Source: Curvularia clavata
Taxonomy: Eukaryota
Assembly (NCBI GenBank): GCA_023920165.1
Contig: CP089277.1
Coordinates: 1,798,001 to 1,862,000, forward strand
Reading direction: 5' to 3'
Length of the DNA: 64,000 nucleotides
A program made the position numbers and the translations under genes. Shown here in pieces: positions 1-64,000 of the stretch. The notes below the pieces were generated by a model. The model did not search any database, had not been told where the DNA came from, and saw only the letters and a program-made list of their open reading frames with translations. The stretch's first letter is position 1. The number at the start of each line of letters is the position of its first letter.

Positions 1-835
1 CCTGCAAATGCAAAGGTGAGGATGGTGCCAATGTGCCGAAAGAAATTCCCCTAGAGTATGTTAGGAGACGACTGGACAAAAGGGTGTGCAGAACCCACTT
101 GGTGCAATTCGTAACCAGCCGACAGGATAATGGGTGGCAGCAGCAGGTTAAAAAACATTTGGTAGTCAAAACTGACGGCATCCCGCACGGATGCGACTGC
201 TGTCAGGCGGAGGACGAGGCCAACAACCATTCCTGGAAGCGGTTAGCGGGGATCGTGTAGCGCGATGCGATTACGCGATGGGCCAAGGCGTCATTGTTGT
301 GGGCAGGACGTGTGCACATTTACCCCACAATTACACGGCGGATCGAGGTTTGGCTACAAGCGAGCAAGGCCATGGCCTGCAACCCACTATGCACACTACG
401 CGGAGCTTGTCACGACGATTGCGCTGGAGCGGCCGCGGTCTGGACGGGCATGGGATCAACATACCAGCAAAGATGGAAAGGACCGTCTCATGGACAGCCT
501 GGATTTTGCGAGTATGCAGGATGTAGCTCGTGAAGAGGGCTATGATGAGGAGGATGATCAAGATGGACAGAGCCCATGAGGTGAATATTTCCTTTTGGCC
601 AGCCTCGGGTTCGTCTGCATCGGGGGATTAGACACGGAACAGGTATGTGAATTGGTATGCGGCTATGGGGAACTGACCGTCCGGGTCTGCGTCGGTTGTG
701 TCTCTCTCTGCGACAGATGGTCAGCCAGTTCAGCTCGTATGGACATGTCTTGGGCTTGAGGCACCAGGCTCCAAGTTCTCAAGGGCGCATACTCAGAAGT
801 TGGCCAACGGCCCACCACCCCATTATAGAAGCCAT
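1..835 (-). CDS. NHX1: Endosomal Na+(K+)/H+ antiporter, 5' part (runs off the left edge)
   Basis: Spliced reading from ATG at 835: MASIMGWWAVGQLLK | RDTTDADPD (30-nt exon 707-678) | DEPEAGQKEIFTSWALSILIILLIIALFTSYILHTRKIQAVHETVLSIFAG. The IQAVHETVLSIFAG motif is typical of fungal Nhx1. GT..AG introns have CTRAC/CTAAT branch sites. Confidence 0.9.
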
Positions 836-1828
836 GCTGGGCTCAAGGCCGCGCTGTCATGGACAGCCGCGTCGCGTTCCGGGTATCCAGAGGGTATCAA
901 CGTCGGGACTAGACGCGTGAGATGGGACTGGTGGCTGTTGGGCGCTGGATGGCAGCTGAGATGCAAGGGAGGTCTTGGGTGATGGGCAGATGGGCAGACA
1001 GGTACGACAGATGACAGCGAAGCAAGGGGCGGATGCAGAGGCGCTGTGGCAGCTGGCGGAGTGAGTGGTTTCGGGCTGGTAGAGCAGCCTGGCTGGAGTG
1101 CGGGCGCGTTGCGATGCGATGCTTGCGATGGCTGCGATGCGTTACCGTTGGTGCCTCGTCCTCTCGCACGCCCAGGCAAGCTGTCCTGTCCTGTCCCAGG
1201 CCGTCGCAGTCGGCCCCCACCATGGCCGTATCGGGACTAGCGCGGCTGACCAGGGTCTGAGAACGGCTGATCGTGCAACGTCATTGCACGTCCACTCGCA
1301 CCCACACACCCACACACCTTCTGCCCACGACGGCTGCATGACATCGGATTCACTTCGCCATCGCACACGCTGCCACTCTGCAACTGCACATGCACATGCA
1401 CATGACCTACACCGCCTCGTCCGGCCACAGCCTGACGCTTCCGTGCTGCCTGTTCTAGTTCCTTGCCGCCTCGGAGTACCTTGCGGCTCGTCATTGTTAC
1501 GATCGTGGATTTCTCAACTTTGCCCATCGCTGCCGTTGCACGCCTCTCGAGCGGAACCACTAGCGGCTCTTTCACCGTGGTGCATATCTAACTAGTTCCC
1601 CCGCCCGCCCCGTCGTCGTGACGCTCTTGTTCCAGCCCAGTCGTGCTCTCACCACATAACTCCACCTGCGCCTGCGCTTTCGACTGCTGTCTGCTGCCAC
1701 TGACCCCGGTCCCGTGCCTGCCAATCACAGTTTCGCCGGCCCTGACCACGGTAAGCTCCCAAGGCCTGACCACGTCGCCGCCTGCACTCAAGCCCATCGC
1801 GTGCCCTCCACACGCCCGCTGCCACATC

Positions 1829-3934
1829 ATGTCCTCGCCGCCGTCCCGTGGGCGCGATGAGTCCGCCTCCTCGCCCTTTTCCCCGCCATTGTCTCGACTC
1901 GAAACCTCTTCTCCTCGCCCAAAACCTCGCCCAAAACTCGTCTCCTTTGCCCGCGACTCGCTCACTGGTGGCCGACCAGACTTAGACGGAGACGCCCAGA
2001 TAGAAATTATTCACCAAGCCGACCATCCGCCCCGCATGTCTTCCGAAGTCGACCCGCTCCTTAAGGAGGCCATGTCGCCCGATTCAGAGGACGACGGCTG
2101 GATGGGTGAGTCTCAAGTGGAAGAGACAAAATCTAGTTGGTTTCTATTTCTTCTCACTTTTTGTGGCCTCGGTCTGCAAATTGGGTGGTCCGTCGAAACT
2201 TCAAACGGTTCGGTAAGTGCTTTTTTCCCCTGCCTCTTCAAAATTCCTCGCGGACTGCCGCTATGGACCCTGGATCTAGATCGCTACCCTAGAACCACAC
2301 ATGTGGCATGCCGGCATTGGCGCTAACTTTTGACATAGCCATATCTCCTCTCGCTCGGTCTGAGCAAGTCCATGCTTGCCCTCGTATGGATTGCCGGCCC
2401 TCTTTCTGGCGTGCTCGTCCAACCCTACGTCGGTCTCAAGAGTGACAACTGCCGTCTACGATGGGGAAAGAGGAGACCTTTCATCATCGGTGGTGCAGCG
2501 GCAACCATTGTGTCTCTCATGGTCCTTGCCTGGGCAAAAGAAATCATTGGCGGTTTTTTGGGCGTCTTCGGCGCTGACTCGGAGTCGAATTTTGTCAAGA
2601 CAAGTGTCATGCTGTTCGCTGTTCTGTTCGTATACGTACTGGACTTTGCTATCAACGTCATCCAGGCCGGTGTGCGAGCATACATTGTCGACGTTGCGCC
2701 CACACATCAGCAGGAGTCTGCCAACGCGTGGCTCATGAGGTCGTCTGGTATTGGCAACATTTTGGGTTACCTGGCCGGCTATATCAGTCTACCAGACTAC
2801 CTTCCCTGGCTCGGAAACTCCCAATTCAAGGTCCTTTGCGCCATTGCGTCCTTTGTCATGGCCCTCACAGTCGGCGTTAGTTGCTCGACATGCTCCGAGC
2901 GCGACCCACAATTCGATACCGCCCCGGCGGATCAACAGGACGGTGTTATTGCCTTCTTCAAAGGCCTTGCACGCTCAGTCAGGAAACTGCCTCCTCAGAT
3001 CAAGAAGGTCTGCATTGTGCAGTTCTTTGCTTGGATCGGATGGTTTCCATTTCTCTTCTACATCACCACCTACGTCGGTGAGATCTACGCGGACCCCTAC
3101 TTTGAAGAGGACCCCCATCTCCCAGATGGTCGTATCGATGCTATTCTCGAGGATGGTACCAGAATCGGTACGAGAGCACTACTGATATTCGCCGTTACCA
3201 CATTTATCTCGTCTGTCGTTCTGCCGTTTGTCATTCCACCAACGTTCCAAGCCCCAGAGCCCGAGCGTCCTGTTACACCTGCGACCCCTATGACACCAAC
3301 AACCCCGCATTCCATGGGCGGTTCCGGCTACTTTGCACTCAACCACCAGCCCAAAGGATCTCCAAAGACATACATGGACAAGGTTTCCAAATCCATGGAA
3401 ATGCTGCAAATCAAGTCTCTAACCCTCCGTCGCTCGTGGTTCCTATCGCACATTGTGTTCGCCGTACTGATGTCTTTGACTTTTCTTGTCCGGAGTACCT
3501 GGGGCGCTACTGCTCTTGTCGGCGCCATTGGAATTCCTTGGTGTATCACAAACTGGGCGCCATTTGCCATCATCTCTTCAGAAATCTCCAAGCGAGACGC
3601 CATCCGTCGTGGCATCATCAAACCGCGTGACCGCGAGGCCCAATTGATTGCAGAGGGCGAAGACGAGGGGTCAGGTGCTGACTCGGCAGGTGTCGTCCTT
3701 GGAATTCACAACGTCGCCATTGCAGCACCCCAAGTCATTGCCACCCTGGTTAGTGCCGTCATGTTCAAGATCCTGCAGAAGCCCAGAGGCACAGCGGGCG
3801 ACAACAGTGTAGCCTGGGTGCTGCGTTTTGGTGGTGTCTGCGCTCTCATAGCTGCGTGGCTGACACTGCAAGTCAACGAAGAGAAGGAGGATGTCGAGTC
3901 TGAGGAACCCTTTAGAAGGAGGCGGATGTCTTAG
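1829..3934 (+). CDS. MFS sucrose/alpha-glucoside:H+ symporter (S. pombe Sut1 / SLC45 family)
   Basis: Exon 1829-2212 (GLQIGWSVETSNGS), intron 2213-2338, exon 2339-3934 (PYLLSLG..WIAGPLSGVLVQPYVGLKSD..WGKRRPFI..QFFAWIGWFPF..GIHNVAIAAPQ). Confidence 0.9.
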
Positions 3935-4749
3935 GACGACTCTGATTATCTCTCTTTATCACATCTTAGACACGAGTTGGTGCAGTCATTCCACAGACAA
4001 AGATTCAAGTTAAGACACATGGATGAGGTTAGGTGACTACCAAGGCGGAGAAGAAAGACAAAGAATGGGTTGACACTACAAACCAACCCGCGCTACACTA
4101 TACACGTGGCCCGCGGTCTAGTTCCGGGTCTCGTCAGATTCTGGAATTTTTGATTTAGATGATGATGCATCCTGTGGGTTTCGAAGCGAAGGCGTTTGCG
4201 GGATGGGCATCTTGGAAAGCGACTTTGGCGTTGTGATTGATTGAGGGTTCTCTTTTTTTTTGTGAACCCCATGCGAGGAGTTCAAGGAGGAAACGCACAT
4301 GGGAAATGTGAATGGACATAGGGTTGTTCAATGGCTACGAAAACGATACCACGCACTCTCCTTTCTCAGTAGGGAAATTTGTTGGTTTTTTTCTTTACCT
4401 TCTTTGGTTCTCCTTTGTATGCGAATTAGGATAGATTGGCGTAGAATTGAAAGTTTGTGAAACTAGGATTGATTGAATCTTACGTTGAAGATTGGCTTTT
4501 GGCGTCGTTTGAACAGTTTTCTCAAGATGTCGCTGGTTCCCATAAGATACCCTTCTCATCTATAATCAAATCAAAAAAGGTCTATTAGACATTCTTCACT
4601 CTTGCGACGGCGATCACGCTCATCTAAGCCTTAGTTAGAACGAGAGATTGGTTTTAATTGTTTGCCTTGTATGTACCACGCAGATATCTCGTTTAAACTA
4701 ATTCAATCTATATACAAAAAATTGCAATCCACACCAACTCTTCAGCCAT

Positions 4750-6133
4750 TTAAAGAGCGGGCTTAGCGTTCTTGACCAGCATCTCAAAGTAAGCCTGGTT
4801 CCATGAACCAGCCTCGGGACTGGGCTTGTACGCGTCATCCTTGCCGCAGAAGCTGTCGTAGCGCTTTGCACTCGAGTCGCTGGTGCCATCGCTCTCACCA
4901 CCAGGCTTGACCCAAACAAAGGCGTCGACAAGCGAGTCACCGGTGCTAGCGGTTGGGCGGACACCGAAACCAGCGCCGTTGACGTTGCACCAGTCACCCC
5001 ACTCCTTGCGGAGACCAGTGACACCGTTGCGGCCAGTGTCGACGATGGCCTGGCCGGGCATGCCAGCGGCGGTGAGCTGGGGCGAGAAGAGCTCGACGTA
5101 CTTCTTCTCGTTCTGAGCCTTGTTGTACTGGCCGTCGGAGGAGTTGGCGAATTCGCCGGGCGACTGGTCGAATGAGTTCCAGCCAGAGACGTTGGTGGCA
5201 ACACCGCGGACGGCCTTGGGGCTGCCGGCGTTCTTGTACGCCGAGGCGAGCTCTTGCGCACCGGGCTCTGTTTTCTTATTAGCTTCTTTTCATCTCCATG
5301 ATTCTTGAATACACTGGGTGACGTACTCAGGTTAGCGTCCCAACCAAGCCAGCCTCCGTGACCGGCATCAATGTACATGGCGACATTGGGAAGGTTGAGC
5401 TGCTTGAGCGCGTACGCAACACCCTCACGGTATCCGGAGGCAGACGCCTGGCAGGTCTGCAGGTTGATGTTGGTCACCAAGTTGGGTAGGGAGTCGGGCT
5501 CAATGACGAGAGCAAAGGCCACGTTGGGGTACTTCTTGATAATGGCGACGATGGCTGTGGAACAGAGTTGTTAATTAGCAAAGGTAAGCTATAAAAGATT
5601 GTATGAAGGCGGAAACTCACGGTCAATGTACTGCGTCTTGTAGACGTTGATCTCGCCAACGGCAAGTTCACCGTTGGATGCCTTGGCGGCACAGTCACGA
5701 CCAGGAAGATCGTAAATGACAAGTCCTGCAATCTGATTGCATGGGACATCCTTGATGTTCTCTTCGATCACCTTGATCTTGTCACGGGTGTCACTAAGAC
5801 TTGTGTTAGCACTTTTCTCGGTGCGTTCTGGAAACAGATCCAGTTTAAGGTATGAGTGCCTTACATCCAGAGGAAAGTTCCAACATTAGCAATCTTGGCT
5901 GCTTTTGCTGCAAGTGTCGAGTCGCTGATCTTGGCAACAGCAGCCTTGACCTCTGCAGAATAAAACTTGTTGGGGTATAGAGTGCGGGTGGTAAAGGGGT
6001 TTCCAGAGAGCGTTACGGCCGACGAGCATGGTGCAGACTGGCGGGCAGCGATGGACTCTTTCTCAAGAGGAGAAGGAAGCGCGAAAGCGCCGGTGACGGC
6101 CGAAGCCACAGTGGCGGACAAAAGACCTTTCAT
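4750..6133 (-). CDS. Secreted glycoside hydrolase family 6 cellulase, no CBM1
   Basis: Signal peptide MKGLLSATVASAVTGAFA. GH6 motifs YDLPGRDCAAKASNGEL, IEPDSLPNLVTN, YIDAGHGGWLGW and DAFVWVKPGGESDG are spread over about 4 exons. Confidence 0.93.
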
Positions 6134-6258
6134 GGTGGTGACTAGAAGAGAGCGTGTGGTGACTGAGATACTGATGGACCTGAGAGAACGACATCCTTCT
6201 TATACAGCTCAGGCACTGGCAACCTGAAATTGAGGTACTCGTTCGTCGGGAAGCAGGC

Positions 6259-6474
6259 CCGGAGGTGATTAGCAAGGGTGTGGTCGTTAGGCTCGTGCGA
6301 TCAGCGTTCGAGAAATGAGGTTTAGATGAATGTATATCATGTGGGGTATGAGGCTGTACTACCCTTCACTGTAAACATTATAGTTTGAGTGGAAGGCTAA
6401 GGCGCCACTCCGGGAATGGCGTTGACATTTCTGCATGTCTGTAATTTCTTAATATGGTGTGCTATACTCCGGAG
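6259..6474. promoter_or_regulatory. Candidate XlnR/Xyr1 and CreA sites upstream of the GH6 gene
   Basis: GGCTAA at 6395-6400; SYGGRG matches at 6259-6264, 6341-6346 and 6469-6474. These are short motifs, so chance matches are possible. Confidence 0.35.
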
Positions 6475-8496
6475 GTATGGTGCCTTGCGATTTTACAGGT
6501 AATGTTCAGCACTGTCCTGCTAAGAAACTAAATGCCTTTCCGAAAGTTGAATCTCACATACACAGAGTGCTGGATCTCTTTCTTTGTATGCATCTCTGCC
6601 TGGGATGAACAACGAGCAGGGTCGGTAGATGAACATCTTACGAGAGACGTTGAAACTGTGGGGATCTTTGCCTTCCATGTCACCTACCCCGCGATCCCGG
6701 CTTCAACCTCTCAGTATCACTCTTAGGCACCACGTGAAGTTAACTATATTCATGGCGACGAGAATTAAGCACACCAAGCAGAATGGCAGGTTTCAAAACC
6801 CACATTTGCCAATTTGCGATGCTTGTTTGAACATCGTCGGGCACTGAGCCTCCGTTTTTTCCAGCGGAGGTACTTGTCTCGTACGGTGCGCAGTCCCGAG
6901 TCGCCTGCTGATGCGGCAGTGATGAACCTGCATACAACGTGTCGACAATATACACCCCCATGTCATAAATGTATCAGGTGTTGATGGAGTGAGCATGTTG
7001 TTTGGCGCACTGGAAGTAAGCGCAGGGCTTGGCGCGGAATGTTTGGCTGTACGGCCTTCTCGAAACCTTCCACTGTGCACATGACAGCTGAACTTGATCA
7101 AGGTAGATCTTGGAGGCGCTTTAATCTTGCATTTAACCTGATCGACAACATAGCACATGTGGTTGCGCTGTGGCAGGTTTCTGTGCAGACCCGTCTTGAA
7201 GACTCAGCGCTAGGTTTCGGCAGATTGCTCCTGACTGATGTACGATTCGGTCCAGCGTTTCTTTATGTCGAAAAGATTGCAGGCTACGATTTCCTCACAA
7301 TCAGCAGGAGAGCTCGGCAGCATTTTTGAAGCAACTCGGACATAACGACGATGGACTATTACTAGGATGTCTCAGGATTGATTGCGCTGTTAGTATGATA
7401 TGCGGCCCACGACGCGTTCGAGAGCCTCGCGACCAACCACAAGAGCCTCACCAGCATTGGAGGATGAAAGCAATTTTCCGAAGGCGAGACATCGGTGGGT
7501 GAGACATTTAGCAACAACATCCGGATGTCGGGTAATTGGAGGCAACTGACGCTAGCACCGCATTTAGTCTGGTCTGGCTCTAGCGCCCAATATGGACGCG
7601 TTCTTGGTTCATCCAAGCTCCGCATTTTAGCCCTGCAAGCCTCACACTCGAGCGAATCCTTATGCTTATGTAGACTTCCAGAAGGTTGAAAACTCTCCAC
7701 AGTATGGTAGAGGATAAGTATGCAGAAACCGGATGATGCTGCGTTCTTTCCGGTATAGCCTCTGTTGCTCTCTAGGAAGTCTGTATTCTGGTACTCCTTA
7801 CAACAGGACCCCTGGATACCACCTCCGCATGCTCACCACGTATCCACAGACTTTTTATATTGATCTTACCGTACTTTTGCGACGAATCACATCATCCTTC
7901 CCCAACAAGCCAAGCCCGTTGTTGTTGTATTTTGCCCCCTTTCTTTTCTGTATTTTTACTTCCGCGAAGCCCTCATACCACGAAGTCGCCTGGCTAGCAA
8001 GCATATTTGATCTGTTAACATCATCGTACTGGCTCATCGTTTCGTTGGTATACACAAGTGCTGTTTTGCAGCTTTGACGCTTGTGCCAAGGCAGTATAGC
8101 CGGAAATACTTACTGAAAATGCAATATTATAAGCTTCTTAGAAAATTAAGTGTTCGACAAATCTCCCTCGAAGACTGTGATACAAACATCTGCTTTGCCA
8201 ATCTCCATGGAGAAGTGATGCGCTAACCTCAATGGGCTTAGCCTCAGCTGCTTTTGATCCAATCTTCTCTATCTGCTCAAGCCTGGTACACCTGACTACT
8301 ACTGACACACTGGGCATGGAGAACTGATTCAACAAGACCGTAGCCAGTCCTGATCTACACATCTTAGTATTGCGATGAAAGATGACATTTCCCTGTAAAA
8401 TTTCAGCGTGATGCGGGGTAGAAAGCATTCATAAAACCTGGCGATTGACCGAACTGGACGACATCAGTTGAAACACCAAGGCACACTATAACGACA

Positions 8497-10669
8497 ATGT
8501 CCAAGCCATTAACAGAGGCGGACATAATATTCCCGCACCTCTCCAACACACCAAACCTGTCCAGCACTCTCTCGTCGTTGCGCCGCTCAACCCTCTCAAC
8601 ACATAACCGTCTAGCTTCAATAATATCCGATAGCGCCTTTGTCGAATCAGTTGCATCGGCCTATGAGCTTCCTCTTGTGGCGAACGAGCGCTGTGGAAGC
8701 TGGTATATTCCGCCATCCCTCAAGTCTGGATCTGTCTATTTCAAAAGCACCGACGGTCACATGGGCGAGTGGAGTTTTAGCCTGCGGAGGCTGAATCTGC
8801 AACTGCTTGATGTGGTGGAGAAATGGGGTGGTGCAGTGGTCGTGGATAGCACAAGAAGGGGCAAAAGTATGCCCGATGCACTGAGCAAGACAATTCCAAC
8901 ATGGTGCTGCGTCATGAACCGAGCGGTATTTGGAGGTGAGAAAGGAAAAGAGGAAATGGACCTTTTTACCCCGCCTCAGGCTGTGGGTGAAAGTGAACAT
9001 GCACAGATGGAGAAGAGGATTGATGGGTTTGTTCAGCAGTTTCTGGTACGTCTCGCTTTGATTGATTTTGTGTATGGTAACTAATGGCAATGAAAAGGAC
9101 ATTTGCAAGCCCAATATCCCACTTCTTCGTGGCAAGTTGAAAAAGCCGCTGCGGCCAATCTGGGTAACGCAGCAATCTACTCTTCCGGATTCTGTCCCTT
9201 CATTTCCAGATTTCCACCCCATTGTTCTTTGCACAGCATCGCGGCGTGTCCGTGGTGCTGAAGCATCAGAAAGTGGATATATCCAGGGCGCTGCGGACGA
9301 TCACGAAGCATGGTCGCACGGACTCACACCCCCAGTGTTCTGGAAGAACAAGGATCTATTGATGAGCACTAGTGAAGAGGATGCTCCGGACGTCATTGCG
9401 AAGCTCATTCAGGAGCAGGAGGGAAGTGGCACGGTTGCAAGTTTAATCCAACCTACATCGCACCTATACATCTCATCCAGCGAAAACGCGCAACTCAAGG
9501 GGTTCGACGTCGTAGTGAGCTGTACATCCGAACCCTTTGCAGCATCTATGCTGAAGGAAGCTGGAGTAAAGCAATACCTCCATCTGAAATGTCAGACTGG
9601 TAAACTGGGCTCACGCGATCTTCGCAATCAACTCCCTCATCTTCTGCCTTTTTTTGCTTCACTTCAGGCTTCGGAAACACAAAGAAAGATACTCGTCTGT
9701 TGCCCAACAGGGAAAGATCTCTCCGTGGGAGTCGCCCTCGCGATATTATGTCTTTACACGGACGAAGGCGGGGTCATTAATCCGGAGAAAGCGAAAGAAG
9801 CAAAAGACATTGGCAAATCCTTCATCAAACAGAGACTGAGCTGGATCACCACAAGCAATGCAGCGCTCAATCCAAGCCGAGCGACACTGCAAAGCGTCAA
9901 CGCTATGCTACTTTCTAGCCAAGACCCAAAAGCCACTCTGCACATGCAATCAGCCGATAGAGGTGATTCCAAAGCAGAGAAGCTGCCACTCCTTCAATCG
10001 CAACCCCTCGCCTCTGAACCTTCCAACACAACATCTCAAGGCCCGATACCACCACCCACATCCCTACCCACATCCATCTTCAGCAACCTCCAAATTGGCA
10101 CATGGAACTTCACGCGCGATCTTTCCTCTGCACTCCCCACGCATCCCTCTGGTCAAGTAACCGGCACTGCGACCTTCACTTCCTGCACCTTTTCTCCTCC
10201 TCCTGCTTCCTCCTCTTCAGCGCCACCCACCCTCCTCTACTCTGAGCAAGGCACCTTTGTCACAGCCACGGGCCTGCAGTTTACAGCGCGCAGAAAATAC
10301 GTGTATCAGCTTTGTCCTGCCACATCAACAGATAGCGAGTTCATCACTGTGCGATTTTTCGATGACGAGGGGATGCGGGGAAGGGGTGAAGAGGTGGGTG
10401 TAGGGGAAAGGGGACACGGGATTGGAGGACTGTTTGTTGAAATGGGAGAATTGAATAATGAGGGAGAAGGGACAGGGGTGGTTAAGGCGAAGAACAAGGA
10501 GACGCATCTTTGTGGGGCGGATTTGTATGCTGCGGCGTGGAGGTTTGGGAAGGGAATGCTGGGTGCTGAGGAGCAAAGGAACGAGAAGGACGTGTGGTGG
10601 GAGGTTACGTATGATGTGAAGGGGCCGCAGAAGGATTATACGAGTACGACGCGGTATACGCGTGTATGA
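8497..10669 (+). CDS. RIT1: Initiator tRNA A64-2'-O-ribosylphosphate transferase with C-terminal DUF6314-like extension
   Basis: Rit1 motifs NRLASI, VANERCGSWY, YFKSTDGH, VDSTRRGKSMPDALSKTIP, YIQGAADDHEAW, GKDLSVG and NPSRATLQSVN. One intron at about 9046-9098. Confidence 0.92.
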
Positions 10670-10811
10670 AAAGCAGGGTGTTTGGTAGGTGAAGGTATGT
10701 ATTTAGAGTAGGGGATTTATGTACAAGTTGTTTTATATGGTGTCCACAAGGTCATCTTGCGGTGCGGAGTGTTTGGCCGTTCTAGATGCTGGAGACTCTC
10801 AGTTGTCAGAT

Positions 10812-12131
10812 TCAGGGATCTTGATCGCCAAACGGGTAGTTAAACTTCAACAGCGCATTAAGTCCTCCGACCCAATGGTCCTCGGCTATATCTTCCTTGC
10901 CACTCGTGCCTCTGACGATGCTAGGCACACCGCCTTCCCAACCCCTAGCATCTCGCCTGACCTGCTCGCCGCTTATGCGGACCTCCATGCCCGTGCCGAG
11001 CTTTTCGGTAATGGTACTTCCGTCGATGCTGACCTCGACTTCTCGACCCCTGTTCTTCTCACCAAGCTTTAGCGTGATGGGTGTCTCAGCGGGAAGGACT
11101 AGAGGCCTGAAAGACAGAGAGCGAGGGCAGATGGGTGTGAGACATATCGATGGGACTAGAGGATGGACGATGCTTCCGCCAGACGACAGCGAGTATGCGG
11201 TTGAACCTGTAGGTGAGCTGATGATCATACCATCAGCGACAGCTTCTGTTAGGAACCGGTTGTTGATGTAGACGTCAATGATCTTGAGATGAGGGCTCGA
11301 CCCTCGATGGAGCGTGACTTCATTGAGCGCATAGGTATCGCCCTCGTCATCTGCACTGCCGATGCGCTTTCCGTCGGGCCCGAAGACACCCACCTTGAGC
11401 CTGTTGCGGAGCAGAATGCGCGCTGTTCTGTTGGTTCCCATTGCCTTGCCGCGTATGTCGGCGTAGCTCATTGGCTTGTCCAGAGGATCGTCAGGTGAAG
11501 TAGGCAGACTTGGTGGAGATTTACCCAGTGAGTCGGACAGGGTAGCGTACGTGTCTGGCGCACCGCTCATGTACACTTCTCGGAAGGCCCGCTTGTACTC
11601 TTTGAACTTGAACTCGCCCAGGAAGCCAATTGTGCCCATGGCGAAGCTCAAAACGGGGGGCACATTTTCCGAGTGGCTGAAAAGACTGCTGGCCCTCAAG
11701 AGGGTGCCGTCTCCTCCTAGTGTGCAGACCAGGTCGGTTTTATCCGAGAGGTGCTGTGCTACGCCGTGGCTTCGCTCGTAGGTGTAGACAGGAAATGGCA
11801 GCTTCTCATGCAGTTCTTGTGCAGTTTCGGGCTCGAAGATGATGTTGATGGCGGGGTAGGTGGAGCGTATGTGTGAGGTGAACTCAATGACGGACTCTGT
11901 GATGTTAGGCGTGCGCTTCTTCTTGGTGACGAGTATATTTCGTGGCGGCGAGGGCCACTGTAGACTGAGAAGCGTCGTGGCGGGCGACTGTATGTACGAC
12001 GGCCGGGTGCGCAGAGGCAGCTGGGAGATGGGCTTGATGTCGCGGCGCCTAGCTGTTGAAGAGAAGCTACGGGCGTGCCCCGGCACCGTGAAGAACCGCC
12101 ATGGCAGAGGGTACTTCTGCTGCATGGGCAT
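10812..12131 (-). CDS. POS5: Mitochondrial NADH kinase
   Basis: TLGGDGTLL, ALNEVTLHRG, DGMIISSPTGSTAYSLSSGG, TPICPRSLSFRP. Arg/Ser-rich presequence (RSFSSTARRR). Start placed at MPMQQ; the longer ORF-track start is doubtful. Confidence 0.88.
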   Translation of the reverse strand: MPMQQKYPLPWRFFTVPGHARSFSSTARRRDIKPISQLPLRTRPSYIQSPATTLLSLQWPSPPRNILVTKKKRTPNITESVIEFTSHIRSTYPAINIIFEPETAQELHEKLPFPVYTYERSHGVAQHLSDKTDLVCTLGGDGTLLRASSLFSHSENVPPVLSFAMGTIGFLGEFKFKEYKRAFREVYMSGAPDTYATLSDSLGKSPPSLPTSPDDPLDKPMSYADIRGKAMGTNRTARILLRNRLKVGVFGPDGKRIGSADDEGDTYALNEVTLHRGSSPHLKIIDVYINNRFLTEAVADGMIISSPTGSTAYSLSSGGSIVHPLVPSICLTPICPRSLSFRPLVLPAETPITLKLGEKNRGREVEVSIDGSTITEKLGTGMEVRISGEQVRRDARGWEGGVPSIVRGTSGKEDIAEDHWVGGLNALLKFNYPFGDQDP

Positions 12132-12818
12132 CTTGGGGGGCGCTGTGCGTGGGGGGAAGAGGCTAGGGCCGTTGCTGTGTGCGATGCGATGCGCAGAACT
12201 GGGATCGGCGAGTGGGCGCCATATGACCGGGCGATGACGAGTCGAGCCGAGGGGGAGGGAACGTAGTCGCGATGCTGGCAGCGAGTACGAGGCCAGGCAG
12301 TGCTGGTCAGGATGCGGGCATTGCAGCAGTATGCAATTCACTCTGTGGTGTATGCTCACGTGACAGGGCTCGAGATGGGACCAGAGGGCGCGTGGTTGTG
12401 AAGGAAGGAATGGCATGTGAAGGGCCCTAGCGTCGACATCCCTGTTACGGGCGGGGCATGCCTCGTCCGGCCGTCATCATCTCAGATGGACTGAGGTGGA
12501 TCGGCATCAGCTTGTCGCAGCGCGCGCCCGATACACGATGGGTGCAGGCTGCCGTCTGCTTACTTGCACCTTCACTCTGCCCCGTCGCCTGGTCTCTCCT
12601 GCTCTCCGCTGCCTGCGTCTCTAGATGCTTGCCGTTGCGTGCTCTGCTTCCTCTCCCTCCCCCCGCCGCATGCTCGGACGAGATCCACGCGCCCACCTGA
12701 GCGATCCGGCTACTTCCACTCGGTGCACGCGCACACTCGCTGCTTCAGCTGTATTCTTAGCAAACTCGTTAGCAGACACCTCCGTGGCCGCCTACACATG
12801 CTCCCCTCCATCACCACC

Positions 12819-14267
12819 ATGAAGGACGACGGCCTCAGACAGCGGCACCCGCCGACCCTCCCGCCTGTCATCGAGAAGCTAAAGACACAGCGTACCAAAC
12901 GCCCTGAGCCGACTCAACATCCCGCCGGAGAGGTCAAGCATGGCGTCTTCGCCCAGGCTCTGCGCATGTTCTTGTTCGCCGCCTACTTCACTGGAAGCAT
13001 TCTTGCGTCAGTATTCACACACGGCTGCTGCCTCTCCCCGGGATACTGACTCCATGCCCCAGCATCTCTATCACGCAGTACATCGGCTCTCCCCTGTATT
13101 TCTACAGCAAGAACCTCTTCTATGCATGGATGGCCATGTCCAAGCAGTACTTTGGCATCGTCCTCACCACCATGACGTACTGGTGGGCCCCCGTTACCAT
13201 GCGCGTCAGTGGGGACGAGAGCGTGAGGGGCCAGCTACGCAAGACAGACGATGGGAGGCTGGAATGCGACTTCCCTGAGCGCTTAGTCCTCATCGCCAAC
13301 CACCAAGTTCGTCTGCCCATCCCACCCACTAATCTCTAAACCCAGTGGCTGACTCGCCTCAGATCTACACCGACTGGGTCTACCTCTGGTGGATCGCCTA
13401 CACGGCCTCGATGCATGGCCATATCTACATCATCCTCAAAGAGTCGCTGAAGAACATACCAATCATAGGCTGGGGCATGATGTTCTACGGATTCATCTTC
13501 CTCTCGCGCAAATGGTCCACAGATAAGGACCGCTTTCAACACCGGCTGAAAAAGCTGAGCACCAGCCATAGCGGGCCATTGTCGGGTTCCAAGGGATTCG
13601 ACCCCATGTGGCTGCTCATCTTCCCCGAAGGCACAAACCTCAGTAAAAACGGTCGCACGTCGAGCAAAAAGTGGGCAGAAAAGAACCAGATTGCTGATTT
13701 ACGGCACGCATTGTTGCCAAGAAGCACTGGCTTGTTGTATTGCTTGCAAGAGCTCAAGGGCTCAGTAGACTACCTGTATGATTGCACAGTGGCCTACGAA
13801 GGCGTCCCGTAAGCGCATTCCTTTTCTTACTCTGCTAAGCATAATAGCTGACGTTGACTAGCGTCGGCCAATACGGCCAAGATCTCTTCACCCTTCGTGG
13901 TACCTATTTCCAAGGCCGTCCCCCAAAATCCGTCAACATGCACTGGCGTCGTTTCGCCGTTGCCGACATCCCGGTGCATGACGACAAGGAGTTCTCTGAC
14001 TGGCTCCTTGCCCGCTGGCGCGAAAAAGATGACCTTCTCGAGCACTTTGTCCAACACAATCGCTTTCCTGCAGACGATGGCGTCACGCCCAACGTCAACG
14101 GCGGACTAGCACTAAAAGGCGCAGGGTGGATCGAGACAGACGTCCGGCCAGCCAAGTGGTATGAATGGCTGCAGATCTTTGTCCCGACTGCCGCTTTTGC
14201 ACTCGTCATCAACGTATTTGTCAAGATATACAACATCGTAATGAAAGTTATGGGGATAAAGCCATAG
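12819..14267 (+). CDS. Lysophospholipid acyltransferase (PlsC family, Cst26/LCLAT1-like)
   Basis: Spliced motifs IANHQ|IYTDW, LKESLKNIPIIGWGM, FIFLSRKW, LIFPEGTNL, LLPRSTG. Three GT-AG introns. Alternative in-frame ATG at 12798. Confidence 0.88.
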
Positions 14268-15538
14268 AGACAGCTTGGGTAGAAGAAGAAAGGCGGATCT
14301 TTGGATTAGTCGTATGGTTAGACGAAGATGGCGGGACTTGGTGACGGTGCTCGTTGTTGGTGTTGTTTCTGCTATCGTTGCTATTCTTTTTTTGAGCGTA
14401 GCACATTTGTATGTAGATCGCTTTGATACCCCTATTCTTATTTGGATACTCCTCTCCACTCTGGCTTGTTTAAGGCGTGAAAGATGATGTAGCGAATACA
14501 ACATGCTGTTATGTCAAAAGAAGAGTCAAAAGGTTGCTCTGTGTGTGATTTGCTTTTTTGGCATCTGCACGGTACATGACCGTTGTCAGTGTCGATCCGA
14601 CCGTTAGACCCTGTTTTTCCTAAGAATGGGACACTAACTGCGCGGCACCTTTGTTTCGCACCCATTGTTCGAAGTGCACATACGCCTATTAAAAGCTAGT
14701 TCCGGGGAAGATCCCGTTCTTGAGCTTGGAACAGAACAGCCCAGCCTCGTTACTAAACATTGCACCGTCACCTCTCACTTCTGTCTCCATAATTCCCCAT
14801 CGCAACAGTAAATCGATCTTCAGCTCTAGTATCGAGCTATACATGCACGCGCTTGTCACTGTCAGCCCGTTGGCTACCCCACAATCGTCATTTCGATCGA
14901 GACAGCTGTTGGGCCTTGGCCCAAGACTAGTGTACCTACTACACACCGAGTGGCTGGGTTTCCAACATCAACCACAAGTTGCTATGGTCTAGGGTTGGCA
15001 TTGCTTACTGAGCTCCACTGGCTACATCATCACCGCATCGGGTCGATGTCTGTTCACTACTTCAAGCTAGATCGGCTAGGTTCACGCGTACCAAACATGT
15101 AAGAACGACTGGAGACGTGAGCTGTGTATGTTTGCATCAACTTCTGCAATGTGATGAAACCTGATCTCCACTACTGTGCAACCATCAGATATGACGGTGA
15201 TGAAATATTGCGAATCTGCGCTTTGGATATCACATATATAACTTTTCGCTGATGATGGCTTGGACCACGAACTCATTGAAACACTGTCTTCCTATAGATT
15301 TCTCGGGACTTGAACCATATTCTCTTCAGCGGGTCGTTGTCAACCTTTACGACCCAAGACAGGATCTGTCTTCGTCACCATGAATATCAACGTGAGTTAA
15401 CTCTCCAGGTCACTTACTGCCCTACACTTAGTACCTTAACTCCAAGAACACGCATCATGTTCCTAGGAAAGATCACTGACATGTGTGAGAATACAGCCTG
15501 TGCCGCCTAGAGCTTGTGCTCTGCTCTTCACCAAGGCG

Positions 15539-16997
15539 ATGAATCCCTATGCCGAACATGGCCACGATAGGCCGCACTTCGCCTTCATTAGACGCATACC
15601 CGATCACATTCGGAATCACTTCATTGCCATGTGTGGAGAATTTGTAGGAACGTTTTTGTTTCTATTTTTTGCTCTATCGGGTACACAAGTGGCGAACAAC
15701 GTCCCGTCGTCAAGTGGGCAAAAGGTATCAGATGCCGGAAGCAACCCACAGCAGTTGGTGTACATAGCACTTTGCTTTGGGTTCTCCCTTGCGGTAAACG
15801 CATGGGTGTTCTTTAGGATAAGTGGCGGGTTGTTCAATCCTGCTGTACGTCGTCCCATCCGGCTTTGTCGCTTGTTACATGAGATGGCTAATCCTAACCT
15901 AGGTTACTTTAGGAATGTGCTTAATCGGAGCACTCCCCTTGGTTCGAGGTGTGCTTTTGTTCTTCACCCAGATCATAGGTGGTCTGGTTGCTGCAGCCTT
16001 GGTTGACTGCATGTTTCCTGGTCCCCTCAGTGTCCGAACGGTGCTCGGTGGAGGCACTTCTGTCACCCAAGGTCTCTTCATCGAGTTGTTCTTGACTGCT
16101 CAGCTTGTTTTCACCATTTTCATGCTTGCAGCGGAGAAACATAAGGGCACATTTATCGCGCCCGTCGGTACGTTGTACGGTTCAGCCCTGATATGAAGCG
16201 AAAAACTAACACCCTCTCTAGGTATCGGTCTAGCTCTCTTCATAACAGAGCTATCAGGAGTATACTTTACTGGCGGATCTTTGAATCCAGCTAGATCATT
16301 CGGTCCTACAGTTGTCTTTCGCGCTTTTGCTCCCTATGATTGGATCTATTGGGTTGGACCATTCCTTGGATCTCTCATCGCAGCTGGGTTCTACAAGTTC
16401 ATCAAGATTCTCGAATACGAGACTGCGAACCCAGGTCAGGATATGGATCATCCCAAAGCGAGCGAACACGACATTGAGCAAAAGATTGAGGAAAAGAAGA
16501 AGCTGCTCATCGCCGCTGGTATCAACGAGCACGATGCTCACCAGGTCGCCACCGAATTGACTCAGAATACGGTTGTGGTTCCTATTGCTAGCTCGGATAC
16601 TGACACTGTCGCTGCTGGTCACGAATACTCTAGCCCGGTACCGAATTCATTGCCTAATATGCATGGTTCACAGTACAACCCCGATGCCACCTTGAAAGAG
16701 AAGCGTGGCTCCGGTAGCTCCGATTCGACACTTGTACGGCCACCGCTTCCCACTAACAGACCCATTACCGAGCAGCCTGGAAGATTCCGCTACCTTGGGA
16801 GCCGTGGCGCAGTTCCTCGTAGCAGAGTGCCGGGTCCTGCGCTCAGACCGGGAACCACACTGCATAGTCCTCGGATGGCTACATATGAAGAACTCTATGC
16901 TCCTTTTGAGATTGGCCCCGATTTCGTCCTTGGTGAAGCGGTGCGAGATCGGAGACCTGTGCAGAGAATGCAAAGGACTTCTTCCAGCTTTGCGTGA
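15539..16997 (+). CDS. Aquaporin (MIP family)
   Basis: GEFVGTFLFLF, SGGLFNPAV, GGSLNPARSFGP (two NPA motifs), WIYWVGP. Two introns at about 15845-15902 and 16168-16221. Confidence 0.92.
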
Positions 16998-17498
16998 GAA
17001 GGATATTGACGATTCCCGTGTCGGGAAAAAGCTTTGATTTTAACATGTTTGTATTTGTTTTACACACAGGATGTATAATATGAAGCAGATTTTTTAAGAA
17101 GAAAAGTTGCAGCGAGATTTTATTCTTCAATTCATCACTTCTCACTGGGATCCGGAGTCAAGTCAGCTTCGTCATTGTTGTAGAGTGATGCTTGATCTTT
17201 GTCAATGGTATTCTGCAAAGGTAGCGACTCAAACAGGCATACTGCTGGTATTTAATGTGGACTTGAAGATTACCAACAGTACCTCACTGCATGAGATCCA
17301 ATTGAAAAACGACGTTAAGTTCGTGCAAGGAGAGTGACTTTCATGATATAGTCTCAGCGAAGAAGCGACTGCACTAGGCCCGATAAAGCCTAGCAGTTAC
17401 CGAAATTCACCCCACCCGTGACTCCACTAACAGAGGCTCAACTTCGAAGATTCGCCATCCAAACTTGCCAACCGCAAACGTCACATACCCTGCCCATC

Positions 17499-19298
17499 AT
17501 GGCGACAATGACAGTAACAGAAACTCACAACAAGAGGAGGCTACCGAAAAATGTCAAGTTGCCACCTGAGAATGAACGCTACATGCGAGCCTGCGCAGAT
17601 ATTGCGTCGGCCCTCATCCAAGATTACGAATCCCAAGCAGATGGAACAAAACCAAAGAGGGACTTAAATTTGAACTCTTTGCGCGGCCAAATTGCGAAGA
17701 AGCATTTCTTGAAGAGTCAGCCACCGCTCACGGCGATTATTGCAGCGGTTCCAGAACACTACAAGAAATATATTTTACCAAAACTCATTGCAAAACCAAT
17801 TCGTATGTTATATGAATCAAAAGGAAACAACCAGCAGAGAAAAAAAAACGCAGACTAATTCGTTGGAAAAGGCACATCATCGGGTATTGCAGTGGTAGCA
17901 GTCATGTGCAAGCCGCATCGCTGCCCACACATTTCCTACACGGGAAACATTTGTGTATACTGCCCCGGAGGCCCAGACTCAGACTTTGAATACTCAACTC
18001 AGTCATACACGGGCTATGAGCCAACTTCTATGCGCGCCATTCGAGCGCGGTACGACCCGTACGAGCAAGCTCGTGGCCGTGTTGATCAAATCAAATCACT
18101 GGGTCACAGTGTAGACAAAGTGGAGTACATTATTATGGGAGGCACATTTATGTCTCTACCAGAGTCTTACCGAGACGAATTCATCTCGCAACTACACAAT
18201 GCCCTATCGGGTTACCAAACCAAGGATGTGGACGAAGCAGTCGCAGCTGGCGAAATGAGCAACATCAAGTGCGTTGGTATCACCATTGAAACTCGACCAG
18301 ATTATTGTCTGGACCAGCATCTTTCATCCATGCTACGGTACGGATGCACACGTCTGGAGATTGGCGTGCAGTCCCTTTACGAAGATGTTGCCCGCGATAC
18401 GAACAGAGGTCACACTGTCGCCGCGGTAGCAAAGACATTTTGTCTGGCTAAGGACGCCGGTTTCAAAGTGGTATCGCACATGATGCCTGACTTGCCCAAC
18501 GTAGGCATGGAGCGCGATCTCGACCAGTTCGTTGAGTACTTCTCTAACCCCGACTTCCGCACCGACGGACTCAAGATTTACCCCACACTCGTCATCCGCG
18601 GTACTGGACTGTACGAGCTGTGGCGAACAGGCCGATACAAGAACTACACGCCAAACGCACTCATCGATATTGTTGCCCGCATCCTCGCTCTCGTCCCACC
18701 ATGGACCCGTATTTACCGCGTCCAGCGCGATATCCCTATGCCACTCGTGACCTCGGGTGTTGAGAACGGCAATCTGCGCGAACTAGCCCTGGCACGTATG
18801 AAGGACTTTGGCACCACATGTCGCGATGTGCGTACGAGGGAAGTCGGCATCAACGAAGTGAAGCATAAGATCCGACCCGATCAGGTCGAACTCGTGCGCA
18901 GAGACTACACTGCCAACGGCGGATGGGAAACCTTCCTTGCCTACGAAGACCCCAAACAAGATATCCTCATTGCCCTGCTGCGCCTGCGCCAGTGCTCAAA
19001 GGAACATACCTTCCGTCCTGAGCTTACGGGCCAGCCTTCGTCGCTCGTGCGCGAGTTGCATGTCTACGGGTCGGCGGTTCCCATTCATGCTAGGGATCCC
19101 AAGAGATTCCAGCATCAGGGCTATGGTACACTGTTAATGGAGGAGGCAGAGCGGATAGCCAGAGAGGAGCATGGAAGTACCAAGATTAGCGTCATCTCAG
19201 GTGTAGGTGTGCGCAGTTACTACGCAAAGCTTGGATACTGGCTCGATGGGCCATACATGAGCAAGACGCTGGAGCCGCTGTGGGAGAGAGAGTGGTAG
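17499..19298 (+). CDS. ELP3: Elongator complex catalytic subunit (radical SAM/KAT)
   Basis: [20 protein letters not shown] radical SAM motif, [23 protein letters not shown]. One intron at about 17803-17871. Confidence 0.97.
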
Positions 19299-19665
19299 CC
19301 TATGTGTTGAGGCTATGATTTTGATGATGATGATGGATCGTGTGTGCATTGCTGGCGTTGTTGGGTTATGTTTTTTGGGTTGGTTTTGGTACCCAGGAAC
19401 GCGATACACAGGGCCAAAATGCACCCGTAAAGTTGGCACGTATTGCATTTAACCAAACATCTTCGTTGTTCAAAAACCGCAGAAACCGCCTGTTGCCCAA
19501 TAAACGCCATATGCCATGTTACAAGATACAGATGCTCCGTCTTTCCTCGATTGAGTACACACTGGTCCAAACCAGCCCTGTGCTCTTGCTTCTATTCCAG
19601 CAAAGTCCCTGGGGTTTCCACGAGCCGCGCCATCCTAAAAATCATGTGCTACGTAGTGATCCCAA

Positions 19666-20160
19666 TCATGATAGGCTTATCGCGCCGCGGCGGCTTTCGC
19701 GCATGTGAAGGAGAGCCTGCAATCCGCAGAAAACAAAGAAACCCTGCTCATACAGTTAGCCAAGATCCGCCTTCCGGTGAAAGGAACTAACGTACAATGT
19801 ATATGAAGACAGCACCGAAGACGGCGCCAGCAACAGCAGCGCCATCCTTGGGATCTTCCTCTCCACCCATGACTGTATTGCTGTTTCCCTGCAGGTTCCG
19901 CACGTTAGCACACCTTCTTCTATGAATGAAGGGAACATCCACGTTTCGGCGCCGTATGCGACGCTACGTATCCACGGGACAGAAGAAAGACGTACTTTGA
20001 ACAGCGCTCCTATCGTGGAGAGAATAACGATGGCGAACAGGGACACGACGATGCTGCAGCCGTATTAGTCTTCTCCAGTGTCTGATAGATTCCTGCGCGC
20101 GGGGAGTTTCGGCGCATACCATGTCCATGCGTTCATCGCAGAAACTACGGGCTTCACCAT
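19666..20160 (-). CDS. V-ATPase V0 subunit f (RNASEK / yeast YPR170W-B family), 89 aa, four exons
   Basis: Exons 20160-20120, 20053-19996, 19888-19796 and 19743-19666 join in frame: MVKPVVSAMNAWTCIVVSLFAIVILSTIGALFKGNSNTVMGGEEDPKDGAAVAGAVFGAVFIYIGFFVFCGLQALLHMRESRRGAISLS*. It has two TM helices and all introns are GT..CTAAY..CAG. Confidence 0.85.
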
Positions 20161-20604
20161 GGTGGGCGGTTGGGGTTTGGGGGAGCTTGGAGGGCGGGAT
20201 AGAGCTTGGTGGCGGGCGGGTTCGCGCGCGCGGCCGAATTTGTGATTCCTTGGCTCGAAGGAAGGTTCGCGATGTGAGGGGAGCTGGTGGAGATGGGACG
20301 GTTCGCAAGTTTGCGATGACGGTAGTGTTGTGTGTTGGATGGAGGTTCTGGAGCTGGAAGTCGTCATGGCCTTGCCTTGCCGCGCCGCGCATGCTTCCGC
20401 GTGGTGGTCTGTGCGTGCATGGGACTTGCAGCGTGAAACTAACGCCGATGTGTTTGGTCTCTGAACATGATTTTGACTGCACACAAATTTCGTTGCTCTA
20501 AGTCATTTCAAGGAGATTTTGAGGAGCAATGTGTTATAGTTCAATGAGTTTCATTTGAAGCTGATGCCATTACATGCAGTTACATTGAATCGACATTCCT
20601 ACTA

Positions 20605-20649
20605 AGCTCGGACATATACTTTCCGCGCACATAGGGTTCCCGCGCACCC
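20605..20649 (+). repeat. Left terminal inverted repeat (45 bp)
   Basis: AGCTCGGACATATACTTTCCGCGCACATAGGGTTCCCGCGCACCC; exact reverse complement of 22350-22394. Confidence 0.95.
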
Positions 20650-20699
20650 ATACAAAGCAGCTATACTGGATACAGTCGCGATTTTCTCAACAACAACAA

Positions 20700-22292
20700 T
20701 TATATTTGCCACTTATTATATATAGAGCTAAGAGTAAGCGCTGCCGCTTCTGCTGCCGCTTTTTCAGCTGCTTTTTCAGTTGAAATAGTTGCCCGTTGTG
20801 CCTGTAGAGCTGCTGCTCGGTCAATAGCAGCCTTAATACTCTTAACGTTACTAAAGCGTTTATTTGGGTTAACTTGAACTCGTTTTCTTACGCGAGTAAT
20901 TTTATAGCTATCTAGTTGATATCTAAGCTGTTGATTTTGAGCTTTAAGTTGGGCAGCTCTAGTATTTGCCTCCGCAATAGCCTTACCTGCTTTGCTAAGC
21001 ACCAGCCGGGTGCTTCGTGAGAGAGATTCTGACAGCAGTAGCTGCTGTTGGGTCTTATGTAGAGCCTGTGAGCTCCGAGGTGTATTAAAGACTTGTTCTG
21101 GTAGTTCTTGGGCCTGACGGGCGGCTGGCGGAGTAACTGGTCGGCCAGTTATTTGAGACGAGAGTAGCACAATGTCTGGGTTGTATGGACAGAGCCTAGC
21201 AGCCCTCTAGCTAGCTCTAATAACACGCTCTGATAGTCCTTCTGCTCTAGCTTTATTGTATGATATAACAAAGCGCTCTTTTTTTACTGGAGCTGCGTCG
21301 TCAAGCGCTGAGAGAGCTTGAATCTGATTACGATAGCGAGACTTGAGTATAGAGAAGGGAGCTAAGTCTAGCGGCTGCAGCAAGTGAGAGGCATGCGTAG
21401 GAAGATATAGTAGCTGGATCCTATTTATCTTACAAAGCTATATGAAGTCGATAGGCGTGTGGGAGCTATGGCCGTCAAGAAGGAGTAGTTGATATCCACC
21501 ACTTGTAGGCGCAGTATTTGGTATAAAAATCCGCTGTAGCCACTCAGATCTAATCAAATTCGACGTCCACCCATTCTCTGACGTAGTGTATAGCCAATCT
21601 GGTGTACTCGTAGCTGGAAACTACGTAGTCTGAAGATGCTTGCCCTTAAAGACAACTAGACACTGGAGCTTGGCGCCTGTGGCGGAGATGGTCTTAATAA
21701 TTGACACCCACTCGCGATCCTCTGGAGACTTGATGTAAGCTTTCTTTTTTGAAGAGCTTGCAAGCACTCTAGCGTTCGTATATACCTCTAGCGCGACTCC
21801 AGTCTCGTCTATATTCTATATATCTTCGTACTGTATGCCTAGCTCTATACGCGTACGTTTAAATAGCTTAAGAAAGGCTTTAACAGTCTTATAGTTGGCA
21901 CTAGTAGTATGCGCGCTCTCGATCTTTCGGCCGACTATTGATGCGACGCGTGGGTTACGTGCAATGAAATGGGGTACCCAAAGCTGTCTAAGTGGCTCGT
22001 AGTCACTATTCATATGCAGAATTCGAGTGGCCATTTCTCGTACGCGTAGATGGGACGGGGGTTGTGCGCGTGAGTCCTCATCAAGTATCCAATCTACTAG
22101 AAAGGTCTCTTGTTCTGGCGTTAATCGCTGTTGTTGTTGATGAGCTGTTGCGTGTGGTTGTTGACCTTGCTGCCGACCGCGTATTGTAGATTTAGAGATG
22201 CCGTACCACTTAGCAGCCTTACGCCGGCTTGTAAAAATACCTGAATTAAGATCTGCGATAGCATTCTGTATAGCAAGCTCTTTGGGATCCAT
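20700..22292 (-). pseudogene. DDE_1 transposase (HTH_psq/CENP-B + DDE), inactivated by RIP
   Basis: MDPKELAIQNAIADL..RKAAKWYGISKSTIRGR..RLTPEQE HTH region. Catalytic blocks EDI*NIDETGV, LLLDGHSSH..DFI*LC and HLLQPLD. Stops are TAG where Trp TGG is expected. Confidence 0.92.
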
Positions 22293-22349
22293 TTTAGTCT
22301 CGTGGGGTTGATGTTACAAGCGTTGCAAGTGAAGCAACGCGTTGTGGTG

Positions 22350-22394
22350 GGGTGCGCGGGAACCCTATGTGCGCGGAAAGTATATGTCCGAGCT
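22350..22394 (-). repeat. Right terminal inverted repeat (45 bp)
   Basis: GGGTGCGCGGGAACCCTATGTGCGCGGAAAGTATATGTCCGAGCT followed by TA. Confidence 0.95.
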
Positions 22395-22630
22395 TACAGG
22401 CTTTGTACCAACACTGACAGCTAAGATCCGGCTATATAATTATGGACTCACACTTCTTCAACGCACCGTTATAAACATTATGAATTCATCCGGGACAATG
22501 TGACTTCGGCCACAGTGTTTCCCGTGAACTGCCGTCTCGGCAGAATGTTCAGACTGTTGCGTCTCACGCTACGACAAGGGAATGTCCTTTGCTGGTTAGA
22601 TATGGCGAAACTATCAATATAGGTGTACAG

Positions 22631-24104
22631 CTAAACAACGAAGAACGGAAGGGTTGGAAAGTCTTCGTGCCAAGCAAGCAGCGTCCCCTCCTTGCTTCGG
22701 CGCTGCTGTAGGTATTCGATGGCATTGGTAATGTTGGCGAATCCATTGCGCTGGTGATGAAGCATAAGCTTTTGTATAAAATACTCGTGCTGTCCCTCTG
22801 TGCTACTCTCAACGGCACCGAAGAAACACACCCAGACTAGAACATGCTCCAATGGTGACCCCGTAGGAAAAGCCTCCATGGTAGTCTTAAGCCGCTCAAC
22901 TCGTTCGGTCAGTGGGCCCGCGCCACAACCAAGTGCTACGCGCTCAATGTAAAGTGCGCAAGCTTGCTCCATAAGGTCGCAGATCAGTGACATGGCCTCA
23001 TGATGTTCGGGATAGAGCGGAATATATGAGCGGAAGTCATCCCAGCCGCGGGAGTCGAGGGGCCTTTTGAAAGCTGTATGGCTGAGGACTTCAACACCTT
23101 GAGAGCGGCTCAGTGCTGGTGCGGCATACCCTCGAAACTTCAAATACTGACGAATCACGAACAATCCAAGTTCGCCTTGGCCCAGCTCCTCGTCACCACC
23201 ACCAGCCTCCCAAGCTGTCTCTAGGAGGCGGAATATCGAACGAAAGTCGGATGATCCGTTCACCATGGTTACTACGAGGAGCACCAAAAGAGATATGAGG
23301 ATGACATGTTTCTTACGTGCGTCATAAGCGGAAAGCTCCTGATTTTGGCGCAACCCGTCAATTGCGCGGTTATAGAAATCTCTCGGATGTCCTAAGTGTC
23401 TGGACACATTGTCTGAGAAGTGAAAGGCAGCGGCTGCTTGGACAGAGTTGGCAATTAGGTCGTACTTATGGGCCAGCGGCAGGACAATGGACCGCCAGCC
23501 ATTCCTCTCGTCGTCAATGGTTACGAGCTCAACCGCCACGGTCTCTGAGAAGTACTGTAACATGAAAGTTGTAGTAAGTGGAAGCGACTGCAGTGCGGCC
23601 ATGGGCGAATGCTTCGGATCTAGCCACTCCCAGTCAGAGACGTAGTCATCTCCGGTCTGTGAGTCAACGTCAAACATGCAGATTACCGACACCTGCGTGT
23701 TTACATACGAACTCGTTGCTTGTGAATGCGGCACGTAAATGGTACCGTCAATGTCGATATCGTTGGTGAGTCCTAGGTCAAAGGCTATTGTGCCTTGCGA
23801 GAAAAGAGACTCATGAGAATTTCGAGCCGGCGAATTATGCTGGGACTTCTGACGATCCCTCTTTCTTTGTTTAGTGACATCTGCGCGAAAACGATAACGG
23901 ACACCAAGTCCACTGCACTGCAAGCCCTTGGCGACGCATTTCCTACATTGTGGTTCGACTCTGTCGCAGTCAATGCGTCGTTGCGAGCATTCGTAACACC
24001 CTGGCCCAGTATCAGTAAGGAAGCCCTGTATTGTGGGGCTATTGGTAAACTGTGGGGTAGCCACCTTTGACTTTGGGTGTACGGCCGGAGCTGCGGGTGG
24101 CCAT
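22631..24104 (-). CDS. Zn(II)2Cys6 transcription factor with Fungal_trans_2-type C-terminal domain
   Basis: Exon 24104-24065 (MATRSSGRTPKVKG), intron 24064-24001 (GT..CTGAT..CAG), then CYECSQRRIDCDRVEPQCRKCVAKGLQC and NGWRSIVLPLA, open to 22631. Confidence 0.88.
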
Positions 24105-24194
24105 GGGCAGTGGAGACGTGGAGCCTCATCACCTCATTCTGCGTGTGTTTGTAGGACTGAAGAGATAGGTGTGTTGCCTGTTTCTTGTCGGTTC

Positions 24195-24213
24195 CGGGCA
24201 ACAAAAGTGAGAC
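24195..24213 (-). promoter_or_regulatory. Cluster motif copy GTCTCAC-N8-CCCG upstream of the Zn2Cys6 gene
   Basis: Minus strand reads GTCTCAC ttttgttg CCCG, about 90 bp upstream of the ATG at 24104. Confidence 0.55.
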
Positions 24214-24372
24214 GATAACGGGACCGCGAAGTGATGTAGGTACTCAGTTGACTGCACAGCTTGTAGTATTGCTCGCCGCCGAAAAGGGTAATTCGATCCT
24301 CAATGTTGTGAATAAGAGAATGCCAAGACAGTCCCGGCCCCGCTTCTTAAACCAATAGATATCCATCGACTT

Positions 24373-24398
24373 CGTCTCATCTTTTTGTCCCGATATGG
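24373..24398 (+). promoter_or_regulatory. Cluster motif copy upstream of the SSADH-like pseudogene
   Basis: cGTCTCAT ctttttgt CCCGATAtgg. Confidence 0.6.
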
Positions 24399-24542
24399 AT
24401 GCAACCTATAGACATCATTGAGCCATATGTGCTCTGCCTTTTCAAACAAGAGGCTACATCTACCATTACTATGCCGTGAAATCTAGTTAAGAGTCTATGC
24501 GCTTCCTCCGTTGCGTTTTTCGTGCATCGCGTACTCGTTCAT

Positions 24543-25734
24543 ATGGCGCATAGTCTGAGATCAGTTTTGAAAGACCAATATCTTTGTCCAAGGCGCATAC
24601 ATCGAAGACAAATGGATTTCAGCAGCACGAGGGAACTCTGTATTTAAAGTTCTAAACCCGGCCGACAAAGAGCTGATCGGTTCATGTCCCGAATGCACCT
24701 GGCTGATCTACATGCTGCCACTCAATCCGCCTCTCGCGCTTTTCAGCGGTGGAAAGCCTTTCCCAGGCGCCAAAGAAGCCAAATCCTACAAAATGTTTTT
24801 GGTCTCTTGAGAGAACATCAACAGGACCTCGCCACCATCATTACAGCGGAAAGTGGCAAGCCTTCTACCGATGTTCAGGGCGAAGTGCAAGTCGCCTATT
24901 GTCAAGAAAATTTCATTTACGGGTTCCGCGAGAGTAGGCAGATTTTTGATGCAGTAATTCAACTGAACACGTAATAGGCTCAGTCTTGGACTATGTGGCA
25001 AAGCCGCATTCATCCTTTTCGATGACGCCGATATTGAGAATGCCATTTTAAATGCTCTGATCAGCAAGTTCAAAGTACCCGGTCAAACACGTATCTCTGC
25101 CAATCGATTTTTCATCCAGGATGACATCTACGGCCAATTAAGCCAGCGATTGATAGAAGACGTTAAGCGTTTCCGCGTGGCTCACGGCAACGACCCTTTG
25201 AATACCCACGGTCCTCTCACAATGGGCATTTCCAAGGTTGAGGCCCAAATTGCTGACGCTATAGCAAAGGGTGCGACTCTGCTGCATGAAGGTCATCCGC
25301 TTCCACTTCTGGGCGGCAATTCCCATGAGCTCACCGTACTGGCGAATGTAACGTATGAAATGCTGTGCATGCATGAGGAAATATTTGGGCACGTTGCTGC
25401 ACTATCAATGTTCTCAACTAAGACGAAATGATTCGGCGAGTGAATTCCTGTGATTTTGGGCTGACGTCTTATGTTACGACACAGAATCTGGGGCTCTTGA
25501 CGAGAGTGTCGGAATCTCTCGGGGCAGGTATGGTGGCAATCAACACACTTGTCATCTCCGACTCGTCTACCCCATAAGTTTCTCTACGCTTCTCTGCTAC
25601 GCAAAATAATTTTTAAAACTTAGTTTAGATTTGGTGGGGTCCAACAATCTGGATTCGGTCGAGAAGGGAGCAAATATAGAATTGACAATTACCTTGTAAT
25701 TAAGAATATTGTGACGAACGTAGCGATGCTATAG
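24543..25734 (+). pseudogene. Succinate-semialdehyde dehydrogenase-like (UGA2/GabD-type ALDH) pseudogene
   Basis: Fragments MAHSLRSVLKDQYL / FVQGAYIEDKW..VLNPADKELIGSCPEC / DLATIITAESGKP..GEV / VKKISFTGSARVG..** / SLGLCGKAAFILFDDAD..SKFKVPGQTRISANRF / EEIFG / [14 protein letters not shown]. It has frameshifts, in-frame stops and a large internal deletion. Confidence 0.88.
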
Positions 25735-26033
25735 GGTTTGAACCCGTACTTTTGGATAGCAGCAGATCTTCCAACAGTTCTTTTCCATGCCAAGGTAGGG
25801 AATATCATGTAGCTTGGCGGTTGAGTCAGCGCCATTCACGCACTGCTGAGAAATTTGCCCATGTAGCCTCAAGTGCAAGCTATCGAAACGAGATTACCAG
25901 CAAAAAGACATCACATCTCTTTAGGCTAAACGGCTGGGTAGAATGAAATAGCTGCTATTTTACGTGTACCTGGGTTCTTGAGGTGCAATTGCTTGTATCT
26001 TGAATTGAGTCTTTTATAAGTCACTACCCTTGC

Positions 26034-27527
26034 TCACAATCGTGCCTCAACTGATTGCGTCGATAGAGCCTTCATAACCTCAGCAGCTGCAGCCTCGCCG
26101 GAGTCCAATGCACCCTCCATGTAGCCCTTCCATTCACTAGCATACTCAGTGCCCGCGAAATGAAGGTTACCTACCGCTTTACCATTGATATCGGTGAACT
26201 TTGTCATGTATCCCAGAGCAGGAATTGGCACCAATGCACCCTTGCTGTATTCTTCATGCTTCCAGATCTGATTGAAGATCTCAATGGGCCGGTAAGCTTC
26301 CGAATCTTTGCCCTGGCAGAACGCATGGGCAATTTGTTCGAGGACAGCACGTCTTTGATCATGAGGGGCCATCTGGCTCCATTCGAACCCGCGCTTCCCA
26401 TTCATGAAACACGTCAAGCAATAGAGTCGTTTTTCGTCGACACTCGTGTCACGCGCAACAGCAATGTAGCCATCGTAACTCATGAAGAGGCCATTGTAGT
26501 TCTCTTCTCGCCACCAAGGAGTATCATAACATACGATGGACTTGTTATAGTCCCCCAATCTTGTCGATCCGGAAAGCTCCTGGAGTGGCTGTGGAAGTTG
26601 TGGTTGGATGTTGAGGTCACGATACAAGGTGCTTGGAATAGACAAGATGCACTTCCGTGCCACAAACTTTCGTCCAGCTTTCGTTATGACTGTGACTTTG
26701 TGCTTCTCGTTCTCAATGGTAGCTACTGGCGAAGAGAGATGGATGTTTTCATGACCTAATAGAGACGCCATACTTTTCATAATGGCTTGTGCACCTTTGC
26801 CGTAGTTAGCTTCGCGATAAGATATGCGCGAATGTTAAGCTTGTTCGTACCTGCAGGTAGACGGAGATACTGACCACCCGTGTGGTCGTCTGCTCGAATG
26901 GCAAGCAGTCCTTTGTTACGCCGGCAGTAATCGATGAAGAAGCAAGCTGACTGGTCGGTGGATTCAACGCCATGCATGACCTTGGCCCATACGTTCACCA
27001 AACGACAAGTGTTCTCTGTCGCGCCCAGGTTACGAACGTATTGGTCCAATGTCACAGCGTCATCTTCAGGCAGGTTGGGTAATCTTTTGAGTGATTTTTC
27101 TTGAATGTGATCGCGGATAACTTCCAGATTTTGTAACTCTTCTCTAGGGAACTTTAGTGAAGGTAAGTAAGAAGCAGCATTTGGCATAACGTTACTACCG
27201 ACATACTGTTGGGGTGTGCCCATTTTCGAACACTAACCGGTCTCCACCAACTGCGTATTGAACCACACCAAGACCTTCGATCCTTTGTTTGACAACGGGC
27301 ATGCCAAATTTCTGGACATATGACCATATTCTTGGTTGTAGAGTGTCGTTGATCCAAGCGGCACCCAAATCAACATTCCCACGGCCTGAAGCCAGCGGTA
27401 CGCTCCATACCTTACCTCCAACGCGATCTCTAGCTTCGATCACTGCTACTGACAAGCCCTCCTGCTGCGCACTCAATGCAGCTTGCAGTCCACTCGGGCC
27501 GGCCCCAATGACTACGACGTCGAACAT
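26034..27527 (-). CDS. Flavin-containing amine oxidase (MAO-N-like) with C-terminal PTS1 (-ARL)
   Basis: Exons 27527-27207, 27151-26851 and 26794-26034 are in frame. Motifs DVVVIGAGPSG..EARDRVGG, DLGAAWIND, LHFAGTEYASEWKGYMEGA; the protein ends VEARL*. Confidence 0.92.
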
Positions 27528-27678
27528 GGTGTAAAGTATGGTTGCTTCCTTAGAAACAAGAATTTGAATTTATGTGGAATATAGTTTAGAGCTTGTGTTG
27601 TCAAGCATGGCCGCTTTTGCATACTGATATAGTCGAGATTGGGGTGAAGGAAGCACCATGCGCACGCTAACCCAAAAT

Positions 27679-27696
27679 GGTCAAAAAGATGAGACG
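27679..27696 (-). promoter_or_regulatory. Cluster motif copy in the amine oxidase / Fe2OG divergent promoter
   Basis: Minus strand CGTCTCATCTTTTTGACC; 15 bp (27682-27696) are identical to 24373-24387. Confidence 0.6.
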
Positions 27697-28006
27697 CATC
27701 ATGCGAATATTCCACCTTGGCTTCATTTTCAATCAAGCGCGGTCTCGACAAGTCTTCTGGAAAATTTGCCTTAGAACAGATAGGTGGGTAGGTCTAGGGA
27801 GGCGGGGTAGCCATTACTTGCCTCGACGCTCTTGAAAGGCTCAATGTCTTGATCGTGTGAATTGCTATCGCAAGGGTATCACAAGTTGTGCATATATACG
27901 TGAAACATGCGCTCGTTCAAAATACAAAAAGATAATAGTAGTCCTCTTCCCAGAAAATCATCAAGAGACATTATCACCACATACCCATCTCCATCCCCCT
28001 TTCAAC

Positions 28007-29071
28007 ATGAATACATCCGTTCTCAGTCCACCCAAGCCAGCCGCGCCACTTGAGAAGACCGTCACCAGGCCGAGCATACCATTGCCAAAAAGTCTCATAG
28101 AGAAAAGCATTCTGAAGGAGCGCCTCTCGTTCGATCCAGCGATACATTTAAACTTCAAAACCGCTCCTAAAGTGATGACAATGAAGGAAATAGGATATGA
28201 AGGTTATGGGATCTCTCCAGTGGCCGTATCAGAGCCGTTCCCGCTCTTCAAAGAGAATGCTGTCAATCAAATGCGCGCGGAGGCTTTCACACCAGAAGTC
28301 CTAGACAACTGCCTAGTCTCGTCCAGTTTCGCGAAACATATGATTCGAGCGTACGCGCCTAAGTACGCGACATTTGCATGGGAAGCTTGGCACAATGAAG
28401 AAGTGCAGGCGATTGTCTCTAAAATTGCTGGTGTAGAGCTGGTACCCAGTCTCCCCTGCGACGTCGGCCACATCAATGTGTCATTTGGCTTGGACGACGA
28501 GCCGCAGCCAGACACTGACGAAACATCTGCATTCGGATGGCACTTTGACAGTACTCCTTTCGTCTGTGTAACCATGCTTTCTGACTGTACTCAAATGGTT
28601 GGAGGAGAAACTGCAATCAAGACAGCTTCCGGAGATATTATCAAGGTGCGAGGGCCAACAATGGTGAGTTTCTCGTCCTCATCGATGTCTGTCAAATAAT
28701 CGCAGTTAACTTCTCTCTAATAGGGAACCGCTGTGATAATGCAAGGGCGGTATATTGAACACCAAGCACTGAAAGCTTTTGGTGGCAAAGAACGCCTAGC
28801 TATGGTGACATCGTGGCGACCAAAGTCACCATTTATGTTGGATCAGACAGTACTTGCTGGTGTTCGCGGTATCACAGAGCAGAATTCGCTTTACTACTGG
28901 TTCTGCGACTATCGGTTTGAGAATATAGAAGCTCGATTTCGAGAAGAGCGACGCAAGATCCTCGAGCGTCAGTGTCAGAGACTGGATTTCGATGTTGATA
29001 GCATCCGAGAATTCCTCGAGGAGCAGCAGAGAACGATAAAGCTTCTTCTTGGCGAGATTGTACATACCTGA
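28007..29071 (+). CDS. Uncharacterised fungal Fe(II)/2-oxoglutarate dioxygenase-fold protein
   Basis: Exon 28007-28663, intron 28664-28723, exon 28724-29071. WHFDS (HxD), GGET, IEHQAL (distal His) and ERLAMVTS. Confidence 0.8.
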
Positions 29072-29828
29072 TAACGTGGGATCGATTGACAGTAATACGG
29101 CCACCGTGCACGTACATCTTTTTATTTTCGGTTGTTACATAACTCACATCCAATACGAGAGCTCTGTAGAGTTGCTTTTGCAGGGTTTCGGACCATTTCA
29201 TACAAGTCTTTGACAAAGTACCGTATTATGTCTCTCATCGTATGCCCTGCCAATAATAGATCAATTTTCCGCCTCTCTTTGTCTCAAACTGGGTTAGAAT
29301 ATGAGATCGAAGCGTCATGGTACTGATAACATTATACGTGACAGGAAGCATTGCTGCCTAACTGTTAGTGATAGTGAGACAAGTACAGAGAAAGTTTTGT
29401 ATTTTCCCCCGCTCCAGAGGCTTCCCCGCATTCTTTTAAAAAAACCTGGTCAGTGGGGCGAGGTTACATCTTACGCATCAAATGGTGCGTGTTTGAGGCT
29501 TCCAGATTTCCCCAAGTGCCTAGTGGGAACATAAACGGCTACATACGGTTAGTGCTGAAAGCTTTTTGGTCCCCTATACTCTCTACTGTGCCATTCTCGC
29601 GCTCCCCTTGTAATTATAATCCACTTAGCAAGAGATGCCAAAATCAATCCACTAACAAGAACATCATAAGGCCTCTCTTTTAAGGAGCAAGTGCCGCCGT
29701 TGCTTTGACATTGTACACGCAATGGGACTATCACATGATCTGATAGCACGATAAGACGATGAATATGAGAGATAATGGCGAACTACCTTCCCCAGAGGGT
29801 TCAATACATAGACGCTAAGTCAAAAGTT

Positions 29829-29875
29829 GTCTCATAGTTGTTTCCCGATACGGCAGATCTCACAAGGATGGCCCA
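29829..29875 (+). promoter_or_regulatory. Two cluster motif copies upstream of HglS
   Basis: GTCTCAT agttgttt CCCGATAcgg (29829-29853) and a degenerate ATCTCAC aaggatgg CCCA (29857-29875). Confidence 0.55.
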
Positions 29876-29954
29876 TATTTCCGATGATAAAGTTACAACG
29901 CATCAATCTTAAACTGATACTGTGTACACCCTCAGATAATACCTCCTCGTAACC

Positions 29955-31427
29955 ATGTCTTCCGCTGCAGCTCTCCAAACATTAAACCCATTCGCATTCG
30001 AGCCCATCGTCGCCCGGCTCATCAGTAGCAATCGAAGCAAATTTGTCCATCAAGATGCCCTCCGAAGTACATTTGCTTTGTACATGTCAGTAATGTACAA
30101 GGCCGAAGTGCCACTATACGGAGATCTCATTGAAATTGTCCGAGTTGTGAACGAGAAAGTGATCAGCTCGTCACCAGAGCGCCAATGGGGTTCAGAAAGG
30201 CTTGATGTCGAAAGACATGGAGCCATTCGCCTTGGTTCACCACAAGAACTGTCAATCATGCGACGTCTGCTCGCGGCTATTGGTCTTCATCCAGTCGGAT
30301 ACTACGATCTTTCAGTTGCTGGCCTTCCCATGCACGCGACAGCTTTCCGTCCCTTAACTCAAGAATCGTTAACGAAAAGTCCTTTTCGCATTTTTTGTAC
30401 TTTGCTAAGGCCTGAGCTACTCGACAACGAGACTCGAACCCTCGCCATGTCATTCATTAACAAACGTCGAATTTTCACTGCTGAGCTTCTTGATCTGATT
30501 GGCACGAACGAGTCACAGGGAGGCCTCACCGAAGAACAAGGCGAGGCGTTTACCATGGAAGCCATGAAAACCTTCCGCTGGCAAGGAACCGCAGTTGCCA
30601 ATCTCCATGAGTACAATCAGCTCCGCGACTCTCATCCCATAATTGCCGATATAGCTTGTTTCGGCACCGCCCATATCAATCACCTGACTCCAAGGACGCT
30701 TGACATCGATCAAGCCCAAGAGCAAATGCGTAAACGTGGAATGGCTGTCAAGAGCCGCATCGAAGGTCCGCCTTTACGAGCCTTTCCCATCCTTCTCCGC
30801 CAAACAAGTTTCCTTGCGCTAGAAGAATCCGTAAGCTTCCGGACCACCAACGACTCTACAAATGCTATATTGATCAATGGTTCGCATAAAGCTCGATTTG
30901 GTGAGATCGAACAGCGTGGTGCGGCGGTCACGCTTGCTGGCCGACAACTCTACGACAGCATCTTGTCGCGCGTGCTAGATACCGGACGCAAACGTAAAGC
31001 ATCAGCAGATGGAATGGATCATATTTTACAAGCAGAATTCGCCGCATATCCAGACACTCTGGAAGAGTTGATTGACCAGCGGTTAATCTATTGCATCTAC
31101 ACCGTCGATCAAAGTAAGATTGAAGAAGCCAAAGAGATTGGTCCAGCAGCTACAATTAGGCAACTATTAGCTAGGGGAGTGTTGCATGTCACGCCTCAAA
31201 TCTATGAGGACTTCCTTCCCTTATCTGCTGCGGGCATCTTCCTATCCAACCTCGGAAAGGGGAAGGCTGAGAACCCAGGGTTCGCTGTTGGAGGTGGCCA
31301 AGATGTATTTGAGCAAGCTCTTGGGGCGAAAGTGCATGACCCGGAAGCTTTTTATCAACAGGCGCAGCAACAGAGTCTCGAGGAATGTGCCAGAATATTG
31401 CGAATTGAGATAAGAGATGATTGTTAG
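29955..31427 (+). CDS. 2-oxoadipate dioxygenase/decarboxylase (hydroxyglutarate synthase, HglS/YdcJ, DUF1338)
   Basis: Single 490-aa ORF with MYKAEVPLY, ERHGAIRLG, GYYDLSVAGLPMHATAFRP, PFRIFCTLLR, HINHLTPRTLDID, IEGPP, ILLRQTSF.ALEE, HKARFGEIEQRG and YEDFLPLSAAGIF.SNL. These are the signature blocks of proteobacterial YdcJ/HglS. Confidence 0.9.
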   Translation: MSSAAALQTLNPFAFEPIVARLISSNRSKFVHQDALRSTFALYMSVMYKAEVPLYGDLIEIVRVVNEKVISSSPERQWGSERLDVERHGAIRLGSPQELSIMRRLLAAIGLHPVGYYDLSVAGLPMHATAFRPLTQESLTKSPFRIFCTLLRPELLDNETRTLAMSFINKRRIFTAELLDLIGTNESQGGLTEEQGEAFTMEAMKTFRWQGTAVANLHEYNQLRDSHPIIADIACFGTAHINHLTPRTLDIDQAQEQMRKRGMAVKSRIEGPPLRAFPILLRQTSFLALEESVSFRTTNDSTNAILINGSHKARFGEIEQRGAAVTLAGRQLYDSILSRVLDTGRKRKASADGMDHILQAEFAAYPDTLEELIDQRLIYCIYTVDQSKIEEAKEIGPAATIRQLLARGVLHVTPQIYEDFLPLSAAGIFLSNLGKGKAENPGFAVGGGQDVFEQALGAKVHDPEAFYQQAQQQSLEECARILRIEIRDDC

Positions 31428-31840
31428 CGGAGTCTTCCGCAGGGAATACCAAATGTGCGCCGGGGCTCCAACTCCTTGAAAATACGTAAGGGTAATACGC
31501 AATGTTTTGATATTCACTCAAATAATCGCATCAAACGCTCGAATTTGCGCTTCTTATGTTGAAGTACCATGTACGGCAAGTAAGTCAAAATTGCTTTCTT
31601 TCGAGGAGTAAATTGTTTATAGAATTGATAACATTGAAATTACGAACCTCATGAACAAATTCGCAACTTTCAAAGCTAGTGTCCAGATATCAGATCATGA
31701 AAGCGTTTATTGATAATTGGACTTATTACAGAGTTCGTTTTCAGGGTAGGTTACCGTTGTGGATGGGACTCCTCGGAATCGCGGAAATCCTGATGGTTCT
31801 TATCTATCGATGCTCCACGTCGAAGATAAGCCCAATGTTA

Positions 31841-32860
31841 CTATCTATCTAAACGACTGCTCCCACTATCGCTGCATATTCCGCTATCTGAATCCGCTTT
31901 CTCCGAGTCTTCTCCTCTTATCTCCGCATCAATTCTGTTTCTGAGCCGCTCACGCAGTCTCGCCAATACTTCAGCTTCCTCCACGTTGAGACTCATGTTA
32001 TCTGGCAACAAGACTTCTGCGCCGTTGATTTCAATGCGCCCCCCTTTCTGGTCATACCGCTGCTCTTCTATGGTCTTCTTTCGTTCTATACCACCTCTCG
32101 CATCCGGTACGACCTCTTCGTCCTTGATCCTTGCTTTGCGTACGTCCAACGGCGTCCACCAATACACTGGAAATTGTCGCTGGATGTTGTTGATAAACAG
32201 CCCGACTATCAGCATTAATGTGGTACCCCACATGACCAATCCTACGAAATAGTAACCCATGGCTGTGATAACGGGCTCGGTCGCTGCCAACACAGCGGAT
32301 GCGCCGCCAGGTGGGTGTACGGTGTTGGTCAAGAGCATCATGGCTGATGCGCAACCACAAGCTACGGCACCGGCAATCCATTTTATCGAATCGTAATCCG
32401 AATGGTACTGAAAAAGCTTTGATATGCTGACGCCGATGAGTGCTGAGAGTGTGTGACCCAGCAGAGCATTGCGTGGTTGACCAAGCGGCGATTTGATTGC
32501 GTTATATTCCAGAATAGCAGAGGCACCCTGTGTTCAACACATCAGCAGCTGCCGCCGCCGAGCCTCATATATTTCAGTACTTACAAAAGAAGCGATCATG
32601 GCAGGTGGGTGATGCCATTGTATACTACTCGTGTTGTTGAAAGCAGCCGCCACCACAGCAAGCCCACAGAACGCTCCCACGAACGACCAGCATGCGCCAA
32701 GTATATTGCCAACATCCTGTCGCGACTCTTTCCTGTACCCCAGGAACCTTGATACAGGAGCCGGAAGTCGGTGTAATGGGGATGGAGGCACAATACGGTT
32801 GAGATAGCGGTCGATATCTAGATCCCAATCCCTGGCACCAGCAAACGTGCTCGTCGCCAT
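31841..32860 (-). CDS. HPP family integral membrane protein
   Basis: IASF|GASAILEYNAIKSPLGQPRN..GHTLSA..TVHPPGGASA. One intron at about 32582-32529. Confidence 0.88.
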
Positions 32861-33902
32861 CTTCGCTCGCGCGTAATCCTCGAAAGCCCGTTACGCACGA
32901 TTGTAATAGCAAAACACAATGACGAGGCCAGATGATGGCTTAGCAACTGTCCTTCCAGGAACTCAAAACAGCGGAGGGATCGTTCTGGAAAGAAAGCAGA
33001 CCGTGAGACCAAGTCAATCGGAAAGGGACCCCTCTTTACTTTCCCTCCTTCCGACAAACTTCATATCCCGGTATCCGGATTTAATCTACCTTCGTTTGAA
33101 ACTACGGTCACATTGTTTGCAGCCCAGACAGCCCTTGTCTGACAAAAGCATGCGCGAATTGCTCAAAAAATAACGGATCTCGCTGACGTTGTGACGGCGC
33201 ACAGGCACCGCGACCACAAAGAGGGTAATGCAATGAGGCTCACGCACTACACAGGCTAGTCGAGTTACGTAACATTACGTACTATAAACCTATCAGAGTA
33301 CAACATCTCCTCGGTCCCGCGGACACGTTTAGTCTGGCATATACAGTGAGCGAGCTTGAGGGTGCCTTTTCCAACATTGTGTCACCGTGTAACTGGAAAT
33401 ATGGGGTTTGTGTAGCGGTGACCGGAGTAACGATGCGTGGATGGCGGCGGAAAGCAGCACAGTCATTACTCTGATGCCATGCGCAACTAAAAAGCTCTCT
33501 GGTATTTACGATTTTCTTGTCACTGAGTGAACAAAAAGAGTACTATCTGAGTGATGCACGGAGATGCGACGCAGGGCTCTGTTGTATCTTAGCCTTAGCG
33601 CCTGGCCTATGAGGGTACTAAACTGTGGTCAAGGCTGACGATCTACATCCCATTCGGTTACCACGGCACTACAGATTCGAAAGTCAATATCTATTGTTTG
33701 CTACATCGGTGTGGAGAGATCCTGCTATGAGAAAACAAAGTGGGTATAACATATCTAGTTTGATGAAGTGAGAGTCAGTCTTACGTCGTATCTCGTGGGA
33801 ATCGCCTCGACACAATACAGCACTTCCTGACATGTACTCCGCGCCCCTCCTCCCCCCATGCCTGTACTTGGAAATGATACACACATATCGCATCGCATAA
33901 GC

Positions 33903-36900
33903 TTAGGTGCCGCGGAAGAGGAACTGCAAGTCCTCGGGGCTGAGACGATCCATGGCAACTTTGTCGTTGTTGACTGTTCCAGCAATCATGGCAGCCTTCT
34001 TCTCCTGCAGCGCAACCATACGCGACTCCACACTGTCCTCTATGCAGAGACGGGTAATGACACAAGGACGACGTTGGCCAATACGATGACAACGATCTGC
34101 AGACTGCCATTCAGCAGCAGGGTTCCACCATCTACAAATACGTTAGCATACCGGTTGATAGTGAAGAATAACAAAACTTACGGGTCAACAATAAACACCC
34201 TAGAAGCCTCCGTCAAGTTGAGTGCAACACCACCAGCCTTCAAAGATACGAGGAAGACCTCGACGTCGGGATTCGTCATGAAGTGGTCAATGCTCTTTTG
34301 TCGCTGAGCAGGCGTCATGCTGCCATCCAACATGACGGTGTTGAAACCAGCACGACGAAGGCGCCACTCAATGAGTTGCAGCATCGAGGTGAACTGACTG
34401 AAGACAATCGACTTGAGCGTCTGCTTCTTGCTTCTGAGCTTGTACAGATCGTAGACCAGCATTTCAATCTTTGTGGAAGAAGTCCAGTTCTCCATCTTGA
34501 TGCGGTTGATGATGGATGTTTTCTTGACAGAGTCCTCATCTTGCTCAAGTTCGGGCTGTTCAAAGTCGATGGACAGGGCAATGTGACAGCGGGGGCAGTC
34601 TGCCTCCGTTCCCGAAGCCTCGCAAGTGTCCATAAAGTCCTTGATACAGGCTCGACAGAACTCGTGACGGCAGTGAGAGCGAACAGCATCCTCAGCGGGC
34701 TCGTCGCAGATGTTGCAAACGTAGACGTTTCCAGCGCCTTCAGCAGCTGACTTTTTCAGCAAGAGATCAGGGTGGTTGGCTACCTGACGCATCTGCATAA
34801 TCAGACCGAAGATGTTGGCGTAGTTATTGAGCATGACGCCCTGGGCAACATACGTGTCGAACTTGCGGGAGGAGTTTGACATGATTGATGTCGAAAAGTC
34901 GCGCTCCACTTCACTGAAGAATTCGTTGTGGATGATGATATCCTTCATCGGTAACTCCATAGAGTTGGTATGGTCACGCTTCATGCGTCGCAACATGATG
35001 CGGGCAGTGATGAGGTGAAGCTTGGCCAAGGCTTCCTCGCGAAGCTCAGGGTCATCACCAGTGATGGGATTCAGCAATTCCTGATTGAACACAGAAATGT
35101 GCTCAGACGCTCCGTGGGCGCAAGCGACACACATATGGTCGTCGTCCGTAGCCCAGTGCAGTTTCTCGCAGTCACAGGAACGACAGAAGTAATCTGCAAA
35201 AGGACGAACCTCTAAGAAGCGGAGAAGTGAGAAGAACTCTCCAATACGGTTTTGGACTGGGGTGCCAGACAAGCACCACTTGTAATCACTCCTCAACGCG
35301 AAGCAAGCCTTGGCCACACCCGTGTTGCGTGACTTGATACTATGCGCTTCGTCCAGGATGAGGCGGTGGTAGTAAATAGCGTGGAGTGGCGAAGCTTCCT
35401 TGATGATGTCCTCTCCTCGAGTCCATCCTTTAACTTCCTTGCGATGAAGCGACTCCAAAGAGTTATAGGAGACCATAATGACATCGTAGGACTTCAACTC
35501 CTTGACTGACATCTTCTTGCACTTGGCGTTTGTACCATGGTACACAAGAACCTTGAGCTTGTTGTCCGTATACTCGCGTATCTCATTCGTCCACTGCATA
35601 AGAGCAACTGGGGGGACGCAGACAAGTGTAGGATACTTCGCGGGATAATCCGACATGATCAAAGAGACAGCCTGGATGGTCTTGCCCATGCCCATTTCAT
35701 CTCCAAGAAGGCCACCTTTGTAATGGGTTTGTTCCTGGCGAATCATCCAACTAAGGCCTTCAAGCTGAAACGGCTTCAGTCGCCGAGTGATTGACTGCGG
35801 TTGCTCTGCCTTCTGCGTCTCGAGAACAGGGATCTTCTTCAAGTCATCCCACATAGTGCGTAGCTTTGGATGCTGCTGCTCTGCTCGTTCACGATTCATA
35901 GCACGCTTCCGCTCCCATTTGTCCTCGATATGCGCAAACCTGGCTCGTCGTTCATGTGCTTCTGCCCTTTCATCGTAAGTGAGCTGTTTCTTGTGACCTC
36001 GACCTGCCTTAGCAGCTGCCTTAGCTTGCCTCACTGCAGCTCGCTTCTTGAGACGTGCAGTCGTCGTCATCAATGGCTCTTCATCCATGTCACTTGGTTC
36101 GGTGACCTCGTCAAGCAGGGAGTCAAGGTCGTCATACTCGTCGGGTTGGAACTCTCCACCATCCGACTCTTCATCGTCGATGTCTTCCACTATAAGTTGA
36201 CCCTTTTTCTTCGCACTCGAGTGGGCAGAGCGACCTCGCTTGTTTGACATGTTCTGGGCCTTCCCTTTCCCTTTGCCGACATATGGAGGTGGCGAGCTCA
36301 TTTCATCCGACGATTGATCCTCATCGTCATCACTAACGGCTTCTTCGACTCTAGCTTTGCCTTTGACGGTATATGCAGGCACCTTTCTCCGAGATGCAGA
36401 TGCTACTGGCTCATGCTCAGAGAGCATGTCTTCATTTTCGTCTTTCTCTGTCTTCTGGCGTTTGTTTCGCTGTACATGCATTTCATCCTCAAGCTGCATC
36501 TGCAGGGCAATCTCTTCGTCCATGTCGAGTACCATACTGTCAGCGTCTGAGTCGGACACGACATAATGAGGTCGTTTGGGGGCCGATGAGGGGTTTTGCG
36601 ACGGCGTGGCAGTCTTGTTACGCCCAGGGCGAGCGGACATCTTTCTACGGTCAACAGAGGCAGCTGGTGTAGTTGATATGCTTGTCCCCGGTGTTTCGTA
36701 GTCCGAGTTGTCCAGTGACAGTGAATCGGTTGAGCTCTCCTGCTCTGTTCGACGGGTGCTGGTTCTAGACAGCCGATCGCGACTGGCAGGTGTCTCCCGA
36801 GATTTGGAAGCGGGGATAGAGACTTCTTTAAGAACCCGACGAGGCTTTGCAGATTGCTTAGGTTCGGTGACTTCGATTGTGTCACTTTCATTATCAGAGG

Positions 36901-37122
36901 AATTTGGGACAAACGCGCGAGACAAACGAGTGCGCTTCTGGTTGTGGCGATTATCCGGTATCGGGGAATCTTTCATATCTGCGACAGGGTCAATTATGCA
37001 AGTACAACAGGGAAATTCCAAAGCAGCCTACACATACTGTTTGTTGGTACTGGTGAAAGTGCGGAGGCAGTGTCGTTGGCCACGTTGGCGGCCGAATTGC
37101 GAGTGGATCGTCGCGGCGCCAT
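33903..37122 (-). CDS. RAD16: SNF2 helicase-RING nucleotide excision repair protein
   Basis: [30 protein letters not shown]3HC4 [28 protein letters not shown]. Last exon [25 protein letters not shown] (stop at 33903). First exon MAPRRSTR at 37122. Confidence 0.95.
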
Positions 37123-37742
37123 GGTGAATGCGATTACAGCAAGCAAGGCAGCAGCGACTATGAAGAAAGATTGGAAGGGCCGCCAGACGCAGAGGTTTGA
37201 AGAAGATGAATGATGAACGACAGTTTTCGATGGAGGGATGAAGGGATTAAGGTACAACAAAGAGGGTAGATGAGAGTGAATGGCGATGTCCCGCCCCTGG
37301 CACGCCAGCGCCGATACTCGATCGCGCGTTCACGGGATCTGGGTGGCAAATCCAGGGACAAGGTGGCGACACAGCAGGGAAGGGTGAGTATGCCGATCTT
37401 TTCGTGTAACCGACGAGTGGAAATGTCCTAATCACTACCCGCAGCGGCTGATGTTGCAGGGACTACTTGTGGGTGGGTGGGGGTGGTGCAACGCGTCTTC
37501 GTCATGGGAGCCACGAAAGCACGTGACTGAGTCCTACTTTATCCGAATAAGGACTAGTGTGATACTCTCTGGCTCACACATAGCTCACGCCTCACAATAG
37601 CTACCATATAGCCTCTCTCTTTGTTTTATCTAGTGCCGCCATTTCTAGAAGCATGATAATACCAATCAAGGACAAATAGCAGTTAGAAAACAAAACAAAC
37701 ATGTATGTACATTGATATTTACATGCAAGAAAAGTCAGTGGA

Positions 37743-40700
37743 TTACTGAGAGCCAACGGACTGGAATAACTTGATGACAGCCTCATGCTTTTTCTCAATA
37801 GCATATGATAGTGGCGTTCGACCGTAAATGTCCTTCAAGTTGACACTAGCCCGGCTAGTCTCAAGCAATAGGCTAACAACACCCTCGTACTCACTCTGAG
37901 CAGCATATGATAGCGGCGATAGACCACTCTTGTCCGTCAAGTCGACATCGATTCTTTCGTCTTCAAGCAGCCGCCTAATCACTCCTTCTTCTCTTCCCTC
38001 AGCAGCATATGATAGTGGCGTCCGGCCACCATAATCTTTCAAGTTGACATCGGCCTGGCCTGTATTAAGTAGTAGATTGACCATACCCTCATGCCCACTC
38101 TCAGCGGCATGTGATAATGGCGATCGGCCATCATTGTCCATCGAGTCTACTGTGATCTGTTTATCCCCGAGTAGTAACTTGGCGATAGCCTCATACCCAT
38201 TATCGGCTGCATATGACAGCGGTGTCCGACCCATAACATCTTTCAAGTTAACGTTAGCCTGGCCTGTTTCAAGCATTAACTTTACCACAGCCTCATATCC
38301 TTTCATAACGGCAAACGACAGCGGTGTCCGACTGTGCTTATCCATGGAGTTAACATCAGCGTTACGCTGGAGCAGCACCTTGACAACACCTACGTGCCCA
38401 TACCAAGCAGCTTCACACAACGGCGTCCGACCGCGATTGTCCTTGATCTCAAATTCAGCCTTATTATCAAGCAACAACTTCACAACAGCTGCATGTCCAA
38501 GCTCGGCAGCACAAAATAGCGGCGTCCAACTGCGAGAATCCTTCATTTCAAAACCCGCCTTGTTCTGAAGCAGCAGTTTAACCATATCCTCGTGTCCATG
38601 CACAGCGGCAGACCACAATGGCGCCTTGCCGTACCAGTAGTCCTTGGATTTGATACTGTCCTTGATTCGAAGTAGTAGCTTGACAACAGCTTGGTGCCCG
38701 TCCTGAGCCGCATAACACATCGCAAGTTGAACATCTGTATCATCGGTCCGACCACGTTTGGTCTTCAATGATTGTTTGACCTGTAATAGTCGTCGAAGAG
38801 GGCTCATTAGCGAACTTGAATTGTTCTTGGAATCGATGTTGATCGAGTATTCCTCAAGTAGAACCAGCTTCACAGTCTGTTCGAGTCCCATAGCTGAAGC
38901 AAGACAGAGAGGTGATTCAGGTAATAGATGACCTCCATGTTGATTGTAGATCGTTGTCCACTGTGAGCATTGTTTGGATGGCATACAAAGGTCTTTTGCC
39001 ATTTTTGCCATCTCGAGTTGGCAATTATCTGGTGATTGACGGTAATGAACTGCCCAGTAGGTGGGTGCGTATTCGAGGAACAGGGGATTTTTGAATGAAA
39101 ACTCTGACGCCAGGTAGAGCATACATATCCCTGCTAATACCGTATTAGTGTTTGCTATGGTTATAGATTGGCGCCATATGTAGCTCTCAGTGCTGTCATT
39201 CCGATTGAACTCATCGAAGTTGTGTCGAAGTTCTCGAGGCGGACCTCTAGTATCATCGTGTATCAAGAACTCTTTGGCCGTTTGGTGAAGTAAGTAGACT
39301 TTGTCGTCAACAACTATGGCAAACAAACCGCAGAGACCTCGAACATATGTTCCGATTCTGCTGCGTGGGATGATTCTTTCCGACACCGAGTCGACAGATT
39401 GCTCGTTCTTGAACGCCAGAGCTATCGACATCTCTTCCAGTGACAGTGGTCGTTTTGCCCCTATGATTATGTGCAACAGTCTTCTTGCATCTTGGCGATC
39501 TGGGCTCTTATTCAAGATCTGTTCATAAACGTCGTAGACCGATTGTGGTGGCTTCCTGAGAAGGTCCATTATATCGCTTTTGCTGATACCGGACTTTTTC
39601 TTCATCAAGCCATCAAAAATGAGGGTAATCCATAGGTATGTCCTGTTTGGAATAGATGCAAGCTGTGTTCTCATCAGGACCTCCTCGTCAGGTTCTAGAC
39701 AGAAGAACTTTGCGGTCTCGTTGATCCGACTGTCGAGAACAAGCTGAATTTCCTCTGTGATTGCATCTGCCGTAGGTCCCTGATCACCCTGCAGATGGAT
39801 TGAGGTCATTGATGTCAACTGTATGGAAATCTGAGCGCGTATGTGCTCATACGGTCGACTGGTCAAAAGAAACCTTGGACCGCCATGTTGAGTCGTTTTG
39901 CTCAGACTGATGCTGCAGATAGCATCAACCAGCAGCTTCCTGTCTCCATCTCGACATTCATCTAGTGCATCAAGCACACAGACAGTCTCTTGATTGGCCG
40001 TAGCCAAGAGGAATATATGCCATAAATTCTCAAAAGATTCAAAGAATCCCTTGCCCCTATTGACATACCCAGTTAGGACCTGGTCAGTCAAAAGATGTGG
40101 ATGGTGATCGAAAAGCTGATGTAAAACGGAACAGATAGCGCTTAGGGAGCTCTTTTGTTGCTCAAAGTCATCTTTGAAAAAGAAGTAGCATACAGTCCTT
40201 CCAGTCTGGGGTAATACTTCGTCGATCAGATATCTAGAGAGAACGGACTTGCCACATCCTGGATCCGCTGTCACGTAGAGAAGGCCAGGTATCTGGTTGT
40301 CTGACACTGAATTCCATTGGTTGAATAGAGAGTGATTTGTGAACCATTCGCATGTGCCTGGCACGCGCTGACGGTTCCTGGTTTTGCTCTCCTCGTAGAT
40401 GCAGGTGTTTTCATAAAGTAATGGCAAGAATTCGTCTATTTCAATCAGTACTGGTTTGCTATATACGAAGACGTGAGCAAGAATAAACACTAACGAGATG
40501 CTATTGCGAATGCAACCTTACGCGTCTGGGCTACTTCGGCTGGTGGCATTACCGACAGCACTTCTTTTGCGCACGCAGCTGCCGTTCCTGCAGCATATGG
40601 CTGCCACCGTTTATTCTTGTGCGAGTCAGAGTAGTCGCAGATACCGCGTATCACCAGGCAGGGGAAGCTATTCATCAGGCCCGCTGCCTCCATCTCAAAG

Positions 40701-41432
40701 CATAGCACACCGCCTAGGTCTGCGCTAATTTTGTCTCGTTCGGTTGCGCTCCTCATCACCTGATTCCCCGATGCTATTGTGCCGTAGTGCACCATGACTT
40801 GTTGTTTCCGCGGCTCCCGAGCTACTACATAGCTATCGCTGCACTGGCTACATGTCGTATGTCGCGTTAAAGAGAGTGTCTGGCCCAGCAGCTTCCCGTG
40901 TAAAGTCTGGTAAGCTATCAAATTTGGAGAGATACTCAGATAGTCTGCCCTTCCCTCGCATTTGTTTCGCTCGCAAGTTTGCGACGGCGTTGAGCAAAAC
41001 AGTTGGTGGTGTGTTAAGAAATCCTGTGCGTTCAAACCCGCCCGGCGTGGTCTTCCCAAAATCATATTGTACCACTCCACCATGTACTCTGTGCGGCTTG
41101 CTGATCACCACGTCCCCAAGACGAATGTCTACTTCCTCACTGGGGACGCCACCTCCTATACCCACCATCAACCCAAAGCGCGTGGATGGGAAAGCTGATT
41201 TCATTTGAACAGCGACGGCTGCAGCCGAGTTAGTGCCTGTCTGGCCTTCGGGTAGACAGGCGATTACGACGTTGTGTTCGCCGACTCGTCCGCACGTGTA
41301 GATGTTTGTGTCATCAACCTCGGACTGGGGTGTTTCGTGTTCTTCGTCAAGCATCTCCTGGGCTGCAGCCAGCTCTACTGGCAGGGCGCATACCCATCCC
41401 ACTGTATACTCGTCACGGCGCAGCCGCCGCAT
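37743..41432 (-). pseudogene. Fungal NLR: PNP_UDP_1 effector - NACHT - ankyrin repeats, frameshifted within the PNP domain
   Basis: YTVGWVCALPVE, GLMVGIGGG, DIRLGDVV, then a frame change near 40855, [34 protein letters not shown]. After an intron: GTCEW, ADPGCGKS, LDALDEC, TSRPY, HQTAKEFL and about 10 ankyrin repeats. Confidence 0.85.
37760..38640 (-). repeat. Ankyrin-coding tandem array (102-bp and 99-bp units)
   Basis: Homologous anchor (GCATATGATAG-like in the 102-bp units) at 37801, 37903, 38005, 38107, 38209 and 38311, then 38410 and 38509. Confidence 0.85.
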
Positions 41433-42854
41433 CTTTTAGGCCGGTTACAAGAGAATCAAAAAGTTAGGAGTTGTCGTTGATGTCTCATGGCGAGAAAGGC
41501 TGGCGGCAACAGCTGCTGCTAACTGTTATTGGCATGACGATATTAAGGCAATCCATCAGCGCCCCACTGCCTCGCCTGGCGCAGCAACGGGCCATGTTTT
41601 CAATAAAACATAGCCACAATATTACTTCAAGTAAACCTCACATATCCTTGTTGGATACTGATAACGTATCGGCTAGCCGAATCGTAATCGCCGCTTGCTG
41701 AGCCGTATTCTCTGTATGTGTCTCTTTCAGGGGCAATCGTAGAGCTACATGATCCGTCTGTATAGTCCTTACGAGGCAGGATTGGGAGCATTCTGGAGGT
41801 AGATATGACCAAGGCTGAGGACAATCGTGTCGATGCTGGCTGCCCAAGACGCTTGCCGCCAGACTGTGTCTTCTGGGACTTTCTGATACTTAGAAACACC
41901 AAGAGCTTTGCAGTGATGGGTTAATAATTTTGAAGATGAGGACAAGGGAGAAGCCTCTAGTCAGATACGGAAACAGGTTCACTTTTTGGTCATGCGGATG
42001 GGAATGTTCGACGGTCTCACTCGAATAAAGACCGACTGATGGAGAAAAGACTTTGTAGGATTGGGTGAATTAAGTTTTCAAGAGCTATCCAGTAATCTCT
42101 ATTAACCATGTAAGATCATACATGACTTCATTGAAACATGCTTTGAAGCCCAATAAGAACTACGAGGGGAAAGCAGTAGGTACGAATTGTTGTAAGCAAT
42201 ATCTGTTTTTTCACCTTGTTTATTAAGTAAACCTTGCAAGACTGAGATTATGTATCTAGGTTGGTTTCACAAGTCTGTTTTGGGGGGATGTGAGTACCAG
42301 AGGGATGACGTATTTCTCAGAGGAGCTGCAGAGGGGCAGGCGAATTGTCCCTCGCAGTCCAGGCGCATGCAAAGATGTTTCTTGGGACTCATGGCAACTC
42401 AACATCGCAAGTCTCACCAACGGGCCGATTTTGACGCCTCCCGTTCAACATGGCTGCGCTTGAGCTGGCACATGCAGTGATGCTAGCGCCTTAGTTGCCT
42501 TATGATGTGTAGTGGGGGAGCGCTCATTGGCCGTGCGCACTTTGCCACAGGTAAGAAAATTGATTCTTCAACGTTGATTATTTGAGCCACCGCTTTCAAT
42601 TTCAACCTCTATTCTTTCCACATCACCTACACCTTTCTTTCCTTCTAAACAGTCTTTTGCGCCTTTCCCAGTCAACTCGTTCCTTGCAGAGAGGCGTTGT
42701 GTGCTGACCGGAAACCCAAAACGCAGGCTTGGGCATTATCGATAAGAGGCTTAGCGGGGCACAAGATTGGCCCTGTTCCCAACCCTACGAAATTTCCTTC
42801 CCTTTCTCTTCCACCACCCCAGAGTCTTCCCCCCTTGACGCCACATAAGACACC

Positions 42855-44821
42855 ATGGTCTCTGCGTCCAAAGCCGCCCGTCAGGCAAAGCGCGCCGCCG
42901 AGGGCGATGCGAAGCCCAAGAAGTCGGCCACCTCCAAGTTGTCGTCCAAGGCCAACTCCAAGAATGCCTCCAAGGCCAACTCTGAGAACGGCGACACCCC
43001 GGAGGACCTCGAGCTGAACGAGGAGGTTCAGAAGCTCACCCTCCAACAGGACAAGCATGGTTTGTCCGACCGTGTCACCACTGGTGTGCTCGCCTCGCTC
43101 GAGCAGTCCCGCGATGTCAAGATTATCTCTGCCTCGCTTGTGTTCCACGGTAAAGTCCTTTTCAATGACTCCGTCCTCGAGATCAACTACGGTCGCCGAT
43201 ACGGTCTGCTGGGTGAGAACGGCTGCGGAAAGACGACACTACTCAAGGCCATCGATAGCCGCGAGTTCCCCTTCCCAGAGCACATCGACATCTACCTGCT
43301 GAACCAGGGTGCCCCCAAGACTGAGCTGGGCGCCTTGGATTGGGTTGTCCGTGAGGCCGAGAATGAGTTGGCTCGTCTTGAGAAGATGGCCGAGGACATT
43401 CTCGAGAAGGACGGTCCCGAGAGCCCTCTCCTTGAGGACATCTACGAGGTACGTTGTAGTCGGATCGCCATGTTTTAGCATTAACTAACTTGTCAACAGC
43501 GTCAAGAAGACATGGACCCATCCACCTTCCATACCCGCGCTTCCCTGATCCTCACTGGTCTTGGTTTCAACAAGACCACCATCAACAAGAAGACCAAGGA
43601 CATGTCCGGTGGTTGGCGTATGCGTGTCGCGCTTGCCAAGGCTCTTTTCGTCAAGCCTGCTCTGCTCTTGCTCGATGACCCCACTGCCCATTTGGATCTT
43701 GAGGCCTGTGTGTGGCTCGAAGAGTACATGAAGAAGTGGGAGCGCACTCTGGTACTTGTTTCTCACTCCATGGATTTCTTGAATGGTGTCTGCACAAACA
43801 TGATTGATATGCGTCAAAAGAAGCTCCTCTACTACGGAGGTAACTACGATGCCTACCACAAGACTCGTTCGGAGCAGGAGGTCAACCAGACCAAGGCCTA
43901 CGAGAAGCAGCAGGATGAAATTAAGCACATTAAGAAGTTCATCGCTTCGGCCGGTACTTATGCCAACTTGGTCAGGCAGGCCAAGTCTCGCCAGAAGATT
44001 TTGGACAAGATGGAGGCTGACGGTCTCATCGAGCCCGTCGCCGTTGACAAGGTCTTCACTTTCCGTTTCGCAGACGTTGAGAAGCTGCCACCACCTGTGC
44101 TTTCGCTTGACAATGTCACCTTCTCCTACTCTGGAGACCCCAAGGACAACCTGTACGAGAACCTGGACTTTGGTGTCGACATGGACTCGCGAACGGCTCT
44201 TGTCGGACCCAACGGTGTCGGAAAGTCAACACTGCTTAACATTTTCACCGGCAAGCTCAGTCCCACATCCGGTGTTGTATCGCGCCACACTCACTTGAAG
44301 CTCGGTGTGTACAGCCAGCACTCTGCTGAACAGCTCGATCTCACCAAGTCTGCGCTTGACTTTGTTCGCGATAAGTTCCACCACATCAGCCAGGATGTCC
44401 AGTACTGGCGTCAGCAACTTGGACGTTATGGTATGACTGGTGAGGCACAGACATCCAAGATGGCCACTCTTTCCGATGGTCAGAAGTCTCGTATTGTCTT
44501 CGCTCTGCTGGCTATCGAGGGTCCCAACATGTTGCTCCTTGACGAGCCTACCAACGGTCTCGATATCCCTACCATTGACAGTTTGGCTGATGCCATTAAC
44601 GCCTTCAGCGGTGGTGTTGTTGTCGTCTCTCACGACTTCAGGTATGTTTCTTCCCCATATAGGAAAAACGCACAGCACGCTAACTTTGGACCAGATTGCT
44701 CGACAAGATTGCCAAGGACATCATGGTCTGCGAACACAAGACTGTGCGTCGGTGGGATGGTACCATCGGCGAGTACAAGGACCACCTTCGTAAGAAGATG
44801 GCTTCCACCGGTGCTCTCTAA
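42855..44821 (+). CDS. ARB1: ABC-F family ATPase (ABCF2)
   Basis: [47 protein letters not shown]; no TM segments; two introns. Confidence 0.95.
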
Positions 44822-45457
44822 GTGTATATTTGGAAGTGGATTTAGAAAATGCATGCGTCCTTTGAGCAGCGGGACGCGGGTACACAGCTAAAAGTAATGG
44901 CCTAAGAGCAGGTTTCAGGATACCTCTGCAGTAGGCTGGCAGCTCATCGCTCCCTGCGTCAGTGTCTTTCGTATGGAGGGAGACATCTGGATTATGCGTC
45001 ATGATGCATTGGGCCTTAGAGGAGTTTTAGAGTTTTCTTGCAATGAGAATCACATCGCATTAGAAGCATGACTTGATATTTCGATTTGCCGTAGCAGACA
45101 TCTTCACAGTTATAGAATAAAGATTGTTAAGCATATTGGCCCAGCGTGAAACTTGACCTTATATACAAGTACATCAAGTAACTTTGAGAGCAGCCAAACT
45201 ATAGCGATCGGCCCAGGCCATGGGCATGTGCGTGGGCCCGCACGTGCCATGGGCGATGAGCTGTGACGAGCATTCCCCGCAAGTTAACCTCCGCGGTGGA
45301 GCTTGAACAGCGACATCTACCCTCATGTTCGACTGTCCCCAGGTTCCACTCGCTCTCAGTTCGAATTTGAGTTCTTTCGCCAGAAACTAGAACATCCCGA
45401 ACGTCTACGACGGTCTCACGAAGCGCATTGTTTATCCGAACCTACCATCTGCCCGCC

Positions 45458-46916
45458 ATGGCAGAGCTCACGAGCACGAAGCTCAACGCCGAGTCCCATC
45501 TCCTGCTCGTACGACCCGTGTGCCTCGCCTACAAGAATGACCAGCCCTGTTAACTACCAGCTATCCAGGACCAACCACTCCTCCGCATGCCCTATGAGCT
45601 CTCCCGGCGCAACTTCAAAAACGCCCAGCGCGTCATCGAACACCACGCCAGCACCCTCCCAACCGCTCTCAGCGCGACCACCAAAGCCGCCTCCAAAGGC
45701 GCCTCACCCGAAACAACGCTCTCCTCGCTCGACTCGCTCCTCAGCAAAATGCAAGGTCTAAAACGCAAACTTGAGGGGCTCCACGAAGAAGAAACAAGAC
45801 TCCATCGCGCGGCTAAAGCACGCCTCCAGCACCTCCAAGATCTATACCAAGTCCAGAGCCTCGTCGATGTCAAGTACGACGAATGGTCGCGCACACGGCT
45901 CAGCAGGTTACTCGTGGATTACCTACTGCGAGAGGGGTATGCGGAGAGCGCGGCGTGTCTGGCGCAGAATAAAGGGATCGAGGATCTAGTTGATGTGGAG
46001 GCCTTCGTGGCATGTCATAAGATTGAGCGGAGTCTAAGAGACGGTATGAGTACGGCGCTGGCGCTAGAATGGTGCAGGGAACATGGGAAGGAGTTGAAGA
46101 AGGGGGGCAGCATGCTCGAGTTTGAACTCAGGCTGCAGCAGTATATTGAGTTGGTGAGGCAGGGGCATGAGGCAGGGTTGAGTGGGATGGATGGGTTGGA
46201 GACGGAGGAGGGGGGCATGCATGGGGTTAGTATTGACGGTGCGGGAGGGGGTAGCGGTGGTGGTGGTGGAGGAGGAGAGGCCAAGTTAGTGGAGGCCAGG
46301 GCGCATGCGAAGAAGTATCTCAGTGCGAGTGGTGACTTTAAGTTGATGAGGCAGGCAGCGGGTATGTTGGCATATCGACCATGGGACGAGGTGGAACCAT
46401 ATGCTGTAAGTCTTCTTCATCACCTCAAAAGAGAAACGCCTTTGCACCGAGACAATATTAACATTCGGATACCCCTAGTCGCTCTACTCGCCCTCGCGCT
46501 GGTCCTATCTTGCCGATCTCTTCGTCTCTACACATCACAACCTGTACTCGCTTCCGCCTCGACCTCTCCTCCACATTGCCCTCAGCGCCGGCCTCTCCGC
46601 TCTCAAAACACCCGCCTGCCACTCTGAATACATTCCCTCCTCGACAAACGCTTCATCCTCTGCCACAACCGTCTGTCCCATCTGCAGCGCCGAGCTCAAG
46701 GAACTTGCTCGCAATGTACCGTATGCCCTGCACACCAAGAGTATCGTCGAAGACGCGCCTGTCGTCCTTCCCAACGGCCGAATCTATGGTTCAGAGAAGC
46801 TCCGCATCTTCAACGAGAAAGTCGGCACGGAGCCGGGATGGGTACGGGATCCCGTCGGTGGTCTGACAGGCGAGAAGTGGAAGGAGAGCGAGGTGCGCAA
46901 GGTGTATATTATGTGA
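45458..46916 (+). CDS. FYV10: GID/CTLH complex subunit (Gid9/MAEA)
   Basis: MAELTSTKLNAESHLLL|DQPLLRMPYEL, LisH (RLLVDYLLREGY), CTLH (LEFELRLQQYIEL), LSAGLSALKTPAC, CPICS..VPYALHTKS..LPNGRIYG. Confidence 0.92.
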
Positions 46917-47163
46917 ATCCCACGTTCTACCCGGGGAGGTGTTTGCTTTTCTTCCCTCCTTTTTCTCTCCTCTCTCTTTTTCCTGGATGAGACTTTCCCT
47001 ATAGGATGTATGCGCATAGCATGGCGTTGGGATTTATCGTGGAAAGTTGCCCGGCGTGGCTTTAGTCTTGCGTGTAGTATAGTTTTTTTAGTCTTGACGA
47101 CGACCTGTAAGGGGAGTTATGATTATCCAAACGGGTACTTTGTATCAACTGAGACTGTCTGCC

Positions 47164-48345
47164 TCAACCTTCCGATTCATCATCGTCGCTGTCATCGTCA
47201 TCTTCAACGTCTTCCTCTTCCTCATCTCCCGTTTCCGCTCCCGCTCCCGCTTCCTCCATCGCCTTCTTCATCGCCTCCTTCTGACTCGGCAGTCTGCCTC
47301 CCCTCGCCACCTTGGCTTGCCTCTCCATCTCCTTCTCCTCATCACTATCCGCAACTAGCGGGATCTTTTCAAACACGTACATCCTCGCCTCGCGATCTTC
47401 CCCCTTCCACCCGCCCCCTCCCTCAAGCGCGCCCAGCGTACGCACATGATGGTACCCCGGATACTGCTCCCAATCAAACTTCCAGCTCTCCACGACTCGC
47501 AGCCCCGTGTGGCGCGCTAGGTCCCGTATATTCCATAATGTGTAGGGCTCGCCTTCGAAGAGTGTGACGATGATCCTGCCGCCCATACGGAGGAAAGGCT
47601 TGATGGGCTGTTTTTGCACCTGTTGTGAAGCAGCTTCATTGTCGTCCTCGCCGCGCTTTCTCTTCTTCTTCCTGTTTTCGTTTTCCTTCTGGTGCTGCAA
47701 GATCTGCAGCCGCCGCTTGGGATCCTTAGTATCAAGACAGGACTTGAAAAATTCGACTAGCAGCGCCTGGTTCGCGCGAACCTGGCGATTTACATCTGTT
47801 GAGAGACCGCCTGTATGTGGGAACATAAACGTAATTATGTCCCAGCCTTCTTCGTTGTCATCTTCACGCTTGCAGCGCAGTTGTTTGTAACTTGAGAGTT
47901 TGGTCGCGTCGATGGAGTGGAAGAGGGGGACTGGAGGAGTGAGGTTGGCAAGTTCGCTGGATATAGAGCCGAAGGTAGGGTATTTGGTTTGGACGTCTTC
48001 GAGCGAGTCGTAGCTGGTGGCGGTCACGTTTGCGCAGCCGTGCTCGATGGCGAGGGAACGGGTGAAGCTGAAGTCACCCTCGCCGACAAGGAGAATGTGA
48101 TCATACTCGCCAAAAGGAATGGCATGTTTCCGCTGCGAGGGCTGGTTGTGGGCGGGCTTGATCGCTGGTGGTGCATCTTTTGCGGTTCCGGTATTCATTT
48201 TCTGTTTCTTCTTGGTAGGCTGCTTCGTCGCGGCTTGTTTGGTTTCGGCTGCTTTTGCTGCGGCTTTGCGGTGGTGCGCTGCAATTTTCCTTTCGCCTTC
48301 GCGCTTCAATTCCCGGCGCGCACGCTTCGTCTTGGTCTTGGACAT
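47164..48345 (-). CDS. BMT5: 25S rRNA (uracil-N3) methyltransferase (DUF2431)
   Basis: ILLVGEGDFSF, ATSYDS, IDATKL, FMFPHTG, VTLFEGEPYTLWNIRDLA, YPGYHHVRT. Confidence 0.9.
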   Translation of the reverse strand: MSKTKTKRARRELKREGERKIAAHHRKAAAKAAETKQAATKQPTKKKQKMNTGTAKDAPPAIKPAHNQPSQRKHAIPFGEYDHILLVGEGDFSFTRSLAIEHGCANVTATSYDSLEDVQTKYPTFGSISSELANLTPPVPLFHSIDATKLSSYKQLRCKREDDNEEGWDIITFMFPHTGGLSTDVNRQVRANQALLVEFFKSCLDTKDPKRRLQILQHQKENENRKKKRKRGEDDNEAASQQVQKQPIKPFLRMGGRIIVTLFEGEPYTLWNIRDLARHTGLRVVESWKFDWEQYPGYHHVRTLGALEGGGGWKGEDREARMYVFEKIPLVADSDEEKEMERQAKVARGGRLPSQKEAMKKAMEEAGAGAETGDEEEEDVEDDDDSDDDESEG

Positions 48346-48677
48346 GTTTACTATATTTAAGATTGTCCGTTTCGTCTGCCGCAATTGGATGCAGCTCGGA
48401 GGTTTGCGGGGAACATTTGGGAATTTCATAAGCTTGGACCACCCGCACCTCAATGGCGCAGGATGTGCATGTGAAAACAGGAACCCATGTATTGGGCGGA
48501 ACTGCAACATTTATACAAAAACCTTGGAAACATCATATAAAGATCTGCACCGTGAGCAGGGCTAGATGCAGACATCATGAATTGGTTCAACTACAATGTA
48601 CAAGAGACTTCCATGCGGCAATCGCTTTTCGCAAGCCAACACGCCTCGAGAATTCAATGAAACATCATGATATCCTC

Positions 48678-49989
48678 TTATATCAAGTCGCGCTTGACGA
48701 ACTGGTCGTAGAGGGTAGATCCAAGCTTGGCAGGAGAGCGCTCGACAGTGACACCAGCCGCCTCAAGCGCGGTGATCTTGGAGTTGGCATCACCCTTGCC
48801 ACCGCTGACAATGGCACCAGCGTGACCCATTCTCCTGCCTGGTGGGGCGGAGATACCAGCAATAAAGCTGACAACGGGCTTGTTGGCGGTGTTGTACTCC
48901 TTCAAGAAGTCGGCGGCATCCTCCTCGGCGGAACCACCAATCTCACCAATCATGATGATACCGTCAGTCTCCTCGTCCTTAAGGAAGACGTTGAGGCAGT
49001 CAATGAAGTTGGTTCCGGAGAAGGGGTCACCACCAATACCGACAACGAGCGACTGACCAAGGCCGGCTTGGGTGGTCTGGTTGACAGCTTCGTAGGTAAG
49101 AGTTCCGGAGCGGGAGACGATACCAACGCGACCGCGCTTGTGGATGAATCCAGGCATGATACCAATCTTGCATTGACCCTGGTGAAGTTAGAAGTCTACT
49201 CAAGTGGATTTAATGAGTTGTGGAAAACAGCTTACAGGAGCAATGATACCAGGGCAGTTGGGACCGACCATGCGGGACTTGCTCTGGGACTTGAGCATAT
49301 CCGTGATGCGCACCATGTCTATATCAGTTAATTTTTGAAACTTTGAAACTGGCTTGGCTTTCCGTACCGTGTTGGGGAATGCCCTCAGTGATACTGTCCA
49401 TTGTAAGTTTGATATATCTCAGTTTCCACATGTACACCTACGTCACAATCAGGGGGACCTCGGCGGCGATGGCCTCCTCGATACTGGCGGCAGCCACCGG
49501 TGGGCTACATTTTGGTTAGATCTAGAAGGTGACATAAAGTCAGAGGCGGATGGAGCATACGGAACGAAGATGGCGGTAGCAGTAGCTTGGGTCTCCTTCA
49601 TGGCCTCTGCGACATTCTTGAAGACAGGCAGTCCGAGGTGCTCGGTGCCAGCCTTCTTGGGGTTTGTTCCTCCAACAACCTTTGTGCCTGCAATGGTGTC
49701 AGACCTCTTCCCCCGCAATATCAAAATAGCCTCGTAGTTGGTCGCATACCGTACTCAATCGCCTGCTGAGCGTGGAAGCTGTTTGTGGGTTAGCAGGGCC
49801 CATTACCGCAGCTTCTCCTAGCTCAACTCACGTTCCCTGCTTTCCAGTAAAACCCTGGAAGAGGACCTTTGTGTCGCTGTTGATGCGAAGGTTCTTAATC
49901 GTCTCGGCGTACTGCGAGGAGGCTGTCGCATATTGCCTGGTTGCGGCCTTTGAGAGCGCAGAGCGCAGCGGTTGCCGAATAGACTGCAT
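48678..49989 (-). CDS. LSC1: Succinyl-CoA ligase alpha subunit, mitochondrial
   Basis: [49 protein letters not shown] (phospho-His); multiple short exons. Confidence 0.96.
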
Positions 49990-50601
49990 CGTGACGGGTG
50001 AGTGGCCACGAGAGCAAATCTGGGGTATGAGGGGGTATCGCGGGCTGGATTTGTTGGTGGTTAACGGTCTGAGCGAAGCTGCGACATGGCGGGAGTTCTT
50101 CGGCGGAGCTTGGCCAGTCCTAAAATCTCGTGCCAGGGCCCGTCCGCGCCCGACAACTTGACGAAAATAACTCGTTTGTCTACGCCCGCGCAGTTAAGGC
50201 GATCGCATTCGAGTTGGCTGAGATGCTGGGTCTACAATACTCTAACGCTTTCAATAATTGTATATGAATTTCATTTTATCAAAATTAAAAGCGTGTCTTC
50301 CATCAGTGGCAGGTCAAGTCTGCCCAAACAGCTGCACGGCACTGCACTGCAACGCTTTGAGTATCACGTTGGGTTGCTCCGAGGTACCTTCGGATGGCTT
50401 ATCCGATGGTCACGAAGATGTTAGTTTCTTTTAGCAGAGCGTGTGAAATTGGCAGAACGGAAAGGAAATTTGGTGAGCAAATCACATTGGTTTCGCATAG
50501 TGGTCGAGATGATGGGGCATCAAGGTCAGTGTGCGGCAGCCAATACAGCTGTATTTTACATTTACTACATGTCTTGTACACGGCCGAGGGCAGGCCTGCA
50601 T

Positions 50602-51791
50602 TTAGTCGTTGAGTTTTCCGTAAAATGGAATGCCAATGGCCTGCAGAAGTAGGCGGGCATCCTTGTTGCTTGTAGCATCGGTTTGGATGGTGATGTGGCA
50701 ACCGGGTATCATCTTTGGCGGATAGCTACAATGCGTTAGTTTGACATGGCTGGTCAAGGTAAGCTCAACAGAAAACTCACGCGTCATAGTTGACCTCGAT
50801 CTCTGGGAAGAGGGCAACTTGGTCCGGGGTAAGACCAAAGCTCATGTTACCATGACCATCTCCAGAGGAACCAGGCACACCTTTCCATTCCTTGATCCTT
50901 GGCAAGACTACGTCAATGAGCTTAGCCAAAAAGTTGTCTGCATCTTCGCGCTCCATGGTGGAGGTGACTGCGACATATCTGCCCTTGCGCAGTCCCCAGC
51001 CGACAACATTGTGCTTGGCCTTGTGGGATACTGCTCGTACATTGCTAATAGCCTGCAACACCATTCCGGCTACATGCAAATTTCCACTATTTTCCTGGGC
51101 TTCTGGAACCATGGAGTGGACGACGACTTTTGTGATCTTGGGAATATTGCGGAATGTGCGGGGTTCTTGGAGCAGGCGCAGGACTTCACCCTTGCCTCGC
51201 GGAGGTCGCAATGGACGATTCTTGAAGTAGGGCGAGTCGCCAGTCCATTCTCGCAAGCGCTGCTCTGTCTTTGGGGCTCGGTAGCCTGGGGGGTAGTGCT
51301 GGTATGTGAGGGTGAGCAGGTCGGATGCGATCTTGCTCTGGTATGTCTGCTCGAGGCGCGACAGGCTAAAGGGCCCCGGCTGGAAGAGGCGCGAGGCTGG
51401 ATCTGACTCTGGCGGGGGCTGGTGAGGGTGGAGGGGGCCGCGGTAGTACTTGGGCGAGCGGTATTGGTACCTGTCATGTCATGTGTGAGGGTGGATTCCT
51501 TGGTCACGCTGGCGGGACACGGTACCTGCTGGGCGGCAGCTGCTTGTTCCCCCGTCTGCGCAATCGACTCCTTGCTACGGGATCGAAGCTCTTGGCCAGC
51601 TCTTCTGAAGGTGGGGGCACCTGGAGTGAGGATGCGTCCTCAATGTCGGCCACTGCTTGGGACGAGGCACAGCGGCGGGCGGCAGGCACAGCGGCGGCGA
51701 CAACAGCAGGGCGAACGGCAGGCCGGGCGGCGGTCGTGGCACTACTGGCCAGAGCTGCCGCTGTGCGTAGCGGCAGGTCACGCATGGCCAT
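50602..51791 (-). CDS. MRPL7: Mitochondrial large-subunit ribosomal protein uL5m
   Basis: Presequence, YYRGPLHPHQPP, REWTGDSPYFKNRP, VLPRIKEWKGV..SGDGHGN, FPEIEVNYD, PGCHITIQT. Confidence 0.9.
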
Positions 51792-52257
51792 GGCTGGGTG
51801 TCGGGGGCGGGTGGTGGTTATACACCTTGTACGTAGGCGATGAAGCGGACTTTTCTGTATACGCTATACGCCGTGCGACAAAGGCCGCCGCGCAGGGATC
51901 GACTGCCAGCCGGGGCCCGGCCACGGCCTCGGTAGCCAATAGGGCGGCCCCACCCTTGAGCACCGGGCTACTACACCAGACGCTCGTCCGGTGCGGCTGA
52001 CGGGTTCTTGGTACACTCGGCCATGTCTTGTGCTTCTTTTTCGTCACTGCGGTTGTTTTCTTTGTGCGCCCGTGGTCGTGCTACGTCGTCTGCTGCGTCC
52101 TTGTGGCGCAGCGTCATCTCCCGTTGCTTGGCTGCGCCGCCTCGTCTACACCTTCCTCCGCCCTCCGCGTCCGCTGCCTGCCCCGCGAACTGTCCCGCAT
52201 TCCGTTCACCACTCCTCCACTGCATGCTACTCCCCTTCGCCCTCCACCTTCGCCACC

Positions 52258-54882
52258 ATGAACGGCATGTCGCGTTTCCTTAGCCGGCGCGACAAGAACG
52301 GCGAGAAACGCGCTTCCAAACACGCCAAATCCAAAGTATGCTTCGACGCCTCCTGTTGTTCTGTTCCTCCGCAATCGGTTCCTCTGCTCCTTCAACCTGC
52401 TTTCCTTCAGCATTCAGCTCGTCAGTCTTCTAACCGTATAAACTTCTAGTCCCAATCTTCAAGTGCTCCGTCCGACCTCTACAAGATATTCACAAGCGAA
52501 GGGCCCAGGCCGCCAGCAAACGAACATGCCGAGAAAAAAGTACACCAGCCGCCATAGCAACATGCGCTCTTGTTAACCAGTCCCAGGTCAAGATGCTTCT
52601 CTCCCGCCTGAATGGTGCCGGCATAACCAAAATGTCAGAGGAACAGGCCGAACACGCCCTCGCCTGGTACCCGGACGACCTCGACAAGGCCTACGATCTC
52701 TTGGTCCTCGCCAACGAATCCCTTGAAGGCGAACTGAAAGACTACAACCCCAACATCCCTATGTTAGGCGCCATCAATCGAAACATGGTGACCTGCTATC
52801 TTGACGCACTGTTATTTGCCATGTTTGCGCGCCTGGATAGTTTTGAAGCAATGTTGTACGACAATTTTGAGGATGAGCCCAGGAAGAGGCTGGCCGCTGT
52901 CCTGCGGTTATGGGTCAATCTCCTGCGCAGCGGCCAGCTGATCAGGGTCGACTTGGTACTGTCAGTCTGTATCGCTAGCTCGCCCTTGACTAACAGCCCT
53001 CGCAGACTAAGCACCTTCAAGATGCGCTTGCAAAGTGTGGGTGGGAAGACGCTGCCCAAGTGCGACAACAAGACGCATCAGAAGCCTTCACCTTCATTAC
53101 TGGAGCCCTCGAGTTGCCCCTTCTTACCCTGAAGATGGACATTTACCACACTGGACGCGAGGACAAGGAGGACGATCACAAATTCGTCAACGAGCGACTC
53201 CTCGAGGTTGCCATTCCAGAACCAGAGGAGGGTCGTGTTATCACTCTCGAAGACTGCCTAGAGACTTACTTTAATAACCGAATCGAGGTGAAGCGCTACC
53301 TACAAAGACAAAATACGATAGCTTCCATCAGATCTGCCACCGATGAGTTCTCAGACAAGGACCCGGAGAAGAATGAGACGATACACATCGAAACTGCCGA
53401 AGTAGATGCGCCCATGACTCCAATTGTCACATCACCGGTATCGATGGAGGCTTCCGCAACTTTGCTGCCAGTGCGACCCAATCTGGAAGGCCGCCGCCGT
53501 GCTGACAGTATCTTTGGCCAGCGATACCTGCGTCAGCTACCAGATTCTGGAAAATTTGATGAGAAGAAGCATGTGGAAGATATGCTGGACAACAGTTCTG
53601 GTGGTCGGCCCCGCTCCGCTTCTCTGCTTAAGAAGGAGATTCTCATGCCAGCATGGCAGTTCTTCAGTTTGATTCGTAAGTGGAGTGCTCCTACAACGTC
53701 TCTAGTCTAACAATATCTGCAGCGTGGTATACCGATAATGTTCCAAGATCAGATGCGCAGGTCGCTGCACACTTTTCTGCAAAACGCCCCATTCTGGGAA
53801 TATGCCTAAAGCGATACACTATGAATGCAAACGGCACCCCCAGGCGTCTCAATACCTACATTGATATTCCACTTGATATTGGCCTACCCCACTTCATTTC
53901 TGACGAAAGAATGAAGGAAGAGGGTCCATTGTTTGGCAACTTCAAGCTAGTGCTTCAATCGGTCGTCTGCCATCGAGGTGTGTCGGTCGACTCTGGACAC
54001 TACATTGCGCTTGTTCGTGCCAATACCCTAGGGCGGCCCAGCACTTCACATTCCGAATCTGAAGACGAAGGCGACAAATGGTTACGATTTGACGATCTCT
54101 CGAGTCAACGAGTCACCGAGGTCGACATTGAACAGACCCTGCGAGAAGAGTCACCATATTTGCTCTTCTACCAAGTGCAGCCTATTGATGCAGAGTTGGC
54201 TTCTCGGGGCGATCCCCCGACCTATGCAGAGGCACAGTCTGGAATTCCTTCCGTGGACCCATCCCGCGAGACGCTGTCTTCTCTTCCATCCACAACTGCA
54301 ACAGATGTAGACGCTACTGTCGACTGGGAAAAGACGAGCGTTCCTGATGGCCATACCGAACCCAGTCGTACAGACGAACCAGCTAGTCGAAATAGCATTT
54401 CCAGTAATCAGCGCAGTAGTCTTGCCATTGAGGATGCTGAAGGGAGCGTTCGTGGCCGAACCCAACCAAATACACCTGCCGACGAGAAGACTAGCTTTCT
54501 ATCTGTCTCCAGACGCGGCTCACGCATATGGATGTCTGGTAATGGCAGAAGCCGGCCTGGTAGCCCAAGTGCTGAGAATCGGTTGTCGATTACGCTATCG
54601 CGACTTACAGGCCGGGCAAGCAACAGTAAATTGCTCACGCAAGAGAACGCTACGACTGGCGATGAGCCTACCATTGTAATCGAAAAAGCGACGAATGGAG
54701 AAGACGGCTCGAAGGCTCCGTCTCCAATGAAGGACAAGAAAGAATCTGGAATCTCACGGAGCAAGAGCAAAAAGGAGAAGAAGGATAGGCTGAGGAGCAA
54801 GAGTAGAGAACCGGGGGTTGTTCTAGAGAAAGGCAAGTCAAAGGGAAAGAACCGACCGGACCGTGAGTGTATCGTTATGTAA
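52258..54882 (+). CDS. Ubiquitin carboxyl-terminal hydrolase (USP family, CYLD-like)
   Basis: Cys box NMVTCYLDALLFAMF, QQDASEAF, His box VCHRGVSVDSGHY, WLRFDD, PYLLFYQ; several introns. Confidence 0.88.
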
Positions 54883-55450
54883 TCCTCCATTTGCTGCGGT
54901 TATTGATTGGGCATTGGTTATGTTGTAGCTTAGATGGCTATGAGCCACACACGGGAGTTTTGGCATTTTTAGCGTGGAGTTTCTGGGGGCATAATGCATT
55001 GGTTTGCGTGGGTTGGTTGTCCAGGGTCTCGGATAGGCGTCGGCTTTGCATGGTACATATTATAGGACTAGAGATAAGATACCCTGAAATCGAGTAGAAT
55101 CAGAGGGACGGCAATCTGCCAGACCTCTTCATCTTTGACTATGATGTTGGAAATATAACGCAGGGAAAATTGGTCGTGCGGCGGTGGTCCCAACTATGTG
55201 TTATCAGAAGTCGTTAGACAGGCCTAGAAGAGTGGCGTCCGGTTGAGGCTAAGCAGCCGCGGACAACCTGGCCTCTTGGATCGCGCTAAGGTTACCCTCG
55301 CCCACCACAAAAGTCGCCCGCTCGTCCCTTCACCCTCTCCCACGTTTTGCGCCACTAGACATTCCTCCTTGTTCGAGCCCGTCTTTCCAGATCCCCCCTC
55401 GGAGCGTGTATTAACAGGTCCATCTCGATCCATCCGCCTCGACCTTCACA

Positions 55451-56235
55451 ATGGCTATCAGCCCTCAAGTGTATGCAACGAATGAACCTGGCGAGGCCGT
55501 TTGAAGACAGTTTGTGCTAATCCTCACCGCAGTACCAACCTGGTCATCATCCTGTAGGCTCCCTCCCGCTCTGTTCGGGCGCATGCAGCAGTAGCAGATT
55601 CTAATATGCATTCCTCACAGGGGATTTATGCAAATCTCGAAAAAGATCCCGTTCGATGACCCCAACGTGCTCAACGGCGTGCGCGCGCTCTACATCGTGT
55701 CCAACCTGATCATCGCGGGTATCTATCTCTACGTGCAAGCGCAGATCAACAAGAAGAATGGTGCGTTCTGCTACCCGAGAACAACTCAGAAACCGGTGGT
55801 CTCTGGGAATAAGCACGAACGGCGCTGACATAGCTCGGAACAGACATGACGGTTGTCAAATACGTCGAGCCCCCGCCAATGGGCTCAGGCGAGGAACCCA
55901 AATTCGTCGCCACAACCGTCAAGGCCTACGATTTGGGCAAGCTGCGCGAGGCTTTCAAGGCGCAGATGATGGGCGTCGGCATGATGTGCGTCATGCATCT
56001 GTACTTCAAATACACCAACCCGCTCCTCATCCAGTCTATCATCCCACTCAAGGGCGCCTTCGAGGGAAACCTCGTCAAGATTCATCTGTTTGGCCAGCCC
56101 GCTACCGGCGATCTCGCACGTCCCTGGAAGGCGGCTGGTGGCATGATGGGTATGGGTGCTGGTGAGATTAAGACTGATAAGAAGAGCATTGAGGCTGCGG
56201 AGCGTGCGGGTCGCGGCGGTGTTAAGGATGAGTAG
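55451..56235 (+). CDS. PHO88: ER membrane SND-pathway protein (Snd3)
   Basis: Exons 55451-55470, 55533-55553, 55621-55760 and 55844-56235: MAISPQVTNLVIILGFMQISKKIPFDDP..KYVEP..HLYFKYTNPLLIQSI..GDLARPW. Confidence 0.93.
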
Positions 56236-57462
56236 ATTTAGGGCAAAGGATATTATTATGGGGAGGTTCCGTCTTGTGCCTATTTCTTTTACTCCTTGGA
56301 GATAGACACGGCAACTTGCGGCTTGTGTTACGGAAGCAGGCGGATCACAGGGAACCTTTTGTTAACCTGTTTGTATAACATGCATGAATATTCTAGTCTA
56401 TGCTTATCCTTTTTCGTTCCGACTGGTGACTATGTGCATATATGATGTGTATGGCGTCTTTCTACAAGATGGCATAGAAAAAGAAAGCAAGGTAAACGTT
56501 CCCCGCATTTGAAGTACATGCGCCACATTTACGTCAGATGTGCTTGCTTTCTTTTTTTTTAATTAAAAGGCTACGCCTAGAGACGATTTTGAAAAGAACA
56601 CACAAGTCTATATTGCCTATCTATTCCCATTGTCTATTATCGTAAATCGTAGTAAAACATTCGTAATAGTGAATTAGAAAGCATCGAAGCTACCATTTTA
56701 TCCTCGAATGACTGCATTGCTGGTACATGGCATGTTTGTCATCTCCCTCAAATTACACTCAATGGCATTTTGATTCCTGCTCTTTCTCCTTTTCAAATGC
56801 AGGTACGGGATGTGTCTTAAGATAAATCTTCCTGTTGGGGCCTGTTGGTGGCCCAAGTTCTCTGTCCTTGCGACTTGTTTGAGAGAAAAGCGGTTTCGTG
56901 TGGACTGCCAAGAGGGTGGATCAAATTATTGCTTCAACAGTAAAGATAGCCCATGGTAGCTCGGGGAAACATGCTAAGTATAGTAATGGGCGTAAAGGAT
57001 AGATCGGAGAAGTATCTTTAATAGAATTGATGACATCGAATCGGACAGCGGTTTGTTGGTTTGTTTTGAGGCTCCATGGAAAAAAGTTGCTTTTTGTTGG
57101 CGTAGGGAGAAAATCAAGCGGGGTATTATTAAGCTGCGCAGAATAGCACCTTGTGGTGGGCATGAATTGTGTCATTCCTGCTTGTCTCTCTTTCCCCTTC
57201 TGTCTCTGCTTGAAAGACTGGCTGGATTTTACGCGATGACAACGCAACATTCCATCATATGGAGTTCGGACAGTCGAGGACGCATAGCAGTTGACCAGTG
57301 AGGAGAGTCCGAGTGGCTTGAAGTTATGGGCAGGTCATTCTTAAATCGGAGCAATGCAAACTCTTCTTCTAACGTGTCCTCTCCCAGGTGCATGAGAATG
57401 CTCTTGCACAGGCTCGGAAACGGAAAAAGGAAGGAAATTTTCATGTTAACTCCTAATTTGAT

Positions 57463-60122
57463 TCAAACTGATCCAGTCCATTCAGGAAAGTAGCCGTCTT
57501 GCATCGGCATTGCAATTGGCTCGTTCTCGTAGTTGAAGGGGTCGCCCCAGAAACCCTGTTTTGGTCAGAACACTACACACTTTTGCTGAGATATCATGCT
57601 ACTTACAAAGTCGAAATCGGGAACGACGTTAGTAGTCGGCTGTATGTCTCCAATAATGTTATTGATGTTGTTGATATTGATGTCGTCCCATACAGGTGCG
57701 CGAGTTGAGAGATCTTGCATCTGATCTAGCATGTCAGGTTGCATCAGCGGCTGGGGCGCGGCTGATAGTGCTGGCGGATCGTATGTCACAGAGTTGGATG
57801 GGAAGTAAGTGGGCATCGCTGGCATCGCTGGGTATGGTGCCGTGTTGCTATTTGACACGGTACCTAATGGAAGCGTCGATGTAGATGTAGGCACAGACTT
57901 TGGCGGAGTCTGGCTAAGATACGGATTGGAAGTTTGAGTTTGGGCCGGGGGTGAAGCTTGAGTCTGAGCCCTGGGCGACAGGCTGTGCTCAGTTACAGCC
58001 TTGTCAATCATATTCTTGACAGCCTGCCACGCCTTGGCGTTGTTGTTTTCTCGGAGGATTCGCGACATTTGTAGCGCTCGCAACGCCCGTTGTCGATCTG
58101 GCGCGTCAAACAGGGGATTGCGCAGCTCAGACAAGATGTGCATGATTGCCTGGAACGAAGCAATGGCGCCTTGAATTGTTAGCTTTTAAATTACCGCAAA
58201 ACGGGTTACTTTACCAATGTGCCATTGAAAACGAGCAGCATCAACATCGGCTGCCGCTCCGTTGAGGGTTTCTACACAACCAACAGACTTTTCAAATATT
58301 CTGAGACTGTTAACCCATGCAAACTCTGAATGGAACTTGGCTGTAGAGAAATACGTACGATCTGCGAATGTCATCTGAGAAAACCGCCTCGCGATAAGCA
58401 CGTGGTATACGGAGCCAGAACAGCAGGTACGCTCGCCATTCGAGTAGCGAAGCCAGGCCCAGAGTCAATCGTTCCATTGGTATCTCCGGGTTAAGAAAAT
58501 GCAAGTACTTTTGATGGGTTTCTTCGTGTACCTCGTCGAGCATGACTTTGATCTGTTCATAGAGATCTCGCAGTTCTTGGGCAGGGTCTGGTCGAGAAGT
58601 TCCATGAAGCCCGGAATCCAGCACCCGTCGTTCTAGACGATATGTGCTCTGAACTATGCGCCGCAGCGCTCGCATGCCGTTGAATCGCACGAGTTGGAAT
58701 GTCATGGTAGTGAATTTCTGTTCGTTGTATGGCGCTGGACCTGGGCTCGCTCCATCGACAAGGTCTTCGTCGTCAATATTCCGTGGGAACAGGGTGGTGT
58801 AGAAGTCTTCGGTAATGCTCGGTTCCTGGCCTTTACATTCAGCTGCACGAAACTCCAGATGGCCGAGTTGATGCCACATGCGACGACGCTGTTCAATAGT
58901 GAGGGCATCCATGGATCCAGTCGGGAACAAGGATGGGTCCCTGTGTAAGCCCTGATTGAGGGCGATTCGGAATGCTATGCCAATCAAGACCCAAGCTTTG
59001 CCTGATATTGATGTCAGTTTAGTATTCTAGCAAGCATTTAATAAGCCTACCCATGTCTTCCTCTCTTGTAATACAAGTTAGCCATAGCACGAAACCCTGG
59101 AATATCTCGAGGCTGGACGTCGTCAAATAATTTTCCCGGGCGAGGGATATTTCAACACCCAGTTGAAACCGGTCCAGAAGGGCTTCCTTGGTATCGCCGA
59201 ATCTATTTTGGACAACCTTTGGAGGCAACGAATTAATGGCAGAGAAGTAGATGGCATAGGCAATAGGGTGTGTTTCACGGTTGTAATGGGAGAATTTGCG
59301 CAGGATTGTCGGTCTATGTGTGATCCTCACCAGGGGGTCTACATTGGCGAAATAGACATCCAGGAGGGTATCGCGGTGCTCTTGTGTGTTAGGTAGTAAT
59401 TGCTCAAGATTTGAGCCTGCGCCTGCGCGACCCAAGGAGAGCAGATCGACCAGACTGCTTTGTGGAACTTCTTTCCTCTCTTCGTCGGTCTTGTCGCCAA
59501 GTAGTGCTTTGATGTCTTGGATCTAGTAAGCGTCAGCACACATGGGCTTGCTCGAGTAGCCCAAACGATGCGCAGGGACAGAATTGACGAATAGTGTGCG
59601 TACCTCATCAGCAAGCAATGCAAAATGTAGAGAAGAGACGAACTGAGATTGTCCTCCATTCAGCAAAAGAGTGCCATCTCCATCGTCCGAAGTAATACCC
59701 GCTCCATGAGAAGTCTGGCTAGTAGACGACGGGGTCGAGGGATCCATCTCTCTTCTTTCAAAGTCAGCGCTGGATCGCACAGATGATGCTGTAGTGTTCG
59801 TCTGTCCAGCAACCGCTTTCTCCAAAAGATACTCGAGTCGATCCAGTCGCGCCTGTACGTCACTACTTCTTCCGGCCTTGACGCTGTTGGCTATGGTGGC
59901 TTTGGATATTCTCCCAGTAGCAGTTGTGGGCTGGACCTGGTCTGTCCAAGTGCAGACATGGTTTCCGCGGGTACAAGAGCCACAGACGGGATGGACATGG
60001 TCGCATTTGACTTTCCTTCTCCGACATGTCAAGCAAGATGAGATGACTCGTGGGCGGCCGCCGCCTGGCTTGCCCGTGGAGCCTGGCGAGTGGGCAGATG
60101 GGCCGACTTTGGATTCGACCAT
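57463..60122 (-). CDS. Zn(II)2Cys6 transcription factor with Fungal_trans domain
   Basis: SCLTCRRRKVKCDHVHPVCGSCTRGNHVC; YFANVDPLVRITHRP; GLHRDP..EQRRRMW. Last exon GFWGDPF..WTGSV*. Confidence 0.9.
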
Positions 60123-61219
60123 GACCGAATAAAAGTGAAAGGATGTCTTCACGAAATGCCCAAAGTTTTCAAGGGCGGTCGGCGGTGGTGGGTCGGTGGA
60201 CGGGGAAGAATTGGCCCCGCTGCACCGGGTGAGGTTGGCTATGCAAATGCTGCCCCACTTCCGTGTCGGCGTTGCCCAACTAGCACTAGCTTTCACCATG
60301 AGGCTCCTGAGACGGTGCCGAGAACATGTGCAAGCTCGAATGATGCTTTCAAGCCTTCCATTTCACCCGCATCCCCCCGGGCCCTGATCGCCACAGCGAT
60401 GGCGTCACACTCCTCCTGTCCGTCGGTGCCTCTCTCGAGTCCGCTACTGTCATAACAGTCATGAGCCACGGTTGGTTGTAGCTCTCCAACATGCTCAGCC
60501 AGTCATCTTGGTTCGAGTAGAAGCGGGGTGCGCCATTTTATCCACGACATTAACCTTGTATCACTGCTACCGCTGCCTTTTGATGATCATCTATTGTGGA
60601 TTGTCGTGTCACCGTTGCGCATTCCTAAGTCCGAGACGGCAGCGTGGACATAAGGCGGCACACGCCTTGCAATCCGTGGTTTTGGTCCAGCGCGAGGATT
60701 CTGAAAGAAAACAACGGAGATAGAGTTGTAATTTCGTCCGCGTGTGGTCCGACACAATATGTCTGGTACCAATTGTGGAACTCCACCTAGGGATTCATGG
60801 ATGCCTACTCAGAATTATGCACAGCTTGCTGACTTGAAGGCAAATTAGTTGAATAGCAAAAGCCTTGCAACCTACATCGCCCTTACCAGAAAACGAAGAA
60901 TGCATCAATTCTATTGGCTCGTGTATGCTAAGCGCTAGTCCCAATCAGCACTACAGAGTGGAATTCCGCTACCGACCCCTCTATCATGCGTGGTACTGAC
61001 TAACTAATCATTGCGTTTGACCATTGAGGAGCAGCAATGGATACGCCCTGTTTTTCTTTTACGGGAGCGCTCAGCAATGGTGCCACCAGCTGGGAATATA
61101 GTTGAATAACAAGTATATATAACTATCGTGTTCGCGGGAAGACGAGATGCATCGAACACTCAACTCGCAACTCATCCCAAGTACAAACTTCGAAAACGTC
61201 GATACGCATACCAGTTACA

Positions 61220-62880
61220 ATGGTTCAAAAGGGGCTCTTCATCAATAACGAAGTGCGTCGAGCCTGGACATTGAGATACGGTCTTTTTCTACCATGCTGA
61301 TTCCCACTAGTACGTTGACTCGACATCAGAGGAGGTTCTGACAATCTACTCTCCTCACGATGAATCTCTAGTCTTGGACGGTGTCCAAGTGGCCTCTCTA
61401 GCCGACGTTGACAAGGCCGTTGCAGCCGCTCGCAAGGCTTATGAGGGCGAGTGGGCTACATGGACGGCCCAGCAGCGTACCGATGTCATGAATCGGTTTG
61501 CAGACTTGCTCGATAAGCACGCGGCAGAACTTGCAACTTGGGAGGCTAAGAGCATGGGGCAGCCAGTTGGGGTCACTCAGTTCATGTACGGATTTGCTTC
61601 AAGCGCCTTCCGTTACAACGCCGGCTGGACAAACAAGATTCCTGGCGAGCAATGGCCTGAAGAGAATGGCATTTACAAGGTATATTTAGTCTTTTTTTTT
61701 TCTTTCAGACTCCCGAGAAGTATTGCTAACGAAATATCAGATTGTCCAGTACGAGCCGATTGGAGTCTGTGCAGGCATTGGAGCCTGGAATGGTGCTCCG
61801 CTCTTCTTTGCTCTTAAAGTTGCTCCCGCTATGGCCGCTGGATGTACCATGGTTTACAAGCCGTCCGAAAAAAGTCCAATTGGAGTCTTGCAATTGGGAG
61901 ATCTAGTCAAGGAGGCTGGTTTCCCCGCCGGTGTAATCAACATTGTTACTGGAGATGGGAGGGTAGGCGCTGCAATGGCTGGTCATATGGGTATTGATAA
62001 GATTAGCTTTACGGGCTCTGTACCTGCAGGAAAGAAGGTTCAGGAACTTGCGGGGAAGAGGTATGGTACCATCAAAATACGAAGACGTCTTGAACACTCA
62101 CACACACATCTAGCAATCTCAAACGCGTCACGCTCGAGCTTGGTGGAAAATCACCATCCCTGATCTTTGCAGATGCAGACATCGAAAACGCTCTTCAGCA
62201 CCACAGCCAAGCCTTCTTGATGAACAGCGGTCAGGCTTGCATTGCAGCAACCCGCACGTTTGTGCATGAAGACATTATTGACGAATTTGTCAAGCAACTC
62301 AAAGTGCATTTCGAACGACTCAGCAACGCCATGGGACATCCTGAGAAGCCAGAAACCTTGTTTGGTCCCTTGGCTGACGGCAAGCAGTTTGCGCGCGTCA
62401 TGGAGTACCTCGAGATAGGCAAGAAGGAGGCCTCGCTCCTCACGGGTGGAACGAGAAAAGGCAGCAGCGGGTTCTATGTTGAGCCAACTATCTTCCTCAA
62501 CCCCTCGGACGATGCGCGCATATACCGAGAAGAGATTTTCGGGCCGGTCATCACCATACGCACATTCAAGACGGAAGAAGAAGGTATCCGCATGGCAAAT
62601 GATACAGACTATGGCCTGTCAGCTTGCGTCTTTACAGCCTCTGTACCCCGTGCCCTACGCATTGCGAGGAAGATCAACTCGGGTATGGTGAATATCAACA
62701 CGTCCCAGCAGGCTGGGGTGGAGGCACCTTTTGGTGGCTTCAAGCAAAGTGGGCTTGGCAGGGAATGCGGGAGGGCGGGTCTGATGAATTATCTAGAAGC
62801 CAAGACAATTTGCATCAAGTAAGTATGCTTGGTTATCTTCAGGAACAATGGACTAACGAGTTAACAGTATGAATATTTAA
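61220..62880 (+). CDS. NAD(P)+-dependent aldehyde dehydrogenase (intact)
   Basis: GLFINNE, EPIGVC..AWN, KPSEKSP, SFTGS, TLELGGKSP, NSGQACIA, EEIFGP, PFGGFKQSG; four introns. Confidence 0.93.
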
Positions 62881-64000
62881 GCAGCGAGTGTAGATTGACA
62901 AACGGTACCAGTAAGAAATGCTCTTTGTACTGGGCTGGACGTAGCATTCTATGTCATGTGCTATTTTCATACAGTCTATAGAGTTCAGCAAATCAATTTT
63001 TGTTCGCTCTCAACGATGTTCCTTGGCTCGGTCTCAGATAGAAGTGTGGTTTGTACGAGGAAACGTGTTCTCGTCTTTGTTTGTTTTTTCCCTTCTGGAA
63101 TGCACCCACGTGTGCAGATCCGAACACAATTGGCGCTTTGGCGTGCTCGTGGACAGAACAGAGAGTGGTCCGCAAGCAACAAAAAGAATAAGAAAGCATT
63201 GCTCTTCGCCGTTATCATCCGCTCCAAGGCGAGCGTGTCGGTGTAGAGAGAGTGTTTCGTGGAGCCTGCTCAATGGTCGCTCCCCCAAGTCCACGCTCTT
63301 ACTACGCTGTGTCACTGGCCACAACCTCTTCTGCAATCCGAACCGGTTAATAGTCATATGTATAACAAGGTGACATGGCGCTTTTGGGATGGTTACAGGC
63401 CGGTCAGTGGGATCAGCTTAGAGCTAATTGACTGGGTCGCAGGCGTTGCGTGGGGTCCGGTTCTAGTGGTGGCTGATCCTCGGTCTAATTGTTGAGCTGA
63501 GTTTCCAGAAATGGAACTTTGTGAGCGACAGGACACGAAGTCACAGACATGTCGTATGCAGGACAAGACGAGGGCAGCTCCCCGGCACGTGGGATGAGTG
63601 GCCGGCGTAGTGACAGACTAGTGGAGCCAAACCAGGCTAGGCAAGCGAATGACGCCCAGCCTCTCCCGCCGCCGTCGCCGCCTGCATGCCGGTATGCATC
63701 TGGCTGGGCCGTCACACGTCACTGGTGTGTGAATGCACAGCTCGTCCCCTCATTTTCTCATCTGACTGGTTGACACCGAACCGTCAGCCCTTGGTTTCGC
63801 CGTGAGGTTGGGACCGGGGAGCTGCACCAAGCTTGCTTTCGCGATAGCTTCGTCCTTGCTTGCGGAGGGCTTGCCCCAACAATGTCTCCCACTCCATCCG
63901 TGCTCCGTCTTCCAAGGACCTCCAGCCTCCTTTGGCCCCACTGAAACCTTCGCCAGCTGACCTGGGCTGCGACTGCGACGCTGGTTCAATCTTTCGGAAG

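What the first reader, a model, noticed from the sequence alone, without database searches (positions are those of the whole stretch)
24195..29875. Shared bipartite promoter element GTCTCAY-N8-CC(CG) on the coding strand upstream of four cluster genes
Seen copies: TF (minus, 24213-24195) GTCTCAC-ttttgttg-CCCG; SSADH (24374-24398) GTCTCAT-ctttttgt-CCCGATAtgg; amine oxidase (minus, 27695-27679) GTCTCAT-ctttttga-CC; HglS (29829-29853) GTCTCAT-agttgttt-CCCGATAcgg, plus a degenerate second copy at 29857-29875. The SSADH and amine oxidase copies share an identical 15-mer (CGTCTCATCTTTTTG) ending 156 and 155 bp from their ATGs. Established: Zn2Cys6 proteins bind two half-sites (often CCG/CGG) at fixed spacing. 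Inference: this is the binding site of the cluster TF, including autoregulation, and it is independent evidence that the genes form a regulon.
Basis: partly seen in the sequence, partly recalled or inferred. Interest (0 to 1): 0.8.

Follow-up and report, generated by a model that had tools for sequence, protein, structure and literature searches.

The report
Composite promoter element in fungal cluster
A short two-part DNA signal repeats in front of the genes of a fungal amine-breakdown cluster and of related regulator genes in other fungi, and it looks like a docking site where the cluster's own regulator sits next to the general helper protein Mcm1.

Summary
The four copies are real and at the stated places. 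The motif is longer than written: TCTCAY-N8-CC-NN-WW-NN-GG. It occurs with at most 1 mismatch in 3 of 6 promoters of distant relatives of the TF, against 5 of 383 background windows. It also occurs in a second cluster of the same genome: a MAO-N-like oxidase, a permease and the closest TF paralog. Spacings 8 and 6 fit best. The right part resembles an Mcm1 (MADS) box rather than a CGG half-site: the central bases are A/T at 17 of 18 positions, and 5 of 8 GG-bearing sites meet the published CCNNNWWRGG. Best reading (0.5): the cluster's Zn2Cys6 factor binds TCTCAY beside an Mcm1 dimer, as with yeast Arg81. Against: no binding data, no orthologous cluster promoters, an A>G change inside the HglS copy in 3 of 3 covering runs, and copy 1 lacks GG. 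The SSADH gene is a pseudogene.

The parts
24189..24213 (-). Element copy 1 (GTCTCAC-N8-CC-N6-CG; lacks the GG), probably inside the TF 5' leader
   Evidence: RNA-labelled contig 22408-24294
24374..24398 (+). Element copy 2, full match; 270 bp from the TF ATG and 145 bp from the SSADH-pseudogene ATG; likeliest autoregulatory site (inferred)
27671..27695 (-). Element copy 3, full match, meets CCNNNWWRGG; in the divergent promoter of the amine oxidase and the putative dioxygenase
29829..29853 (+). Element copy 4, full match, 102 bp upstream of the HglS ATG; base 29834 reads G instead of A in runs X6, X11 and X14
29857..29881 (+). Degenerate tandem copy (ATCTCAC-N8-CC, no GG)
24279..24288 (+). 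Stand-alone Mcm1-like box (meets CCNNNWWRGG) without the TCTCAY part
22631..24104 (-). Zn2Cys6 + Fungal_trans_2 transcription factor, about 469 aa, one intron (24001-24064); effector domain weakly like the Upc2 ligand-binding domain
24543..25735 (+). SSADH-type aldehyde dehydrogenase pseudogene (frame changes, in-frame stops, internal deletion near 24900)
26034..27527 (-). Flavin amine oxidase (MAO / putrescine-oxidase-like), open when spliced; intron 27152-27206 seen spliced
28007..29071 (+). 334-aa protein with no Pfam, NCBIfam or PDB hit; an H-x-D motif suggests an Fe(II)/2-oxoglutarate dioxygenase (recalled pattern, unconfirmed)
29955..31427 (+). HglS-family 2-oxoadipate dioxygenase/decarboxylase, the only match in the genome

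Best explanation
A composite upstream element for an amine- or lysine-derivative catabolic regulon. An Mcm1 homodimer binds the palindromic CC-NN-WW-NN-GG. The cluster's Zn2Cys6/Fungal_trans_2 factor binds the asymmetric TCTCAY 8 bp away, across a T-rich spacer. Cooperative binding at fixed spacing would give specificity that neither short part has alone. The TF's Upc2-like domain would sense a metabolite and switch on the oxidase, the putative dioxygenase, HglS and the TF gene itself. Shown: the copies, the spacing, co-occurrence with the TF subfamily, and an Mcm1 gene in the genome. Inferred: which protein binds which part, cooperativity, the ligand and the pathway.
For: The 11-position consensus from the window matches with at most 1 mismatch in 3 of 6 promoters of TF relatives (L028, L030, L031), against 5 of 383 real non-ORF windows, p about 6e-5. 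Summed mismatches over all 6 give p about 2.4e-4. The second cluster, at C2:1150346-1156380 (MAO-N-like oxidase, permease, closest paralog, 55% identical in the DNA-binding domain), has a 1-mismatch copy at -303 of the oxidase and a 2-mismatch copy at -222 of the permease. Over 9 held-out promoters, spacer 8 gives a mismatch sum of 17 against 23-27 for spacers 3-13; inner spacing 6 gives 17 against 21-26. The central two bases are A/T at 17 of 18 positions (held-out 10 of 10), while 22% of 497 background CC-N6-GG have this feature, which no earlier search used. 5 of 8 GG-bearing sites meet the SCPD Mcm1 consensus CCNNNWWRGG, against a 20% background. An Mcm1 ortholog lies at C6:2239286. The Zn-cluster motif C.ECSQRRI.CD is kept in all 16 aligned subfamily sequences. 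The model shows no helix in residues 24-120 after the Zn cluster, a low-confidence stretch. Mcm1-cofactor sites with constrained spacing, including Arg81, are described in PMC2253631.
Against: There are no binding or expression data for the element. Base 29834, the A of TCTCAT in the HglS copy, reads G in 3 of 3 runs that cover it; it is the only difference in contigs of 439 and 308 bases. Copy 1 and the degenerate copy lack GG, and the SSADH and HglS copies miss CCNNNWWRGG by one base. 3 of 6 relatives lack a good match (L027 4, L029 3, L032 2 mismatches), and the paralog TF's own promoter has only a 2-mismatch hit without the CC. The relatives are not orthologous clusters and come from unnamed organisms. 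The CC-N6-GG register was first written down after L030 and L031 had been seen, and the C2 oxidase site was noticed in a pattern list, so those p-values are not fully blind. The consensus is not enriched genome-wide (22 against 24), and none of the 12 extra hits inspected looked like a regulon member.
Confidence: 0.5

Rival explanations
1. The cluster TF alone, as a dimer through its C-terminal domain, reads the whole 25-bp element; the likeness to an Mcm1 box is incidental.
For: It predicts the same co-occurrence with the TF subfamily. The effector domain resembles that of Upc2. Yeast Lys14 reads a CC..GG palindrome (recalled).
Against: It needs one DNA-binding domain to read both an asymmetric hexamer and a palindrome 8 bp away. 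The central A/T pattern matches Mcm1. CGG/CCG triplets are not kept.
Confidence: 0.25
2. Mcm1 sits next to a global factor rather than the cluster TF: TCAY is a bZIP (Gcn4/CpcA) half-site, or ATGAGA is a variant Ste12 site.
For: L028 reads GACTCAT, close to TGACTCA. ARG80 and GCN4 elements co-occur in yeast (PMC4777128).
Against: No TGASTCA occurs in any of 12 promoters. TCTCAY is found at the N8 position in 0 of 210 background Mcm1-like boxes. Among the places inspected, promoter copies were found only in the two clusters, whose TFs share the CS.RRI.CD motif.
Confidence: 0.15
3. Chance, or a relic of promoter duplication, with no function.
For: The consensus is at background frequency genome-wide. 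There is a SNP inside copy 4, and copy 2 persists before a dead gene.
Against: The SSADH and oxidase promoters share 24% identity outside the element and 77% within it. Three exact copies lie in three intergenic regions, against 0 of 383 background windows. The element recurs in held-out loci.
Confidence: 0.08

Closest known systems
Yeast Mcm1/Arg80-Arg81 arginine regulon
   Same: A MADS protein works with a cofactor at nitrogen-catabolic genes (PMC2253631, passages). Arg81 being a Zn2Cys6 protein of the Fungal_trans_2 type is recalled, not tested.
   Different: Here the host is a filamentous ascomycete, the targets are clustered amine-oxidase genes, and the TF belongs to an uncharacterised subfamily. 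I could not obtain the Arg81 flanking motif as text, so the motifs were not compared.
Mcm1-Fkh2, Mcm1-Yox1 and Mcm1-alpha1/alpha2 composite sites
   Same: A CC-N6-GG box with a cofactor motif at constrained spacing (PMC2253631 section 11).
   Different: Those cofactors are not zinc-cluster proteins, and their targets are cell-cycle and mating genes.
Gal4-type CGG-Nx-CCG Zn2Cys6 sites
   Same: A cluster-specific Zn2Cys6 regulator with fixed spacing.
   Different: No paired CGG triplets are conserved, and no helix is predicted directly after the Zn cluster (low-confidence region).
Upc2
   Same: Weak match of the effector domain (E 7.7e-5; Foldseek probability 0.98 but E 0.13).
   Different: Upc2 is a sterol regulator at about 11% identity; this is not an ortholog.

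Membership tests
Mcm1-cofactor composite element | CC-N6-GG box resembling the Mcm1 consensus | tested here: met
   8 of 9 aligned sites have CC-N6-GG; 5 of those 8 meet CCNNNWWRGG, against a 20% background; central A/T 17 of 18. In the window only copy 3 meets it exactly.
Mcm1-cofactor composite element | Second motif at constrained spacing | tested here: met
   Spacer 8 gives the lowest mismatch sum among spacers 3-13 in 9 held-out promoters; not fully blind.
Mcm1-cofactor composite element | Mcm1 ortholog encoded in the genome | tested here: met
   C6:2239286; best PDB hit 1MNM; 97% identical in exon 1 to a protein named Mcm1
Mcm1-cofactor composite element | Mcm1 and cofactor bind the DNA cooperatively | not testable with these tools
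Mcm1-cofactor composite element | Conserved in orthologous promoters | tested here: inconclusive
   Found in 3 of 6 TF-relative promoters. Contigs about 83% identical over three cluster genes exist in runs X6 and X11, but their promoters could not be retrieved. A SNP lies within copy 4.
Canonical CGG-pair Zn2Cys6 site | Two CGG/CCG triplets at fixed spacing | tested here: not met
   Only the HglS copy has CCG-N3-CGG; the CG is absent from the 5 held-out sites.
Gcn4/CpcA site | TGASTCA | tested here: not met
   0 in 12 promoters

The most novel reading that the evidence does not exclude
A subfamily of Zn2Cys6/Fungal_trans_2 regulators (Zn-cluster motif CS.RRI.CD), found from Pleosporales to Chaetothyriales, Aspergillus and Fusarium, acts as a dedicated Mcm1 cofactor. 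It reads a non-CGG hexamer 8 bp from the MADS box and runs amine-oxidase clusters. That would extend the Arg81-type partnership to clustered catabolic genes of filamentous fungi and give a predictable site for an uncharacterised TF group.
Probability: 0.4. Interest if true: 0.68.

Novelty: new variant of a known kind. Interest (0 to 1): 0.5.

Why it matters
It gives a testable 25-bp site for an uncharacterised TF subfamily. It also suggests that pathway-specific cluster regulators in filamentous fungi can rely on Mcm1, which single-protein binding assays would miss. Finally, it links a fungal HglS gene to an amine oxidase by regulation, a handle on fungal lysine or amine catabolism, which bioRxiv 10.1101/2020.01.30.927905 describes as almost uncharacterised.

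Tried and rejected
(1) A full 25-column matrix trained on 4 sites overfits the spacer. Held-out best-hit p ranged from 0.006 to 0.53, and it missed the C2 oxidase site; I replaced it with the 11-position consensus. (2) An alternative register, CCR-WWW-YGG, needs N8 in one copy and N9 in the others; inner spacing 5 scored worse (21 against 17). (3) Further regulon members: I inspected 12 extra genome hits (L058-L063, L053, L159, L160, L164-L166). They lay in coding sequence or had no related gene downstream; the other listed hits were not inspected. (4) Orthologous clusters: the metagenome scan gave 6 TF relatives and no orthologous cluster. Genome and viral scans gave none. (5) The 28007 protein had no Pfam, NCBIfam or PDB hit, and its single-sequence fold had pLDDT 33; the Atlas was unavailable. 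(7) A test of Mcm1-box enrichment around 40 Fungal_trans_2 loci could not be run. (8) Foldseek gave no hit at E<=0.001. (9) No run on record as RNA was listed. X14 is only guessed to be RNA, though it shows two spliced joints. Gaps in its cover are not evidence. (10) Earlier-findings look-ups returned nothing. (11) Paper searches (listings only) showed no description of this element, and one search failed. The one supplement file held for PMC2253631 had no Arg81 text, and its figure motifs could not be seen.

Full report
Observation. GTCTCAY-N8-CC occurs 4 times in the window, at the stated coordinates; shuffles give a mean of 1.12, and 2 of 100 reach 4. The identical 15-mer ends 156 and 155 bp from the SSADH and amine oxidase starts. 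An unbiased search for gapped words shared by the three intergenic regions found 18, nearly all pieces of this element, against at most 4 in 60 shuffles.

Surroundings. The cluster holds a Zn2Cys6/Fungal_trans_2 TF, an SSADH-type gene, a flavin amine oxidase, a 334-aa protein with no family hit, and HglS. A Tc5-type transposon relic lies to its left. A protein 100% identical to most of the TF is named from Curvularia clavata by its source; the 16 other hits are 28-42% identical. The SSADH gene is broken by frame changes, stops and an internal deletion. A contig of run X14 (RNA label guessed) covers 22408-24294 and skips the TF's 64-nt intron, so copy 1 probably lies in the TF leader. Copy 2, 270 bp from the TF start, is then the likelier autoregulatory site, which would explain its survival before a dead gene (inference). 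The SSADH and oxidase promoters share 24% identity outside the element, so the 15-mer is not a duplication relic.

Refined motif. Three of the four copies read CC-N6-GG in one register. I tested GTCTCAY-N8-CC-N6-GG on all 6 TF-relative loci from the metagenome scan and on the 3 promoters of a second cluster that holds the closest paralog, a MAO-N-like oxidase and a permease. Best mismatches were 4, 1, 3, 1, 1, 2 for L027-L032, and 1, 2, 2 for the second cluster. Against 383 real non-ORF windows, none matches exactly and 5 have at most 1 mismatch; 3 of 6 gives p about 6e-5, and the summed test gives p about 2.4e-4 for the relatives and 1e-3 for the second cluster. Spacer 8 and inner spacing 6 give the lowest sums. 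These tests are not fully blind. I wrote down the CC-N6-GG register after seeing L030 and L031, I had considered one other register, and I noticed the oxidase site in a pattern list. L028 and the permease site came afterwards.

What the right part looks like. Over the 9 aligned sites (4 from the window and the 5 held-out ones with CC..GG; L027, L029, L032 and the paralog TF promoter were left out), the central two bases are A/T at 17 of 18 positions and the spacer is T at 43 of 72. In the background, 22% of 497 CC-N6-GG have central WW. Five of 8 GG-bearing sites meet the Mcm1 consensus CCNNNWWRGG, quoted in PMC3691137 and PMC1702486 (passages), against a 20% background. The genome encodes an Mcm1 ortholog. 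PMC2253631 (passages and section 11) describes Mcm1-cofactor regulons with constrained spacing, including Arg81. That Arg81 is a Zn2Cys6/Fungal_trans_2 protein is recalled.

Mechanism. Most likely (0.5) Mcm1 binds the palindrome and the cluster TF binds TCTCAY, cooperatively. The TF's effector domain weakly resembles the Upc2 ligand-binding domain and may sense an amine or lysine-derived metabolite. HglS converts 2-oxoadipate to 2-hydroxyglutarate in the bacterial and plant enzymes tested; fungal homologs were not among those tested in the passages I read (bioRxiv 10.1101/2020.01.30.927905). The substrate is inferred. The rivals are the TF alone reading both parts (0.25), Mcm1 with a global factor (0.15), and no function (0.08).

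Results against. Base 29834 in the HglS copy reads G in all 3 runs that cover it. Either the site tolerates this, as the permease copy with C at that position would suggest, or that base is not under selection. Copy 1 lacks GG. Three of 6 relatives lack a good copy. The consensus is at background level genome-wide (22 against 24). A refined pattern gives 9 against 2, but it was built from these sites. None of the 12 extra hits inspected looked like a regulon member. No orthologous cluster promoter could be read, and no binding test or complex model was available.

Novelty. Mcm1-cofactor elements are known, so this is a new variant of a known kind if the reading holds. Searches (listings and abstract starts only) showed no description of this element or of a partner for this TF subfamily, but the library lacks most subscription papers. 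Other papers seen: PMC4777128, PMC10819945 and PMC11449735 (passages). Interest 0.5.

Noticed in passing
window 20602-22397: Tc5/pogo-type transposon relic with matching terminal inverted repeats, directly left of the cluster.
   Followed up: partly
window 24543-25735: SSADH-type pseudogene. An X6 contig over 24417-24961 has 1 other letter and no gap, so these breaks are not an assembly artefact; a 45% identical paralog lies at C8:1735886.
   Followed up: yes
window 22631-24104: The public protein model P0001 of the TF lacks the Zn cluster; the spliced contig supports the model with the 64-nt intron and an intact cluster.
   Followed up: yes
G000:C2:1150346-1156380 (L056): Second amine-catabolic cluster: MAO-N-like oxidase, amino acid permease and Zn2Cys6/Fungal_trans_2 paralog, with two copies of the element.
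   Followed up: yes
window 22400-31600, runs X6 and X11: Contigs about 83% identical over the TF, the putative dioxygenase and HglS point to related genes in sister taxa, although the protein search found no TF relative above 42%.
   Followed up: no
window 28007-29071: Intact 334-aa gene with an H-x-D motif and no family hit; the only match in the genome.
   Followed up: partly
window 29075-29954 and the C2 permease promoter: 8 and 9 GATAR sites, possibly nitrogen-catabolite control (AreA, recalled); not tested against background.
   Followed up: no
L028:68-936: A second Zn2Cys6 gene is divergently placed from the TF relative and shares the promoter that holds the element.
   Followed up: no
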